DNA of 64,000 bases from an uncultured Clostridia bacterium (GTDB lineage Bacteria; Bacillota; Clostridia; Oscillospirales; JAAYOS01). Numbering within the stretch: the first letter of the stretch is position 1; the number at the start of each line of letters is the position of its first letter. Location of the stretch: positions 69,361-133,360 of the forward strand of contig CANRIN010000001.1 of NCBI GenBank assembly GCA_947630675.1, given 5' to 3'. Below are positions 1 through 64,000 of this stretch, one piece after another. Both the position numbers and the translations under genes were made by a program. The notes under the pieces are model-generated. The model did no database searches. It was not told the DNA's origin and saw nothing but the letters and a program-made list of their open reading frames with translations.

Positions 1-2
1 AT

Positions 3-197
3 GCTTCGGGCATCCTTGCCAACTGCAACGGCATAGTCAACGAATGGGTCGCGGCTGTCGTCACCGGCAACCAGAGCATCGACACATGGGAAGACATGTG
101 CAACCAGCTCAAGGACAACAAGATCGATGAGGCCGTCAGCTACTATCAGGCAGCTCTCAGCCGCTACAACGAGCGTATCCAGTACATGGACGAGTGA
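3..197 (+). CDS. 3' end of a gene cut by the window edge. The tail resembles the C-terminal domain of large extracellular solute-binding lipoproteins of ABC transporters.
   Basis: Frame 3 is open from the window start to TGA at 195-197 (...NQSIDTWEDMCNQLKDNKIDEAVSYYQAALSRYNERIQYMDE*). A terminator hairpin follows. Confidence 0.4.
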   Translation, partial: ASGILANCNGIVNEWVAAVVTGNQSIDTWEDMCNQLKDNKIDEAVSYYQAALSRYNERIQYMDE

Positions 198-238
198 TCG
201 TCTCACGGTATAGCCGATACACTTTAACCGAACGATTC

Positions 239-269
239 GGAGCCCCGCCGAAAGGCGGGGCTCCGTTTT
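239..269 (+). terminator. Rho-independent terminator
   Basis: GGAGCCCCGCC-GAAA-GGCGGGGCTCC followed by GTTTT. Confidence 0.7.
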
Positions 270-470
270 CGCGGAAAATCGCGGGGGCAGGTCGTACAAT
301 GTCGGGACGTCGGCGCGAAGCGCCGAGGTCTGATGCGCCCAGTAGAAAGTTGCGGCTCGCAATAAGTCGAAGGGCGCATTCACGCCGCGGCAAAAAACGA
401 ATTTGAATTTTTTCACGCCTACGGCGCGAAACTCTGCGAGGCTATCGGCGCAAAGCGCCGTCCGCGCCGA
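266..470. repeat. Short copy of the dispersed hairpin-module repeat family (locus A)
   Basis: 266-290 is near-identical to 6282-6306. 392-443 is homologous to 6494-6546 (..GGCGCGAAACTCTGCGAGGCT). It contains the CGGCGCGAAGCGCCG and GGCGCAAAGCGCC hairpins. Confidence 0.75.
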
Positions 471-494
471 TTCGTCGTGACGAATAACTTCCTA

Positions 495-523
495 TTGAAA
501 AACCTGTTCGGGCGGTGTATAAT
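495..523 (+). promoter_or_regulatory. Sigma-A type promoter candidate
   Basis: TTGAAA, 17-bp spacer, TATAAT, about 40 bp upstream of the DUF1858 gene. Confidence 0.5.
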
Positions 524-564
524 ATATCTGCACGAAATTCTGCGCGAAAGGATGCGTACCCCAA

Positions 565-780
565 ATGGCAGTTATTACTAAAGACACCGTTATCGGCGAC
601 CTGCTGAAGATCGACATACAGCTCGCGAGGTTCCTCATGCAGATAGGCATGCACTGCATCGGCTGCCCGGCCTCCGCCGGAGAGACCGTCGAGGAAGCCT
701 GCCAGGTCCACGGCGTTGATGCCGATGAGCTCGTCGAGCAGATGAACAACTACCTCGAAGCCGCTCAGTACGAGGAGTAA
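565..780 (+). CDS. DUF1858 / hybrid-cluster-protein-associated redox disulfide domain protein
   Basis: 71 aa with the typical ...TVIGDLL..D...A..LM..GMHCIGCPAS..ETVEEAC.VHG.D...L pattern. Confidence 0.8.
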   Translation: MAVITKDTVIGDLLKIDIQLARFLMQIGMHCIGCPASAGETVEEACQVHGVDADELVEQMNNYLEAAQYEE

Positions 781-855
781 GCAGCAGAGGCAAAAAAAGC
801 GAACAGCCACGCCCTTATGAGCGCGGCTGTTTTTGTAGACAGGAGAGGTGAGAAA

Positions 856-1863
856 ATGCGGCTCTTCAGCCTTGACGCGCGGCTCTCCGCCGTCGCGGAG
901 AAGATACCGGAGGGGCTCCGCGTCTGGGACGTCGGGAGCGACCACGCGCGCCTCCCGGTGTGGCTCGTCGCGACCGGGAAGATACCCTCCGCCGTCGCGA
1001 GCGACATCGGCGAGCAGCCGCTCGCGAGCGCGCGGCGGACGGTCGAGCGCTTCGGCGTCGGCAACCGCGTATCGCTCCGCCTATGCGACGGCATCCCGCC
1101 GGACGCGCGCGGCGCGGCGGACGTGTTCGTCATAGCCGGGCTTGGCGGGAGCACCGTCGCGGATATACTTCTCGCCGCGCCGTGGACGCAGGAGCCCGGC
1201 GTCCGGCTCGTCCTTCAGCCGATGTCCTCGCCTGAGGACACACGGAAGGTACTGTACGAGGGACGCTGGCGCGTCACGGGCGAGACCTTCGTCCGTGACG
1301 GGCGGCGCCGCTATGTCGTCATAGAGGCGGAGGGCGGCGGCGAAAGGGAGAGCTTCGACCGCGCCGACCTCGCGGCGGGAAAGTACATCCGCGACCCGGA
1401 GCACATAGCCCGGGCGATAGAGCGCCTCACAAACGAGCTCGGCGGCGCGGACGAAGCCGCAAGGCGCGAGCTCACGGCGTCGATAGAAAAGCTCGAGGAT
1501 GTCCTGCGCGCCGAGGAACGAAAGAGTTCGCGCTTCTGGACGGCGCTCGACACGCTCGTCTCGGAGAGCGAGATAGTCATCGACCGCCCGAAGGGCAGCG
1601 CCCACCCGCGCTTCCCCGAAATGATCTACCCGCTCGACTACGGGTATCTGAAAGGTACGACCTCCATGGACGGTGGCGGGATAGATGTATTCGTGGGGTC
1701 GGCGGGCGGCCGCAGGCCGGACGCCGCAGCCGTCATCCTCGACATGCTGAAGCGCGACAGTGAGATAAAGCTTCTCCTCGGCTGCACGGCGGAGGAGAAG
1801 GAGACCGTCCTGCGCTTCCTTAACGACAAAATGATGAGCGCAGTCCTGATAGAAAGAGACTGA
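856..1863 (+). CDS. trmK: tRNA (adenine22-N1)-methyltransferase TrmK fused to a C-terminal inorganic-pyrophosphatase-like domain
   Basis: The N-terminal part (MRLFSLDARLSAVAEKIP..VWDVGSDHARLPVWLV...IAGLGG) is TrmK-like. The last ~105 aa (IVIDRPKGSAHPRFPEMIYPLDYGYLKGTTSMDGGGIDVFVG) match the short clostridial PPase-like family. The start was chosen at the ATG preceded by AGGAGAGGTG. Confidence 0.8.
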   Translation: MRLFSLDARLSAVAEKIPEGLRVWDVGSDHARLPVWLVATGKIPSAVASDIGEQPLASARRTVERFGVGNRVSLRLCDGIPPDARGAADVFVIAGLGGSTVADILLAAPWTQEPGVRLVLQPMSSPEDTRKVLYEGRWRVTGETFVRDGRRRYVVIEAEGGGERESFDRADLAAGKYIRDPEHIARAIERLTNELGGADEAARRELTASIEKLEDVLRAEERKSSRFWTALDTLVSESEIVIDRPKGSAHPRFPEMIYPLDYGYLKGTTSMDGGGIDVFVGSAGGRRPDAAAVILDMLKRDSEIKLLLGCTAEEKETVLRFLNDKMMSAVLIERD

Positions 1864-1877
1864 TCCAGAGGTAAATT

Positions 1878-3638
1878 ATGCCGATAGACGCAATATTTCT
1901 CACAGCCCTCACCCGCGAAGTCGCGGGGCGGGTCGTGGGTCAGAAGATAGACAAGATATTTCAGCCGGAGCACGACGAAATAGTCCTCGCGACGCGCGGC
2001 GCGGCGGGGTCGAGCCGTTTGCTCCTCTCCGCAGTGCCCGGCTCCGCGCGGATGGAGCTGCTTGCGGAGAACCGCGAGAACCCCGCAGTTCCGCCGATGT
2101 TCTGTATGCTGCTGCGGAAGATACTCGGAAGCGGCGTTATCCGCGAGGTGCGTCAGTACCCCGGCGAGCGGATAGTCGAGATAGGCGTGGATTCCATAGA
2201 CGAGTTCGGCGAGCCGAGGCGGAGACGCGTCCTGCTGGAGCTCGTCGGGCGTCAGCCAAACCTCGTCCTGCTCGACGAGGAGAGCCGCATAATCGACTGC
2301 ATCCGCCGCGTCGAGGGCGACATAGCCGCGGGAAAGCGGCAGATACTTCCGGGACTGTTCTACCGCCCGCCCGAGCCGCAGAAGAAGCGCGACCCGCTCG
2401 CGCTCGCGCCGGAGGAGACGGCGGAGATACTTGCCGGGTTTGACGACGGCGTGACGATAGAGCGCGCGCTGATGGCTTCGTTTGCCGGCGTGTCGCCGCT
2501 CGTCGCGCGGGAGGTAGCCGCGCGCTCCTCCGGGGACGTCGATGGACGCCTCGACAGCGTGACGCGCCTCCGCACGGAGGAGACGCTTTGCGACATAGCG
2601 GCGCGCGCAAACGACGGAGCGCTCGAGCCGTGGATACTCACGAAGAACGGCGAGCCGTGCGACTTCAGCTACCTCGAGCTCACGCAGTACGCCGGCGGCG
2701 GATACGAGTGCGAGAAGTGCGCGGGCTTTTCCGCGCTGCTCGAGCAGTTCTACGCGAAGCGGGAGCACTCCGAGCGTATGCGTCTCCGCGCGCGGGAGAT
2801 GACCAAGACCGTCTCGACCGCCCTGGAGCGCGCGACGCGCAAGCTCGAGACACGCCGCGCGGAGATGGCGGAGGCAAAGGAGCGCGAACGCCTCCGCGAG
2901 ATCGGTGACCTGCTGATGGCAAACCTCCATCTGATAGGGCGCGGCGCGAAGAGCGTCACCGTCGAGGACTTCTACGACGAGTCGAACGCCCCGACCGAGA
3001 TAGCGCTCGACCCGCGCCTCACTCCGCAGCAGAACGCGGCAAAATACTATCGCGACTATGCGCGCCGCAAGAACGCGGAGAAGATGCTGAAGGGACTCAT
3101 CGAGGAGGGCGAGACCGAACAGACCTACCTCGGGAGCGTCCTCGGTGAGCTGAGGAACGCGGAGAGCGACCGCGAGCTCGCGGGGATACGGGAGGAGCTT
3201 GTCAGCACCGGCTACCTCCGTCCGCAGGGAGGACAGAAGCAGCGCAAGAGCGCGGCGCTCCCGCCGAGAGAGTTCGTGTCGAGCGGCGGGTTCCGCATTC
3301 AGGTGGGCAGAAACAACCTCCAGAACGACCACCTGACCCTCCGTGAGGCGCACAAGAACGACGTCTGGCTGCACGTCCGCGGAGCGCATGGGGCGCACGT
3401 CCTGATACGCTGCGACGGCGAGGAGCCGGACGACGCCACCTACACCGAGGCGGGCGAGATAGCCGCCTTTTACTCCGACTCGCGGGAGGGGACGAACGTC
3501 GCCGTCGACTACACCCGCGCGAGATTTGTGAAGAAACCGTCCGGGGCGAAGCCGGGCATGGTGGTGTACGACCCGTACTACACCATGTACGTCACGCCAG
3601 ACGAGAAAAAGGTACGGTCGCTGAGAGGAAAGGTGTGA
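1878..3638 (+). CDS. rqcH: Rqc2 homolog RqcH (NFACT family, fibronectin-binding protein A-like), ribosome-associated quality control
   Basis: 586 aa. N-terminal MPIDAIFLTAL..E....G.KIDKI.QPE.DE, a central coiled coil, and a C-terminal NFACT-R region (GF.I.VGRNN.QND.LT...A...D.WLH). Confidence 0.85.
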   Translation: MPIDAIFLTALTREVAGRVVGQKIDKIFQPEHDEIVLATRGAAGSSRLLLSAVPGSARMELLAENRENPAVPPMFCMLLRKILGSGVIREVRQYPGERIVEIGVDSIDEFGEPRRRRVLLELVGRQPNLVLLDEESRIIDCIRRVEGDIAAGKRQILPGLFYRPPEPQKKRDPLALAPEETAEILAGFDDGVTIERALMASFAGVSPLVAREVAARSSGDVDGRLDSVTRLRTEETLCDIAARANDGALEPWILTKNGEPCDFSYLELTQYAGGGYECEKCAGFSALLEQFYAKREHSERMRLRAREMTKTVSTALERATRKLETRRAEMAEAKERERLREIGDLLMANLHLIGRGAKSVTVEDFYDESNAPTEIALDPRLTPQQNAAKYYRDYARRKNAEKMLKGLIEEGETEQTYLGSVLGELRNAESDRELAGIREELVSTGYLRPQGGQKQRKSAALPPREFVSSGGFRIQVGRNNLQNDHLTLREAHKNDVWLHVRGAHGAHVLIRCDGEEPDDATYTEAGEIAAFYSDSREGTNVAVDYTRARFVKKPSGAKPGMVVYDPYYTMYVTPDEKKVRSLRGKV

Positions 3639-3642
3639 GCGT

Positions 3643-4641
3643 ATGGCAAAGACCGCCGGAACGAAGCTGAGAGTCCTGCTGGTGTATGAGATACTGAGGG
3701 AGAAGTCCTCCCCGGAGCATCCTCTCACCGTGCCGGAGATACAGGAGGAGCTTATGCGTCGCGGCGTCGAGTGCGAGAGAAAGAGCGTCTACTCGGACAT
3801 CGGCGCGCTCTGCGACTTCGGCTATGAGATAGAGCAGAAGCGCGGCCGCGACGGGGGATACTTCCTGCGCGGGCGGGACTTCGAGCTCGGCGAGCTGAAG
3901 CTGCTCGTGGACGCGGTGCAGTCCTCAAAGTTCATCACGCCGGAGCGGTCGCGGGAGCTCATATCGAAGCTCGTCGCTCTCGCGGGTGAGCGGGACGCGG
4001 GCAGCCTCTCACGGCAGGTGTTCATCACCAACCGCGTCAAGACCGCAAACGAGAGCGTGCTCCGGTCGGTGGACGCTATACACACCGCCATCGCCGAGAA
4101 CCGGCAGATAGAATTCGACTACACCGACTGGGATGTGAATTTCGGGCCGGGCGAGACCTTCGTACGCCGCAGGCGCGGCGAGCGGCGGAGGGTCAGCCCC
4201 ATCGCGCTCGCGTGGGACGACGAGAATTACTACCTCGTCTCCTTCGACTCTGTGCGCGGCGAGCGGCGCAACTTCCGCGTGGACAAGATGGAGGAGATTG
4301 TTATCTCGGGCGAACAGCGCGACCGCCGCTGGGACTACGGCACGTTCGACCCCGGCGCGTACTCGCGCGAGATGTTCGGGATGTTCCACGGCGACAGGAG
4401 ACAGGTGAAGATCCGCTTCGAGCGGCGCTTTGCCGGCGTCGCGGTGGACAGGCTCGGACGGGACGTGCACGTCTCGCCGGACGGGGAGGATCACTTCCTT
4501 CTCACCTGCGAGGTCGAGGTCAGCCCGCAGTTCTTCGCGTGGCTCATAGGTCTCGAGGGAGGGGCGGAGCTGCTCGAGCCGCAGGACGCGAGGGAAGCGC
4601 TGAAAAATCTCGTCGCGGCGGCATCGGAGCTGTACGGATAG
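3643..4641 (+). CDS. WYL-domain transcriptional regulator (wHTH-WYL-WCX architecture)
   Basis: 332 aa. N-terminal wHTH (LRVLLVYEILREKSSPEHPLTVPEI), then a WYL core (RRRVSPIALAWDDENYYLVSFDSVRGERRNFRVDKM). It starts 4 nt after the rqcH stop. Confidence 0.8.
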   Translation: MAKTAGTKLRVLLVYEILREKSSPEHPLTVPEIQEELMRRGVECERKSVYSDIGALCDFGYEIEQKRGRDGGYFLRGRDFELGELKLLVDAVQSSKFITPERSRELISKLVALAGERDAGSLSRQVFITNRVKTANESVLRSVDAIHTAIAENRQIEFDYTDWDVNFGPGETFVRRRRGERRRVSPIALAWDDENYYLVSFDSVRGERRNFRVDKMEEIVISGEQRDRRWDYGTFDPGAYSREMFGMFHGDRRQVKIRFERRFAGVAVDRLGRDVHVSPDGEDHFLLTCEVEVSPQFFAWLIGLEGGAELLEPQDAREALKNLVAAASELYG

Positions 4642-4692
4642 ACGGCGCGATTCGTCAAAGTGTCGAAATTTGAAGTGTTGTGAAAAAACATC

Positions 4693-4721
4693 TTGCAATC
4701 CGCCGCAAATCGTGGTAATAT
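4693..4721 (+). promoter_or_regulatory. Sigma-A type promoter candidate with an extended -10
   Basis: TTGCAA, 17 bp, (TGg)TAATAT. It leaves a ~190-nt leader before the permease gene. Confidence 0.45.
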
Positions 4722-4913
4722 AAGCAAAGATTTGAAGGGGGGAGAGCTATGCTGCTTCGACCGTGCTTATGGAAAGCGTTTGCGGCGGGTCTAAACGGAA
4801 TAGCTGTTTCTTCTTTCGGAAAGCATTTTTATTCTTGATTTTAAGGATAAAGGTGCTATTTTTTTGCGCCGCATCGGTCGGCGCAGCGAGAAACTTCAAG
4901 GGAGGAAAGGAAA

Positions 4914-6278
4914 ATGGCAAAATTCAAGATCCCGGAGGAGGGCCTTCGGGACGCGAGACAGCTCGGCATACCGCGTATGCTGATACTCGGCCTTCAGCAC
5001 ATGTTCGCAATGTTCGGCGCGACGATACTCGTTCCGATACTCGTGCAGGGCTACGGCCTGCCGATGAGCATTCAGGTCACGCTGTTCTTCGCGGGCATCG
5101 GAACGCTGCTCTTCCATGTACTTACTAAGCTGAAGGTCCCGGCGTTCCTCGGTTCGAGCTTCGCATTCCTCGGCGGCTTTGAGGCGGTCGCAAATCTCAA
5201 GGCGTATGCAAACTGCACGCCGGACGAGCGCCTCGCTTACGCGCTCGGCGGCGTCGTGATAGCGGGCGCGATATACGTTGTCGTCGCGCTCGTGATAAGG
5301 CTCGTCGGCGTCAAGCGCGTCATGCGCTTCCTGCCGCCGGTCGTCACCGGCCCGATAATCATTTCGATAGGCCTCATCCTTGCGTCTAGCGCGATAAACA
5401 ACGCTTCGAGCTGTTGGTGGCTCGCGGGTGTGTCGCTGCTCGTCATCATCGTCGCGAACATCTGGGGCCGCGGCATGATAAAGATAGTGCCGATACTTCT
5501 CGGCGTTGTCGTACCCTATGTCATAGCGCTTATACTTACGCTCACGAAAGTCGTCGGCCCCGGCAACGGAGCTTATATCGACTTCTCCGCCGTAAAGGAC
5601 GCAAACATCGTCGGATTCCAGCCGTTCAGCTTCCCGAAGTTTGACGTCTCGGCGATACTCGTCATGGCGCCGATAGCCATCGCCTCCATGATGGAGCACG
5701 TCGGCGACATCTCCGCGATATCCGCCACCGTCGGCGAGAACTTCATCGAGGACCCGGGCCTCTCGCGCACCCTCCTCGGAGACGGTCTTGCAACGAGCAT
5801 TGCCGCAGTCTTCGGCGGCCCGGCGAACACCACCTACGGCGAGAACACCGGCGTCCTCGCGCTCACCAAGGTCTACGACCCGTGGGTCATCCGCATCGCC
5901 GCCTGCTTTGCGATAGTGCTCTCGTTCAGCCCGCTCGTAGCAGACGTGATAGGCTCGATACCGTCCGCGATAATCGGCGGCGTCAGCTTCATCCTCTACG
6001 GCATGATTTCCGCCATCGGCGTCCGCAATGTCGTCGAGAACCGCGTCGACCTGTCGAAGAGCCGCAACGTCATCATCGCGGCGGTCATACTCGTGTCGGC
6101 GCTCGGCTTTAACTCGGTGGGCGGCCTCACCTTCAACATCGGCGGCACCGCCATCACCCTGACCGGCCTCGCGCTCGCGGCCATACTCGGCATACTGCTC
6201 AACGCAATACTCCCGGGCAAGGACTACGAGTTCAACGCCAACACCGGCGTAGGGTTCGAGGGCGGCCCGAAAAAATAA
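4914..6278 (+). CDS. uraA: NCS2-family uracil/xanthine permease
   Basis: 454 aa, multi-TM, with the LGLQHMFAMFGATILVPILV signature typical of uracil permeases. The SD GGGAGGAAAGG lies upstream. Confidence 0.85.
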   Translation: MAKFKIPEEGLRDARQLGIPRMLILGLQHMFAMFGATILVPILVQGYGLPMSIQVTLFFAGIGTLLFHVLTKLKVPAFLGSSFAFLGGFEAVANLKAYANCTPDERLAYALGGVVIAGAIYVVVALVIRLVGVKRVMRFLPPVVTGPIIISIGLILASSAINNASSCWWLAGVSLLVIIVANIWGRGMIKIVPILLGVVVPYVIALILTLTKVVGPGNGAYIDFSAVKDANIVGFQPFSFPKFDVSAILVMAPIAIASMMEHVGDISAISATVGENFIEDPGLSRTLLGDGLATSIAAVFGGPANTTYGENTGVLALTKVYDPWVIRIAACFAIVLSFSPLVADVIGSIPSAIIGGVSFILYGMISAIGVRNVVENRVDLSKSRNVIIAAVILVSALGFNSVGGLTFNIGGTAITLTGLALAAILGILLNAILPGKDYEFNANTGVGFEGGPKK

Positions 6279-6281
6279 ACT

Positions 6282-6953
6282 TTTTCGCGGGAAATCGCGG
6301 GGGCAGACTTTGTCTGCCCCCTTACCAATTTCCCGCGAGAAGTTCACTTGAAATTGCGCCTGCGCAATTTCAAGTGAAGCTGTCGGATAGGGCAAAGCCC
6401 TACCGACAGCAAGCGCTCCGCTCTGCTCCTCGCGCCTGCGGCGCTTCGAAGCGCGCTACGCGAGAGGAGTTTTTCCGACGTACACGCCGTCGGAAAAAAC
6501 GGATTTGACTCTATTTCGCGCCGGAGGCGCGAAACTCTGCGAGGCTTGGTTGCGCCGCTCCGCCCTACAATGAGCTCAAGGTCGGGCAATATTCGCGAAG
6601 CGAATATTGCGGGCGAAAGCAGTAGAGTGCCGGATGCAGAACAGGTTTGCGCTTTCGCTGTTCGCAGCGGTTAAAGTTGCTTGCCATAGGCAAGCAACTT
6701 TGCGGAGCAAAATCACATTCAAGGTTTGGCTTTGCCCGCGAAGCGGGTAAAGCTCACGAGGGCTGATATGTTACGATGAGTAATATGTCGGCGCCCTCGT
6801 GTTTCCGAGCGAGCATTTCAATTAAATAAAAGGGTTCCCACGCGGTCGCCGACCGCGTGGGAATTGCGAAAGGGTGCGCAGGGCAATTCATTGCCCGAGC
6901 ACATTTCGCGCCGAAACTATAGCAAAAGGGAGGCCGTCGGCCTCCCTTTTGCT
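6282..6953. repeat. Mosaic of stacked hairpin modules (locus B), the most complete copy of the dispersed intergenic repeat family
   Basis: About 12 consecutive hairpins are present. Examples are CACTTGAAATTGCGC/GCGCAATTTCAAGTG, CAATATTCGCGAAGCGAATATTG, GTTGCTTGCCATAGGCAAGCAAC, GGCTTTGCCCGCGAAGCGGGTAAAGC, CACGAGGGC..GCCCTCGTG and CCCACGCGGTCGCCGACCGCGTGGG. The ~270-bp core at 6565-6830 recurs at 42825-43095 and 50640-51010. Confidence 0.85.
6299..6321 (+). terminator. Terminator-like hairpin after the permease gene
   Basis: GGGGGCAGA-CTTTG-TCTGCCCCC. There is no strong T-run. Confidence 0.45.
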
Positions 6954-7051
6954 ATTCGTTCGGTTTGTCTATTTTGAATATCTTCCTGAGTATCGCTCCG
7001 AAGAACTTCGGCGAACGCCAGACTACCACTTTCATATTTCAGCCCGCCTCT

Positions 7052-7195
7052 CTAAAATTTTTTGCACCCGCACAGCCCCAGAAGCAGCAGTATGCAGCCG
7101 AGGACCGCGATTATCGCCCACGAGGGCAGTATAAGCGAAATGAGCACGCCCGCGCCCAGCGCCGCCAGGAGGAGGAACATCATCTTCGACCGCAT
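7052..7195 (-). CDS. Possible 47-aa hydrophobic small protein. It is below the cutoff of the ORF track.
   Basis: The reverse strand reads GAAGGAG-N3-ATG, then MRSKMMFLLLAALGAGVLISLILPSWAIIAVLGCILLLLGLCGCKKF*. There are two predicted TM stretches, and the hairpin at 6921-6953 lies downstream. Confidence 0.35.
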   Translation of the reverse strand: MRSKMMFLLLAALGAGVLISLILPSWAIIAVLGCILLLLGLCGCKKF

Positions 7196-7328
7196 ACTCC
7201 TTCGCCTCCTCTCCGGGTCATTATATGCGGCTCGAAGCGAATTGTTCTAATGTTTGCCGCAGGGCGCATATACATTCCTTGAAAAACCGCGCCGGTCAAA
7301 AGGCGGGCGGTAAAAAGGAGTGTGACCG

Positions 7329-8849
7329 ATGGAACTGGAACTTATCGGAAAAAGCCATGTGTTCTACGATACCGGAGCGCGGCTCGTCACCGCCCGCGAG
7401 CAGACCCAGGAGCAGGTCGTGCCGGACGCGTGCCCGGACATCCTGCGCATCATCACGACCTACGGGAGCGTGTACGCCTCGGAGACAAGCCTGCACGACG
7501 GGCGGGCGGAGGTGAGCGGAACGGTGCGCGCGGCGGTGCTCTATCTGCCGGAGAGCGGCGAGGGCGTGGAGCAGCTCGTCCTCACCGTGCCGTTCACGCA
7601 GACCTTCGAGACGCCGAGCGAGCCGGGCGACCTGCTCTTCGCATCGGCAGAGCTCGAGAGCGTCGACGCGCGCACGATAAACCCGCGAAAGGTGCTCGTG
7701 CGGGCGAACGTGCGCGTCACGGCAAGAGTGCTGCGCCGCAGGACGGTGGAGATACCCGCGACGGTGAACGCACCGAGAAACCTCGGTGTGCGGACGCTCG
7801 AGGAGCGCACGAGCCACCGCGTTGCGACGGCGGCGGCATGCAAGGCATTCACGGTGAGCGACGTCATAGAGCTCGGCGGCGCGCCCGCCATGAAGGATGT
7901 GATACGCTCGAAGGCTTCCTTCACTGTGTCCGACTGCAACATCATCGGCAGACGGGCGGTGTTCAAGGCGACGGCGCTCGTGGAGACGCTGTACCGTGCG
8001 CAGAACGGCGCGGTGTGCTCGCACCGCGCGGAGGTACCGTTCTCGCAGATAGTCGAGACCGAAGGGCTCGAGGAGGGGTCGGAGCTCGTGATAGTCATAC
8101 GCGCCACCGGTATGACGAGCGCGGTGCGCCACGAGGACGGGGGCAGAGCCTACGAGTTTGCGGTCTCCGCCGAGGCTCAGACGGTGGCGTACAGCACACA
8201 TGAGTTCGCGGTGCTTGCCGACCTGTACAGCACCTCACAGCGCGCGGAGACCGAGACAGGCACGCTTGAGCTGGAGACCTTCATCAAGCACGGGGAGCGC
8301 CGCACTACGGTCCGCGCCACACTCGAGACGGGCGCGGAGGCGCGCGAGGCGGAGGATGCAGAGGTGTGCTTCACGGCGCCGGTGACGTCCCGCGGTGAGG
8401 ACGGCGTGCTGCAGATAACGTCGAACGCGGACGTGCGCGTCCGCTACACGGGCGAGGACGGCACGCAGTACCAGACGCGGGGACGGATACCCGTCTCGAT
8501 AGACGTCCCGGGCGAGGGGGACTGCTCGTGCGAGCTCCGCGTCGAGAGTGTTGCGCTGAGCGCGGCCATGCCGGGGGGCATCGAGATACGCCTCGACGTC
8601 GCGGCGGAGCTGGAGGAGACAAGGACCGAGACTGTGCGCTATGTCCGCCACGCGAAGCTCGAGGAGTACGGCGAGGACGCGCCGCCGCGTCCGTCGGTGG
8701 TCCTGCGGTACCCGCAGGAGGGGGAGACGATGTGGCAGCTTGCCAAGCGCTTCTGCACGACCGAGGCGGACATCCGCGACGCGAACGGCATGGCGGAGGA
8801 CGCGCTGCCCGACCCGAAGAAGCTGATGCTTATACCCAAGCGCCGATAG
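7329..8849 (+). CDS. SipL/SpoVID-like spore morphogenetic protein (DUF3794 repeats plus a C-terminal LysM)
   Basis: 506 aa. The N-terminus is DUF3794-like (VPDACPDILRI......V....). The C-terminus is LysM-like (VVLRYPQEGETMWQLAKRFCTTEADIRDANG). It lies immediately upstream of spoIVA. Confidence 0.7.
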   Translation: MELELIGKSHVFYDTGARLVTAREQTQEQVVPDACPDILRIITTYGSVYASETSLHDGRAEVSGTVRAAVLYLPESGEGVEQLVLTVPFTQTFETPSEPGDLLFASAELESVDARTINPRKVLVRANVRVTARVLRRRTVEIPATVNAPRNLGVRTLEERTSHRVATAAACKAFTVSDVIELGGAPAMKDVIRSKASFTVSDCNIIGRRAVFKATALVETLYRAQNGAVCSHRAEVPFSQIVETEGLEEGSELVIVIRATGMTSAVRHEDGGRAYEFAVSAEAQTVAYSTHEFAVLADLYSTSQRAETETGTLELETFIKHGERRTTVRATLETGAEAREAEDAEVCFTAPVTSRGEDGVLQITSNADVRVRYTGEDGTQYQTRGRIPVSIDVPGEGDCSCELRVESVALSAAMPGGIEIRLDVAAELEETRTETVRYVRHAKLEEYGEDAPPRPSVVLRYPQEGETMWQLAKRFCTTEADIRDANGMAEDALPDPKKLMLIPKRR

Positions 8850-8863
8850 AGAGGAGGATAAAC

Positions 8864-10342
8864 GTGGACAGAGGAAGGATATACGAGGACATAGCGAAGC
8901 GCACCGGCGGAGACATCTACATCGGCGTCGTCGGGCCGGTGAGGACGGGGAAGTCCACCTTCATAAAGCGCTTCATGGAGACGCTCGTGATACCCGGCAT
9001 AGAGAACGTGTACATGCGGGAGCGCGCCAAGGACGAGCTGCCGCAGTCCGGGTCCGGGAGGACGATAATGACCGCCGAGCCGAAGTTCGTACCGGAGGAC
9101 GCGGTCGAGGTCGCTCTGGACGGCGGGGCGCGCTTTAAGGTGCGCCTAATAGACAGCGTGGGGTACATGGTGGCGTCCGCCGCCGGCGCGCTCGAGGGAG
9201 ACGCGCCGAGGATGGTGTCGACGCCGTGGTTCGATCACCCCGTTCCGATGGCGGAGGCCGCCGAGACCGGCACCCGAAAGGTGATAGCCGAGCACTCGAC
9301 GATAGGCATAGTGGTAACGACCGACGGGACTGTCACCGACATCCCGCGCGAGGAGTACGCCGAGCCGGAGGAACGGGTGATAAAGGAGCTGAAGGAGCTC
9401 GGCAAGCCGTTTCTCGTCGTCGTGAACTCCGCCTTCCCGGAGGGGGCGGCGGCGCTCGAGACGGTGAAGACGATACGCGAGAAGTACGACGTCGGCTGCA
9501 TCGCGGCAAACTGTCTCCTTCTCGGTGAGGACGAGATAACGGCGATACTCCGCAGCGTCCTCGGCGAGTTCCCGGCGCGGGAGATAGGCTTCTTCCTGCC
9601 GTCGTGGGTCGAGACGCTGGAGAACTCGCACCCGATAAAGCGCGGGATATTCGACGCGATACTCGCCGGGGCGCAGGATATGCGCCGTGTGCGCGACGTC
9701 GAGGCGGCGGTGGCGAGGATACGCGAGTGCGAGCAGATAAGCTCGATAAGGCTCGCGGGCATCGACATGGGCACCGGCGTCGCCGTCGTGGACGCGGACC
9801 TGCCGCGCTCGCTCTTCTACAAGACGCTCGCGGAGCAGTCCGGCTTCGGGATACAGGACGACGGCGACCTCATGCGCCTCCTTGGCGAGCTCGCGTCGGT
9901 AAAGGCGGAGTACGACAAGGTGGCGCCGGCGCTCGCCGCGGTGAAGGCCACGGGCTACGGGATAGTCCTGCCCGCCACCGACGAGCTGTCGCTCGAGGAG
10001 CCGGAGATAGTGAAGCAGGGCGGCCGGTACGGCGTGCGCCTCCGCGCGAGCGCCCCGTCGATACACATGCTCCGCGCGGACATCGAGACCGAGGTGAGTC
10101 CGATAGTCGGCAGCGAGAAGCAGTCGGAGGACCTTGTGCACTACCTCCTGAGCGAGTTCGAGGACAAACCGGACGAGATATGGCAGTCGAACATCTTCGG
10201 CAAGAGCCTGCACGACCTTGTGAGCGAGGGACTTAACGCCAAGCTCAAGCGTATGCCGGAGGACGCGCGCGACAAGCTGCGCGAGACCCTCCAGCGAATC
10301 ATAAACGAGGGCAGCGGCGGGCTCATCTGCATCATACTCTAG
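8864..10342 (+). CDS. spoIVA: Stage IV sporulation protein A
   Basis: The GTG start follows GAGGAGG. The sequence DIYEDIAKRTGGDIYIGVVGPVRTGKSTFIKRFME... carries the SpoIVA Walker A N-terminus. The protein is 492 aa. Confidence 0.9.
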   Translation: MDRGRIYEDIAKRTGGDIYIGVVGPVRTGKSTFIKRFMETLVIPGIENVYMRERAKDELPQSGSGRTIMTAEPKFVPEDAVEVALDGGARFKVRLIDSVGYMVASAAGALEGDAPRMVSTPWFDHPVPMAEAAETGTRKVIAEHSTIGIVVTTDGTVTDIPREEYAEPEERVIKELKELGKPFLVVVNSAFPEGAAALETVKTIREKYDVGCIAANCLLLGEDEITAILRSVLGEFPAREIGFFLPSWVETLENSHPIKRGIFDAILAGAQDMRRVRDVEAAVARIRECEQISSIRLAGIDMGTGVAVVDADLPRSLFYKTLAEQSGFGIQDDGDLMRLLGELASVKAEYDKVAPALAAVKATGYGIVLPATDELSLEEPEIVKQGGRYGVRLRASAPSIHMLRADIETEVSPIVGSEKQSEDLVHYLLSEFEDKPDEIWQSNIFGKSLHDLVSEGLNAKLKRMPEDARDKLRETLQRIINEGSGGLICIIL

Positions 10343-10408
10343 CAGGAAGAGGTAGGCGCGGCGGACGCTGCGTCGGCGCGAAACGGTCTTCTCACAGGCA
10401 GAACACGC

Positions 10409-10439
10409 GGACGGGCGGCGGAACATCCGCCGCCCGTCC
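10409..10439 (+). terminator. Strong hairpin after spoIVA, without a T-run
   Basis: GGACGGGCGGCGGA-ACA-TCCGCCGCCCGTCC. Confidence 0.4.
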
Positions 10440-10538
10440 GGACGGCGTGAGGCATGCGATATGCCGCAGGAGCCGGGAAAAGCGATACGATAAGCCTCGG
10501 GTATTTTCACAGAATACGAAAATTTTCGTAAAAGGCGC

Positions 10539-10567
10539 TTTACAACCTCGGAAAACTGTGTTATAAT
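10539..10567 (+). promoter_or_regulatory. Sigma-A type promoter candidate for tRNA-Ala
   Basis: TTTACA, 17 bp, TATAAT, about 40 bp upstream of the tRNA. Confidence 0.5.
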
Positions 10568-10607
10568 AATCCACACGCGGACGGAGAGCGCCCGCAAAAC
10601 AGAATAT

Positions 10608-10684
10608 GGGCCCGTAGCTCAGCTGGGAGAGCGCACGGTTCGCATCCGTGAGGTTCGAGGGTTCGATCCCCTTCGGGTCCACCA
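10608..10684 (+). tRNA. tRNA-Ala (anticodon CGC)
   Basis: Cloverleaf read by eye: acceptor GGGCCCG/CGGGTCC with the G3:U70 alanine identity pair, D arm GCTC-AGCTGGGA-GAGC, anticodon arm CACGG-TTCGCAT-CCGTG, T loop TTCGATC, and an encoded CCA. The variable region looks one nt longer than usual. Confidence 0.8.
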
Positions 10685-10690
10685 AACAGA

Positions 10691-10725
10691 AGAGTCTGAA
10701 ACCGCAACGGTTTCAGGCTCTTTTC
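10691..10725 (+). terminator. Rho-independent terminator after tRNA-Ala
   Basis: AGAGTCTGAAACCG-CAA-CGGTTTCAGGCTCT followed by TTTC. Confidence 0.65.
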
Positions 10726-10832
10726 TTACTCTCGCAACGGTTTCGGGTTTCACAACTGCGAAAGCGGTTTCAGAATCGGAAAGGAATTTGCGGCGGTTTC
10801 GCGGTACAAAATGCACACGAAAATGCACACGA
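10703..10832. repeat. Short direct repeats between the tRNA and the integrase remnant (att/arm-site-like)
   Basis: CGCAACGGTTTC occurs at 10703 and 10733. GCGGTTTC occurs at 10764 and 10793, with about 27-30 bp phasing. A tandem AAATGCACACGA x2 lies at 10809-10832. Confidence 0.7.
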
Positions 10833-10849
10833 AATTCCGGCCAACCGGC

Positions 10850-11262
10850 CTTCGGGCCTGCCGACTGCTCGTCGGGCCCGGCTGAGTCAAAAAACTGTGT
10901 CAGCGCTGATCTGTGCCGGACGTCGTCGGACTGCGCGATATGCGTGTAAATCTTGAGCATGGTGTGGTCGTCCGACCATCCTCCGGCCTGCTGCATGGCC
11001 TTCGCCGGAATGCCTAAGTGATAGCCGAGCGAGGCGAAGCTGTGTCTGAGCCCGTGGATGCCGACCTCCGGGAGACCGTTTTTGCGGCAGATGCGGTTTA
11101 TCGTCTCGCGGAGGCGGTCGGGCGGCACCGTGCAGACGTACTCGCCGGAGCGGTCTGTCTCCTTGAGCAGCGTGACAAGGCGGTCGGGCAAGCTGACGGT
11201 GCGGGTGGACGATGCGTTTTTTGTGGCGTTCTATGGCTGCCGGTTTGACTGTTTCTTGACTT
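10850..11262 (-). pseudogene. Tyrosine recombinase/integrase remnant. Only the C-terminal catalytic half remains, with an in-frame stop and a 5' truncation.
   Basis: The reverse frame reads ..NATKNASSTRTVSLPDRLVTLL...GIHGLRHSFASLGYHLGIP...GGWSDDHTMLKIYTHI, covering the box II HxxR and the catalytic Y. There is a TAG at 11231-11233. Homology ends at the response-regulator promoter. There is no N-terminal SAM-like domain and no box I Arg. Confidence 0.7.
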
Positions 11263-11283
11263 TTTCGTGCTATGCTCTACAAT
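11256..11283 (+). promoter_or_regulatory. Sigma-A type promoter candidate for the two-component operon
   Basis: TTGACT, 16 bp, TACAAT. Confidence 0.5.
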
Positions 11284-11304
11284 AATATAATAAAAAGCGG
11301 GGTG

Positions 11305-11985
11305 ATGGACGTGGCGTACAAAATTCTGATAGCCGATGATGAGCCGATGCTGACCGAGATGTTGGCAGAGCATCTGGAGGGTGACGGCTACATCGTTTAT
11401 GTGGCGGGTGACGGTAATGCGGTCTTGGACAGGCTCAGTCAGCGTCCCGACCTTATCCTGTTGGACATCAACATGCCGGGAACGGACGGGCTGGAGTTGT
11501 GCAGAGCCATCCGTGACACGGTAAGCTGCCCCATCATCTTTCTCACGGCGCGTATCACCGAGCAGGACAAGATCCGCGGACTTCAGGCCGGAGGCGACGA
11601 CTACATCACCAAGCCTTTCAGTCTTGCGGAACTCTCGGCGCGGATCGGGGCGCATCTGCGGCGGGACCAGCGGCAGAGGAAAAGTGCAAGCCTCATCGTC
11701 TCCAACGGGCTTATCGTGGACCTCACGGGCAGGAGAGTACTCTGGCAGGGCGAGGAAATTCGCTTCTCCAGGCGGGAATACGAGATCATCGAGTTCCTTG
11801 CCATGAACCAGAACCAGATATTTGACCGGGAGCGGATGTACGAGCTTATCTGGGGTCTGGACGCCGAGGGCGACAGCCGTGTCATCAAGGAGCATGTCCG
11901 CAAAATACGCAATAAGCTCCTTGAAGTTACGGGTCGGGAGTTTATTGAGACGGTATGGGGGATGGGGTACAGATGGAAAAAGTGA
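11305..11985 (+). CDS. OmpR/PhoB-family response regulator
   Basis: Receiver domain (KILIADDEP...DLILLDINMPG.DG...C..IR....PIIFLTA) plus a winged-helix trans_reg_C domain (...VWGMGYRWKK). The true start could be the GTG at 11311. Confidence 0.85.
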   Translation: MDVAYKILIADDEPMLTEMLAEHLEGDGYIVYVAGDGNAVLDRLSQRPDLILLDINMPGTDGLELCRAIRDTVSCPIIFLTARITEQDKIRGLQAGGDDYITKPFSLAELSARIGAHLRRDQRQRKSASLIVSNGLIVDLTGRRVLWQGEEIRFSRREYEIIEFLAMNQNQIFDRERMYELIWGLDAEGDSRVIKEHVRKIRNKLLEVTGREFIETVWGMGYRWKK

Positions 11986-13277
11986 AGGGAAGCTCTCTGA
12001 GGGGCGAGTTTTCCGTCGCTGTGGCGGTCACAATGCTCGCCGTCGTCCTCGCCTCCGCCCTCACCGCGTGGGGATGCTGGGCGGTGCGGCACAATATCCT
12101 CCCGGAGCCGAACAAGGTGGCGCTTATTATTGAGGAGACATCGGCGGACGGGAAGGAGCATCAGAAAAACCGCATCGAGCTTACGCTGGACGAAAAGGCG
12201 GAGCCGGTCATATGGATGTCCAAGGAGATGACAAAGCCTGATTCCATAGGCGACCCGAGCATTTTGGTGGGAGAAGCGGACTTCTCCGTGGAGCGCATCG
12301 AGGCCAGCGTCTCACAGCTCGACCTCGCCGAGCGCGCCGTCTACACGGCGGCCGGCGTCCTGGCGGTGGTTCTCCCTGTGACCTACGCGGTGGCGGGGAT
12401 CCTTTGTTGTGCGCTGTGGTTCTACCGAAAGAAGGTGGCTCCGGCCATCGCCGCGCTGGACGACGCCACCCGCCACATAAGCGGACAGGATCTGGACTTT
12501 GCCGTGGAGTGTCCGCTTCGCAACGAGCTAGGCCGGCTTTGCGGATCCTTTGAGAAGATGCGAAAGGCTCTCTATGAAAACAACCTGAAGCTCTGGCGCT
12601 CCATGGAGGAGCGGCGGATCATGCAGCAGTGCGTGGCTCACGACCTCCGCAATCCCCTGACCATCATGGAGGGTAGCGTGGAACACATGCGCAGGCTGGC
12701 GGCCACGGGGGAACTGACGGGCGAGAGACTGGACTCTGCCCTCGACGGTCTTGCGGCGACCGCGAAACGGATGGAACGCTACACGGACAATATCCGTGAC
12801 CTTGACGCGCTGGAAGATACCGAGGTGCGGCTGACCGAGGTGTCCGTCCCGGACTTTCTGTACCGGGCGGCGGAAATGGTGAAGGTTCTGACGGAGGGGA
12901 GAGCGCTTGAGGTCGCGGCGTCCTTTGACTCGCCTGACGCGAAGATCGGGCTGGACGTGGAGATTTTCTACCGGGTGTTGGAGAATGTGTTCTCCAACGC
13001 GGTGCGGTACGCCCAAAGCCGCATCGAGCTTGTGTTTGAGCTTTGCGGGGAGACGCTTTGCGTGCGGGTGACCGACGACGGCCCCGGCTTTTCACAACAA
13101 ATGCTGATGAAGAAAAACAGCCTGTACTATTCCGAGGACACCTCCGGCCAACACCTGGGGCTGGGTCTCGCCGTCGGGAAGATCCTCTGCGAAAAGCACG
13201 GCGGCGCACTCAGACTCGGTAATTGCTCATCCGGTGGGGCAGCGGTGGAGATCGAGGTGACTGTCAAAAGAATATAA
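11973..13277 (+). CDS. Sensor histidine kinase (2 TM, ~110-aa extracytoplasmic loop, HAMP, HisKA, HATPase_c)
   Basis: H-box QQCVAHDLRNPLT. N/G boxes (NVFSNAVRYA, DDGPGF, GLGLAV). It overlaps the regulator stop by 13 nt. Confidence 0.85.
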   Translation: MEKVKGSSLRGEFSVAVAVTMLAVVLASALTAWGCWAVRHNILPEPNKVALIIEETSADGKEHQKNRIELTLDEKAEPVIWMSKEMTKPDSIGDPSILVGEADFSVERIEASVSQLDLAERAVYTAAGVLAVVLPVTYAVAGILCCALWFYRKKVAPAIAALDDATRHISGQDLDFAVECPLRNELGRLCGSFEKMRKALYENNLKLWRSMEERRIMQQCVAHDLRNPLTIMEGSVEHMRRLAATGELTGERLDSALDGLAATAKRMERYTDNIRDLDALEDTEVRLTEVSVPDFLYRAAEMVKVLTEGRALEVAASFDSPDAKIGLDVEIFYRVLENVFSNAVRYAQSRIELVFELCGETLCVRVTDDGPGFSQQMLMKKNSLYYSEDTSGQHLGLGLAVGKILCEKHGGALRLGNCSSGGAAVEIEVTVKRI

Positions 13278-13301
13278 TATTCATAGTATATAGCATAAAC
13301 G

Positions 13302-13330
13302 GCCGCTCACAAAAAGTGGGCGGCTTTTTT
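13302..13330 (+). terminator. Rho-independent terminator after the kinase gene
   Basis: GCCGCTCAC-AAAAA-GTGGGCGGC followed by TTTTTT. Confidence 0.65.
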
Positions 13331-13398
13331 GCGGCCTTGTCCAAAAGTTGACCTTTCGACTGTATAATCAGGTCATCGTTTGGAAAGGAGCGATTTTC

Positions 13399-15525
13399 AT
13401 GAAAACAAGGATGGCGTTATTTCTGGCGGTCTGCCTGCTGCTTTCCCTTCTGTCCGGCTGCGGGACAAACGGTGATCCCAAAGAGAGCAGCGTGTACGCG
13501 GGGATGGAGACGGAGAGCAACCCCTTCAACTACGAGGGACCGTCTGAGATTCTGGGTTCGATCAGTCATAAAGGGAATTGGACGGAGCGCGAGGAAGGCA
13601 AGCCCTTGGAGTACAGCGGCGGGGAGATCGCAGTCCCATACTGCGCCAAGGGTGACGGAACCGGTAAAGATGTGGGCTTTCTGCTGTTCGTTGAGGGCAT
13701 ACCCCAGCCTTACAAACTGAACGGCGAAGGCGAGTACGGCTATATGCATCCGTTCTCGCTCAAGGAGGACAATGTCGAGGAGCAGTTCACATTTAACTTT
13801 GTCCCTGTAACCGGGAAAGCCGGAGACACCTTGACCTTTACCGTGGCAAATATCTTCAACGCCGGATTTGAACCTGATATGGTGAGCTCGTCCAACTTCG
13901 GGCTTTACGGCAGCGCACTCAGCACCATAAACTTTATACATTTCTCCGCCGATCCCAAAACCGGCCATCAAGAGGCGCCGCCTTTGAAAGCGTTGTCCGA
14001 CGTCACGGTCACAAACGAGCTGATGACTGCCCGGTTCGTGGAAGAAAAACTCGGCCCTCAAGTCGGTATGACTACGGGAGACGGCAAAACCAGAGAGGAC
14101 AAGCTTGACGAATCCGTCTTTATGTTTGACACCTACGACGGGGAGCCGGAGCTCAACGACCTTGATATCACCGGAAAAGACTCTCTCCATGTGGCCGTGG
14201 ACCTCTGCGGGATACCGGGGCTCACATATGAGGTCACCTTCTTTGCGGATCACGTGCCGCTGTCGGACGGAGAGCAAAGCGTGTGGGAGGTAACGCTGGA
14301 AAAAGGAAAGGTCGCGAGAGTGGAGGCCGACCTCAGCCCGGACGGTCTGGAGGGTGTGACTACCTTCTATGCCGCCGCCTGTATCAGGGACAGCGCGGAC
14401 GTCAATGCCCGAAGCTGGGGACTGATCAAAACAGACTCCCTGCCCATATGGTCTCAGGACAAGCTTGACGCGGGCGGGCCTCAAGACAGCGGTAATAAGA
14501 CCGAAAGCGGTACACCCGCCGACAGCGTGGCGGAGATCCCCGAGGTGATGGACGAAACCGTCCGTTCCCTGTGGTACGGCACAGGGGACACAGTGCTTGT
14601 CAGAAAGCCGGACACGCTGTGCCTTGTTGACATAATGACCGGTGAGGTTTTGGCCGAGGGGCCGGTTCCCGACCTCAAGAACGTCACATACCATCCGGTC
14701 GACGAAGGCTTCTGCGCCGTGGGGGAGACGGCAGAAAGCGGTGAAGCCACTGTGTTGATGCAAGCCGATTCCGGCAAAACTGACACGATATGCGTTTTTC
14801 TCGACAGCACCCTTTCGGAGACAGACAGATTTTCCCTTTCCGCTCTCGCCGGTGAGGATAAACATATCATGTGTACCGCAATTTCCGCGGACGGATGCTA
14901 TGCGGCCTTCTCCGTTATGAATGACGGGATATACCTCTATTCCCGCGACACCGATGAGGTCACACTTCTGCGCGATCTGACCGGCGGTCACAGGGCTGAG
15001 AACAGCGGTATCACGATGGCGACGGGTCTATGGTTCAGCGGGGACTCATCAAAGCTGATTTTTTCCGACAACGCTCATTTCGGCAGTGTGGGACTTGACG
15101 GCAGGAATTTTGTCTGCGCAGGTTTTGACGGCTTTGACCCTCAAGGGGCGGTAGGGTACGCCGGAGGGAAGATGTTTTTCAATGAAAACTTCTTTACCGC
15201 CTCCGGAGCGATGGCCGTCGCGGATGTTGACGGTTTGAGCAGCGTTATCTACAAGCACTCGGCGAGGGAGGGCAGCGGAGACCTCTATGCCTCCCGCGAC
15301 GGCGGATATTTTGCCACTGCCGCGTTTGACGGCGGCCTGACTGTGCGTATCTACGGGACGGAGGATGACAGCCTGCGCCTGGAGTACACCATCACGGACG
15401 AAAATGAGGATGTTTTCAATGCCGCGCCCGGGATCCTCATTTTGGACGATTTGAAGCTGTGCCTTGTGAAGCTGGGCGGATTCTCGGATGTGCCGGCGCG
15501 GGTCGAACTTCTATCCTTCGAGTGA
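13399..15525 (+). CDS. Large secreted lipoprotein of unknown function (two Ig-like-looking repeats plus a C-terminal TolB/WD40-like propeller region)
   Basis: Signal peptide with a lipobox (MKTRMALFLAVCLLLSLLSGC). SD GGAAAGGAG. 708 aa. The C-terminus has repeated S.DG.Y.AF....G.Y.Y type strands. Confidence 0.65.
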   Translation: MKTRMALFLAVCLLLSLLSGCGTNGDPKESSVYAGMETESNPFNYEGPSEILGSISHKGNWTEREEGKPLEYSGGEIAVPYCAKGDGTGKDVGFLLFVEGIPQPYKLNGEGEYGYMHPFSLKEDNVEEQFTFNFVPVTGKAGDTLTFTVANIFNAGFEPDMVSSSNFGLYGSALSTINFIHFSADPKTGHQEAPPLKALSDVTVTNELMTARFVEEKLGPQVGMTTGDGKTREDKLDESVFMFDTYDGEPELNDLDITGKDSLHVAVDLCGIPGLTYEVTFFADHVPLSDGEQSVWEVTLEKGKVARVEADLSPDGLEGVTTFYAAACIRDSADVNARSWGLIKTDSLPIWSQDKLDAGGPQDSGNKTESGTPADSVAEIPEVMDETVRSLWYGTGDTVLVRKPDTLCLVDIMTGEVLAEGPVPDLKNVTYHPVDEGFCAVGETAESGEATVLMQADSGKTDTICVFLDSTLSETDRFSLSALAGEDKHIMCTAISADGCYAAFSVMNDGIYLYSRDTDEVTLLRDLTGGHRAENSGITMATGLWFSGDSSKLIFSDNAHFGSVGLDGRNFVCAGFDGFDPQGAVGYAGGKMFFNENFFTASGAMAVADVDGLSSVIYKHSAREGSGDLYASRDGGYFATAAFDGGLTVRIYGTEDDSLRLEYTITDENEDVFNAAPGILILDDLKLCLVKLGGFSDVPARVELLSFE

Positions 15526-15534
15526 GGCTTGCAT

Positions 15535-16404
15535 ATGGAAATCCGTTTTGAAAACATATCCAAACGCTATCGTCAGAAGTATGCCCTGCGTGGCTTCTCC
15601 ACCACACTCTCAAGTGGCGTTTATGGGCTTCTGGGCGCCAACGGTGCGGGAAAGACCACACTCATAAGCATACTCGTGGGCCTCGTGAAGCCGGACTCCG
15701 GTACTATTGCCGTGGACGGCACGGATGTGCGGGCGTTGGGGCGAAATTTCCTCTCAAAAATCGGCTACCTGCCCCAATACCCCGAATTTTATCGAGACTT
15801 CACGGTGACGGACTTTCTCGCCTACATGTGCGCTCTCAAGGGCATCCCGGCGGCGGAGGGCAAAAGGCGCGCGTCGGAGCTTCTGGATATCGTCAACCTC
15901 GGGAACGCAGCGGACAAGAAGGTGGGCGCGCTGTCCGGCGGTATGCGCCAGCGCGTGGGTATTGTCCAAGCTATGCTGTCAGACCCCGCTATTCTCATTC
16001 TCGACGAACCCACGGCGGGGCTCGACCCGCAGGAGCGGATACGTTTCCGCAACCTGATAACCCGTTTTTCAAAGGATCGGATGGTACTTCTTGCGACCCA
16101 TATCGTCTCCGATGTGGAGTTCATAGCCAATGAGGTCATCATCCTAAAGGAGGGGCGGCTCATCTGCCGGGACACTCCCCATGAGCTTGAACGGGAGTGT
16201 GCGGAACTCGTGTGGACTGTGACGGTGCCGGAGAGTGAGGATCTTGGCCGGTTCGACAAATACAACATCAGCAACATGCAGAGAAACGATGCGGGAGTGA
16301 CCATGCGCATCGTCTCCCGCGGGAAACCCCATCCTAGCGCAGTCCACGCGGAGCCGAACCTCGAGGATGTGTTCCTCTCCCATTTTGGGGAGGTGGAGCT
16401 GTGA
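15535..16404 (+). CDS. ABC transporter ATP-binding protein (ABC-2 type)
   Basis: Walker A GANGAGKTT, signature LSGGMRQR, Walker B ILILDEPT. Confidence 0.9.
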   Translation: MEIRFENISKRYRQKYALRGFSTTLSSGVYGLLGANGAGKTTLISILVGLVKPDSGTIAVDGTDVRALGRNFLSKIGYLPQYPEFYRDFTVTDFLAYMCALKGIPAAEGKRRASELLDIVNLGNAADKKVGALSGGMRQRVGIVQAMLSDPAILILDEPTAGLDPQERIRFRNLITRFSKDRMVLLATHIVSDVEFIANEVIILKEGRLICRDTPHELERECAELVWTVTVPESEDLGRFDKYNISNMQRNDAGVTMRIVSRGKPHPSAVHAEPNLEDVFLSHFGEVEL

Positions 16405-17606
16405 GGCTTGTGGGTTTTGAGTTGAAAAAGCTCTTTGTGCGGCTGCCTGTCCTCGTCGCTCTGGCGCTGTTCACGGTTTTCGACCTTGTGAAGATCCACG
16501 CCACCGTGGACAGCATCTCCTATCTGCATGAGGACAGCACTTGGAACCGGGTTTACCGGGAGCAGTATGAAAACTACAGCGGTGAGATAACGCTTGACAA
16601 AATCAACGCATTGTTGGACATTTATAAACCCTTGGAGACAGCGATCAACGACCTCACCGCCACGACGCGCACCGATGTGGAGGGAACGCTGACCGGAAAC
16701 TTATACAGCGACAAGAATCTCTTGGAGCGATACTTCGTTGACCCCATGGAGCGATTCTTTACATACAAAAGCAATGCTTCGGCAACCGTAAACGCTGCCC
16801 ATGAGAACGTGCAATTCTATGAGAGCCGGGGAAATACCTATGAGGCTAGAAAAAACGCGGCAATAGCAAAGCTCTATCAGGGCCGCCGTGTCACGGAGTT
16901 TTACTACACGGAGGGATACAAGCTGTATCTGAACTATGACTTCTCCGCAATACTCATACTTTTATTGGTGCTCTACGCCCTCTCCCAGACCTTCACCCGC
17001 GATAAGGAGTGCCGGATGACCGAACTGCTGCTGACCTCTCCCGGCGGGGGAACTACTACCATTTTTGCAAAGATCGCGGCGGCTTCGGTTTACATTCTCG
17101 CCGTCTCCCTGTGGTTCTCTGCCGTGGACTTCGCGGGCTTTGAGATGTTCTCCGATCTTACGGATGCGGGCGGCCTCCCGGTCTATGCGGTGGAGACCTT
17201 CCGGGAGGCGTCAGTTGATTTGACACTCTTTGCCTATAGCGCTGTCAGTGCCCTGGGCAGGGCACTGGGCTTCTGGGCGCTCGGTATGGTGTTTCTTGCC
17301 CTCGGCGAGGTCGGCCGCCACGCGCTCCTGCCTTTTGCCATGGGAGCGGGTGCGTTCCTCGCCTGTACGCTGGCAGGCGTCAGATGGGGCTATTCGTCCC
17401 ACACGCTCATAAAGGTGCTGAACCCCTATTCCATGTTGGTGAACCGCCTTCTCTTCGGAAAAACGGAGTTTGTGGACATTTTTGGCGTACCGGTGCTGAC
17501 CTGGCAGGCGGGACTTATATATACGGCAGCTCTCGGAGTCCTGGCCGCAGCTCTGGCCGTGGTATTCGGCGGTAAAAGCAAACTGCGAAAGGGGGCCCTG
17601 CTGTGA
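16401..17606 (+). CDS. ABC-2 family transporter permease
   Basis: The GTG start overlaps the ATPase stop. There is an N-terminal TM, a ~170-aa extracellular loop, and a cluster of 5 C-terminal TM helices. Confidence 0.65.
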   Translation: MRLVGFELKKLFVRLPVLVALALFTVFDLVKIHATVDSISYLHEDSTWNRVYREQYENYSGEITLDKINALLDIYKPLETAINDLTATTRTDVEGTLTGNLYSDKNLLERYFVDPMERFFTYKSNASATVNAAHENVQFYESRGNTYEARKNAAIAKLYQGRRVTEFYYTEGYKLYLNYDFSAILILLLVLYALSQTFTRDKECRMTELLLTSPGGGTTTIFAKIAAASVYILAVSLWFSAVDFAGFEMFSDLTDAGGLPVYAVETFREASVDLTLFAYSAVSALGRALGFWALGMVFLALGEVGRHALLPFAMGAGAFLACTLAGVRWGYSSHTLIKVLNPYSMLVNRLLFGKTEFVDIFGVPVLTWQAGLIYTAALGVLAAALAVVFGGKSKLRKGALL

Positions 17607-19390
17607 TGCTGTGGAAATTTGAGCTGCGAAAGATGTTCAGTGTGGACCGGGGCATTTTCATCGTAGTGATATTCCTGATTGCCGAGCTTGCCCTGTTGAT
17701 CCTCGGAGATGCTCCGGTCAACGCCGACGCGGCGCTCTACCGGGAGCAGTATCTCGCCGAACTGGAAAAGGCGGAGGGACCGTGGACACCGGGAAAGGCC
17801 GCGCTTCTGGAGAGTGAGGCGCGAGATACGGAGCGGAGCAGCGAAGGATTCAACGTGCTGTATAAGCAGTATCTCTATGTAAACGAGGGCAGAGAGAACC
17901 GGTATTTTCTGGACGCCAACGGCTGGGCGGGCCTGCTGGCGGACAGGGCCCTCGATATCCCTTTGGTCGCGGCTATCATTCTGCTGTGTGTTCCCATCTA
18001 CTGCGGCGAGGCAGTCGGCGGAATGGAGCCGCTTGCGCTGACATCGCGGGACGGAAAGCGTCTCTTTCTGCACCAAAAGCTCATTTTGGCGCTATCCGTC
18101 ACAGCCGCTCTGTCGCTGTCGGCTGACTTCGTGCGCCTTACCTTCTTCGCATTGAAATACGGTCTGCCCCACGGCGGTTATCCCATGCAGAGCGTCGAAA
18201 GCCTCGGTTCTGCCGCAAAAGCCATGTCCCTCCGGAGTGCAGAAGCCCTGACAGTGGGCCTCCGGCTTCTCGGCTCGATGGAGCTTGCCATGATAACGCT
18301 TTTCTTCTCGGCACTGTGCGGCCAGTTCGCCCTGTCCGCGTTTCTTGGAACCGCCGTTGCCGTTTTACCTTGGATCGGGCTTGATAAGTCCATTCAATAT
18401 GCCCTTCCACTGCCTTCATCTCTTATAACGGTAGTTGGATTTATCCAGGGAAGTGAGTATGAGGAAGATGCCATAACGGGCCAGAGCGTGGCTGTGTTCC
18501 GGGAGGCAGACTGGAAGCAGATCGGTCTGATCGCCGCAGGCGCAGTGCTGGTGGGCGTAGTCTGCGTGCTTTTTATTCACAAACGATACCAAACGGCCCT
18601 TTCGGGCGGGCGCAGGGTCAAGAGGAAATCTGTCGCGCTGTGCCTGCTTCTGTCCCTCTGTCTGACCCTGGGCGGGTGTACGGAGATGTCAAGCGCCGAC
18701 ACCGGCGCCGCCATATACAACAGCCGAGATCACCAAATCTATGAATACAACGGCCTTACCGTCCGTGCCGAAAACAGCGAACTCATTGTGACCGGCAGTT
18801 CCGGCGATTCGATTTCTCTCATTCGCAATGCCCTTGACCCCATAAGCGGCACAGCGTACTCCACCAATTTCTACGCCAGCGGGAGATATGTGTATTTCTG
18901 GAAGACGGATTCGGAGAGTTATGGTCAGAAATTGGCATCCGACACCGGCAAGACATACGTCACCACCCTCGTCCGCGTAAATCTGGACACCTTCGATTCA
19001 GAGGTAGTGTTTGAAGATGTGATCCAGCACACGGTTTTGGGGGTTGACAGACCTGTCAATGATCCTCTCGGCTTTCTTGGCAGCAACGGGGACTTCTTTA
19101 CGGACAGCAATTACATCTACTACCTCCGTTCGGGCATCCGGCGGGTGGAGCTGCGGACAGGGAAGGTATCTGTTCTTGATATTCCCACAAATCACAATGT
19201 CGCCTTTGACGGCAGAATGATTTATTACCTAGCCTCCGACGGTATCCTGACCTGCTATGACACGGAAACCGGGGAGACAGCTGGCATATACGGGGAGGCT
19301 GTCAATGATTTCAGGTTAACCACGGATGGACTAAGCGTCACTACGCTTGCGGGCGAGAAAACTGTTATCAATGCAGACAGCCGGCCGTGA
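17603..19390 (+). CDS. ABC-2-like permease fused to a C-terminal extracytoplasmic beta-propeller-like (DUF5050-like) domain
   Basis: About 340 aa of TM helices are followed by LLLSLCLTLGGC and then ~240 aa with repeated YVYF/YIYY/MIYY strand motifs. Translationally coupled (GTGATG overlaps the upstream stop). Confidence 0.6.
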   Translation: MMLWKFELRKMFSVDRGIFIVVIFLIAELALLILGDAPVNADAALYREQYLAELEKAEGPWTPGKAALLESEARDTERSSEGFNVLYKQYLYVNEGRENRYFLDANGWAGLLADRALDIPLVAAIILLCVPIYCGEAVGGMEPLALTSRDGKRLFLHQKLILALSVTAALSLSADFVRLTFFALKYGLPHGGYPMQSVESLGSAAKAMSLRSAEALTVGLRLLGSMELAMITLFFSALCGQFALSAFLGTAVAVLPWIGLDKSIQYALPLPSSLITVVGFIQGSEYEEDAITGQSVAVFREADWKQIGLIAAGAVLVGVVCVLFIHKRYQTALSGGRRVKRKSVALCLLLSLCLTLGGCTEMSSADTGAAIYNSRDHQIYEYNGLTVRAENSELIVTGSSGDSISLIRNALDPISGTAYSTNFYASGRYVYFWKTDSESYGQKLASDTGKTYVTTLVRVNLDTFDSEVVFEDVIQHTVLGVDRPVNDPLGFLGSNGDFFTDSNYIYYLRSGIRRVELRTGKVSVLDIPTNHNVAFDGRMIYYLASDGILTCYDTETGETAGIYGEAVNDFRLTTDGLSVTTLAGEKTVINADSRP

Positions 19391-19764
19391 ACCATTTTGA
19401 TATCCTTTATGAGAATGGGCCAGATCTCATTTGCGCTGACCGGAGCCAACATAGATATCAATAGCAAGGAGACGATTATGAACGAGAACGGCATCGAATG
19501 CTTTGCCCCTCAGCCGCCCACTGATCCGAGAGCCTGATCTGCCCACACGCTGGCAGCAGGGTAACAGAAAGAGAGCGCAGTGTCTGGACTGCAGCGACGG
19601 ATTTCGGCCGGTCAGTTATCTTATTGAAGCGCTGGACGAAGACAGCGGCGGGGCGTTTGCCGACAAATAAATGATTTGACCGAAAAGTATGGCAAAGAAA
19701 TTGCCTTCCGAAATTTTAGGCAAATACGCCGGATAAAACGAATGTGCCGATGAACGGTATGGCA

Positions 19765-19812
19765 AAGCCCCTCCCGATTTGCAGATTTTCTGCATTTCGG
19801 GCGGGGCTTTTT
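19765..19812 (+). terminator. Long hairpin plus T-run at the right edge of the low-GC island
   Basis: AAGCCCCTCCCGA...TCGGGCGGGGCTT followed by TTT. Confidence 0.5.
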
Positions 19813-19819
19813 GGGCTCT

Positions 19820-20030
19820 GCGCCGCGACAGCGGCGCTCCGCTCTTATATTAAAATGCTCGGGGCGAACACGAGGGCGCCAACATATTCCGCATCGGAAC
19901 ACATGCAGCCCTCGTAAGCTTTGCCGCTTTGCGGCAAAGCCAAACACTGATGTCATTGCATGCGCGAAGTTAGCGGCGCAGCCGCTAACTTCAACCGCTG
20001 CGAACAGGCGCGGAGCGATCTCGCGGTCTG
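19820..20030. repeat. Partial, inverted copy of the hairpin-module repeat family (locus E)
   Basis: AAATGCTCGGGGCGAACACGAGGGCGCC...GCCCTCGTAAGCTTTGCCGCTTTGCGGCAAAGCC is the reverse complement of the second half of the 6700-6830 core. GAAGTTAGCGGCGCAGCCGCTAACTTC matches 50863-50890. Confidence 0.8.
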
Positions 20031-20120
20031 CTTGGAGGATTTGCGGCAGACACGTCCCGCGATGCTGCGTTATCCTGTCTAAAAACCAATGTCCGATCCA
20101 GAACCGTCCGACATGCCGCG

Positions 20121-20771
20121 TCAGCTCGTCATCTTTTCCTGTTTTACCTTGTGGTCAATGACGTGGCGGCTTTCGAGCTCCCGGCGGACGTCCCCAAGAG
20201 TGATGCCCGCCTCGGTCATCAGCACCATCACATGATACGCGAGGTCCGCTATCTCGTATATCGTCTCTTTCTTGTCCTGAGCTTTTGCCGCGATTATGAC
20301 CTCCGTGGACTCCTCGCCGACCTTCTTCAATATCTTGTCGAGCCCCTTCTCAAAGAGGTAGGAGGTGTAGGAGCCCTCCTTCTTCTCGGTTTTTCTTCCC
20401 TTTATCAGCTCCATCAGCGCATCCGCTGAAAATCCGCCCGGCTCCTCGCCACGGTAGACCGGATACTCGAAGCAGGAGTCGGTGCCGAGATGACACGCAG
20501 GCCCGTCCGGCCGGACCGATATCACGAGCGCGTCCCGGTCACAGTCCGCGGTTATCGAGACTATGTGCTGGTAGTTGCCGCTCGTCTCTCCCTTCAGCCA
20601 CAGCTCGCCGCGCGATCGGCTCCGGAAACAGGTGAGCCCGCGCTCCATGGATATCTTCAGGCTTTCCTTACTCATATAGGCGAGCATGAGCACCCGCCCT
20701 GTCGACGAATCAGTGACGACGGCCGGAATGAGGCCCTTTTCATCAAATATCAGTTCCGAGATGTCTGTCAT
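20121..20771 (-). CDS. hisIE: Bifunctional phosphoribosyl-AMP cyclohydrolase / phosphoribosyl-ATP diphosphatase
   Basis: 216 aa. GLIPAVV.D..TG.VLMLAYM......T...G...F.SRSR..LW.KGETSGN, plus a C-terminal MazG-like HisE part. Confidence 0.9.
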
Positions 20772-20785
20772 ATTATCCTCCGTTC

Positions 20786-21544
20786 TTACAGGCGGACGGG
20801 GATCCCGTCTTCCGCCATCCTGCGCTTCAACTCGCGTATTTCGACTTCTCCGTAGTGGAATATCGAGGCCGCGAGTCCGGCGTCCACTTCCGGTATCCTT
20901 CGGAAGAGCTCTAAGAAATCCTCAATCCTCCCGGCTCCGCCGGACGCTATCACCGGCACCGTCACGGCTCCGCAAACGCGCATGAGAAGCTCGAGGTCAA
21001 AGCCATTTTTCACGCCGTCGGTATCCATCGAATTCACGACGACCTCGCCCGCGCCGCTGTCTACGCACCGCCCGATCCACTCTATGGCCTCCATGCCGGT
21101 GTCGACGCGCCCGCCCTTGGCAAAGATGCGGAACTCGCCCCCGACGCGCTTCACGTCCGCCGATATGACGACGCACTGGCTGCCGTACACCTTCGCCGCC
21201 TTTCCGACGAGCGACGGGTCGCGTATCGCTCCCGAGTTGACGCTCACCTTGTCCGCGCCGCACTTCAGGACCCGGTCAAAGTCGGCGAGGCTGTTGATGC
21301 CCCCTCCGACCGTCAGCGGGATGAACACGCTCTTCGCGGTCTCGGTGAGTATGTCCGTAAACAGCGAGCGTCCCTCGGCGGACGCCGTGATATCATAGAA
21401 CACCAGCTCGTCCGCTCCGCCCGCGCTGTACCGCTTTGCGAGCTCAACGGGGCTTGCAACGTCGCTGAGGCCGCTGAAATTCACTCCTTTTACCACCCTG
21501 CCGTCTCTCACGTCCAGACAGGGAATTATCCGCTTCGTTATCAC
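20786..21544 (-). CDS. hisF: Imidazole glycerol phosphate synthase, cyclase subunit
   Basis: 252 aa. [17 protein letters not shown]......G.PVE.A..Y...GADELVF.DI. Confidence 0.95.
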
Positions 21545-22254
21545 TCCGCCACCTCTATCGCACTTTTCAGGTCAATGGCGCCGGTGTAGTACGCCTTGCC
21601 GATTATCGCTCCGTAGAGGCGCATGTCCGCAAGCGCCCGCAGGTCTTCGAGCGAGCTTATCCCTCCGGAGGCGACTATGTTCATATCAAACTGCTTTGAA
21701 AGCTCCCGGTACAGCTCGCGGTTTGTCCCTCTCATCGCTCCGTCGCGGGATATGTCGGTGCAGACGAGGGTGCGGATGCCCATGCCGCAGAGCTTCCGGC
21801 AGAAGCCGAAGGCGTCCAGATGGGAGTTCTCGGTCCAGCCGTTTATCGCGACCGTGCCGTCCCGTATGTCCACGCCTACCGCTATCCTCTCGCCGTACTC
21901 CGCCGCAGCCTCCCGAAGAAAGTCCTCGTCCGTGACGGCGGCGGTGCCTATCACGACCCGGTCGATCCCCGCCGAAAGGTAGCGCTCCGCCGTTTCCATG
22001 GAGCGGACCCCGCCGCCCGCTTCGCAGAACGCGCCGCTTCTCCGCTTTATCTCCTTCACCGTCTCGAAGTTAGGCGTTCCGCCCGACCTTGCGCCCTCAA
22101 GGTCGACTATGTGGATGTGCCCGGCGCCGCACTTCACGAAGCTCTCGGCGATAGCCGCCGGGTCCTCGCCGTACACGGTCATCTGCGAATAGTCCCCGCG
22201 AAGGAGACGCACTGCCTTCCCCTCAAACAAATCTATCGCCGGAAAAACTATCAT
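21541..22254 (-). CDS. hisA: ProFAR isomerase (1-(5-phosphoribosyl)-5-[(5-phosphoribosylamino)methylideneamino]imidazole-4-carboxamide isomerase)
   Basis: MIVFPAIDLFEGKAVRLLRGDY... The start was chosen so that ATGA overlaps the hisH stop. Confidence 0.9.
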   Translation of the reverse strand: MIVFPAIDLFEGKAVRLLRGDYSQMTVYGEDPAAIAESFVKCGAGHIHIVDLEGARSGGTPNFETVKEIKRRSGAFCEAGGGVRSMETAERYLSAGIDRVVIGTAAVTDEDFLREAAAEYGERIAVGVDIRDGTVAINGWTENSHLDAFGFCRKLCGMGIRTLVCTDISRDGAMRGTNRELYRELSKQFDMNIVASGGISSLEDLRALADMRLYGAIIGKAYYTGAIDLKSAIEVAE

Positions 22255-22868
22255 ACCGCTTTCACCTCGCAAAATGCCCGAAGGATGTTCAGGCCGACTT
22301 CTCCGCTTTTCTCGGGATGGAACTGACAGCCGAATATGTTTCCCTGCTCGACCGCCGCGGTGAGCGGCGCGCCGTATTCCGCCTCCGCCGTGACCGCGTC
22401 CCCGCAGTCCGCAGCGTAGTAGGAGTGGACGAAGTAGACGCAGTCCCCGTCCGCAATGTACCGGAACAGGCGGGACGGCTTCACGAAGATAAGCGGGTTC
22501 CAGCCGATGTGCGGTATCTTCAGGTTCGGAGGTATCACCTCGGAGATGGGGCGAACGCTTCCCGCTATGAGCCCGAGCCCATTGTGCTCACCGAACTCGT
22601 AGCTGCGCTCAAAGAGCAGCTGCATCCCGAGACATATCCCGAGCAGCGGCTTGCCCCGCTCCGCCTCGTCTGTGACGACCTCCGCAAGACCGGAGGCGCG
22701 CAGCTTCTCCGCCGCGTCCCGAAAGGCGCCGACCCCCGGCAGAACTATCCTGTCCGCGGAGCGTATGACGTCCCGGTCGCCTGTCACGACCGCTTCCGCG
22801 CCTATTGCGGAAAAGGAGCAGCCGAGAGAAAACAGGTTCCCGACTCCGTAGTCGACGACGGCTATCAT
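22251..22868 (-). CDS. hisH: Imidazole glycerol phosphate synthase, glutaminase subunit
   Basis: MIAVVDYGVGNLFS......LPGVGAF....LGICLGMQLL...FHPEKS. Confidence 0.95.
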   Translation of the reverse strand: MIAVVDYGVGNLFSLGCSFSAIGAEAVVTGDRDVIRSADRIVLPGVGAFRDAAEKLRASGLAEVVTDEAERGKPLLGICLGMQLLFERSYEFGEHNGLGLIAGSVRPISEVIPPNLKIPHIGWNPLIFVKPSRLFRYIADGDCVYFVHSYYAADCGDAVTAEAEYGAPLTAAVEQGNIFGCQFHPEKSGEVGLNILRAFCEVKAV

Positions 22869-23455
22869 CAGAGCACCCCTTTTGTGGACGGGATATCCTC
22901 CGAGAAGTCCGGGTCGACGGATACCGCCTCGCGCAGGCTCCGTGCGGCGGACTTGAAGGCGCCTTCTATGATGTGGTGTGAATTTGAACCGGCGAGCTCC
23001 CGTATGTGGAGCGTTATCCCGGAGCTGCGTGTGAATGCGATGAAGAATTCCTCCGTAAGCTCCGTGTCGAAATCTCCCACCTTTTCCGAGGGTATCTGCA
23101 TATCGTACCCGAGGTATCCCCGGCCGGATATGTCCGCCGCTGTAAGTATCAGCGCCTCGTCCATCGGCAGTGCGGCGTCACCGTAGCGCCTTATGCCGCG
23201 CTTGTCGCCGAGCGCCATCCGGAAGGCCTCGCCGAGGGCGATGCCGATGTCCTCGGTCGTGTGATGGTAGTCCACATGTGTATCTCCGGCGCACGAAAGC
23301 TCGATGTCGAAGCGCCCGTGCTTTGCAAAGAGCGTCAGCATGTGGTCAAGGAAGCCGCAGCCGCTCGAAATATCCGCCCTGCCGGTTCCGTCGAGCGACA
23401 GGCTGAGCTTTATGTCGGTCTCGGCGGTCGTTCTCGTTATCTGTGCTGCCCTCAT
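22868..23455 (-). CDS. hisB: Imidazoleglycerol-phosphate dehydratase
   Basis: RTTAETDI...L.LDG.G...I.SG.GFLDHML......HG.FD........D..VD.HHT.ED. Confidence 0.95.
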   Translation of the reverse strand: MRAAQITRTTAETDIKLSLSLDGTGRADISSGCGFLDHMLTLFAKHGRFDIELSCAGDTHVDYHHTTEDIGIALGEAFRMALGDKRGIRRYGDAALPMDEALILTAADISGRGYLGYDMQIPSEKVGDFDTELTEEFFIAFTRSSGITLHIRELAGSNSHHIIEGAFKSAARSLREAVSVDPDFSEDIPSTKGVL

Positions 23456-24516
23456 TTCTGCCCCTCCAGTATCTCCCGCACGGTGCCGGCAAGCGTCTCC
23501 ATGTCCTCGCGTGTCCCGACGGTGATGCGGTTGTAATCTGCCGTCTCCGGACGGTCAAAGCGGCGGACGAGGATGCCGCGCGCCCTCAGCTCTCTATACA
23601 GCGTCTCACCGCTGACGGACGGATGCCTTGCAAAGACGAAATTTGTCTCGGAGTCGGTCACTTCAAAGCCGAGGGCGCGCAGCTCCCCGGCGATAAACTC
23701 CCGGTTCTCGCGGATGAGGCGGCAGTTCCGCGCAAAGTACTCTCTGTCCCTGAGCGCGCCTATGCCCGCCGCCATCGTCATTGCGTTGACGTTGAACGGG
23801 TTTGTCGAAAACCGCAGTGCCTGAATGTCCCGTATCAGCGCTCTGTTCCCTATAGCAAAGCCCAGCCGTGCCCCGGCCATGGAGCGAGACTTTGAGAAGG
23901 TCTGTATCACGAGGAGATTGTCGTACTTCCGCGTGAGAGGGACACAACTCTCTCCGCCGAAGTCGATGTACGCCTCGTCCATTATCACCATGCGGCCCGG
24001 GTCGCTGCGGATGATGCGCTCGAGCTCGCTGCGCGGGAGCGCTATGCCGGTGGGAGCGTTCGGGTTTGCGAGGAACACCGTACCCTTTGCCGCGATGTAG
24101 TCCTCCGGGTCGACCGTGAGATCGTCCCTCAGAGGTATCTCCGTATAGGGCACGCGGTTCAGCTCGGCAAAAACAGGGTAGAAGCCGTAGGTGATATTCG
24201 GGAAGACGGCGGGATGCGCGCTGTCACAGAAGGCCATGAACGCAAAGTTCAGCATCTCGTCCGAGCCGTTTGAAAAGACCACCTCGTCTTCCGATATGCC
24301 GAAGGCCCTCGCCGCTTCTGCCGCGAGGAGCGAGCAGTCCGGGTCGGAGTAGAGCTGCAACGTCTTTGCGGCCTCCGCCGCCGCCGAGACAGCCAGCGGA
24401 GACGGCGGGAACGGCGACTCGTTCGTGTTGAGCTTTATGTAACGCCTGTCCTTCGGCTGTTCGCCCGGGACGTACGGCGCAAGGTTTTTATACTTCTCAC
24501 TGAAAAAACGGCTCAT
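23452..24516 (-). CDS. hisC: Histidinol-phosphate aminotransferase
   Basis: 354 aa. ..Y.PGEQP......IKLNTNESP..PSP..., with the PLP lysine region TFSKSRSMAGARLG. Confidence 0.9.
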   Translation of the reverse strand: MSRFFSEKYKNLAPYVPGEQPKDRRYIKLNTNESPFPPSPLAVSAAAEAAKTLQLYSDPDCSLLAAEAARAFGISEDEVVFSNGSDEMLNFAFMAFCDSAHPAVFPNITYGFYPVFAELNRVPYTEIPLRDDLTVDPEDYIAAKGTVFLANPNAPTGIALPRSELERIIRSDPGRMVIMDEAYIDFGGESCVPLTRKYDNLLVIQTFSKSRSMAGARLGFAIGNRALIRDIQALRFSTNPFNVNAMTMAAGIGALRDREYFARNCRLIRENREFIAGELRALGFEVTDSETNFVFARHPSVSGETLYRELRARGILVRRFDRPETADYNRITVGTREDMETLAGTVREILEGQK

Positions 24517-25781
24517 TTTCTGTCCTCCGTGCGGATAAGCGCGCTCCGTGCGTGTGCGGTGAGGCCCTCCTTGCGGGCAAAGTACGCCACGTCCTCCGCC
24601 GCCCTGCCGAGCGCCGCCCCGGTGTAGTATGTGTACTGTATCTTCTTTACGAAGTCGTCGACCGAAAGCGGGCTTGAGAACTTCGCGGTCCCGCCGGTCG
24701 GAAGCGTGTGGTTCGGCCCCGCGAAGTAGTCGCCCAAGGCTTCGGGACAGTTCCTGCCGAGGAACACCGACCCCGCGCTGCGTATCCCGTCAAGCAGCGC
24801 GAACGGCTCGTCCACGCAGAGCTCCAGATGCTCCGGCGCTATCTCGTTTGTGGTCTCTATCGCCGCCCTGAGACTTTCCGCTATGATTATCTTTCCGTTG
24901 CCGTCAATGGAGGCGCGCGCGATATCCGCACGCTCGAGCAGAGGTATCTGCCGCTCAAGCTCGTGCGCCACCGCCTCCGCGAGCGCCTCCGAGTCGGTCA
25001 CGAGAACGGCGCTTGCCATCCTGTCGTGCTCCGCCTGCGAGAGCATGTCCGCCGCGACATGCCGCGGGTCGCTCCTGTCGTCTGCTACGATAAGTATTTC
25101 GCTCGGGCCGGCTATCATGTCGATATCCACCTTGCCGAACACCTGCTTCTTCGCCTCCGCGACAAAGGCGTTGCCCGGCCCGACTATCTTATCCACCTTC
25201 GGGATACTCTCCGTGCCGTATGCGAGCGCCGCCACCGCCTGCGCTCCGCCGACCTTGAATATGCGGTCGACTCCGGCGACCGATGCCGCCGCGATGATCT
25301 CGGGCTTTACCCGGCCGCGCCTGTCCGGAGGCGTAACTATGACTATCTCGCGGCATCCGGCGAGCTTTGCCGGGATGGCGTCCATCATGACGGTCGAGGG
25401 ATAGGCCGCCGTGCCTCCCGGGACGTACAGACCGACCCGGTCTATCGGCACCACCTTCTGACCGAGGACGATCCCTTCCTCGTCGTTTATTATGAAGCCC
25501 GTCCTTTTCTGGCACTCGTGGAACTTCCGGATGTTTGCCGCGGCGCGCTCAAGCACCGCAATGAACTCAGGCTCTACCGAAGCCATTGCCTCCGCAGCTT
25601 CCGCTTCGCCGACCTCCAGAGTGTCCGGGACCGCTCCGTCAAACTTCTGCGTGTACTCAAGGAGAGCCTTGTCCCCATCGCGCCGGACCCGTTCGATTAT
25701 TTCGGCCACCGCCGCCGCGACGTCCGTCTCGGGCTCGGTGCGGGCAAATATCTTTTCCGCCGGCACCTCGCCGAACTTCAT
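24513..25781 (-). CDS. hisD: Histidinol dehydrogenase
   Basis: The start was set at MKFGEV... (422 aa). The longer 544-aa ORF runs out of frame over hisG. Motifs: GGAQA.AALAYGTE.I.KVDKI.GPGN..V..AK, SQAEHD. Confidence 0.9.
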   Translation of the reverse strand: MKFGEVPAEKIFARTEPETDVAAAVAEIIERVRRDGDKALLEYTQKFDGAVPDTLEVGEAEAAEAMASVEPEFIAVLERAAANIRKFHECQKRTGFIINDEEGIVLGQKVVPIDRVGLYVPGGTAAYPSTVMMDAIPAKLAGCREIVIVTPPDRRGRVKPEIIAAASVAGVDRIFKVGGAQAVAALAYGTESIPKVDKIVGPGNAFVAEAKKQVFGKVDIDMIAGPSEILIVADDRSDPRHVAADMLSQAEHDRMASAVLVTDSEALAEAVAHELERQIPLLERADIARASIDGNGKIIIAESLRAAIETTNEIAPEHLELCVDEPFALLDGIRSAGSVFLGRNCPEALGDYFAGPNHTLPTGGTAKFSSPLSVDDFVKKIQYTYYTGAALGRAAEDVAYFARKEGLTAHARSALIRTEDRK

Positions 25782-25789
25782 TACCCTTA

Positions 25790-26428
25790 TCACTTTATCT
25801 CCTCCACCCTGCGGGAGAGGCCGCTCAGTATCCTCTCGACCGCCCCGTGTTTGAATTTGAAGCTTGATTTGTTGGCGATAAGCCGCGCGCTTATCGGAAC
25901 TATCGTGTCCACCACCTCGAGGTTGTTTTCCCGGAGCGTCGAACCTGTCTCGACTATGTCGACTATGACGTCGGAAAGGCCGACTATCGGTGCAAGCTCT
26001 ATCGAGCCGTTGAGCCGGATTATATCTATGTCGCGGCCGGTCGAGGCGTAGTACCTCTGCGCGATATGGGGAAATTTTGTCGCGACGCGCAGCGTGTGGC
26101 GCTCTTCGCCGCGGCATCCGCACGGAGCCGCGACGGCCATCCTGCACTTTCCTATCCCGAGGTCCAGGAGCTCGTAGACCTCCGGCTCGTACTCGAGCAG
26201 GATATCCTTTCCGGCTATCCCGACATCCGCCGCGCCGCGCTCGACATATATCGCAACGTCCGACGGCTTCACCCAGAAGAAGCGCACGCCTGCCTCCGGA
26301 TCTTCAAAGACGAGCTTCCTTCCGTTCTCCTCTATCGCGGGACAGGAAAAGCCGGCGTCCGCAAGCATTCCGTAAGCCTTCTCGCCGAGCCGTCCCTTCG
26401 GCAGGGCAATATTCAGCATATCGCTCAT
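25790..26428 (-). CDS. hisG: ATP phosphoribosyltransferase, short (HisZ-dependent) form
   Basis: 212 aa. MLNIALPKGRL.E......L...G................F..V...D...YVE.G.AD.GI.GKD.L.E. Confidence 0.9.
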   Translation of the reverse strand: MSDMLNIALPKGRLGEKAYGMLADAGFSCPAIEENGRKLVFEDPEAGVRFFWVKPSDVAIYVERGAADVGIAGKDILLEYEPEVYELLDLGIGKCRMAVAAPCGCRGEERHTLRVATKFPHIAQRYYASTGRDIDIIRLNGSIELAPIVGLSDVIVDIVETGSTLRENNLEVVDTIVPISARLIANKSSFKFKHGAVERILSGLSRRVEEIK

Positions 26429-26430
26429 AC

Positions 26431-27366
26431 TCACATATCCTCCCTGACGGGGACGCGTTCGAGCATGTCCAGATAGACCGCAAATCCCACTGCCTTCGAG
26501 CTTCTTCCCATTCTGCGCATCAGCCTGTCGTATTGGCCGCCGGAAAGCACGCTTCCGGGCACTCCCTCCACGAATCCGGAGAAGATGATGCCGTTGTAAT
26601 AGTTCATGTCCCCGACGTTTGAAAAATCTACCCGGACATTCTTTGCCTCTCCGCCTAAAACGCTCAGAGCTTCCCGCAGCTCCTCTGTCTCGGGGCCGAT
26701 GCTGTACTCCTCGGATATGCCGTCGAGCCTGCGCAGCACGTCCGGCACCTCTCCGCAGATATCGAGGAGTCTGATGAGCGGCATATATCTCTCCTCCGCC
26801 ACGCCATGCGCAGAGCAGAGCTCCGCTATTCCGTGGCGGTTCTTTTCCCCGACACATTTCAGGACGGAAGCCCGGATATCTTCTCCTGTCGATATACGCG
26901 AAAGGAACGCGTCCAGTATACCGAGATGGGATACCTCGAGCAGATGATCGGCGCCGAGCAGGTCGAGACTTTCGGCCGCAAGCCGGAGCACTTCGCCCAC
27001 ATGCCCAATGTTTACTTCGCCGATGCACTCGAGCCCCGCCTGCATTATCTCCTTGAAGGCGCCCGTGCTCTTGGACACGCGGTAGACATTCTCGTTGTAG
27101 CAGAGGCGGTCCGGCTCGCCGGGCCGGTCGCGCCCGTTCTTGATTATCGAGAGCGTCACGTCCGGCTTGAGCGCCATGAGCCTGCCGCTGGTGTCCGTAA
27201 ATGTTATGATGCCGTCGGACACGAGAAAGTCCTTGTTGCGGCCGTACAGGTCGTACTCCTCGACTTTGTTCATTCGGTAACGCCGGAACCCGCTCTGCAT
27301 ATAGAGCGATCGGAGCGCGAAGATAAGCTTCTCGGTGTTGTCGAGGACGTCGAAATCTATGGTCAT
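26431..27366 (-). CDS. hisZ: ATP phosphoribosyltransferase regulatory subunit (HisRS paralog)
   Basis: 311 aa. HisS-like class II core without an anticodon-binding domain, directly upstream of the short hisG. Confidence 0.85.
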   Translation of the reverse strand: MTIDFDVLDNTEKLIFALRSLYMQSGFRRYRMNKVEEYDLYGRNKDFLVSDGIITFTDTSGRLMALKPDVTLSIIKNGRDRPGEPDRLCYNENVYRVSKSTGAFKEIMQAGLECIGEVNIGHVGEVLRLAAESLDLLGADHLLEVSHLGILDAFLSRISTGEDIRASVLKCVGEKNRHGIAELCSAHGVAEERYMPLIRLLDICGEVPDVLRRLDGISEEYSIGPETEELREALSVLGGEAKNVRVDFSNVGDMNYYNGIIFSGFVEGVPGSVLSGGQYDRLMRRMGRSSKAVGFAVYLDMLERVPVREDM

Positions 27367-27659
27367 AGTTCCTCACCGTTCTCGCGGAGGCGGTCTATCG
27401 CCGCCCTGTACCCGCCGCTGCCGTAGCTGAGGCACCGGCTCACGCGGCTAATAGTCGCGGAGCTCACCCCGACGTCCTTTGAGATCTCCTGATAGTTCAG
27501 TTTTTTGTCCAGCATGATCGCCGTATCAAGGCGCTGGGCCATCGACTGCATCTCATTTATCGTACAGAGGTCCTCGAAGAACGCGGCGCACTCCTTCTCG
27601 TCCTTCAGGCCTGCTATGACCCGGAACAGCCTGTCCAGAGAAGCGGAATGGTAATTCAT
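27363..27659 (-). CDS. YerC/YecD-family TrpR-like DNA-binding protein, first gene of the his operon
   Basis: 98 aa. ...FFEDLCTINEMQSMAQRLDTAIML.....Y.EI....GVSSATISRVSRCL.YG.GGY. ATGA overlaps the hisZ start. Confidence 0.8.
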   Translation of the reverse strand: MNYHSASLDRLFRVIAGLKDEKECAAFFEDLCTINEMQSMAQRLDTAIMLDKKLNYQEISKDVGVSSATISRVSRCLSYGSGGYRAAIDRLRENGEEL

Positions 27660-27706
27660 GGTTTATCCTCCGTCCATGCTTTGATTTAACTGTTTATTAT
27701 AATATC

Positions 27707-27724
27707 ACTTTAAAGCGATAAAGT
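27707..27724. promoter_or_regulatory. Candidate operator (inverted repeat) in the his-operon promoter region
   Basis: ACTTTA-AAGCGA-TAAAGT lies immediately upstream of the minus-strand (TGa)TATTATAAT -10 region at about 27693-27706. Confidence 0.3.
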
Positions 27725-27906
27725 AAAGAGCTATTTGCAAAATATTTCCCGGTCAGGCGGGATGTCTTTTTTCATCTCAAAAGAACGTATGATCCGCGCC
27801 TCAAAGCAGGATCATGCCCTTCAAAATACCGAATATGTACAGGCACAGACGTGCAGCCGCGCACAGGGCACGGCGCTGCCGCTTTCCCGACCTTCCGTCA
27901 GCGCGT

Positions 27907-27935
27907 TTGACGAAAGGCAGATTTTACGATATAAT
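27907..27935 (+). promoter_or_regulatory. Sigma-A promoter, now separated from its presumed gene by the inserted element
   Basis: TTGACG, 17 bp, TATAAT, followed by the SD-like AGAGAGGA at 27953-27960. Confidence 0.55.
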
Positions 27936-28121
27936 GTTATATACTTTATTGCAGAGAGGAAAAACAAAAGTCCCATTTCTAGATAAGTATTGATAAAGCA
28001 AACCACGCATAAATAATATGCCTTTTGATACGAAGGGATTGTTTCATAATTAAGGAACCGCTTCAAATTTGCACTTTCAATCAGGAACGCTAACATTATT
28101 CGATCTTGTTTGTTGTGGCAG

Positions 28122-28150
28122 TTGCATATTACAGTTTTATCTGGTATAAT
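28122..28150 (+). promoter_or_regulatory. Sigma-A promoter inside the element
   Basis: TTGCAT, 17 bp, (TGg)TATAAT. Confidence 0.55.
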
Positions 28151-28193
28151 ATCAATTAAAGAAAGTCTTGAAAAATCGTAGGAGGTGACAGAC

Positions 28194-28424
28194 ATGAAAA
28201 TGTTTAATCGGATTTTGAATACGATCATAGGTGCATTTATTGGAGTTTTTATCGGGCATGGAATATATGTATTATGGGATTTTAAGACTCATCCCGATTT
28301 ATATGCAATGCAGTCTGCGCCGTGGTACACAAGTATTTTATTATATGGTATATTAACGGCTATCGTTTTGGTTATAGCTATTATTATAAAGCTATTTATC
28401 CGACAAAAGTTAAAACAGCAATAA
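28194..28424 (+). CDS. 76-aa two-TM membrane protein of unknown function (passenger of the element)
   Basis: SD AGGAGGTG, 8 nt, ATG. The protein is MKMFNRILNTIIGAFIGVFIGHGIYVLW...WYTSILLYGILTAIVLVIAIIIKLFIRQKLKQQ. Confidence 0.6.
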   Translation: MKMFNRILNTIIGAFIGVFIGHGIYVLWDFKTHPDLYAMQSAPWYTSILLYGILTAIVLVIAIIIKLFIRQKLKQQ

Positions 28425-28586
28425 TTCAAGTTTGTCAGCAAATATCATTGCTTCATAATATCCTTAAGGAGCAAAATTATAACTATCAGTCATTTTCCTA
28501 TCAGCATTTTTGCGGGCAGGGATTTCTTTAAACATAATTGTGCAACCTGATAGTATCAATACTTATCTAGAAATGGGACAAACAAA

Positions 28587-29339
28587 ATGGAACTCTACTA
28601 CTTTTCCGCCACCGGAAATACCCTGTCCACGGCGAGGATGCTTGCGGACGAGCTCGGCGGCTGCAAGCTCATACCGATAGCATCCCTGAGCAAAACGGGC
28701 ACTATACATGTAACGGATGACGCCGTAGGCTTTCTCTACCCGATATACTACGGGGATATGCCGTACATAATTCGCAGCACGGTTTCCCGCATGGAGTTTG
28801 ACGGCGAGCCCTACATATTCGGGGTGTGTACATATCGCGGGTATATGGGGCCCTCCGGCCTGCGCCTGCATGACCTGCTCTCGAAGCGGGGGCAGAAGCT
28901 GTCGCTTTATCAGGGACTGAGCATGCCCGGCAACAGCCGCGAAAGCACGGCGGAGCATGTGCGCGAGTCCCTAGCGGCACAGCCCGGGAACGTGAAAGCG
29001 ATAGCGGATAGGATACGCCGCCGCGAGTCGGAGGAGTACACCGGTGAGCTGCCGGAGCCGTCGCCCGTCGGAAACGGCGCCGTGAATTTCCGCGGCATGA
29101 CCGCGGACGAGACGTGCATCGGCTGCGGGACCTGCGTCTCCGTCTGCCCGATGGACAACATCCGGCTCGTAAACTCCCACGCGGAGATCGGCCCGAACTG
29201 TCTCACCTGCCTTGCCTGCTTCCACTGGTGCCCGGCGGAGGCCATCTACATGTCACAGTCCGACGTGGGACAGCGCAGGCCGAAGTACCACCACCCGAAT
29301 GTGACCCTTGCCGACATCATAGCCGAAAAACAGCAATAG
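28587..29339 (+). CDS. EFR1-family ferredoxin (flavodoxin-like N-terminal domain plus a 2x[4Fe-4S] domain)
   Basis: MELYYFSATGNT...A..LA......I.... then CIGCGTCVSVCP....CLTCLACFHWCP. Confidence 0.8.
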   Translation: MELYYFSATGNTLSTARMLADELGGCKLIPIASLSKTGTIHVTDDAVGFLYPIYYGDMPYIIRSTVSRMEFDGEPYIFGVCTYRGYMGPSGLRLHDLLSKRGQKLSLYQGLSMPGNSRESTAEHVRESLAAQPGNVKAIADRIRRRESEEYTGELPEPSPVGNGAVNFRGMTADETCIGCGTCVSVCPMDNIRLVNSHAEIGPNCLTCLACFHWCPAEAIYMSQSDVGQRRPKYHHPNVTLADIIAEKQQ

Positions 29340-29393
29340 GTATTCCCAACGATTCCGTTCCGCTCCTGCAAGGATCAAACGCGCCAAATTGAG

Positions 29394-29445
29394 CCGTTAC
29401 AATAAAAGGCGAGGTTCCTCAGAACCTCGCCTTTTATTGTAACGG
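29394..29445. terminator. Bidirectional terminator (24-bp perfect stem)
   Basis: CCGTTACAATAAAAGGCGAGGTTC-CTCA-GAACCTCGCCTTTTATTGTAACGG, between convergent genes. Confidence 0.75.
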
Positions 29446-29512
29446 AAAATCCGATCGTCCGCGAAGCGGACACCGCCCCTCTTCACTCTTCACTTTTACC
29501 TTTTCACTGCCC

Positions 29513-29911
29513 CTATATCCCTATCCACCAGCACACGCCGTAGCGGTCGATGACGGTGGCGCAGCAGCTGTTCCAGGGGAGCTCATAGATGGGTTCCAGG
29601 ACTACGCCGCCGTCGCTCAGAACGTCGAGCGCGTTTTTCACCGCTTCCTCACTGCCGAGCTCAAACGCGTTGAACGTCATAGTCTGCCACTTCAACCGAT
29701 GGATAACGCTCACGTCGTAAGGCTTTGCGTAGGGCTCCGCCGCCTCCGCCGCGGCAAGCATGGGTTCGCCGTTCACCGAGAGCTCGCAGTGTTCGTAGGC
29801 AGTTCCGGCAGCGTTCTTTATCGCGAACGTCACCTCCGCCCCGAAGGCTTTGCAGTACGTTTCTACCGCCTCGAGGCTGTTCATCACATACACCTGCGGA
29901 TAGCACTTCAT
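29513..29911 (-). CDS. VOC/glyoxalase-superfamily protein (PhnB-like)
   Basis: 132 aa. MK.YP.V......EAVE.Y...FGAE.......... ending ..VIDRYGVCWWIG. Confidence 0.7.
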   Translation of the reverse strand: MKCYPQVYVMNSLEAVETYCKAFGAEVTFAIKNAAGTAYEHCELSVNGEPMLAAAEAAEPYAKPYDVSVIHRLKWQTMTFNAFELGSEEAVKNALDVLSDGGVVLEPIYELPWNSCCATVIDRYGVCWWIGI

Positions 29912-29973
29912 ATCAGTTTCCCTCCGATTTGTTTTTTAGTTCATTATAATGCGCTTTCTGCTCCGCGTCAATG

Positions 29974-30002
29974 TTGAACCGCGTTCGGAAATGTTGTATA
30001 AT
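29974..30002 (+). promoter_or_regulatory. Sigma-A promoter candidate for the sigma/anti-sigma operon
   Basis: TTGAAC, 17 bp, TATAAT. Confidence 0.5.
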
Positions 30003-30062
30003 ACCCATATAGACTCTATGGAATACGGCAAAACCCCGACAGATCCCGCGCGGAGGTGTTCT

Positions 30063-30539
30063 GTGAACGCGGAAGAGAAGGCGTTTGTGGAAAAACTGTA
30101 TATCGAGACGGCGCAGCTGCTCCTCGGCTACGCGCGGCGGCTCCTCGGCGACAGAGACCTTGCCGAGGAGGCGGTGCAGGACGCCTTTCGGGTGGCGTGT
30201 TCCCGCGCGGATGTGCTGATGGCGAGCGCGAACCCGCAGGGCTGGATGATGAACACCGTCAAGAACGTCTCGAGGAACATCGTGCGGAGCCGCGCGCGGT
30301 CTGCAACCTTCCTTGCGAAGATGCAGCTCGAGGAAAAGGCATATACCGAGCCGCACGACATACACGACCCGGACCTGCTCTATGAAAACCTGAAGAACAA
30401 CGAGGACTACCTGCTCCTGAGACGCCTCTCCGAGCCGGGGGCGACGATAGCGTCGGTAGCGCGGGAGCTCGGCATAGGAACGGAGGCCTGTTCAAAGCGG
30501 ATACAGCGGGCGCGGAAGCGGCTCCAAAAATATTTTTAG
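30063..30539 (+). CDS. Sigma-70 family (ECF-like) RNA polymerase sigma factor
   Basis: Region 2 (LLLGYARRLLGDRDLAEEAVQDAFRVA) and region 4 HTH (ATIASVARELGIGTEACSKRIQRARKRL). The GTG start follows GGAGGTG. An upstream ATG at 30018 is possible but lies too close to the promoter. Confidence 0.75.
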   Translation: MNAEEKAFVEKLYIETAQLLLGYARRLLGDRDLAEEAVQDAFRVACSRADVLMASANPQGWMMNTVKNVSRNIVRSRARSATFLAKMQLEEKAYTEPHDIHDPDLLYENLKNNEDYLLLRRLSEPGATIASVARELGIGTEACSKRIQRARKRLQKYF

Positions 30540-30600
30540 AAATTTTCAAAAAAACTGTCCCGAAATCGGGACGTGCGGACATACACAGTCGGAAGGAGGA

Positions 30601-31446
30601 ATGTCCGTGTCAAACAAGAAACGAAATTTCGGAGAGATGAGCACCGAGCGGCTGCGTGAGCTGCTCCGGCTGGACTTCTATCTCGACACCGAGGACGGCC
30701 TCTCCGGCGAGGAACTGCTCGAAATTAACAGGATACTTACCGAGCGGGAACCGGAAAGCGTGGAGGACATGCCGTCCGCGCCGGAGATGTGGCAGCGGTT
30801 CGAGCGGGACTATCTGCCCAACTTTGAGAGCGGGTCGCTCTATGCGGACGGAGAGGACGCCGAGCCCGAGCCTGTCATTTCGGTCAAGCGGGGCAGAAGG
30901 ATACGCTGGAGGAGCAGCGCGGTGAGCCGCGTCGCGAGCGTGCTGCTCGTGGTGCTGCTGCTCGTGGGTGCGGGTGCGGTGACGGCGGAGGCCGCGGGCT
31001 ACGGCTCGTGGGACGCGCTCAGCCGCCTCGCCTACGGTGCGTTCCGCTGGGATGGAGAGTCCGCCTCGCAGGCGCCGCTCCGCGAGGTGCTCGCGGCGTA
31101 CGACATGACCGACCCGGTCGCGCCGGAGTACATCCCGAAGGGGTACAGCCTCGACTGGGTGAACGTCAGTCAGGACGCCGTCCGCGTCAACTTCTACGCC
31201 AAGTATGAGAACAGAGACGCCGAGGTCCTGACGGTGCTCGTTACATTCTACTTCCCGGACGCCGACGAGAGCCCCGCTCCCGTCACGGAGGGGGAGAGCT
31301 ACTTCGCCGGCGGCATAGAGCACCGCATAGTCGAGCGCTCCGGACGCTGCTCGGCGGCGTGGGTGAACGGCCGGTACGAGTGCAGCATATCCGGCGGCAT
31401 CTCCGCAGAGGAGATGCGCGCGATGCTAGACTCTGTGTACAAATAG
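30601..31446 (+). CDS. Membrane-anchored DUF4367-type protein, probable anti-sigma factor
   Basis: 281 aa. Cytoplasmic N-terminus, a single TM (VASVLLVVLLLVGAGAV), and an extracytoplasmic C-terminus (PEYIPKGY.L..........V.F.Y). It lies directly after the sigma gene. Confidence 0.6.
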   Translation: MSVSNKKRNFGEMSTERLRELLRLDFYLDTEDGLSGEELLEINRILTEREPESVEDMPSAPEMWQRFERDYLPNFESGSLYADGEDAEPEPVISVKRGRRIRWRSSAVSRVASVLLVVLLLVGAGAVTAEAAGYGSWDALSRLAYGAFRWDGESASQAPLREVLAAYDMTDPVAPEYIPKGYSLDWVNVSQDAVRVNFYAKYENRDAEVLTVLVTFYFPDADESPAPVTEGESYFAGGIEHRIVERSGRCSAAWVNGRYECSISGGISAEEMRAMLDSVYK

Positions 31447-31494
31447 CCCTTGACATGGAGTCCGGTCAAAGTGGTAAAATAACCGGAGAGACAG

Positions 31495-32631
31495 GTGCGG
31501 GAAGAAGACCTGCGCCGCATACCAAACGAGGTGGATGGTTTGTCCGACTTTGAAGAGCTGCTGAAGGATCAGTGGCGGAGATATCCCATATTCGCGCCGC
31601 AGGACGCATGCAAGGCTATCGTGCAGGCGGTGCTCGGGCCGGAGCATTTCGTGAGCGACAGGGCGTCGGCGGCAAAACGGATAAAGGCGGAGCTTGAGAC
31701 GGTCGAGCAGGAGAACATTGAGCTGACGGAACCGCTCGGTGAGCGGTTCTGCCGGGTGCACCTCCGCGCGCTCGACGCTGCCGGTATCTCGCCGGACACG
31801 CTTGCGGGGCTCTTCACGCTCTCGAGCAGGACGGTCTGCGGAAGCACCGCCGAGCTGGAGGCGGCGGTCGCGGCGCTCATGGCGCTCGCGGGCGCGGGAG
31901 AAGCGCCGTTCGGCGCGGCGGAGGCGCGCGGGTACGTCGAAAAATGGCGCGAGGCGGGGTATCCCGCGATAAGCCACTCGGAGAGCTTCCACGCGGCGTA
32001 CCGCCCCGCGTACCGCGTGGCGGCGCGTGAGCTTATGCGGCTGATGCCGCTGTTCCGCGCGACAGACACGCTTCTCGCTGAGGGAAGGCGGCGCGTCGTC
32101 GTCGCGATAGACGGGATGTGCGGCTCGGGCAAGAGCACCCTCGCGGGCGTGTTGAAGGAGGTCTGCGGCTGCGCGGTGTTCCACATGGATGACTACTATC
32201 TCCGCCCGGAGCAGCGTACCCCGGAGAGGTATGCCGAACCGGGAGGGAACGTCGACCGGGAGCGCTTCCGTGAGGAGGTGCTCACCCCGCTCTCACGCGG
32301 CGATGAGGAGATAGTCTACCGCCCGTTCGACTGTGCGGAGATGCGCGTCGCGCCCGAGCGGCGCGAGCGTGTCGGAAGGCTCGCCGTGGTCGAGGGGTCG
32401 TACAGCCTGCACCCCGAGCTCGCGGGAATGTACGATATCCGCGTGATGCTCACGATAGACCCCGTAAAGCAGGAAAAGCGCATTCTCGAACGCGAGGGCG
32501 AGGATAAACTCGAGCGCTTCAGGAACGAGTGGATACCGCTCGAAAATCTTTACTTTGAAAAGACGCGAGTGAGAGAGCGGTGCGACCTCACTTTTGACGC
32601 GCCGAGGATAAAGTGGAGGGAGACGCAATGA
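31495..32631 (+). CDS. Two-domain protein: unknown N-terminal domain plus a uridine-kinase-like P-loop NTPase
   Basis: Walker A in VVVAIDGMCGSGKSTLAGVL, then FHMDDYYLRPEQRT...VVEGSY. The GTG start follows GGAGAG. Confidence 0.55.
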   Translation: MREEDLRRIPNEVDGLSDFEELLKDQWRRYPIFAPQDACKAIVQAVLGPEHFVSDRASAAKRIKAELETVEQENIELTEPLGERFCRVHLRALDAAGISPDTLAGLFTLSSRTVCGSTAELEAAVAALMALAGAGEAPFGAAEARGYVEKWREAGYPAISHSESFHAAYRPAYRVAARELMRLMPLFRATDTLLAEGRRRVVVAIDGMCGSGKSTLAGVLKEVCGCAVFHMDDYYLRPEQRTPERYAEPGGNVDRERFREEVLTPLSRGDEEIVYRPFDCAEMRVAPERRERVGRLAVVEGSYSLHPELAGMYDIRVMLTIDPVKQEKRILEREGEDKLERFRNEWIPLENLYFEKTRVRERCDLTFDAPRIKWRETQ

Positions 32632-33053
32632 AGGTTGCCGTGATAGACGGTCAGGGCGGAAGACTCGGCCAGACCGTGATAGAAAAGATATGCGAAAAGA
32701 ACATACCCTGCGAGCTCACCGCTATCGGCACCAACAGCGCGGCGACAACGGCTATGCTCCGCGCCGGCGCGAAGCAGGGCGCGACGGGGGAGAACCCGGT
32801 CGTCGTCGCGGCGCGCACGGCGGACGTGATAGTCTGCCCGATAGGGCTGCTCGCGGCGGACGCCCTCCTCGGAGAGGTGACCGAGAAGATGGCGGCGGCG
32901 ATAGGCCGCAGCAAGGCGACAAAGCTGCTGATACCGGTCAACATGTGCGAAAACGTGGTGGTCGGCACACAGTCTCTCTCGATGGTGCAGCTTATCGACG
33001 AGGCGGTCGCGATGCTCGAACGGCTCGTGCGGAACGGAAATGTGTCGCGATAA
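32628..33053 (+). CDS. DUF3842-family protein
   Basis: MKVAVIDGQGGRLGQ.......K........AIGTNS.AT..ML.AGA..GATGEN... is typical of this clostridial family. Confidence 0.7.
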   Translation: MKVAVIDGQGGRLGQTVIEKICEKNIPCELTAIGTNSAATTAMLRAGAKQGATGENPVVVAARTADVIVCPIGLLAADALLGEVTEKMAAAIGRSKATKLLIPVNMCENVVVGTQSLSMVQLIDEAVAMLERLVRNGNVSR

Positions 33054-33070
33054 CTTTACTTACGAAACAA

Positions 33071-33093
33071 GGGCGCGGATTCTATCCGCGCCC
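33071..33093. terminator. Bidirectional terminator hairpin between the DUF3842 gene and lexA
   Basis: GGGCGCGGA-TTCTA-TCCGCGCCC. Confidence 0.55.
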
Positions 33094-33109
33094 TCAATCG
33101 TCTACACCA

Positions 33110-33142
33110 GCCTCGCAGAGTTTCGCGCCGTTAGGCGCGAAA
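33110..33142. repeat. Single inverted module of the hairpin repeat family (locus F)
   Basis: GCCTCGCAGAGTTTCGCGCCGTTAGGCGCGAAA is the reverse complement of the module at 6512-6546 and 420-443. Confidence 0.75.
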
Positions 33143-33146
33143 CACG

Positions 33147-33737
33147 TTAGTATCTTCTAAATACTGCCTTCACCACTCCGAGGACATTGCAGCCCGGGGC
33201 GTATATCGGCTGATAGTCGGGGTTCTCGGGCATGAGCCACACATCCTGCCCCTTTATCGCAAGACGCTTGACTGTCGCCTGATCCTCTATCAGCGCGACG
33301 ATTATCTCACCCGTCATGGCGGTCTGCTGGCGGCGGACTATCACATAGTCCCCGTCGAGTATGCCCGCGCCCACCATGCTGTCGCCCTGAACGGTGAGAG
33401 CGAAATACTCGTCGGTGCTGCCGCGCTCCGGCTCGAAGGGGATGTAACCCTCGATCTCCTCGACGGCGAGTATCGGCTTGCCGGCGGTGACGCGGCCGAC
33501 GAGCGGCACCTTCCCGCTCGAGGATGTTCCGGCGGCGGTGAGGGCGCGGGTCTTGTGATCGTCCTTTGTGATATAGCCGAGGTCGCGCAGGGTCTTGATA
33601 TGCGCGTGGACGCTCGAGGGGCTCTTCAGCCCGACGGCGGCGCAGATCTCGCGGATGGAGGGGGGATAGCCGTGCTCCTGCGAGAAGGAGACGATGTAGT
33701 CGTAAACCTGCTGCTGCTTTGGAGTGATCGAGCGCAT
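33147..33737 (-). CDS. lexA: LexA repressor
   Basis: 196 aa. N-terminal wHTH (LTPKQQQVYDYI......GYPPS.REI), the A-G cleavage region, and the S24 peptidase Ser/Lys motifs (VQGDSM...I.DGD...V..Q......GEIV.A). Confidence 0.95.
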   Translation of the reverse strand: MRSITPKQQQVYDYIVSFSQEHGYPPSIREICAAVGLKSPSSVHAHIKTLRDLGYITKDDHKTRALTAAGTSSSGKVPLVGRVTAGKPILAVEEIEGYIPFEPERGSTDEYFALTVQGDSMVGAGILDGDYVIVRRQQTAMTGEIIVALIEDQATVKRLAIKGQDVWLMPENPDYQPIYAPGCNVLGVVKAVFRRY

Positions 33738-33840
33738 ATTGCACCTCCGTTATGTATGTGGAAAGCACCTTGTCGTTTCCCAAAGGGACATTCGCCGCGT
33801 TTCATTGAAAATATTATACCATGAGCGCAAGCGCGAATGG

Positions 33841-33930
33841 CATAATATGCTATGTTTTGCGGTTCCGCCCGAAAGGCGGGAGCAAAACGGCATTGAATCA
33901 AATATAATAATCGCTCTATGATTATTATAA
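33841..33930. repeat. Single unit of the 110-bp hairpin repeat (locus G), the same family as the array at 54038-54310
   Basis: TATGTTTTGCGGTTCCGCCCGAAAGGCGGGAGCAAAACGGCATTGAATCAAATATAATA....TATTATA matches the array unit almost base for base. Confidence 0.8.
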
Positions 33931-33962
33931 CATAACGCGGAACAAATTGCAAACATTTGTTT
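33924..33962 (-). promoter_or_regulatory. Candidate distal lexA promoter with an overlapping degenerate SOS-box-like palindrome
   Basis: On the minus strand: TTGCAA (33947-33952), 17 bp, TATAAT (33924-29; this hexamer belongs to the repeat unit). AAACATTTGTTT at 33951-33962 and GAACAAAT at 33940-47 flank the -35. A proximal extended -10 (TGGTATAAT, minus strand, 33813-21) is an alternative. Confidence 0.35.
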
Positions 33963-34006
33963 GAGAATTTCGGGAAACTTTTAAGCGCTCCCACACGCGG
34001 CGGCGA

Positions 34007-34987
34007 TTACTTGTCAAACTTCAGGCTGAGGCGCAGGGTGTACTGTTCGCCGGAGCCGTCCGGGTTTTGTGTCAAGAACAGCGTCAGACGGTACTCCCCA
34101 CCTTCTTCAAATGTAAGACGCTGCCTAAACATGAACAAATTATCGTATCCGCTCTGGCGCGGCTCGGATGAAGTGTCGTAGAAGCGGCGGGGGTCGTCCT
34201 CCGGGAGCAGAATCATTGACGAGCCGACATCCGTATCGGTGATATCCGTGTATTCGCCGCTGTCCGACTTCTTCTCAATGGTTCCGTGGGCTAGGTCGAG
34301 ATAAAGCGTGGCGCCGTCCATGTTTGGCCGTATGGCGACATAAACTCCGCCCGGCTCGATATAATCTACCGACACTACATCAAACTTGCTGCCGGTGGCT
34401 TCGGGAACGGTGACGGTGTGAGAAATCGAATAGAGAGTATCGCCTGTCGAATAGTCACCTGTGCTTTCGTGCATCTTGTATGTCAGCTTGTATGTTCCCG
34501 ATTCGTGTATCGGGAACGGCAGCAGTATGCGGCTGCCTCCGCTTTGCAGTACCACATAATCGGGCATGCCGCCTACAGTTGCGAGCTTATAAGGACGAAT
34601 ACTCTGCAAATTGACCCATTCGCCGTCTTCCAACCGCTCCATTGTGACGGGTTTGTCGAACCGTACACGTGACGTCTGCATGCCGTCCTCAAATACTTTT
34701 TCCGTCACGGCGGCGTCATGCTCACCGGAAAAGCATACTCCGAGCTGCGGCGCTCCGTTCCAGGTGGTGAAATAGTAGGAAGTCGCCTCGACAAAATCGG
34801 TGTCCCCCGAACAATCGGAGATGGGTACTCTTTCGGCAGTTGAGATCGTTTCTTCGGCAGTCGAGAGCGTCTTTTCGGTATTGCCGAAGTCGCCTTGGGT
34901 GCTCTCGGTGCCCTGCCCCGAGCAGGCGGCAAGCATTGCGAGCGCCAGACAGAGCGCGAGTATTTTGAGTATCCGTTTCATGTTCAT
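34007..34987 (-). CDS. Secreted lipoprotein of unknown function
   Basis: MNMKRILKILALCLALAMLAAC (lipobox). 326 aa. SD GGAGG upstream. Confidence 0.6.
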   Translation of the reverse strand: MNMKRILKILALCLALAMLAACSGQGTESTQGDFGNTEKTLSTAEETISTAERVPISDCSGDTDFVEATSYYFTTWNGAPQLGVCFSGEHDAAVTEKVFEDGMQTSRVRFDKPVTMERLEDGEWVNLQSIRPYKLATVGGMPDYVVLQSGGSRILLPFPIHESGTYKLTYKMHESTGDYSTGDTLYSISHTVTVPEATGSKFDVVSVDYIEPGGVYVAIRPNMDGATLYLDLAHGTIEKKSDSGEYTDITDTDVGSSMILLPEDDPRRFYDTSSEPRQSGYDNLFMFRQRLTFEEGGEYRLTLFLTQNPDGSGEQYTLRLSLKFDK

Positions 34988-35052
34988 AACCTCCGTATCA
35001 CAACAAAGTGATTGAACCGAACCGACCGCCGGAAATCCAGCGGTGACACTGT

Positions 35053-35245
35053 CCGTTCATAGCGTATATGTCCGCACACCGCGTTTTGGGGACAGCTTTT
35101 TTAAAATTTTATCAAAAATTTTTCATTCTGTCACCTCCGTATCATAATGAAGTACCTGAGCGGGGTCGGGCGGAGGGACATTTGCCCCGCACATCCACCC
35201 GTTCATAGCGTATATGTCCGCACATCGCGTTTTGAGGACAGCTTT
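35053..35245. repeat. Two copies of a ~47-bp conserved block (35053-35100 and 35199-35245) within a ~146-bp duplicated upstream module
   Basis: CCGTTCATAGCGTATATGTCCGCACA(C/T)CGCGTTTTG(G/A)GGACAGCTTT. Each copy is followed on the minus strand by TACGGAGGT(T/G) and an ATG. Confidence 0.8.
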
Positions 35246-35258
35246 CCCGGAAAAATTT

Positions 35259-35287
35259 TTGACTTGGGTGCTCCGCTGTGCTACAAT
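35259..35287 (+). promoter_or_regulatory. Sigma-A promoter candidate
   Basis: TTGACT, 17 bp, TACAAT. Confidence 0.5.
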
Positions 35288-35313
35288 GTGAGAAGAAATT
35301 TCGGGAGGGGTCG

Positions 35314-36153
35314 ATGCTGATGAAACGGCACGGAACCGGTCTGCTGCTCGCGGCGGTGATAACGGCGCTCGGCGCCGCCGCCGGAGTGCTTAGATACTTT
35401 GAGCTCACGAAGGGGCTCGAACACGGGCTCGCGGGCGGAAGCCCGCTCATCCCCGCCATGCGCGCGGCGGCCATAGCCGGCGCGCTGCTCGCGGCGGGCG
35501 TTTCGCTTGCGATAAAGCCCACCGCCGGAAGCTACGCCGCGCTCTACCGCCGTCAGCTGCCTAAGACGGCGTCGGTGGCGGCGGGGTTCCTGTTCGCCGC
35601 GTCGGCGGCCGCGGGGCTCGTCACATACGGGGCGGGGAACGTCCTGCGCCTTGTGCTGTCGCTTTTTGCGGTATTCTGCGGCGCGACGATGGTGTTCTCG
35701 GTCGCGAGCGACGGCTCGGGCAGCCGCATAGACGCGGACAGAAGCGGCAATTCGATATTCGCGGTGTTCCCGGTGTTCTTCTTCGGGTTCCTGCTCGTGG
35801 CGCTCTATGTGTTCCACTCGAACGACGCGGTGCTCGAAAATTACGGATATGTCGTCGCCGCGGGCGTCGTGGAAACGGCGGCGGCGTACTACGTCTCGGG
35901 ATTGGCATTCGGCGACCGCAGGCCGAGGAGAACGCTCGCGGTGTCCTGCGCGGCGCTCTTCCTCTCGGTGTGCGTAGCTCTGGGAGAAGCGATGAGCGGC
36001 GGGGATATGCAGGTGGCGGTGATACTCGCGGCGTCCGCAGTGTGGAACTTTGCGGCAATCGCGGCGCTCACCGGACCCTCGTGCGAGGAGAGCGAAAAGC
36101 CGTCCGGCGGAGAGACAGAACAGCCCTCCGAAGAGACCGGGGAAGCGCAATAA
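35314..36153 (+). CDS. Polytopic membrane protein of unknown function with an acidic C-terminal tail
   Basis: 279 aa, about 7 hydrophobic helices, tail CEESEKPSGGETEQPSEETGEAQ. SD GGGAGGGG. Confidence 0.55.
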   Translation: MLMKRHGTGLLLAAVITALGAAAGVLRYFELTKGLEHGLAGGSPLIPAMRAAAIAGALLAAGVSLAIKPTAGSYAALYRRQLPKTASVAAGFLFAASAAAGLVTYGAGNVLRLVLSLFAVFCGATMVFSVASDGSGSRIDADRSGNSIFAVFPVFFFGFLLVALYVFHSNDAVLENYGYVVAAGVVETAAAYYVSGLAFGDRRPRRTLAVSCAALFLSVCVALGEAMSGGDMQVAVILAASAVWNFAAIAALTGPSCEESEKPSGGETEQPSEETGEAQ

Positions 36154-36182
36154 GTGCGGCAGCGAAAGAAAGGTAAGACCTT

Positions 36183-36740
36183 ATGAATGCCGATATAGAC
36201 ATAAGCGATGTCGTCCTCACTACCGAGCGGCTGACGCTCCGCCCGTGGCGGTCGGACGACCTGGAGGACTTCTACGAATACGCGTCGGTGGACGGCGTCG
36301 GACAGATGGCCGGATGGGCGCCGCACAGGAACAGGGAGGAGACGCTTGAGGTCCTGCGCCGCTTCATTGCGGGAAAAAAGACATTTGCGCTCGAATATGA
36401 GGGCAAGGTGATCGGTTCTCTCGGAATAGAGGAGTACAATGAGAACGAATTCCCGGAGTTTGCGGCGGAGCGGTGCCGGGAGCTCGGCTATGTGCTCTCC
36501 AAGGCATACTGGGGCCGCGGGCTGATGCCGGAGGCGGTGAAAAGGGTCATGGAGTACCTCTTCGACGAAGTGAAGCTGGATGTTATCTTCTGCGGACACT
36601 TTGTTCACAACCTTCAGTCTGCCCGCGTGCAGGAGAAGTGCGGGTTCAGGCATTACGGTTTCATAAAATATAAGACGAGTATGGGCACGACGGAGGACTG
36701 CGAACTGAACCTGATACGCAAAGAAGAGTTTACGCGGTGA
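36183..36740 (+). CDS. GNAT-family N-acetyltransferase (RimJ/RimL-like)
   Basis: LTTERLTLRPW...D...F.EY.....V...AGW.PH......E.... and motif A ..YWGRGLM.EAV. Confidence 0.8.
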   Translation: MNADIDISDVVLTTERLTLRPWRSDDLEDFYEYASVDGVGQMAGWAPHRNREETLEVLRRFIAGKKTFALEYEGKVIGSLGIEEYNENEFPEFAAERCRELGYVLSKAYWGRGLMPEAVKRVMEYLFDEVKLDVIFCGHFVHNLQSARVQEKCGFRHYGFIKYKTSMGTTEDCELNLIRKEEFTR

Positions 36741-36892
36741 GTGCAGACGGCCCAGCTGGTCAAATAATCGGATTTCAAATATGAGGCTACAGCGATTTTC
36801 AATGTCCGAACGGTCTTGACCGTTCGGGCATTATATTTCCGCGCCTTTCCGCGCAAACTAGTGCGTATAGCTGACGGGAAGGGGGCGGCAGG

Positions 36893-38407
36893 ATGCTTTT
36901 CAGGCGGGCGAAGCGCACTCATGCGGCAAGGCCGCAGAGCGTCGAGGAGCGGTACTCCTCGCTCACGCTTGCGAGCAGCGTCGAGGAAAACGAGCGAATC
37001 TTCCGCGAGGTGTTCCGCGGCGACGACACGATGATTTTCCGCCGGTTCGGGCCGGAGGGGATGTTTTTCATCATGCTCGTGGACGGCATGGTAAACGACG
37101 AGACGGTAAACGACAACATAGTCCGGCGGCTCGAGATAACTGTGAAGCCGGGGGATCCCGCACCGGAGATCGAGCGTGTCGAGCGGGAGATGGTGTCGAT
37201 AGCGGAGGTGAAGCGCACCGCAAAGATAATTGACATCTTCGACAGTCTGCTCTACGGCGACACGGTACTTCTTGCGGACGGCTCGAACGAGGCGCTGATA
37301 CTTTCAAGCAAGGGCTTCGAGCGGCGGAGTATCGGCGAGAGCCAGAACGAGAAGGGCATAAAGGGGCCGCAGGAGGCGTTCAGCGAGGCGTTCATGCCTA
37401 ACCTCGCTTTGATACGGAGAAAGCTCCGCGATCCCGCGCTGAAGTTCACCTTCCGCAAGATAGGCCGTGTCACCCGCACGAACGTCGTGCTCTGCTATAT
37501 CGACGGGGTCTGCGAAAAGGGTCTCGTCGAGGAGATAGAGGCGCGCCTTGACAAGATAGAGATAAACGGTATACTCGACTCCAACTATGTCTCCGAGCTT
37601 ATCTGCGACAGCCCCGGCTCGCCGTTCCGCACGGCCGGCTCTACCGAACGTCCGGACATCGTCGCGGCGAGACTTCTCGAGGGGCGCGCCGCCATAATAG
37701 TGGACGGCAGCCCGACGGTGCTCACCGTGCCGCACCTGCTCGTGGAATACTTCCAGAGCCAGAACGACTACTACCGCAGCTTCTGGGGCGCGTCGCTCTC
37801 GCGGATGCTGCGATATATCGGTTTTTTCGTGTCGGTGTCGGCGCCCGCGCTCTACACCGCCATACTCGGGTTCCACCCGGAGCTGCTGCCGACGACGTTG
37901 CTGATAAGCGTGGCGCGGGCGCGGCAGGGGGTGCTGATACCTACCGTGGCGGAGATGACATTTATGCTCCTCGCCCTCGAGATATTGCAGGAGGCGGGGC
38001 TCCGCGCCCCGCCGGCGATAGGGCAGTCGCTCTCGATAGTCGGAGGCCTGATACTCGGGCAGGCGGCGGTGGACGCGCGGATAGTCAGCGCGCCGGTGGT
38101 GATAGTCGTGGCGCTCTGGGCGGTGACGAATATGATGCTTCCGAACCTTCGGAGCCCCATAATCGTCATGACCTTTGTGCTGCTTGTGCTCTCCGGCGCG
38201 CTGGGACTCTACGGCTACTCGCTTGGGATGTGCGCGCTCGGCGTGCTGCTCGCGTCGATGCGCTCCTTCGGTGTGCCGTATACGGACTTTGCGGTGCCGT
38301 ATTCCTTCCGGGAGCTGCGCGACAGCGTCATACGCGCGCCGTGGCGCAGAATGGCGGTGAGGCCGTTTTCCCCGAAGCGCGGAGGTGAGCCGAGTGAGAG
38401 CGATTAA
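36893..38407 (+). CDS. Spore germination protein, GerA family A subunit
   Basis: 504 aa. LL.GDTVLL.DG...ALI......ERR.I.E...E..I.GP.EAF.E....N..LIRR.L......F. Confidence 0.85.
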   Translation: MLFRRAKRTHAARPQSVEERYSSLTLASSVEENERIFREVFRGDDTMIFRRFGPEGMFFIMLVDGMVNDETVNDNIVRRLEITVKPGDPAPEIERVEREMVSIAEVKRTAKIIDIFDSLLYGDTVLLADGSNEALILSSKGFERRSIGESQNEKGIKGPQEAFSEAFMPNLALIRRKLRDPALKFTFRKIGRVTRTNVVLCYIDGVCEKGLVEEIEARLDKIEINGILDSNYVSELICDSPGSPFRTAGSTERPDIVAARLLEGRAAIIVDGSPTVLTVPHLLVEYFQSQNDYYRSFWGASLSRMLRYIGFFVSVSAPALYTAILGFHPELLPTTLLISVARARQGVLIPTVAEMTFMLLALEILQEAGLRAPPAIGQSLSIVGGLILGQAAVDARIVSAPVVIVVALWAVTNMMLPNLRSPIIVMTFVLLVLSGALGLYGYSLGMCALGVLLASMRSFGVPYTDFAVPYSFRELRDSVIRAPWRRMAVRPFSPKRGGEPSESD

Positions 38408-39530
38408 GCGCATGGTGCCGGTGCTGCTTGCCGCGGGGATGCTCTTTGCCTCCGGCTGCGACTACACCGACCCCGACCGCATGGCGATAATCACCGGCGC
38501 GGCGATAGACCTCGCGGACGGGATGTACGAGCTCACGATAGAGTCGATAAAGGTGGAGGGCTCGTCGCTCGACGAGCCCATCGAGACGCAGATCTTTACG
38601 GCAGCGGGGCTTAGCCTCGACCTCGCGGAGGCCGAGCTGGAGCGGCTCACCGGCTCGCGGCTCTACTGGGGCCACGCGCAGGCGCTCGTCTTGAGTGAGG
38701 CGGCGGCGCGCGGAGCGCTGCCAGCGATACTGGACTGGGTCATGCGCTCGGGCGACCTGCGTCTCACGCTGGTGCTCGCGGTGAGCCGGTCGGGCAGCGC
38801 AAAGGAGATACTATCGAGCGACCCGTCCGGCTCCTACTCGGTGGCGAGCGCCATCGCGGGCGCGGCGCGGGACGGGGGCTTCTCCGAGCGCTTGGCGGGG
38901 GCGAGTACCCACAGAACACTCGAGGCGCTGCTCGACAACGGCGCCGCGCTGCTGCCCGCCGTCCGTCCGGCGGAGCAGGGAGAGGACAGGAGCTATGCGG
39001 TCCTTGACGGCGGGGCGGTGCTCGTCGGAGAGACGTTTGCCGGGTTTCTCAGCGAGGACGAGGCGCACGACATGCTCCTGCTCCTCGGTGCGGGTGAGAC
39101 GCGCGAGCTCATGCGCTTCGACGGCGGCGCGGTGGGTCTCAGGGTAGAGGACATAAGCTCCTCGGCGGCATTGTCCGCGGGTGCGGACGGCGCGCCGCTG
39201 CTCCGCGTGAGCGTGAGCGGCGGGTGCGTGATAGAGTATTTGGAAGGCGGCGCGGAGCAGCTAGACGAGGATATGGCGCACAAGCTGACGGACGCCGCGA
39301 GCGCGGCGCTCGCGCGGAGGATAGAGCGCGCCATAGCAGCGTCGCGCGCGCTCGGCGCAGACATCGCGGGCTTTGCCGAGCAGTTTGAAAAGAGTTACGG
39401 CGACGCTGCGTCCGACGCCGCTCTCACATCGGAGGTTGAGGTATCGGTCGAGCTCGAGATAACCGACACCGGGCTCATATCCCTTTCGCCCGCGTCGGGA
39501 GCGGACGGCATGGGGAGGCGGAACGGATGA
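38394..39530 (+). CDS. Ger(x)C-family germination lipoprotein
   Basis: Lipobox LLAAGMLFASGC, then D.....MAII.G.AID. The start is GTG 38394 after GGAGGTG (38385 is also in frame). Confidence 0.8.
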   Translation: MRAIKRMVPVLLAAGMLFASGCDYTDPDRMAIITGAAIDLADGMYELTIESIKVEGSSLDEPIETQIFTAAGLSLDLAEAELERLTGSRLYWGHAQALVLSEAAARGALPAILDWVMRSGDLRLTLVLAVSRSGSAKEILSSDPSGSYSVASAIAGAARDGGFSERLAGASTHRTLEALLDNGAALLPAVRPAEQGEDRSYAVLDGGAVLVGETFAGFLSEDEAHDMLLLLGAGETRELMRFDGGAVGLRVEDISSSAALSAGADGAPLLRVSVSGGCVIEYLEGGAEQLDEDMAHKLTDAASAALARRIERAIAASRALGADIAGFAEQFEKSYGDAASDAALTSEVEVSVELEITDTGLISLSPASGADGMGRRNG

Positions 39531-40585
39531 GGCACATAAGTCCGCGCGGCAGAGCCGTGCTCGTCGCGTGTTTTGTCGTGGGCGGCGGACTGCTCACCGG
39601 CGCGCCGAGCGGCTCGGAGGGAGCTGGATGGGCGAGCGCCGCAGTCGCGGCGCTCGCGGGTATGGCTGCGGCGTGGGCTGTGGCGCGGCTCGGATGCTCC
39701 GCGCCTGGAAGCGGTCTTGCGGAGGCCCTTGACCTCCGGTTCGGCCGCACCGCGTCCGCCGCGGTGAAAGTGGTCCTCTCCGCGATGACGGCGGGACTTC
39801 TGCTGCGTGATGCCGCCGTCATTACAAAGTTTGTCGGGGCCAACATGATGCCCGGTACGCCGGAGATGTTTATAGCGTTGAGCTTCGCGCTGACGGCGGC
39901 GTGGTGCGCCGCGGCGGGGCGCAGCGTCGTCGGCAGATGGGCGGAGCTTGTCGCCCTGCCGATGTTTCTCCTGCTGGCATTCGCGTTTGCACTCGCCGCG
40001 CGCGACTTCGGCGCGGACGCCGTGGAGGACGGCCTGCGGGAGGGCGCGGGAGGAATACTGCCGGGCGCGGTCGGGATATTCGCGGAGAGCTTCGGGTCGG
40101 TACTGGTCTGCTCTGCGGTGGTGTTCCCGTTCTCGTCGGACGAGAAGCATCCGGCGCTTCCGCTTGTCGTGGGTGCGGCGCTCGGAGGTGCGGTGCTCGC
40201 CGTCGTGATGCTGATGAACGTGGCGCTGCTCGGCAGCAGCACGATAGAGCTCTTCAACTTTCCGACCTACCACGCGCTTCGGGTGAGCGGCGTGGACGGC
40301 GTCCTCGAGCGAATGGAAGCGCTGCTGATGCTCCCCGCCGTGATGTTTGTCTTCCTTCGCGTCGCGGCGGAGCTGACCCTGTTTGCGGAGCTGGCGAAGA
40401 GCAGTGCGGCAAAGAAGCTTACGCCGTTCGTGATGGCGGCGGTCGCCGCGGCAGCGTCGCTTGCGGTGTTCCCGAGCCAGATCGAGCTGCGGGAGCACAC
40501 CGAGGCGGCCCTCGGGATATATGCCGCGCTGTGGGCGCTTATCGCCGTGCTGTTCGCCGCCGTCGGGCGGCGGAGAAGACGCTGA
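39527..40585 (+). CDS. Spore germination protein, GerAB/APC-permease-like B subunit
   Basis: 352 aa, about 10 TM helices. The ATGA overlap with the gerC-like stop gives an A-C-B gene order. Confidence 0.7.
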   Translation: MRHISPRGRAVLVACFVVGGGLLTGAPSGSEGAGWASAAVAALAGMAAAWAVARLGCSAPGSGLAEALDLRFGRTASAAVKVVLSAMTAGLLLRDAAVITKFVGANMMPGTPEMFIALSFALTAAWCAAAGRSVVGRWAELVALPMFLLLAFAFALAARDFGADAVEDGLREGAGGILPGAVGIFAESFGSVLVCSAVVFPFSSDEKHPALPLVVGAALGGAVLAVVMLMNVALLGSSTIELFNFPTYHALRVSGVDGVLERMEALLMLPAVMFVFLRVAAELTLFAELAKSSAAKKLTPFVMAAVAAAASLAVFPSQIELREHTEAALGIYAALWALIAVLFAAVGRRRRR

Positions 40586-40711
40586 AGCCGACGGCGTACG
40601 GTCTTCATTCCGAGGGACAGACTTTTTGCGCGAAGGTGCAAATTCATCTTCCGTGAGGAGAAGTTTTGTGCTACAATAGGCGGTAGAAAACTTTGTCCGG
40701 AGGGAACTGAC

Positions 40712-41800
40712 TTGAAGAGGATCATTTCTGCGATACTGCTGCTCGCGCTCTCCTGCACGCTCGCGTCCTGCTCGCTCGAGGAGGGGCGCGTGACAGGCAC
40801 GTCCCCGTCGCCTGCGGCAAGCTCCGCCGCACCGCTCGGCGAGCCGCCGATGCCCGCGGAGGAGCTTGGCGAGACGGTCATGGTCATTGACGGAGACGGC
40901 GTCACGATGGCGGAGGTCCGCTATCAGGCCGCGTCTCTCATGAGCGCGTACGAGTTCTACGGGGAGGGGAGCGTCGACTTCTCGGAGGAGCTGGAGGGCA
41001 AGCCCGCGGGCGACTTCTTTATAGACGAGGCCGTGAGCACCTGCATCCTGTTCCGCGCGGTGGAGAGATACGCAGCGGAGAACGGGTATGCGTTCACCGA
41101 AGAGGAGTACGACGATATATATGCGGAAATAGACGAGTATATCGAGCAGTGCGGCGGCCGGGATGCCTTCAACGAGCAGCTCGAGTACGCCGGTATGACG
41201 CCGAGCCTATACGAGTACCTTGTCGAGATACCGCGCCTCTATTATAAGATGTACGACGCGATATACGGCGAGGGCGGCGAGCATGAGATAACGGACGAGA
41301 CGGTACACAGCTACTTCGAGCAGAACTATATGACGACGCGGCACATCCTCAAGGCCGCCATCGACGAGAACGGCGACCCGCTGCCCGAAGCGGACGCCGA
41401 AAAGGTGCGCGCGGAGGCGGAAGCGCTTGCGGAGCGCGCCGCCTCGGGCGAAGACTTCGCGGCGCTTGCGGAGAGCGAGAGCGATGACGACGAGCTTCTG
41501 GGCGAGACGATAACCTTCGAGCTCTCCACCATGCCGGACGAGTACGTCGCGGCGGCGGAGGCGCTCGCGCCGGGCGAGGTGAGCGGCCCGGTGGACATCG
41601 GCGGCGCGTATGTCATAATACTCCGCGAGGAGCTGGACGAAGGGTATCTCGACGAGAACTTCGACGCGGTGTCGGAGGAGTACGGTCTCACGCAGTTCCG
41701 CGTGTACCTCGACGCGGTGTGCGAGACCCTGCCGGTCGAGAAGACCGACGCCTTCGCGACGGTAGACCCCGAGGAGATATACTCCGCGTTCTTCGGGTAA
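40712..41800 (+). CDS. PrsA-like foldase lipoprotein (SurA-N-like plus parvulin PPIase domain)
   Basis: TTG start after GGAGGGA. Lipobox LLLALSCTLASC. Parvulin-like TTRHILK....FAALAESESDD.....GE......M..E.V.AA.AL.PGEVSGPV...GAYVII. Confidence 0.65.
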   Translation: MKRIISAILLLALSCTLASCSLEEGRVTGTSPSPAASSAAPLGEPPMPAEELGETVMVIDGDGVTMAEVRYQAASLMSAYEFYGEGSVDFSEELEGKPAGDFFIDEAVSTCILFRAVERYAAENGYAFTEEEYDDIYAEIDEYIEQCGGRDAFNEQLEYAGMTPSLYEYLVEIPRLYYKMYDAIYGEGGEHEITDETVHSYFEQNYMTTRHILKAAIDENGDPLPEADAEKVRAEAEALAERAASGEDFAALAESESDDDELLGETITFELSTMPDEYVAAAEALAPGEVSGPVDIGGAYVIILREELDEGYLDENFDAVSEEYGLTQFRVYLDAVCETLPVEKTDAFATVDPEEIYSAFFG

Positions 41801-41816
41801 AAGTAGCTCCACAGAG

Positions 41817-41853
41817 ACAGCCGCCCGCCGCCAAAATGGTGACGGGCGGCTGT
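41817..41853 (+). terminator. Terminator hairpin
   Basis: ACAGCCGCCCG...CGGGCGGCTGT followed by TTGT. Confidence 0.5.
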
Positions 41854-41956
41854 TTGTGACGGATTGAACATTTCAATCGGAAAGGGACAGCGGCACTTTG
41901 CGCCGAGCTCCCGACACCGGTAAGCCGTATCATTTCTCTATATTCATTACTATGTA

Positions 41957-41985
41957 TTGACAATGTAATGATATTGTGTTACAAT
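41957..41985 (+). promoter_or_regulatory. Consensus sigma-A promoter of the TA locus with overlapping small palindromes (candidate antitoxin operators)
   Basis: TTGACA, 17 bp, TACAAT. The palindromes are ATTGACAAT (41956-64) and ATTGTgttACAAT (41973-85). Confidence 0.6.
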
Positions 41986-42010
41986 AGAAATGCCGAAAGG
42001 AGGTATCTCA

Positions 42011-42277
42011 ATGGCTCAGGTCAATCTTAATGTCCGCATGGATGAGGATGTCAAGCGCCGGTTCGACGAGTTTTGTGCCGAGGTCGGTATGAACGCCTCG
42101 GTCGCCATCAACCTTTTTGCTCGCACCGTCGTCCGCGAACAGCGCATCCCGTTCGAGATCACCGCTGACCCGTTCTACTCCTCCGCAAATATGGCTGCCC
42201 TTCGCCGCTCTATCGCCGAGCTGGACGCCGGGCGCGGTACTCCTCACGAGCTTGCGGAGGGCGGCGGCGATGACTAA
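42011..42277 (+). CDS. Type II antitoxin, RelB/DinJ family (RHH)
   Basis: MAQVNLNVRMDEDVKRRFDEFCAEVGMNASVAINLFARTVVREQRIPFEI. SD AAAGGAGG. Confidence 0.8.
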   Translation: MAQVNLNVRMDEDVKRRFDEFCAEVGMNASVAINLFARTVVREQRIPFEITADPFYSSANMAALRRSIAELDAGRGTPHELAEGGGDD

Positions 42278-42485
42278 AATCTGGTCCGACTCCGCGTGGG
42301 CGGACTACCTCGAGTGGCAGGTTTCCGACACGAAGACGCTGCGCCGTGTCAATGAGCTTATCCGTGACACGGAGCGCGACCCATTCCGAGGTCTCGGCAA
42401 GCCCGAACCGCTCAAGGGCGACCTCTCCGGATGGTGGAGCCAAATCCCACGCGGTCGGCGACCGCGTGGGAGCCCTTCCGATTAA
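42270..42485 (+). pseudogene. yoeB: Txe/YoeB-family toxin gene, 3'-truncated by the hairpin-repeat mosaic
   Basis: MTKIWSDSAWADYLEWQVSDTKTLRRVNELIRDTERDPFRGLGKPEPLKGDLSGWWS aligns with E. coli YoeB residues 1-57. From 42441 the frame runs into repeat sequence (CCCACGCGGTCGGCGACCGCGTGGG) and stops 14 codons later. Confidence 0.75.
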
Positions 42486-43237
42486 ACATGCTCGGGCGAA
42501 TGAATCGCCCTGCGCAAAATCGCCGCAAGCGGCGATATTTAACCGCGCGAACAGGCGCGGTGCGGCTTCGCCGCTTGTAACGCGCCCTCGCTCTTGAAAT
42601 CGCTCAATGCCGCACGCACTACAAATAATCAGGTCCGACCTCTTGGCGCGTTTCGAGCGAAGCGTCGCAACATCGCGGAGCCCAATTCCGTACTGTGTTC
42701 GGCTTTGCCGCGAAGCGGTAAAGCTCACGAGGGCTGAATATGTTCCGATGCAGAATTTGTGGGCGCCTCGTGTTCCGTACGAGCATTTCAATCAAAGGGG
42801 TCCCCAAACGGCGCTGTGCGCCGCACCGCCCTACAATGCGCTCAATGTCGGGCAATATTCGCGGAGCGAATATTGCAGGCGAAAGCAGTAGAGTGTCGGT
42901 TGAAGAACTGGTTTGCGCTTTCGCTGTTCGCACGGTTGAAGTTGCTTGCCAATGGCAAGCAACTTCGCGCAGGCAAATTCTGTACAGTGTTCGGCTTTGC
43001 CGCGAAGCGGCAAAGCTCACGAGGGCTGAATATATGCCGATGAGGAATATGTCGGCGCCCTCGTGTTCCGCACGAGCATTTAGATTTAAGGGGTCCCCAA
43101 ACGGCCTCTGGCCGTACCGCGCCGGTTCGCGCGGTTAAATTCGGCGCGAAGCGCCGAATTTGCGCAGGCGGAATTCATTTCCGCCGAGCATTTTAATCAA
43201 AAGGGGTCCCCAAACGGCCTCCGGCCGTTTGGGGAAA
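42441..43237. repeat. Largest mosaic of the hairpin-module repeat family (locus C)
   Basis: It contains one half copy (42690-42800) and one full copy (42825-43095) of the ~270-bp core, plus modules in a different order and orientation from locus B. There are three CCCCAAACGGC.. hairpin variants. Confidence 0.85.
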
Positions 43238-43276
43238 CCAGAACAAAAAGCAGCCAAAGGCTGCTTTTTGTTCTGG
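43238..43276. terminator. Terminator hairpin downstream of tRNA-Leu
   Basis: CCAGAACAAAAAGCAGCC-AAA-GGCTGCTTTTTGTTCTGG. Confidence 0.65.
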
Positions 43277-43360
43277 TACCGGAGACCGGGGTCGAACCGG
43301 CACGTCCTTGCGGACAGCGGATTTTAAGTCCGATGCGTCTACCAATTACGCCACTCCGGC
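43274..43360 (-). tRNA. tRNA-Leu (anticodon UAA)
   Basis: The reverse complement is GCCGGAGTGGCGTAATTGGTAGACGCATCGGACTTAAAATCCGCTGTCCGCAAGGACGTGCCGGTTCGACCCCGGTCTCCGGTACCA. It has a long variable arm, the CTTAAAA anticodon loop, and an encoded CCA. Confidence 0.9.
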
Positions 43361-43572
43361 ATATTCACGTTTTGCGCCCTGCCGTCCGAAGATTCCGGCG
43401 GCAAGCGTACCGCCCGGCGGAGTCCGGCTCCGCCGACGCTATTATACTTTACCACACGTGGCGGGCATTTGTCAACTTGGGGCGAGATGCGGCGGAAAAA
43501 TCAGTGGAAAAATCCGCGCCCGTGTGGTACAATTATCCTGTCATTATCGGATAAAATGCGGAGGTGGCTGAA

Positions 43573-44607
43573 ATGCCGTCGCTCGGTTATCTTTTCGGGC
43601 GGATACGCTCGATGAATACAAAAAACATGCGCCTCGCCGCAAGGCGTATCGCGAAGGAGGCGCACCGCCACGCGCTCTTTGTCCTCTCGGACATGGCGTG
43701 GTGCGGGTTCCGCTACGGCGCGGGATATATGGACTACGAGCTCTTCCGCTTCTGGGAGAAGAGCGGCCGTCAGCGCGCCACCTACCTCACGCGCGGACGC
43801 AACAACGAGTACGTCAAAGCCCTGAACGACCGGGAGTACTGGAAGCTCTTCGAGGATAAGCCGCTCTTTCTCGAGCGGTTCCGCGACTACTGCCCGCGCG
43901 AGTGGCTGGACATCCGCCATGCCGACGCGGACGAGCTCGAGCGGTTCGGTACGCGGCTCGGTGAGTTCATAGCAAAGCCTCCGGACGCGAGCCACGGGGA
44001 CGGCGTGGAGAAAATATCCGCCTCCGCCGTGGACGACTGGACGGCGCTCCACGCCCGCCTCACGGAGAGCGGTTCCACGCTCTGCGAGGAGGTCGTGCGG
44101 CAGCACGACGACGTGAACGCGATATGTCCCGGCTCGGTCAACACCGTGCGGTTCGTGACGCTCGTGAAGGACGGCGTGCCGCACATCGTCGCGGCCTACC
44201 TCCGCGTGGGCGGCGGGAAGAGGCCGGTGGACAACTTCAACGGCGGAGGAATGGTGACCGTCGTAAACCGTGAGACCGGCGTGATACTCTATCCAGCCGT
44301 CGCGAAGGCCGGCGTGGTGTATGCGGAGCATCCCGTGACCGGTAAGCATTTTGCGGGGACGCAGCTTCCGATGTGGGAGGATTGCCGCGAATTCGTCCTC
44401 CGCGCCGCCGTGGAGGTGCCGGAGGTGAAGTACGTCGGCTGGGACGTTGCGATAACGCCGGAGGGACCGACCTTCGTGGAGGGGAACCACTACCCCGGCC
44501 ACGACATCTACGGCCTCGAGCCGCATTCGCCGGACGGGTGCGGCGTGCTGCCCGACTGGGAGGCCGTCTACACCCTGAAAGAGCTGAAGAGGATACGGAA
44601 GAAATAG
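43573..44607 (+). CDS. Sugar-transfer-associated ATP-grasp family protein
   Basis: 344 aa. N-terminal region ...DMAWCGFRYGAGYMDYELFRF......R.TY.T...N......LN, and an ATP-grasp core (..KP.D.S.G.GV.K......VN.VR.VT.....G...N...GG). Confidence 0.65.
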   Translation: MPSLGYLFGRIRSMNTKNMRLAARRIAKEAHRHALFVLSDMAWCGFRYGAGYMDYELFRFWEKSGRQRATYLTRGRNNEYVKALNDREYWKLFEDKPLFLERFRDYCPREWLDIRHADADELERFGTRLGEFIAKPPDASHGDGVEKISASAVDDWTALHARLTESGSTLCEEVVRQHDDVNAICPGSVNTVRFVTLVKDGVPHIVAAYLRVGGGKRPVDNFNGGGMVTVVNRETGVILYPAVAKAGVVYAEHPVTGKHFAGTQLPMWEDCREFVLRAAVEVPEVKYVGWDVAITPEGPTFVEGNHYPGHDIYGLEPHSPDGCGVLPDWEAVYTLKELKRIRKK

Positions 44608-44618
44608 GAGAGACTACG

Positions 44619-45347
44619 ATGGAATACCTTTCACAGGCGGCGCTCGATCTGCTCGTGGAGAACCGGCTGAGCGACTCCAAGCAGTTCTACGAGGAGCACA
44701 AGCCGGAGATAGAACGGCTCGTCCGCGAGCCGATGTTTGAAATTATCGAGGAAGTCGTGCCGGTCCTGCAAAAGCTCGACCCGGAGATAATCCTCGCGCC
44801 GAAGCGGCAGATCTCGCGGATACGCCGGGACACGCGGTTCACAAACGACAAGTCGCTCTACCGTGCGAACGTCTGGTGCTGGCTCGGCAGGGACAAGCGC
44901 GAGTACGACAACTTTCCTCGCTTCTTCTTTGAGGTCACTCCGGGATACGTCTGGTGGGGCTGCGGGCTGTACTTTGCGGACGGCGCGATGTTTGACAGCT
45001 ACCGCGAGATGATACTCTCGCGCGACCCGCTGTTCCTCGCGGCAAAGGAGTCGCTCGAGGGGCAGAAGCGCTTCCGGCTCGACACGGACGATATGTTCAA
45101 GCGGACGAAGTATCCGTCCGAACCGGAGGACATACGCGTGTGGCTCGACCGAAAGTCGATATACGTCTCGCACACCGAGAACTATGTCTCGATAGCGTTC
45201 GGCGATAAGCTCGTCCGCGCGCTCAAGCGTGACTTCCCGAAGCTGAAGGCGTACTACCGCTTCCTTACGGCCGCCTACGAGCGGAGAAAGACGCCGGAGA
45301 CGCTGCGCCCCTGGTCCCCGCACAGGACGGAGGACGACGAGTGGTGA
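44619..45347 (+). CDS. DUF2461 (TIGR02453) family protein
   Basis: ...L..N....W....K..YE..V..P......E........D......PK..ISRI.RDTRF..DKS.Y. Confidence 0.75.
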   Translation: MEYLSQAALDLLVENRLSDSKQFYEEHKPEIERLVREPMFEIIEEVVPVLQKLDPEIILAPKRQISRIRRDTRFTNDKSLYRANVWCWLGRDKREYDNFPRFFFEVTPGYVWWGCGLYFADGAMFDSYREMILSRDPLFLAAKESLEGQKRFRLDTDDMFKRTKYPSEPEDIRVWLDRKSIYVSHTENYVSIAFGDKLVRALKRDFPKLKAYYRFLTAAYERRKTPETLRPWSPHRTEDDEW

Positions 45348-45387
45348 CCGGCCCGTCGCAGGCCGCATCTGACAAAGGAACGAGTTT

Positions 45388-45963
45388 ATGGTGGAAATAG
45401 TCATACTTGCCGTGATCGCCGCGCTCTCGGCATGGAAGTCGCGTGAGTTTGCGCGGCAGGGCGTGCGCGGGATGTGCGCGGCGGCGATACTCACGGCGCT
45501 CGCGAGCCTCGGGCGCGCGCTGTTTGCGGGCATACCCTCGGTCCAGCCCGCGAGCTTTATAATAATGCTCTGCGGCGCGGCGCTCGGCGGAGGCGCGGGG
45601 CTGTACTGCGGGATACTTACGGCTGTGCTCTCGAACCTGCTGATAGGCTCGGTAGGGCCGTATACCGTGTGGCAGATGTTCTTCTGGGGCGTGATGGGTC
45701 TCTTGTCGCCCCGCCCGATGAATGCCGGCGCCGCGGTGAGGACGATATACGGCTTTGCGTGGGGCTTTGTCTTCGGATGGGGAATGAACCTCTGGTATCC
45801 GCTCGCGGGATTCATCCCGCTGAATGCGGTGAGCTTCCTCACCTCCTGCGTGTCGAGCTTCACCTTCGACCTCGCGCATGCGGCGACGAACGCCGCCCTC
45901 TGTCTCGCCGCGGGCGGGACGAGCATGCGCCTTGTGATGAAATTGGTGAGGCGGGACGGCTGA
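45388..45963 (+). CDS. Small polytopic membrane protein, probably an ECF-transporter S component
   Basis: 191 aa, 5-6 TM. ...IPSVQPASFIIML.G...G...G...G.LT...SNLL.G.GP.T.WQMF.WG..G. Confidence 0.5.
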   Translation: MVEIVILAVIAALSAWKSREFARQGVRGMCAAAILTALASLGRALFAGIPSVQPASFIIMLCGAALGGGAGLYCGILTAVLSNLLIGSVGPYTVWQMFFWGVMGLLSPRPMNAGAAVRTIYGFAWGFVFGWGMNLWYPLAGFIPLNAVSFLTSCVSSFTFDLAHAATNAALCLAAGGTSMRLVMKLVRRDG

Positions 45964-46051
45964 AAAAAGCATTGCATTACGCCCGCATAAGTTGTATCAT
46001 AATAGAAGAAACTGACATGGGCCGGGCGGACTTTTCCGCAAACCGAAGGGA

Positions 46052-47323
46052 GTGAGCAGAGACGTGGAGAAGATAACGAAGCGCAGCGCGTTTCTTATAA
46101 ATCTGCTGTACTTTGCCGCGGTGGTCGGGATCGTCCTGCTGGTGCTCCGCTACGCGGTGCCGTGGCTCATGCCCTTCATAATAGGCTTTGCCGTTGCCAT
46201 GATATTCCACCCGCTCATACGCTGGACGGCAAAGAAGCTGCACGCCCCGCGCAAGGCGGTCGCGTGCGTGATAGTCCTGCTCGGCTATGTGATACTCATA
46301 ACCGGCGTGGTGTTCGGCACCATCGAGATAGTCACGCTCCTCAGCGAATTCTTCCGTGGGCTGCCGGACTTCTTCCGCGAAAACATCCTGCCGACGATAA
46401 ATCAGATAGGCAACGTCTTCGAGGGATTCTACGACAACCTTCCGCCCGACTGGGTGGCGACGATACAGACCTTCAGCGGCAGCCTGACCTCCGCCGTGGC
46501 CGACTTCGTGGCGGGGATATCCTCAAGCGGCGTCAACTTCCTCACGGGGTTCATAAGCGCGCTGCCGGGATTCCTGATAGCGCTGGTGTTCACGGTGCTT
46601 GCGAGCTTCTTCATCACAATGAACTACGACCGCACGAAGAACTTCCTCATGGCGCAGCTGAACGAGAGGATGCAGGAGATAGTCCGCGCGGTGAAGACGG
46701 CGTTCAAGGACACGGTCTTTGCATACTTCCGTGCGTACTTCAAGCTGATGGCGCTCACCTTTGTGGAGCTCGCGGTGGGACTGCTGATAATCGGCATCGA
46801 CAACGCGGTGGGCATAGCTTTCGGAATAGCGATATTCGACGTGCTGCCGGTGTTCGGAACGGGCGGCATCGTCATCCCGTGGATAGTCATAGACTTCCTC
46901 GTCGGAAACACCTTCGAGGCGGTGGGGCTGCTCGTGATGTACGGCATAATCACGGTGGTCCGCAACTTTGTGGAGCCTAAGGTGGTGGGCGACCAGCTCG
47001 GGCTCGACCCGGTGGTCTCGATAATCGCCATCTACCTCGGATTTGTGTGGTTCGGCGTCTTCGGCATGATAATAATGCCGATAGCGGTCCAGATAGCCTG
47101 CTCGCTGCACAGAGAGGGAACGATAACTCTCTACCGCGACCCGCCTCCGCTCGAGGAAGAGACGTCCTCGAAGGAAAAGAAGAGCAAGGCGCGGGCGGAG
47201 AAGCGCCGCGCAAAGGACGCTCCGTCGTCTGCGGGCGGCGCTCCGGAGACCGCAGAGCGGGACGGCGCCGGCAGTGTTGAATCGGACGAAATAAACGTAA
47301 GCAAAGAAGAAGGGAAGGACTGA
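46052..47323 (+). CDS. ytvI: Sporulation integral membrane protein YtvI (AI-2E/PerM family)
   Basis: 423 aa. ...PW.MPFIIGF..A....P.I......L...R..A...V........., with a C-terminal charged tail. The start is uncertain (GTG 46052 or 46064). Confidence 0.75.
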   Translation: MSRDVEKITKRSAFLINLLYFAAVVGIVLLVLRYAVPWLMPFIIGFAVAMIFHPLIRWTAKKLHAPRKAVACVIVLLGYVILITGVVFGTIEIVTLLSEFFRGLPDFFRENILPTINQIGNVFEGFYDNLPPDWVATIQTFSGSLTSAVADFVAGISSSGVNFLTGFISALPGFLIALVFTVLASFFITMNYDRTKNFLMAQLNERMQEIVRAVKTAFKDTVFAYFRAYFKLMALTFVELAVGLLIIGIDNAVGIAFGIAIFDVLPVFGTGGIVIPWIVIDFLVGNTFEAVGLLVMYGIITVVRNFVEPKVVGDQLGLDPVVSIIAIYLGFVWFGVFGMIIMPIAVQIACSLHREGTITLYRDPPPLEEETSSKEKKSKARAEKRRAKDAPSSAGGAPETAERDGAGSVESDEINVSKEEGKD

Positions 47324-47395
47324 CGTCCTTCCCTTCTTTACGAAACGCGCGCTTTCGTTCCTCGAACGGTTTGTAACGTCCGTGCAAATGAATAT

Positions 47396-47815
47396 CTAAC
47401 CCTCAAACGCGAGCAGATTTCCGAGCGGGACGGTAAAGCCTAATGACTGATACATTTTGATGTCGCAATCCGCGCAGCCGACAGTGAGAGAACCCGCACC
47501 GCTTTCACGATAAGCAAATCGGACCAACTGTCTTGCGATCCCTTTGTGACGATATTCCGGGGCGATGTAGAAATCTTCAAACACACCGCCTGTTTGGTAG
47601 TTAAAGGTGGAATAGGTTGGTGTTATGGAGCAGCAAGCGATCAATCTGCCCTCATCAGCGCACCCGTAAAAGATGATTTGCCCTTTTTTAATAGCCGCGG
47701 AGAGACTGTCAAAATTCTCCTCCGTAGGTATTTCTTCTCCGATCTCCTGCTTGTAACTTATATGAAGCGCTCTAAGTTCGGCCATATTATCATTCGTGAT
47801 ACGGATATATTCCAT
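47396..47815 (-). CDS. GNAT-family N-acetyltransferase, noticeably lower GC than its neighbours
   Basis: 139 aa. Motif A region FEDFYIAPEYRHKGIARQLV. Confidence 0.75.
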   Translation of the reverse strand: MEYIRITNDNMAELRALHISYKQEIGEEIPTEENFDSLSAAIKKGQIIFYGCADEGRLIACCSITPTYSTFNYQTGGVFEDFYIAPEYRHKGIARQLVRFAYRESGAGSLTVGCADCDIKMYQSLGFTVPLGNLLAFEG

Positions 47816-48057
47816 TATTCTCTCCGTTGTGCATTGATTTTGTCAAACAGTCACCCACCCGACATTTAACATTATACCACTCAAAGGCGAAAAAATCCAC
47901 CGTCCGTTACGTCGGTGGATCGAATTTTACGCCTTAAAACTCTTCCACATCGCAAAGAAAACGCTCCGGCGCAGTTAATTTCCCTATCGCTTTGCCGGAT
48001 TGTCCGCCGCGTGTGAAAATCAGCCGTTTTCACCGCACTTTTTGGCATCCGTAACGA

Positions 48058-48086
48058 TTGACATATCGAGCGTAATCCTTTATAAT
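48058..48086 (+). promoter_or_regulatory. Consensus sigma-A promoter for the MATE gene
   Basis: TTGACA, 17 bp, TATAAT. Confidence 0.55.
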
Positions 48087-48126
48087 TACTACATAAGTCT
48101 ATCTCTTGAAAGAAAGGATGGGAGAA

Positions 48127-49725
48127 ATGAGCAAGAACCCAGAGGCCTTTATGGATAAGAACGACCTTACGCAAGGCCCAATTATGAAAAAGCTGCTCCT
48201 GTTCGCACTGCCCGTCGTGGCGTCGAACCTGATAATGCAGCTTTACAACATCGCCGACTCGATAATCGTCGGCAACTTCGCGGCCAACGGCGCGCATGCG
48301 CTCGCGGCGGTCGGCGTCAGCTTCCCGGTGATGACGCTGTTCAACGCCCTCTTCATGGGCATCTCGATGGGCTCGCAGATAGTCATATCGCAGATGTACG
48401 GCGCGAGGGACTACGAGTCGCTTCAGAAGGGACTCAATACGTCGATGTCGCTGGCGTTCGCGATGGGTCTTTTCATCACGGTCGTCGGTACGCCGCTCGC
48501 GGGTCCGCTGCTCCGTATGCTGAACACCCCGAAGGAGCTCATCAACGACGCGACTATTTACCTCGTCGTCGTCTTCCTCGGAATGCTCGGAAATGTCTAC
48601 TTCAACCTCGGCTCCGGCGCTCTGCGCGGCATGGGCGACAGTAAGTGGCCGCTCTACGCGATGATAGTCTCGTCGGTGACGAACATCGTGCTCGACCTCG
48701 TATTCGTCATAGTCTTCAAGTGGGGCGTCTTCGGCGTCGCGCTCGCGACCACCATTTCGCACTTCGCCTCCGGCATGGTGCTCGCCGTCCGTATAAATTC
48801 CGGCGCGTACCCGGTCAAGGTCCAGTTCCGCAAGCTTATCCGCCCGGACAAGGTCTCGATAAAGAACATCATGCGCCTCGGCCTGCCCACCGGCCTCCAG
48901 CAGATGGCGATGAGCCTCGGCAGCATGGTCATACAGACCTTCTCGAACGGCTTCGGCGCGGACCTTATCGCCGCTAACACCGTCATAATGAAGGCGGACG
49001 GCTTTGCCGTCATGCCGATGTTCGCGATGGGCGCCGCCGTGACCACCTTCGTAGGTCAGAACATCGGCGCTGGCCAGAAGGAACGCGCGAAGAAGGGCGT
49101 CCACTCCGGCATACTCGCGGTGACTATAATCGGACTTGTCGTCGGCGTCGCGCTCTGGTTCTGCGGCGGACTCATAATGGAGCTCTTCGGTATCGAGCCG
49201 GGCAACGACATAATGACGATGGGCGTCAACGGCGTCCGCATACTTGCGTTCTTCTACTGCTTCATGGGCATCGACGGCTCGATAGCCGGCGCGCTCCGCG
49301 GAGCCGGTGCGGCGATCCCGCCGATGATAACGGCTATCGCCTCCAACCTCGCGCGTATACCGCTCACTTACTTCCTCGCCGTCCGTCCGCTGAACGCGGC
49401 GGTCGAGAAGCTGATGAGCGCGGTGCCGCTCGATCCGAGAATACTCGGGCGCGCGTCCCAGTACCTTACCAAGCTCAATGAGGACGGTACGCCGATGTAT
49501 GACAGCTTCGATGAGGCAAAGCAGGCGGCGGGCGTCTCCATAGCGAACATGGACCATAGCATCTACCGAATGCTGTTCGTGTCGATGGCGGCGTCGATGG
49601 TGCTTGGCGCGCTGCTCTCCTTCCTCTACTTCAAGTTCGGAAAGTGGCAGGACAAGGGCATCACCGTTCAGAGCAAGCTTGCCGATAAGAACGCCGAAGA
49701 GGCAAAGGCAAATACAAACCAATAA
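48127..49725 (+). CDS. MATE-family efflux transporter with a ~55-aa hydrophilic insertion before the last TM
   Basis: ...LTQGPIMKKLLLFALPVVASNLIMQLYNIADSIIVGNF.G..ALAAVG.S.P. 532 aa. Confidence 0.85.
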   Translation: MSKNPEAFMDKNDLTQGPIMKKLLLFALPVVASNLIMQLYNIADSIIVGNFAANGAHALAAVGVSFPVMTLFNALFMGISMGSQIVISQMYGARDYESLQKGLNTSMSLAFAMGLFITVVGTPLAGPLLRMLNTPKELINDATIYLVVVFLGMLGNVYFNLGSGALRGMGDSKWPLYAMIVSSVTNIVLDLVFVIVFKWGVFGVALATTISHFASGMVLAVRINSGAYPVKVQFRKLIRPDKVSIKNIMRLGLPTGLQQMAMSLGSMVIQTFSNGFGADLIAANTVIMKADGFAVMPMFAMGAAVTTFVGQNIGAGQKERAKKGVHSGILAVTIIGLVVGVALWFCGGLIMELFGIEPGNDIMTMGVNGVRILAFFYCFMGIDGSIAGALRGAGAAIPPMITAIASNLARIPLTYFLAVRPLNAAVEKLMSAVPLDPRILGRASQYLTKLNEDGTPMYDSFDEAKQAAGVSIANMDHSIYRMLFVSMAASMVLGALLSFLYFKFGKWQDKGITVQSKLADKNAEEAKANTNQ

Positions 49726-49736
49726 AGAACATCGTA

Positions 49737-49774
49737 AGCTCCCGTTCGGTATTTCCGAACGGGAGCTTTTGTTT
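49737..49774 (+). terminator. Rho-independent terminator
   Basis: AGCTCCCGTTCGG-TATTT-CCGAACGGGAGCT followed by TTTGTTT. Confidence 0.75.
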
Positions 49775-49847
49775 GCGCCGCATCACCCAAGGCAGGAGGA
49801 GCATACGGCGCTGATAACGTGAACTTGGACCGGCGTTATCTGTGAAC

Positions 49848-49876
49848 TTGCGACGGTCGAACCGATGTGCTATAAT
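49848..49876 (+). promoter_or_regulatory. Sigma-A promoter candidate
   Basis: TTGCGA, 17 bp, TATAAT. It is preceded by a GTGAACTTG direct repeat (49820, 49843). Confidence 0.45.
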
Positions 49877-49955
49877 TCAAATAGTAAGACTCGGCTGCCG
49901 AAGATGACCGCATTTCGTTTCGGCGCGGAGCTATACCTCAAGAGGCGGTGATGAG

Positions 49956-50603
49956 ATGTACATTCCCGACGGGATACTCAAACGAAAGCTCGCAAACGTC
50001 TGCTTCCTATGGGGCAGGGGAAAGACTACAATAGCAAACATTCTCCGCGAGAGGTACGGCGCCGCCGTCTACTCCACCGACGACGCGCGCGACCGCCTTT
50101 ACGACATAGCGGACCCGTCCGAGCAGCCGTATCTCTGCCGCGACTACAATGAGGAGTACGGCGTCCGCAGCTTCTGGGAGCTTCCGGCAGAGGTGATAGC
50201 CGACCGCGAGCAGCACGTCCTCCGGGAATTGACGCCGTTCGTGATGGCGGAGCTGTTGCCGCTCGCGGAGCGGAACGCGCTCGTGATATGCGAGGGGGAT
50301 CTGGACTACGAGGCGGCGGCACAGGTGGCGACCTGCGCCGTATGGCTCCGAAACCTCGGAACGAAGTTCGACTGGTTTGACCGCCCCGACCACGGCGGGC
50401 TGGAGGGGATACGCGCAAGGACGGATCTCACACCGGAGGAGATCGAGGCGATAGTGGCAAACGCCTACCGCGCGGTGTCCGGCGCGGAGCAGATCCTGCC
50501 CGAGTGGACGGCGCGGCTCGGCGTGCCGCATATCGACTGGGACGACGAAGTGACGCCCGAGCAGACGGCGCGCGAGACGGCGGCGCTTTTCGGGCTGGGC
50601 TGA
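49956..50603 (+). CDS. Hypothetical protein with a degenerate P-loop (possible small kinase/NTPase)
   Basis: 215 aa. FLWGRGKTTIANIL near the N-terminus. No other motif was recognised. Confidence 0.4.
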   Translation: MYIPDGILKRKLANVCFLWGRGKTTIANILRERYGAAVYSTDDARDRLYDIADPSEQPYLCRDYNEEYGVRSFWELPAEVIADREQHVLRELTPFVMAELLPLAERNALVICEGDLDYEAAAQVATCAVWLRNLGTKFDWFDRPDHGGLEGIRARTDLTPEEIEAIVANAYRAVSGAEQILPEWTARLGVPHIDWDDEVTPEQTARETAALFGLG

Positions 50604-50604
50604 C

Positions 50605-51050
50605 CGCCGCTCGGATGATACAATGCCCCCAAACGGCGCTTTCGCGTCGTTCCGCTCTATAACGTGCTCAATGTCGGGCAATATTTGCAAAGCAAATATT
50701 GCGGGCGAAAGCAGTAGCGTGTCGGATGAAGAATAGGTTTGCCCTGTCTGTTATTCAGAGTTGGGCTCTGCTTGCAAAGCAAGCAGAGCTGGCGAGGGCA
50801 GTATAATGTCAGAATAAGGAAAAAGTTGAAGCCCTCGCGCTCGCTTGTTTCGCAGCGGTTGAAGTTAGCGGCGGAGCCGCTAACTTCGCGCAGGCGAATT
50901 ATATCAATGTCCGGCTTTGCCCGCGAAGCGGGTAAAGCTCACGAGGGCTGAAAGTGTTCCGATGAGGAATATGTCGGCGCCCTCGTGTTCGGGAGCGAGC
51001 ATTTCAATCGGAAGGGGCCCCAAACGGCGCTTTCGCGCCGTTTGGGGGGA
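50605..51050. repeat. Copy of the hairpin-module mosaic (locus D) with extra internal modules
   Basis: The core ends match loci B and C (GTCGGGCAATATTTGCAAAGCAAATATTGCGGGCGAAAGCAGTAG... and ...GGCTTTGCCCGCGAAGCGGGTAAAGCTCACGAGGGC..GCCCTCGTG..GAGCATTTCAATCGG). The middle carries additional hairpins (CTCTGCTTGCAAAGCAAGCAGAG, GAAGTTAGCGGCGGAGCCGCTAACTTC). Confidence 0.85.
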
Positions 51051-51182
51051 TAAGCCCACGCGCCCGTCTTGCGGTTTTCCCTCGGATGTGCTACAATTCA
51101 GTCGGGATATTCGACCGCCCGGGCGGAATATCGAGCTCGGACGGGCAGTAGTATGGTAATACCGAACCGACGGAGGTGCCGA

Positions 51183-51932
51183 ATGGGACTCTTCTCCTTC
51201 TTCAGAAAGAAAAAACCGGCGGAGAGCGAAAAGACGCTCGCCGCCGTGATACTTGCCGCCGGCTCGTCCGAGAGGATGGGCGGCGCGGATAAGCAGTTCC
51301 TGCCGATAGACGGAGTGCCGGTCCTCGCGCGGACGCTGCTCGCGTTCGAGGCCGCGCCCTCGGTTAAGCGGGTGGTAGTCGTCACGCGCTCGGAGAGCGT
51401 CATTGCGGTGCAGGACCTCTGCCGCGAGTACGAGATACGCAAGGTCACGGAGATAGTGGCGGGCGGCGCGACGCGGCTCGAGAGCGGCCTCATCGGCGCG
51501 GACGCGGCGGGGGACTGCGGATATATAGCGGTCCACGACGGCGCGCGTCCGCTCGTCACACCGGAGCTTATAGAGCGCGTATACGCAGCTGCAAAGGCGC
51601 ACTCGGCGGCGATACCGGGCGTTCCGGTGACCGACACCGTCAAGCGCGTGGAAAACAAGCTCACGGCGAAAGGAGCTCCGCCGCGCGATGAGCTCGTTGC
51701 CGTTCAGACGCCGCAGATATTCGACGCTGCCCTGCTGCACGGCGCGCTCCACAGGGCGGCGGCCTCCGGCGGCGAGTTCACCGACGATGCGTCCGCCGTG
51801 GAGGCGATGGGAATGAGTGTCTACGTCGCGGAGGGCGACGAGAGGAACATCAAGATAACCCGTCCGACAGATATATACATAGCGGAGGCGCTGCTTTCGG
51901 CGGCGCGGGACGGAGCGGAGGCAGGAGTATGA
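51183..51932 (+). CDS. ispD: 2-C-methyl-D-erythritol 4-phosphate cytidylyltransferase
   Basis: [28 protein letters not shown].......V.VV......, DGARPLV, VQTPQ.F. Confidence 0.9.
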
Positions 51933-52402
51933 GGATAGGACACGGATACGACGCGCACCGGCTTGCGGAGGGACGGAAGCTCGTCCTCGGAGGCGTTGAG
52001 ATACCGTACGAGCGCGGCCTCGACGGGCATTCGGACGCGGACGTCGCGGCGCACGCCATAATGGACGCGCTCCTCGGCGCGGCGGCGCTCGGGGACATCG
52101 GGCAGCACTTTCCACCGTCCGACGAGAGCTTCAGGGGAATCTCGAGCATGGAGCTCTGCCGCCGCACGGCGGCGATACTTTCGGACGCGGGCTGGAGGAT
52201 AGGGAACATCGACGCGACGGTAATAGCACAGGCGCCGAAGCTCGCGCCGCACATCCCGGCCATGCGTGAGAATATCGCTTCGGCGCTCGGGTGCGACGTC
52301 TCGCGCGTCAGCGTCAAGGCGACGACCGAGGAGCACATGGGCTTTACCGGGCGCGGCGAGGGAATAGCGGCGCATGCGGTCTGCATCATCGAGGAAAAGT
52401 GA
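51929..52402 (+). CDS. ispF: 2-C-methyl-D-erythritol 2,4-cyclodiphosphate synthase
   Basis: [23 protein letters not shown]...[26 protein letters not shown]. Confidence 0.95.
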
Positions 52403-52462
52403 GAGCTTCCGTGAGGAAGGTGTAACTCCGGCGTTGCCGGGAATATAAGGGAGGAATGTAAA

Positions 52463-53233
52463 ATGATGTCTGAGGAGATGCAGCGCATGGCGGAAGCGGA
52501 CGTCACGCGCGAGAATGTATACGAGCTGCGGGAGTACGTCATCCGCGACGGGAAGAAGCACCCGTTTGCGCTGATAATCCCCGGCGGCGGATATGAGATA
52601 GTCGCGAATTTCGTGGAAGGGCATCCGTTTGCCGTGGAGCTGAATAAGCTCGGCTACTCCGCGTTCGTGCTCTATTACAGGGTAAAGACGCGCTATCCCG
52701 CGCCGCAGGAGGACGTCGCGCGGGCGCTGCGGGACATCCTTTCCCGCGCGGACGAGCTCGGCGTTGAGCGCGAGGGATGGTCGCTCTGGGGCTCGTCTGC
52801 CGGCGGACACCTCGCGGCGAGCTTTGCGACCGACAACATGGGCAGCCCGAAGTACGGGCTACCGAGACCGGGGACGCTAGTTCTCATCTACCCGGTGATA
52901 ACGATGGGCGAGATGACGCACGAGGGCAGCCGCATAAACCTCCTCGGCGCGGACGCTTCGGAGGAAGCGATAGAGTTTGCGAGCGTCGAGCGGCATATAA
53001 CGCCGGACTACCCGCCGACGTTTGTGTGGTGCGGCCTCGCGGACGACGTCGTACCGCCCTGCAACAGCGAATGGCTCGCGGCGGAGCTCGAGCGCTGCGG
53101 CGTGCCGTACAGGTTCAACACCTATCCTGGCGTCGGACACGGGACGGGACTCGGGCGCGGCCTCGCCTGCGACGGATGGTTCGAGGACGCCGTGAAGTTC
53201 TGGGAGGAACAGCTGGGGCGCACAGCTCGCTGA
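52463..53233 (+). CDS. Alpha/beta hydrolase (esterase/lipase-like)
   Basis: LIIPGGGY.......EG...A..L...GY.AFVL.YR, and nucleophile elbow GSSAGGHL. Confidence 0.75.
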   Translation: MMSEEMQRMAEADVTRENVYELREYVIRDGKKHPFALIIPGGGYEIVANFVEGHPFAVELNKLGYSAFVLYYRVKTRYPAPQEDVARALRDILSRADELGVEREGWSLWGSSAGGHLAASFATDNMGSPKYGLPRPGTLVLIYPVITMGEMTHEGSRINLLGADASEEAIEFASVERHITPDYPPTFVWCGLADDVVPPCNSEWLAAELERCGVPYRFNTYPGVGHGTGLGRGLACDGWFEDAVKFWEEQLGRTAR

Positions 53234-53255
53234 TACGGACAAAGGATAAAACACA

Positions 53256-53287
53256 ATACAGGGCGGTGCAGCAGCACCGCCCTGTAT
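53256..53287. terminator. Bidirectional terminator hairpin between convergent genes
   Basis: ATACAGGGCGGTGC-AGCA-GCACCGCCCTGTAT. Confidence 0.65.
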
Positions 53288-53426
53288 TTCACACTCCGAA
53301 AAGTGCCGGAGGATTATTTGGCAGATCCTCATGCCGTCGGCGTGAGACCGATACTAAATTTGTTTCCCGGCGGGCATATACGCCGCCGAAAAGGCTTTGC
53401 GCGGAGCGCGCTTAGCTGCGGCTCGC

Positions 53427-53999
53427 TCACTCCAATTCCGTGCGCTCGCAGACCTCGAGGATCTTCTTACGGAGCGACTCGAAGTCCTCGAATGCGTCCG
53501 GGCGGCGGCGAGGGTCGCGGAGTATCGCCGCCGGATGGAACGCCGCCATTATGTAGTATCCGCTCCGCTCGAACCACTGCCCGTGCTCCTGAGTTATCTT
53601 GAAGTCCGGGCGGATTATCCGCATGGCGGCGATGCGCCCGAGGCATACGATGATCTTAGGCTTTATCAGCGCCGTCTGGCGGCGCAGCCACTTGATGCAG
53701 ATATCCTGCTCGTTGCCCAAGGGGTCGCGGTTCTGCGGCGGGCGGCACTTCACGATGTTTGCGATGTACACCTTTTCGCGCCCGAGACCTATCATGGCGA
53801 GGAGGTCGTTTAAGAGCTGGCCCGAGCGTCCGACGAACGGGAGCCCCTGCGCGTCCTCGTCTGCGCCGGGTCCTTCACCGATGAACATGACCTCCGCGTG
53901 CTCGTCTCCGTCGCCGAAGACGACGTGCGTACGCCCCTCGGCAAGCCCGCACTCGCGGCAGGCGAGACATTCTTCCTTCAGCATTTCCCAAGTCTGCAT
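53427..53999 (-). CDS. Family 4 uracil-DNA glycosylase (Fe-S)
   Basis: ...C..C..C.L.......VFG.G...[22 protein letters not shown]...[19 protein letters not shown]. The start is at MQTWEML (190 aa). Confidence 0.9.
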
Positions 54000-54037
54000 A
54001 TTCTTTCTCCCACGGCAGATGTTGTAACAGCGTTGGA

Positions 54038-54310
54038 TCAAATATAATAGCCGTTCTGCGGCTATTATAGCATATCGCGGAGCGATATGCTATAAGTGCC
54101 ATGTTTTGCGGTTCCGCCCGAAAGGGCGGGAGCAAAACGGCATTAAATCAAATATAATAGCCGTTCTGCGGCTATTATAGCATATCGCGAAGCGATATGC
54201 TATAAGTGCCATGTTTTGCGGTTCCGCCCGAAAGGGCGGGAGCAAAACGGCATTAAATCAATTATAATAGCCGCTCTGCGGCTATTATAGCATATCGCGG
54301 AGCGATATGC
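54038..54310. repeat. Tandem array, about 2.5 copies of a 110-bp three-hairpin unit
   Basis: Period 110 (AATATAATAG at 54041 and 54151, ATTATAATAG at 54261). The unit is TATAATAGCCG-TTCTG-CGGCTATTATA + CATATCGCG(G/A)AGCGATATG + GTTTTGCGGTTCCGCCC-GAAA-GGGCGGGAGCAAAAC. The copies are more than 95% identical. Confidence 0.9.
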
Positions 54311-54506
54311 CAGAGGGTATCGATAAACCTTGCAGAGAATGCGCCCCTCTACCTGTTCCACATTCGACTGTCTACCGGGCGCATCAGAATCCCAAACGCT
54401 CCAAAGGAGCGTTTGGGAATTGCGATTCGCCGCGACATAAGCGCCTTGACGCATACCGCGCGCAAATGTTATACTTATTGTACAGTACGGTATTTCGGAG
54501 GGAACG

Positions 54507-55625
54507 ATGGAGAAATACACATTCTGCGCGCCGACGATATTCGGGCTCGAGGGCGTCGTGCGCGACGAGCTGAAGCACCTCGGCATGGAGAACGTCTCGG
54601 GCGAGGAGGGACGCGTGCTCTTCCGCGGGACGCTCGAGAACGCCGCGACGGCGCTCGTGAACCTGCGGGCGGCGGAAAGAGTGCAGATACTCGCGGCGCG
54701 ATTCGAGGCGAGAACGTTTGACGAGCTCTTCGAGAGGACGCGTGCGGTCGAGTGGGAGAGATACATACCGCGCGGATGCGCATTCCCCGTGCGCGGGCAC
54801 TGCGTCGACTCGCAGCTCATGAGCGCGAATGACTGCGTGTCGATAATCCGCAAGGCGATAGCGGTGCGTCTCGGGAGCGTATATCACACGGAACGCCTGG
54901 ACGAGAGCGGCAGCGTCCGTCAGATACGCTTCACGGTGCTGCGGGACAGCGTGCTCTTGCACGTCGACCTCACGGGAGAGCCGCTGCACAAGCGCGGCTA
55001 CCGTCCGCATGCGATGGAGGCTCCGCTGCGCGAGACGCTTGCCGCCGGCATGGTCCTGCTCATGCGCTATCGCGGCAGGGACGCGTTCCGCGACCCGATG
55101 TGCGGGTCGGGAACGATACCGATAGAGGCGGCGCTCATAGCTATGAACCGAGCGCCGGGGCTTCTGAGGCACTTCTCGCTCGAGGACTGGGAGGACGGCG
55201 CGGAGCTTGTCCGCGCGGCCAAGGAAGCTGCGCGTTCGCGCGAGTATTCAAAGGAATACGACATAGAGGGCAGCGACATTGACGCGGAGGCGATAGAGGT
55301 CGCGCGTGAGAACGCGCGCCGCGCCGGGGTCGCGGGCACGGTGCGGTTCCGCCGCGCGGATGCGCGGGAGTTCGTTCCGCCGGAGGGACGCGCATGCGTC
55401 CTGCTGAATCCGCCCTACGGCGTTCGCCTCGGAGACGGCTTCGGCGCGGCGGACCTGATGAAGTCGTTCGGCGCGCGGATGGCGGCGGCGGAGCGGTGCG
55501 ATATGGGCATCCTCTCTGCCGACCCGGAGCTCGAACAGTGGATAGGCCGCCGCGCGACAAAGCGAAGGAGAGTCTACAACGGTATGCTGAAGTGCAGCTT
55601 TTCGATGTACTTCTGCGAAAAATAG
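54507..55625 (+). CDS. THUMP-domain class I SAM-dependent RNA methyltransferase (RlmL/YpsC-like)
   Basis: ...G.E.....EL..LG....................NLR.A.RV, KRGYR.....APL.E.LAA....L......F.DPMCGSGT..IEAA, NPPYG. Confidence 0.85.
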   Translation: MEKYTFCAPTIFGLEGVVRDELKHLGMENVSGEEGRVLFRGTLENAATALVNLRAAERVQILAARFEARTFDELFERTRAVEWERYIPRGCAFPVRGHCVDSQLMSANDCVSIIRKAIAVRLGSVYHTERLDESGSVRQIRFTVLRDSVLLHVDLTGEPLHKRGYRPHAMEAPLRETLAAGMVLLMRYRGRDAFRDPMCGSGTIPIEAALIAMNRAPGLLRHFSLEDWEDGAELVRAAKEAARSREYSKEYDIEGSDIDAEAIEVARENARRAGVAGTVRFRRADAREFVPPEGRACVLLNPPYGVRLGDGFGAADLMKSFGARMAAAERCDMGILSADPELEQWIGRRATKRRRVYNGMLKCSFSMYFCEK

Positions 55626-55654
55626 AACGGCTTCTGCCGGGGAGGGGAAAACTC

Positions 55655-56608
55655 ATGCGGCATCTGTTCATCATCAATCCGAAGGCCGGGAAAAAGCCCG
55701 ACCCGGACGGGCTCCGCCGCCGCATAGACGCGGCGATGGCGGGGCGGGAATACTCCATCCACGTCACGAGCGCGCCGGGGGACGGCGAAGCCGCCGCCCG
55801 CCGCGAGGCGGAGAAGTCCGATGAGCTCCGCGTCTACGCCTGCGGAGGGGACGGAACGCTCACCGAGGTGCTGAACGGCGTCGCGGGTCATCCGAACGCC
55901 GCCCTCACCGTCGTTCCCTGCGGCACCGGCAACGACTTCGTGAAGATTTTCGGCGACGCAGACTTCCGAGACATAGCGGCGCTCGCAGACGGAGAGGAGC
56001 GCACGCTAGACCTCATGGAGACCGGCGGGCGGTACGCGATAGACATATGCTCGGTCGGATTTGACGCGCGGGTCGCGCGCGACGTCCACAAGTTCTCCAA
56101 GCTGCCGCTCGTGACGAGCTTCGGGGCGTTCACCATATCCGCGATATACAACCTCTTCAAGGGGCTGTGCAACGAGTACAGGGTGACGGTGGACGGTGAG
56201 AAGCTCGACGGGACCTACGCTCTGATATGCGTCGCGAACGGGCGCTACTACGGCGGAGGGTACATGCCGATGGCGGACGCCAATCCGACCGACGGCGTCC
56301 TCGATGTGCTGCTCGTGGGAAAAGTGAGCCACGTCCGGGTGCCGGTGCTGCTCTCAAAGTACAAGGCGGGGCGGTATGAGGAGCTCGGCGGTATTGCGAC
56401 GCGGCGCGCCGCGCGGGAGGTGCGGTTCGACTTCTGCGGACGGCGCGGCGTGATAAATGCGGACGGGGAGATGATACCCGCCGAGTCCGGGACGGTTCGC
56501 CTCTCCGGGGTGCGCCAGAGGTTCTTCGCGCCGGCGGGAGCGTGGGCGGAGATGGACAGATTGAAGCAGATAAGAAACGAGAGTATTTTTGAGCAATCGC
56601 GAGCATAA
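55655..56608 (+). CDS. Diacylglycerol kinase-family lipid kinase (YegS/DagK-like)
   Basis: ...FIINP.AG.........I............T...GD...........D....CGGDGT..EV.NG........L...P.GTGNDF.K. Confidence 0.85.
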   Translation: MRHLFIINPKAGKKPDPDGLRRRIDAAMAGREYSIHVTSAPGDGEAAARREAEKSDELRVYACGGDGTLTEVLNGVAGHPNAALTVVPCGTGNDFVKIFGDADFRDIAALADGEERTLDLMETGGRYAIDICSVGFDARVARDVHKFSKLPLVTSFGAFTISAIYNLFKGLCNEYRVTVDGEKLDGTYALICVANGRYYGGGYMPMADANPTDGVLDVLLVGKVSHVRVPVLLSKYKAGRYEELGGIATRRAAREVRFDFCGRRGVINADGEMIPAESGTVRLSGVRQRFFAPAGAWAEMDRLKQIRNESIFEQSRA

Positions 56609-56683
56609 ACTACAAATCGAGAGCAAAACGGAAGCATTCGGAAATTTGGGAAATTTGCGGCGTGAAACCGGCCGAAATCGGCG

Positions 56684-56712
56684 TTGAAAACAGCGCTGAA
56701 GCAGGATATAAT
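56684..56712 (+). promoter_or_regulatory. Sigma-A promoter of groESL
   Basis: TTGAAA, 17 bp, TATAAT, immediately upstream of CIRCE. Confidence 0.65.
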
Positions 56713-56720
56713 TTATAATG

Positions 56721-56747
56721 TTAGCACTCAAGGGTATAGAGTGCTAA
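56721..56747 (+). promoter_or_regulatory. CIRCE operator (HrcA binding site)
   Basis: TTAGCACTC-N9-GAGTGCTAA, a perfect match to the consensus. Confidence 0.92.
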
Positions 56748-56759
56748 AAACAAAAATAA

Positions 56760-57071
<312 letters not shown>

Positions 57072-57115
57072 TCGTCTTTCGGAAGCTCGCAGGACTTTTT
57101 GCAAAAAATAATTAG

Positions 57116-58768
<1,653 letters not shown>

Positions 58769-58797
58769 TCCCCGCCGCAAGACAAATACAGAGTTGA

Positions 58798-58829
58798 AGA
58801 TCCCGGCATCCGAAAGGATGCCGGGATCT
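58798..58829. terminator. Bidirectional terminator
   Basis: AGATCCCGGCATCC-GAAA-GGATGCCGGGATCT. Confidence 0.7.
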
Positions 58830-58861
58830 GTTATAGGGAAGCGCAGGCTTTGCAGACGGGA

Positions 58862-58892
58862 AAACGGAGGAGGGAATCACCCTCCTCCGTTT
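58862..58892. terminator. Terminator hairpin just downstream of the giant minus-strand gene
   Basis: AAACGGAGGAGGG-AATCA-CCCTCCTCCGTTT. Confidence 0.6.
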
Positions 58893-58912
58893 ACTGTGTT
58901 TGTGATGTGCGG

Positions 58913-61900
58913 TTACTTCACGACGTTTCCGCAGAAGCGCTCAAGTATTGCGGCGACCTGTGCGCGCTTTGCACCGGACTGCGGCGAGAGCTTGTCGGCG
59001 GAAACGCCGTTCACAAGGCCGTTGCTCACTGCCCAGTTCATGGCGTCGACAGCGTAGCTCTGAATGTCCTGTACGTCGGTGAATGAGGCGAGAGCGTTGC
59101 CGTCCACCTCGGTCGAGTAGCCCTTGAGCTTCGCATAGCGATAGAGGATGGTGACGAGCTGCTCGCGGCTCACATCATTGCCGGGACGGAAGGACCCGTC
59201 GGTATAGCCGTTTACGACATCGTTGTCGTCCGCCCAAGCGACCGCGTCGGCATAATAGTCGCTGCCCAAGACGTCTCCGAAGGTCATGCCCGCGTCGGCA
59301 GCTTCGGGCTCATAAGCGAGACGGTAGAGGACGGTGACGAGCATTCCGCGCGTCATCGCTGTCTCGGGGGAGAACACGCCGTTGCCGGTGCCGTTGAAGA
59401 GGCCGCGCGCCGCGACGAACTCGACCGCGTCGGAAGCCCAGTGATTTGCGTCCTGAACATCCTTGAACTCGACCGACCTGTCGACTATCTTCACGGTGAC
59501 GCTGCCGTCGACCGTGATGATGACGCCGTTATCGTCCGTCACGCAGTCGCGGACGACGGTTTCGTTGCCCTTCTCGTCTACGATGACGGCGACGGTGCCG
59601 GGCCGCACGTCGACCACGGGTATCTCTACGCGCGCCGAACCCTCTCTGACGGTGATGCTTATCTCGGGAGCGTCCTCGGCGGAGGCGGCGGCCCTGACCT
59701 CGACAGGTGCGACGACGGTGCCGCCGGACTCGGGCGCGGAGGGCATTATCACCTCAACGGAGGTCGTGTTGCCGTCCGCATCGGTCTTGGTGATACCTAC
59801 GATGCCTTCGACGGTAGTTGTGGTCTTGGTGGCGCTGCCGTCGGATTCGGTGACGGTCGTGGTGATGCTGCCGTCGGAGCCGGTGGAAGTATCGGTCCTG
59901 CTGCTGCCGGACGAGCCGCCGGACGGAGTGGACGGCGCGGTGTAGGAGGACTTGACGGCGCCGCAGTGGGTGCAGACGTTGTTCACATAGTTGTGGCCGG
60001 TGGCCGGAACGACCTGACTTACCTGCTTATGGCAGAGGCTGCATGTGCCCTTGAGGAGACCGGACTCCGTGCAGGTCGCGGGCTTGCTGCCCTGAGTGAG
60101 CTCTATTACGTTATGCGGCAGCTTCTCCGTTGTGACCTCGACGATATGCTCATGGCATACGGAGCAGGTGTACTCCTTCGTGCCGTCCCTTGTGCAGGTG
60201 GCCTCATTGACCTTAACGCTGCCCTCGACGGGTTTGTGAGCCGCAAGCGGGAGATCCGCAATGTCTGTCGTGCTCTCCACAAGCTTTCCGCTGGGAAGCT
60301 CGGCGACTGCGGAGTATTTGCGCTTGCCGTGCTCTGTGCACGTTGAGTCTTTAATAATTGCGCCCTCGGTGACAGTGGCATTGATGGTGAGATGGTGGCT
60401 GGAATCGTTCTTGCAGGTGAGCAGCACATACGCGGCGTGGCCGGTCGTGGGCCATGTGATTGTAGCGCTGGTTTCGTTCCACTTGTGCCCGAGCGCGGGA
60501 GTTATCGTGGGCTGCGTGATTATATCGCCGCACTGCAAGCATTTAGTGCCGCCTGTCGAACCGGGGGTGTCGCAGGTAGCGTCAACATCGGGAATCGACA
60601 CGGGCGTGTGCTCCGAGCTCTTGAGCGTCTGCTCGCAGCGTGAGCACTTCGTTCCGACGGCGTGACTCTTGCCGAAGTCGTGACCGAGAGCGGGGATGAT
60701 CTCAATCGTGCCCTCGATCTTTTTGCAGACGGAGCACTCCTTGTAGGCGGTTTGGCCGGGAGTTTCACAGGTGGGATCGACTTTTGCATGCTCGACCCAA
60801 GTGTGACCGTCTTTGCAGAGATTGATGCCGCAGAGTGTGCAGACGCCGCTTCCGTTATTCACGTGAGACTTCTGTGAATTGGGGACTTCCTGCACCGCCT
60901 TTTGGCCGCACCACTCGCACTCGTATTCGGCGGTGGCGTTCTCGGTGCAAGTGGCTTCGGTGACGGTTTTGACGAATTGAGTGAAGCTGTGGCCGACGGC
61001 GGCGTCCTTGTTCGTGATGGTGCTGGTCACGTTGCACCGTGTGCACTTGCCCTCCATTTGCTGACCTTTGCAGGTGGCGTCGCCGATGTTTGTGTAGTTC
61101 TCGAAGTCGTGACCGAGCGCGGGTATGGTTGTCTCAGCGTATATTTGATTGTGGCAGGTAGTGCAGTTGACCGCAGGGATAGTCACGCCATTGGTGCAGG
61201 TTACGGAATCCCTCGGTACTGGTTGAGACTCATTGAAGGTGTGACCGGTGGCGGGAATTACGGTGGCGGGAACGACAGTCTGACCGCAGGTTGTACAAAT
61301 CTGAGCTTTCTTGTATCCGTCGGTGGTGCAGGTGGCCTCGCGTTCCGAAGTTTGATCGGTTGTGTCAGATTCAAGTGTGGGGTGTGTGCACACGGAGGCT
61401 ACAAGAGTCTCGCCGTACTCGTTGACTTCTGCCGTCTTGACGTCGCCGGGGATAAAGGTAACGTTGAGGACGTCGCTCTTGGTGATATTCTCGAGCCTGT
61501 AGGTGTTCGCTCCGGTCGGCGTAAGTGATGTTCCGCCGAAGGAGACGGTGTCGACAACATAGCCGGAAGCGGGCTCAACGGTGAACTCCAGCGACCCTCC
61601 GTTCGGGATCTTCTGGTTTCCGTTCGCGCCGACGGCGTAGTCACTGCCTATTTTGACCTTGCCGTTCTCGCCGGAGACGACGACCACGTTGTGCGTAGCC
61701 TCGGCAATGGCGGAGGCGGCGGTGTCGCTCTTCTTCACGCCGACTATCTCAAACGGAGAGAAGGCACTGCACATTATCACCATGCCGTAGGGGGTGGGGA
61801 TGATGGTTATCTCGTCCACGCCGATAATGTGCTCGCCCCACTTGTGGGCTTTGAGAATATCGGCCTTCTCGTCTGCGGAGGCGTTTGCGAGCTCCTTTTC

Positions 61901-64000
61901 GACCTCGTCGCAATAGTACTCCGGGTCGTTGGAGCAGCGGGTGAAGTGATAGGCCTTCAGGTCGTAATTTGCCAGCGTCTCATAGGTGATGCCTGCGGGA
62001 TAGCCGACCTGTACGCGGAGGGACTGGTTCTTGTTGGGCTTGAGCTTGACCATCGGGCAGATGCGGTTGAAGTTTATCTCAAAGACGGAGGAGATAACCT
62101 CGTCAGCGCCCGCGATGGCGTTCTTTTCATCTTGCGGGAGCGCGTCGTTGATCCTCTCGTAGTCCTCGCGGTTGCCCGCGCCCTTGCTCTTGTCCTCGAC
62201 GACGAGCATGAGGCGGCCGTTGATGTCGTCGCGGTTCATCTCTGCGTTGAGCTTGTCAAGGGTTGCCTTGTCGGTGCCGCCCTCTTGCGCCATGCCGAGA
62301 AGGTCGAGGTTCTCGGGGGCGTCAAGCAGAGTGGGCTGGCCCCAGAGGTTCCAGTCGATGCCCTGGCTGCGGTAGCAGGCGGGGCAGAGACCGGGGATGC
62401 AGGAGATGACCGAGAAGTTGTTCGGGACCTTGGAGGAGCGCGAACCGACGACACCCTCGATGGAGAAGTTGTACTCCGTGATGTCGTCTATCCACTGGTC
62501 GGAGGCGCGGAAGTTGAACTCGACGCCGACGATGGCACAGCCCTTATTTACGTCGCACTGATTGTTTTCGTGCTTTTCGTGGTTGGGACATTCACTCCAT
62601 TTGCCGTCGTACTTATACTTCCACTTAAGGGCGGCCTTGTCTGTGGTGACGCCGTTGTCGCCCGGCATATCAACATAGCCGTCACGGTTCTGGTCGAAGG
62701 GAAGCTCGCCCGCAATTTGGACGTACTTCTCGCCGCCGGTGTGGAGGTCCTGCTGTATCGTGGTGTAGCGGACGCGGACTTTCTGACCTGCGGCGAGCTG
62801 GGTGTCGTCGGTGAAGGCGTCCGCAGTGGCTGGATCGTCTGCCTGGGGATGCTTCAGGTCGTCGTCGAAGACGACGTCGAAGCGATAATCGTACCCTGCC
62901 GTGCAGTTGCCGTTGGGAGCGGGGAACTGGGTGCGCACGTAGGGCGGAGCCTCATACTTGGAGTTGACGTTGTAGAGCATCCCGGACTGAGCCACGATCT
63001 GACTCTCGTCGCCCTGGAAATAACCGACCTTATAGTTCTTGGAAAGCTCGTTGTCTTCCGGTTTGTTCTGCCACGTATCGTAGCCGTAAGGCTGGAGGGA
63101 GGTGACAGCCACCTCTACGTACTCGCAGGTGGAGGTGTAGAAGCGCAGGCCCTCCGGATAGTCGCCGAAATAGTCGTTCTTGCCGGTCAGAGCGATGGAC
63201 GCGTCGGCATAGTACCACTCGTCCATCACGTCGGCAGTGCCGTCCGGATGGTAGTCGTACATCTTGAGCATGAAGTAGAAGCCGTGCTTTGCGGCCTGCT
63301 CGGCGTTCCAGCCCTTGAAGGTGACGGTGTAGACGCCGGCAGGGGTGCCGTCCTCGGTGGCGCCGCCGGTGGAATACTTGACCTGCAGGCCATTGTTGTT
63401 GTCGCTGTCAACAATGGTCTTGCCGGAGTATGCGGCGGTCTCGATCGTGGGATATTTGAACTCAAAGTTGCCGGTGGAGACGTAGCCGGAGGGACGCCAG
63501 TGCTCGCCCACGAGCGACTGACCGACGAGCAGGTAGGTATTGGTCTCCTTGCCGTCCTCACCGCCCTTGAACGAAAGGTCGCGCTCGCCCGTATAGGTGG
63601 CGGTGAGCGGGTCGTCCCAGGTGGCGTCGATGACATACCAGCGCGGGGTTTTGTTGTCGTCTGTGTTGGGGATATTCACGGCGTTCCACATGTGGTCCTC
63701 GGGCGTGCCCTTGGTCTGTACGCCGTGGATGAGCACGCTCTCGATGCCGAGCTTCGTCAGGCAGACCTGAAGGGTACGGGCGTAAGCCTCGCAGACGCCC
63801 TCGTGGGTCTGCATACCGTAGATGGTGCGGATGAACTTGGCGTCCTCGGGGTAGGTGCACTCTATCTCGTAGCGGTAGTGGATGCCCTTGGTTATCTGGT
63901 CATGGATGTTCGTCGCAAGGAACGCGAGCTTGTCCGGCTCGCTGTAGGTGCCATTGGAGTTGGCGGTGTTCAGGGCGGTGACAGCCGTCTGCACCATTTT
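58913..64000 (-). CDS. Giant S-layer-homology-anchored surface protein. More than 1694 aa are visible and the N-terminus lies outside the window. Order: transglutaminase-like cysteine protease core, beta-rich domains, 8-9 tandem Cys3-His modules, a Ser/Thr/Gly linker, then 3 SLH domains.
   Basis: TGase core: GVCEAYARTLQVCL..LGIESVLIHG....HMWNAV......WYVIDATWDD. Repeated ATC..(D/E)G....C..C.......IPALGH(D/K)(F/W) modules. The C-terminus has three SLH repeats (FKDV.....WA..AV.F....GL.NG). The reading frame is still open at the window edge. Confidence 0.85.
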   Translation of the reverse strand, partial: KMVQTAVTALNTANSNGTYSEPDKLAFLATNIHDQITKGIHYRYEIECTYPEDAKFIRTIYGMQTHEGVCEAYARTLQVCLTKLGIESVLIHGVQTKGTPEDHMWNAVNIPNTDDNKTPRWYVIDATWDDPLTATYTGERDLSFKGGEDGKETNTYLLVGQSLVGEHWRPSGYVSTGNFEFKYPTIETAAYSGKTIVDSDNNNGLQVKYSTGGATEDGTPAGVYTVTFKGWNAEQAAKHGFYFMLKMYDYHPDGTADVMDEWYYADASIALTGKNDYFGDYPEGLRFYTSTCEYVEVAVTSLQPYGYDTWQNKPEDNELSKNYKVGYFQGDESQIVAQSGMLYNVNSKYEAPPYVRTQFPAPNGNCTAGYDYRFDVVFDDDLKHPQADDPATADAFTDDTQLAAGQKVRVRYTTIQQDLHTGGEKYVQIAGELPFDQNRDGYVDMPGDNGVTTDKAALKWKYKYDGKWSECPNHEKHENNQCDVNKGCAIVGVEFNFRASDQWIDDITEYNFSIEGVVGSRSSKVPNNFSVISCIPGLCPACYRSQGIDWNLWGQPTLLDAPENLDLLGMAQEGGTDKATLDKLNAEMNRDDINGRLMLVVEDKSKGAGNREDYERINDALPQDEKNAIAGADEVISSVFEINFNRICPMVKLKPNKNQSLRVQVGYPAGITYETLANYDLKAYHFTRCSNDPEYYCDEVEKELANASADEKADILKAHKWGEHIIGVDEITIIPTPYGMVIMCSAFSPFEIVGVKKSDTAASAIAEATHNVVVVSGENGKVKIGSDYAVGANGNQKIPNGGSLEFTVEPASGYVVDTVSFGGTSLTPTGANTYRLENITKSDVLNVTFIPGDVKTAEVNEYGETLVASVCTHPTLESDTTDQTSEREATCTTDGYKKAQICTTCGQTVVPATVIPATGHTFNESQPVPRDSVTCTNGVTIPAVNCTTCHNQIYAETTIPALGHDFENYTNIGDATCKGQQMEGKCTRCNVTSTITNKDAAVGHSFTQFVKTVTEATCTENATAEYECEWCGQKAVQEVPNSQKSHVNNGSGVCTLCGINLCKDGHTWVEHAKVDPTCETPGQTAYKECSVCKKIEGTIEIIPALGHDFGKSHAVGTKCSRCEQTLKSSEHTPVSIPDVDATCDTPGSTGGTKCLQCGDIITQPTITPALGHKWNETSATITWPTTGHAAYVLLTCKNDSSHHLTINATVTEGAIIKDSTCTEHGKRKYSAVAELPSGKLVESTTDIADLPLAAHKPVEGSVKVNEATCTRDGTKEYTCSVCHEHIVEVTTEKLPHNVIELTQGSKPATCTESGLLKGTCSLCHKQVSQVVPATGHNYVNNVCTHCGAVKSSYTAPSTPSGGSSGSSRTDTSTGSDGSITTTVTESDGSATKTTTTVEGIVGITKTDADGNTTSVEVIMPSAPESGGTVVAPVEVRAAASAEDAPEISITVREGSARVEIPVVDVRPGTVAVIVDEKGNETVVRDCVTDDNGVIITVDGSVTVKIVDRSVEFKDVQDANHWASDAVEFVAARGLFNGTGNGVFSPETAMTRGMLVTVLYRLAYEPEAADAGMTFGDVLGSDYYADAVAWADDNDVVNGYTDGSFRPGNDVSREQLVTILYRYAKLKGYSTEVDGNALASFTDVQDIQSYAVDAMNWAVSNGLVNGVSADKLSPQSGAKRAQVAAILERFCGNVVK

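What the first reader, a model, noticed from the sequence alone, without database searches (positions are those of the whole stretch)
42011..42520. relB/dinJ-yoeB toxin-antitoxin locus in which the repeat mosaic has removed the toxin's catalytic C-terminus
The antitoxin gene (42011-42277), its consensus promoter and two promoter-overlapping palindromes look intact. The overlapping toxin ORF aligns with YoeB/Txe up to the LSGWWS motif, equivalent to E. coli YoeB residue 57. Exactly at 42441 the sequence becomes the CCCACGCGGTCGGCGACCGCGTGGG repeat module. The region that would hold the catalytic Arg65, His83 and Tyr84 equivalents is absent. This is a clear example of the hairpin-repeat family acting as an insertional or recombinational mutagen. 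It leaves an orphan antitoxin that could still act as a transcription factor or as anti-addiction protection against incoming yoeB plasmids or phages.
Basis: partly seen in the sequence, partly recalled or inferred. Interest (0 to 1): 0.65.

Follow-up and report, generated by a model that had tools for sequence, protein, structure and literature searches.

The report
Toxin gene split by hairpin repeat
A two-gene toxin-antitoxin module has had its YoeB toxin gene broken by a 147-base hairpin-rich repeat, while the antitoxin gene and its promoter stay intact. This is an ordinary kind of gene decay, but here the breakpoints are mapped to the base against intact copies in related bacteria.

Summary
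Positions 42011-42277 encode an intact RelB/DinJ antitoxin behind a near-consensus promoter. The overlapping 71-aa ORF matches YoeB only over residues 1-57. From 42442 the sequence is a member of the window's hairpin-repeat family.

The interpretation needs one correction: the C-terminus was not removed. An intact syntenic allele (85 aa, L083, about 90% nt identity) shows that 147 nt of repeat (42442-42588) replaced 46 nt, which are codons 58-73 and include Arg59, Glu63 and Arg65. The last 12 codons plus the stop (ALEIAQCRTHYK*, with His83 and Tyr84) survive at 42590-42628, shifted by +2 and untranslated. The toxin is a pseudogene.

The state is polymorphic. Intact and disrupted alleles both occur at this chromosomal site and in a roughly 90%-identical copy of the cassette next to a phage tape-measure gene. 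A second repeat version, 75% identical to the first, sits at the same codon there. Flanking variation is almost all synonymous and groups by genomic context rather than by insertion state. So the disruptions are either recent and recurrent, or one event spread by recombination.

Whether the orphan antitoxin still functions is plausible but untested. This is a new member of a known kind, of modest interest.

The parts
41944..41971 (.). Operator-like inverted repeat (TCATTACTATGT / ACAATGTAATGA) overlapping the -35 hexamer
   Evidence: 12-nt arms, 83% complementary, 4 nt apart. Function as an operator is inferred, not tested.
41957..41985 (+). Sigma-70-type promoter TTGACA-17-TACAAT with TG extension. 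A short palindrome ATTGTgttACAAT (41973-41985) overlaps the -10.
   Evidence: 11 of 12 matches; palindrome read.
41996..42003 (+). Ribosome-binding site AAAGGAGG, 7 nt before the antitoxin ATG
   Evidence: sequence read
42011..42277 (+). Intact RelB/DinJ-family antitoxin gene (88 aa)
   Evidence: Pfam PF04221 at 2.1e-11. 95-100% identical proteins occur in other assemblies. dN/dS is 0.03-0.09 between alleles.
42270..42441 (+). 5' part of yoeB (codons 1-57, Glu46 retained). The start overlaps the antitoxin stop. The ORF runs on into the repeat and stops at 42485 (71 aa).
   Evidence: Pfam PF06769 profile 1-54 of 80. HMM built from 52 full-length neighbours matches positions 1-58 at 83.6 bits. 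Synteny with L083 breaks at 42441.
42442..42588 (+). 147-nt multi-hairpin repeat element that replaced 46 nt of yoeB (codons 58-73). Hairpin 1 is at 42446-42470.
   Evidence: Alignment with intact alleles. Family copies at 6830-6866, 43111-43210 and elsewhere. Folds as single-stranded DNA at -49.5 kcal/mol, z = -5.6.
42589..42628 (+). 3' remnant of yoeB. Codons 74-85 (ALEIAQCRTHYK) are at 42590-42625 and the stop at 42626-42628. The frame is +2 relative to the 5' part. The His83 and Tyr84 codons are at 42617-42622.
   Evidence: HMM positions 74-85, 13.4 bits, E = 0.008 over the six-frame window; the next best hit scores 3.2 bits. Peptide identical to intact P0002.
42645..42677 (-). End of the first downstream repeat unit. 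It is an imperfect inverted repeat of the 3' end of the intragenic element (42556-42586).
   Evidence: 24 of 33 matches, shuffle p = 0.0025. The same tail lies after the stop codon in intact L083.
42629..43235 (.). Repeat mosaic filling the space between yoeB and tRNA-Leu. It is about 796 nt counting the intragenic unit, against 248 nt in L083.
43274..43360 (-). tRNA-Leu(taa), the right border of the variable slot

Best explanation
The locus is a RelB/DinJ-YoeB type II toxin-antitoxin cassette (window 41940-42628) whose toxin gene is a pseudogene.

A 147-nt unit of the genome's modular hairpin-repeat family was inserted at codon 58 of yoeB and replaced 46 nt (codons 58-73, RRINGEHRLVYRVKDG in the intact allele). 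This removed Arg59, Glu63 and Arg65 and shifted the frame by +2. The last 12 codons, which hold the general acid His83 and Tyr84, are still in the DNA but are no longer translated. The translated product has 57 YoeB residues plus 14 residues read from the repeat. It cannot form the RNase active site.

The antitoxin gene, its RBS, its promoter and the inverted repeats over that promoter are untouched. The cell most likely still makes an autoregulated antitoxin with no partner toxin at this locus.

Shown: the anatomy, both breakpoints, the intact ancestor-like allele, that the insert belongs to the repeat family, and that the state is polymorphic. Inferred: loss of toxicity (from published YoeB mechanism), continued expression and function of the antitoxin, and the molecular route of insertion.
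For: - Domains: Pfam RelB on 42011-42277; YoeB_toxin covers only profile positions 1-54 of 80 on the 71-aa ORF.
- Intact syntenic allele: P0002, 85 aa, in L083/L084. It has the same upstream rotamase gene, the same 88-aa antitoxin and the same downstream tRNA-Leu. Nucleotide identity is 89-91%, and the alignment stops at window 42441 and resumes at 43238.
- Base-level alignment: 147 nt in the window stand in place of 46 nt in L083.
- C-terminal remnant: a YoeB HMM built from 52 full-length neighbours gives a second hit at 42590-42625 (positions 74-85, E = 0.008, next best 3.2 bits). Its peptide ALEIAQCRTHYK* is identical to the intact alleles.
- Residue numbering: P0002 aligns without gaps to E. 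coli YoeB 2a6q residues 2-84, so numbering carries over.
- Catalytic roles: Glu46 and His83 are the general base and acid. Arg65 and Tyr84 stabilise the transition state, and Y84A abolishes activity (PMC3814384).
- Insert identity: it shares hairpin 1 and the conserved linkers with copies at 6830-6866, 43111-43210, L083, L118 and L121. It folds into successive hairpins with z = -5.6.
- Not an assembly artefact: L081, from another sample, is 100% identical over 1570 nt spanning the whole insert. L091 and L092 carry the same junction.
- Further decay in a disrupted allele: L086 has an extra TGG>TAG nonsense codon.
Against: - The toxin flanks do not look neutral. Window versus L085 shows 14 synonymous against 5 nonsynonymous differences (p = 3e-6 against neutrality), and every difference in the 3' remnant is at a third codon position. 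This fits a recent disruption or flanks refreshed by recombination. Taken alone, it could also suggest that the pieces are still under selection.
- No expression data exist for either gene.
- No experiment shows that the 71-aa product is harmless.
- Antitoxin dN/dS is low (0.03-0.09), but most of that divergence probably accumulated while the toxin was intact. It does not prove selection on the orphan.
Confidence: 0.88

Rival explanations
1. History A: two or more independent insertions. The repeat family hit the same codon of yoeB separately in the chromosomal cassette (W-type, 147 nt) and in the phage-associated cassette (L-type, 156 nt). This would imply a site preference or selection for toxin loss.
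For: - The left junctions differ by 2 nt: GGAGCC|AAAT against GGAGCCGC|AATT.
- 46 nt are replaced in one case and 44 nt in the other, so the frames differ.
- W and L are only 75% identical, no closer than each is to extragenic copies at 78%.
- The flanks group by genomic context. The 3' remnant shows 2 differences for window-L083 (intact), 2 for L085-L090 (intact) and 6 for window-L085.
- Intact L090 differs from disrupted L088 at 3 of 431 left-flank positions.
- Flank differences are overwhelmingly synonymous.
- Extragenic copies with the same head exist as possible sources: L121 14225-14390 and window 6830-6866.
Against: - Two events that remove almost the same 44-46 nt and leave right-hand tails of equal length (25 nt to the junction, 18 of 25 identical) would be a striking coincidence.
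- The replaced gene segment has only a 6-bp hairpin, and its fold z-scores are not significant. No clear target signal was found.
Confidence: 0.45
2. History B: one old insertion-deletion. Homologous recombination then moved it between allele backgrounds, including between phage-borne and chromosomal cassettes. The inner hairpins of the insert were overwritten by conversion from other repeat copies.
For: - The insertion site and deleted segment are the same to within 2 nt, and the tails are homologous.
- W and L share the head (CAAWT, a CCCACGCGG hairpin, AGCCCTTCCGATT) and the A variant of hairpin 4, which most other copies lack.
- L085 and L088 differ at 17 of 431 flank positions but at 0 of the first 62 nt of the insert. 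This suggests the insert travels across backgrounds.
- L091 looks like a recombinant between window-like and L088-like haplotypes.
Against: - The synonymous-only divergence of the toxin flanks requires that they were repeatedly replaced from intact alleles right up to the insert.
- L091 has 1.4x coverage and may be an assembly chimera.
Confidence: 0.43
3. One reading: recombination with the repeat mosaic deleted the whole 3' end of yoeB, so the catalytic C-terminus is absent from the DNA.
For: The translated product does end in repeat-derived residues, and the repeat mosaic continues for about 600 nt downstream.
Against: Codons 74-85 plus the stop are present at 42590-42628. Their peptide is identical to the intact alleles, and the downstream flank is shared with L083.
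Confidence: 0.03
4. The 71-aa protein is a genuine short YoeB-like variant that is conserved and active.
For: A second 71-aa protein with the same tail exists (P0246).
Against: - P0246 comes from L091, which carries the identical insert.
- Other disrupted alleles have a different tail (RNSHAGGPAREPF...) or a premature stop.
- Of the 120 best homologues, all but three are 84-95 aa.
- Arg65, His83 and Tyr84 are missing from the product.
Confidence: 0.02

Closest known systems
YefM-YoeB / Axe-Txe type II toxin-antitoxin systems (E. coli YoeB, PDB 2A6Q)
   Same: The intact allele P0002 aligns without gaps to E. coli YoeB residues 2-84 (5e-33), with Glu46, Arg59, Glu63, Arg65, His83 and Tyr84 conserved. 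The genes are small and overlapping, with the antitoxin first, behind a promoter carrying inverted repeats.
   Different: The antitoxin is of the RelB/DinJ family (PF04221), not YefM/Phd. This pairing is common among the Firmicutes-type loci fetched (52 full-length YoeB neighbours). In the window the toxin is interrupted and inactive.
Toxin pseudogenes and orphan antitoxins in bacterial chromosomes (degenerate TA loci, the anti-addiction idea)
   Same: The toxin is inactivated while the antitoxin and promoter stay intact. A closely related cassette occurs on a mobile element, in a phage tail region.
   Different: Both breakpoints and the surviving 3' fragment are mapped to the base, and intact and disrupted alleles coexist in two genomic contexts. 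Neutralisation of a foreign toxin has not been shown. This comparison rests on general knowledge of the field; reviews were seen only as titles.
Small interspersed hairpin repeats of bacteria (REP/BIME of enterobacteria, BOX/RUP of pneumococci, Correia elements, Rickettsia palindromic elements)
   Same: The repeats are short, non-coding, multi-copy, modular and hairpin-forming. They are mostly intergenic, their copy number varies between close relatives, and they occasionally land inside genes.
   Different: - No sequence or Rfam relationship to any described family was found.
- The architecture is conserved single-stranded linkers between hairpins whose stems covary (13 of 23 pairs).
- At one orthologous site the units are bounded by a 23-nt partial copy of a terminator-like hairpin rather than by a short target duplication.
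- No transposase link was examined.
- The resemblance to the named families is recalled from memory, not tested.

Membership tests
YoeB/Txe toxin (Pfam PF06769) | Significant match to the family profile | tested here: met
   2.7e-21, 75.8 bits against a cut-off of 27
YoeB/Txe toxin (Pfam PF06769) | Full-length domain (about 84 aa, complete RelE/YoeB fold) | tested here: not met
   Only profile positions 1-54 of 80 are matched in the ORF. HMM positions 59-73 are missing from the DNA, and positions 74-85 are in another frame.
YoeB/Txe toxin (Pfam PF06769) | Catalytic residues Glu46, Arg65, His83 and Tyr84 in one polypeptide | tested here: not met
   Glu46 is present. Arg65 (with Arg59 and Glu63) is deleted. 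The His83 and Tyr84 codons at 42617-42622 are untranslated.
YoeB/Txe toxin (Pfam PF06769) | Ribosome-dependent mRNA cleavage or growth inhibition | not testable with these tools
   Needs expression and cleavage assays.
RelB/DinJ antitoxin (Pfam PF04221) | Profile match above the curated cut-off, full length | tested here: met
   2.1e-11, 44 bits against 22.4; residues 6-76 match profile positions 4-69 of 82
RelB/DinJ antitoxin (Pfam PF04221) | Encoded directly upstream of, and overlapping, a RelE-superfamily toxin gene | tested here: met
   ATGACTAA overlap at 42270-42277. The same arrangement is seen in 50+ related loci.
RelB/DinJ antitoxin (Pfam PF04221) | Binds its own promoter and neutralises the toxin | not testable with these tools
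   Inverted repeats over the -35 and -10 are present. Binding was not tested.
Orphan antitoxin acting as anti-addiction or immunity factor | A cognate intact toxin on a mobile element that meets the same cell | tested here: inconclusive
   The intact allele L090 sits in a cassette whose antitoxin is 95% identical, next to a phage tape-measure gene. No second yoeB lies in the window. Co-occurrence in one genome is not shown.
MITE / REP-like interspersed repeat | Multiple dispersed copies with shared sequence | tested here: met
   Copies at about 6359-6920, 19844-20007, 42442-43235 and 50604-51050, and in L083, L118 and L121
MITE / REP-like interspersed repeat | Presence/absence polymorphism at orthologous sites | tested here: met
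   yoeB is intact or filled. The 50.6-kb site holds one, two or more units in L118, L121 and the window.
MITE / REP-like interspersed repeat | Terminal inverted repeats and short target-site duplication (classical MITE) | tested here: not met
   The yoeB insert has no duplication; 46 nt were lost instead. At the 50.6-kb site the flanking repeat is a 23-nt partial hairpin copy.
MITE / REP-like interspersed repeat | Cognate transposase (for example a RAYT/IS200-type enzyme) | not tested
   Not searched for.

The most novel reading that the evidence does not exclude
The same codon of yoeB was hit independently, in the chromosomal cassette and in a phage-borne copy, by a hairpin repeat with a real site preference. 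The chromosomal cell keeps the orphan antitoxin, which is 95% identical to the phage-borne one, because it neutralises the intact YoeB brought in by that phage. On this reading a repeat element repeatedly converts an addiction module into an immunity gene.
Probability: 0.15. Interest if true: 0.6.

Novelty: new member of a known kind. Interest (0 to 1): 0.33.

Why it matters
It is a clean, base-resolved example of how a small non-coding repeat can inactivate a toxin gene while sparing the antitoxin. Intact and broken alleles coexist in nature, both on the chromosome and next to phage genes. That makes it a convenient natural system for two questions: do orphan antitoxins persist because they protect against related mobile toxins, and does this uncharacterised hairpin-repeat family choose its targets? 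In itself, a decayed toxin-antitoxin locus is common and changes no current view.

Tried and rejected
- **Genome-contig scan with the antitoxin.** The best relative was only 64% identical, so it gave no close allele. It did supply 52 full-length YoeB neighbours for an HMM.
- **JGI metagenome scan for the exact left flank.** No match.
- **Viral-contig scan for a 16-mer of the repeat head.** It gave 17 hits. By my own rough estimate that is about what chance would give for a collection of this size, and none was followed up. It was not used.
- **Rfam at a permissive threshold on 41800-43400.** Only the tRNA was credible; no known RNA family matched the repeats.
- **Literature search for the linker sequence.** The single hit, a paper on an unrelated E. 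coli topic, was not opened and is presumed coincidental.
- **Look-up of an L083-encoded protein to extend that contig.** I got round this through the cluster of a window protein.
- **Idea that the replaced gene segment is a hairpin target.** There is only a 6-bp stem, and the fold z-scores are -0.5 and +0.4, so it is not supported.
- **Idea that the missing middle of YoeB is encoded in another frame of the insert.** All three frames were read and none resembles RRINGEHRLVYRVKDG.
- **Splicing or ribosomal bypass restoring the toxin.** It cannot restore codons 58-73, which are absent from the DNA.
- **Phage and plasmid collections searched with the cassette DNA.** No close relative; only short conserved-core matches to other yoeB genes.
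- **dN/dS as proof that the orphan antitoxin is under selection.** Rejected as uninformative, because the divergence probably predates the disruption.
Full report
**What is in the sequence**

The region reads as a compact two-gene operon.
- A near-consensus promoter (TTGACA, 17 nt, TACAAT, preceded by TG) lies at 41957-41985.
- A 12-nt inverted repeat (41944-41955 / 41960-41971) straddles the -35. A short palindrome, ATTGTgttACAAT, covers the -10 (read).
- The RBS AAAGGAGG is at 41996-42003, followed by an 88-aa ORF at 42011-42277. That ORF matches Pfam RelB at 2.1e-11.
- A second ORF starts at 42270, inside the antitoxin's last codons, and runs to 42485 (71 aa). It matches Pfam YoeB_toxin at 2.7e-21, but only over profile positions 1-54 of 80.
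- E. coli YoeB residues 1-58 align to 42270-43443's counterpart 42270-42443.
It recurs at 6837-6861, where none is expected by chance.

**The intact allele and the breakpoints**

A protein search with the 71-aa product found an 85-aa relative, P0002: MTKIWSDSAWADYLEWQDADSKMLRRVNELIRDTERDPFRGLGKPEPLKGDLSGWWSRRINGEHRLVYRVKDGALEIAQCRTHYK.

Its contig (L083, GCA_947585215.1; also L084) is syntenic with the window. It has the same 362-aa rotamase gene upstream, the same 88-aa antitoxin and the same tRNA-Leu(taa) downstream. Nucleotide identity is 89-91%. L083 1-5172 aligns to window 37257-42441, and L083 5421-9557 aligns to window 43238-47373.

The base-level alignment gives the following.
- After GGTGGAGCC (ending at 42441), the window carries 147 nt (42442-42588).
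- In that place the intact gene has 46 nt (GCCGTATCAACGGCGAACACCGCCTTGTCTACCGCGTAAAGGACGG, codons 58-73).
- Homology then resumes with CGCTCTTGAAATCGC...CACTACAAATAA.
- The net change of +101 nt shifts the frame by +2.

**The C-terminus is still there**

I built an HMM from 52 full-length YoeB genes that lie next to related antitoxins and searched the six-frame translation of the whole window. There were two hits.
- The 5' part matches positions 1-58 at 83.6 bits.
- 42590-42625 matches positions 74-85 at 13.4 bits, E = 0.008.
- The next best hit anywhere in the window scores 3.2 bits.

The peptide at the second hit, ALEIAQCRTHYK followed by a stop, is identical to the end of P0002. P0002 aligns without gaps to E. 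coli YoeB (2a6q) residues 2-84, so E. coli numbering applies. On that numbering:
- Glu46 is retained in the 71-aa product.
- Arg59, Glu63 and Arg65 lie in the deleted 46 nt.
- The His83 and Tyr84 codons survive at 42617-42622 but are not translated.

Published structural work assigns Glu46 and His83 as general base and acid, and gives Arg65 and Tyr84 roles in stabilising the transition state. Y84A abolishes activity (PMC3814384). The toxin is therefore inactive by inference from established mechanism.

The event is an insertion with replacement, not removal of the 3' end.

**The inserted DNA**

The 147 nt fold into successive hairpins (-49.5 kcal/mol as DNA, z = -5.6, no shuffle as stable). 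They share modules with other copies in the window (6830-6866, 43111-43210, and related longer units at 19844-20007, 42640-43110 and 50604-51050) and in related genomes.

The common plan of the unit is:
1. a head (CAAWT) and a variable hairpin;
2. a conserved linker (CCCTTYYGATTRAAATGCTCG);
3. hairpin 2;
4. CTSCGCRAA;
5. hairpin 3;
6. TTYAA;
7. an invariant hairpin 4 (CCGCGCGAACNGGCGCGG);
8. a further hairpin and a tail.

In six short-form copies, 13 of 23 predicted pairs show changes on both sides that keep the pair.

Rfam has no matching family.

The 3' end of the intragenic unit (42556-42586) is an imperfect inverted repeat of the sequence just past the yoeB stop (42645-42677; 24 of 33 matches, shuffle p = 0.0025). 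That downstream sequence is the end of an element that is also present, in the same inverted orientation, after the intact gene in L083.

**It is real and polymorphic**

L081, from a different metagenome sample, is 100% identical to window 41744-43313. L092 and L091 carry the same junction. An assembly artefact is therefore excluded.

Looking up members of the antitoxin clusters showed the cassette (window 41940-42628) in two genomic settings.
- **Context A** is the window's: rotamase, cassette, repeats, tRNA-Leu. It has intact alleles (L083, L084) and the window-type disruption, called W.
- **Context B** lies next to a phage tape-measure gene (L086, L088; Pfam PhageMin_Tail and SPP1_Dit, PHROG tail families). 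It has an intact allele (L090, 85 aa...RRIDGEHRLVYRVKDGALEIAQCRTHYK) and a second type of disruption, called L (L085, L086, L088, L089).

In the L type, 156 nt replace 44 nt at the same place. The junction is GGAGCCGC|AATT, against GGAGCC|AAAT in W. L086 has in addition a TGG>TAG nonsense codon.

**One event or several?**

*Evidence for independent events.*
- W and L are 75% identical, no closer than each is to extragenic copies at 78%.
- The flanks group by context rather than by state. The 3' remnant differs at 2 positions between the window and intact L083, at 2 between L085 and intact L090, and at 6 between the window and L085. All of these differences are at third codon positions.
- The left flank of intact L090 differs from disrupted L088 at 3 of 431 positions.
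- Across the toxin flanks, the window and L085 differ by 14 synonymous and 5 nonsynonymous changes (p = 3e-6 against neutrality). Most divergence therefore accumulated in working genes.

*Evidence for a single event.*
- The deleted segment is the same to within 2 nt.
- The right-hand tails are of equal length and homologous.
- W and L share a head and a hairpin-4 variant that most other copies lack.
- L085 and L088 differ at 17 flank positions but at none in the first 62 nt of the insert. This suggests the insert moves between backgrounds by recombination.

I cannot decide between recurrent targeting and a single event spread by recombination. I rate them about equally likely.

A test of the simplest targeting idea, that the replaced segment is an unusual hairpin, was negative.

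**The wider setting**

Two further genomes at about 89-90% nucleotide identity to the window (L118; L121/L122) have no cassette between the rotamase gene and tRNA-Leu. Instead they carry an AT-rich gene that is DMP19-like (PF14300) in L122 (the identical stretch in L118 was not called as a gene), followed by repeats. L121/L122 also have the neighbouring gene block inverted. The slot is therefore a variable islet and the cassette is accessory DNA.

At another repeat locus (window 50604-51050), the orthologous sites hold different numbers of units. Each unit is bounded by a 23-nt partial copy of a terminator-like hairpin.

**The antitoxin**

The antitoxin is intact in every allele seen. Between alleles, dN/dS is 0.03-0.09 at dS of about 0.5. 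Because the disruptions look recent relative to that divergence, this does not show selection on the orphan state.

No second yoeB lies in the window. The phage-associated cassette has an antitoxin 95% identical to the window's and, in L090, an intact toxin. Co-occurrence in one cell is not shown.

**Comparison with what is known, and verdict**

- The toxin fragment belongs to the YoeB family by sequence, but it fails the tests for a functional member: full domain, and Arg65, His83 and Tyr84 in one chain.
- The antitoxin passes the sequence tests for RelB/DinJ.
- The insert behaves like the small interspersed hairpin repeats known from other bacteria. It matches no described family, and it lacks classical MITE ends and target duplications at this site.
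- No close relative of the cassette is present in the deposited phage or plasmid collections.

A toxin gene disabled by a repeat, leaving an orphan antitoxin, is a known kind of event. The added value here is the exact anatomy, the surviving 3' fragment, and the polymorphism in two contexts with the same codon affected.

I rate the interest as modest (0.33) and the novelty as a new member of a known kind.

Noticed in passing
window 41801-43273; L118 3046-3978; L121/L122 1809-2425: The slot between the rotamase gene and tRNA-Leu(taa) is a variable islet. It holds the toxin-antitoxin cassette in the window and L083. In L118 and L122 it holds an AT-rich gene (DMP19-like, PF14300, in L122). In L121/L122 the adjacent ATP-grasp to AI-2E transporter block is inverted.
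   Followed up: partly
L086 4742-5229; L088 3001-3493; L090 722-1238; L085 53-680: A copy of the cassette about 90% identical in nucleotides, promoter included, lies next to a phage tape-measure gene. It occurs with both intact and repeat-disrupted toxin alleles.
   Followed up: partly
window 50604-51050; L118 10670-10830; L121 10670-11120: At orthologous sites the repeat units sit inside a terminator-like hairpin (TCCCCAAACGGCGCTTTTGCGCCGTTTGGGGA). Each unit is bounded by a 23-nt partial copy of that hairpin. The number and type of units differ among three genomes that are about 90% identical.
   Followed up: partly
window 42470-42562, 43115-43209; L083 5308-5398; L085 512-608; L118 10700-10796; L121 14267-14356: In the short-form repeat body, hairpins 2 and 3 change sequence while keeping their pairing (13 of 23 pairs have double changes in six copies). 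Hairpin 4 and the linkers are nearly invariant. No Rfam family matches.
   Followed up: partly
L110 649-900; L113 649-900; L112 1-126: The linker CCCTTTTGATTGAAATGCTCG, followed by a GGGCGAA(G)TGAATTCGCCC hairpin and CTGCGCAAA, also occurs in metagenome contigs with different GC content (63% and 47%). The repeat's core module may therefore be widespread.
   Followed up: no
window 54037-54310: A separate 110-nt tandem repeat (2.5 copies, 97% identical) lies between the uracil-DNA glycosylase and RlmL-like genes. It is absent from the orthologous site in L118. L121 has a hairpin-repeat unit there with the same head as the yoeB insert.
   Followed up: partly
L087 300-328; L117 732-816: Two other odd alleles of the L083-type cassette were seen. 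L087 has a 28-nt substituted patch over the antitoxin stop and toxin start. In L117 the last 7 toxin codons are replaced by unrelated DNA. Both come from contigs with about 2x coverage and may be assembly chimeras.
   Followed up: partly
L091 41-825: This contig is identical to the window at both ends and across the insert. It carries 32 differences of the phage-context haplotype between positions 108 and 373 of the cassette. It is either a natural recombinant or a chimera (1.4x coverage).
   Followed up: partly
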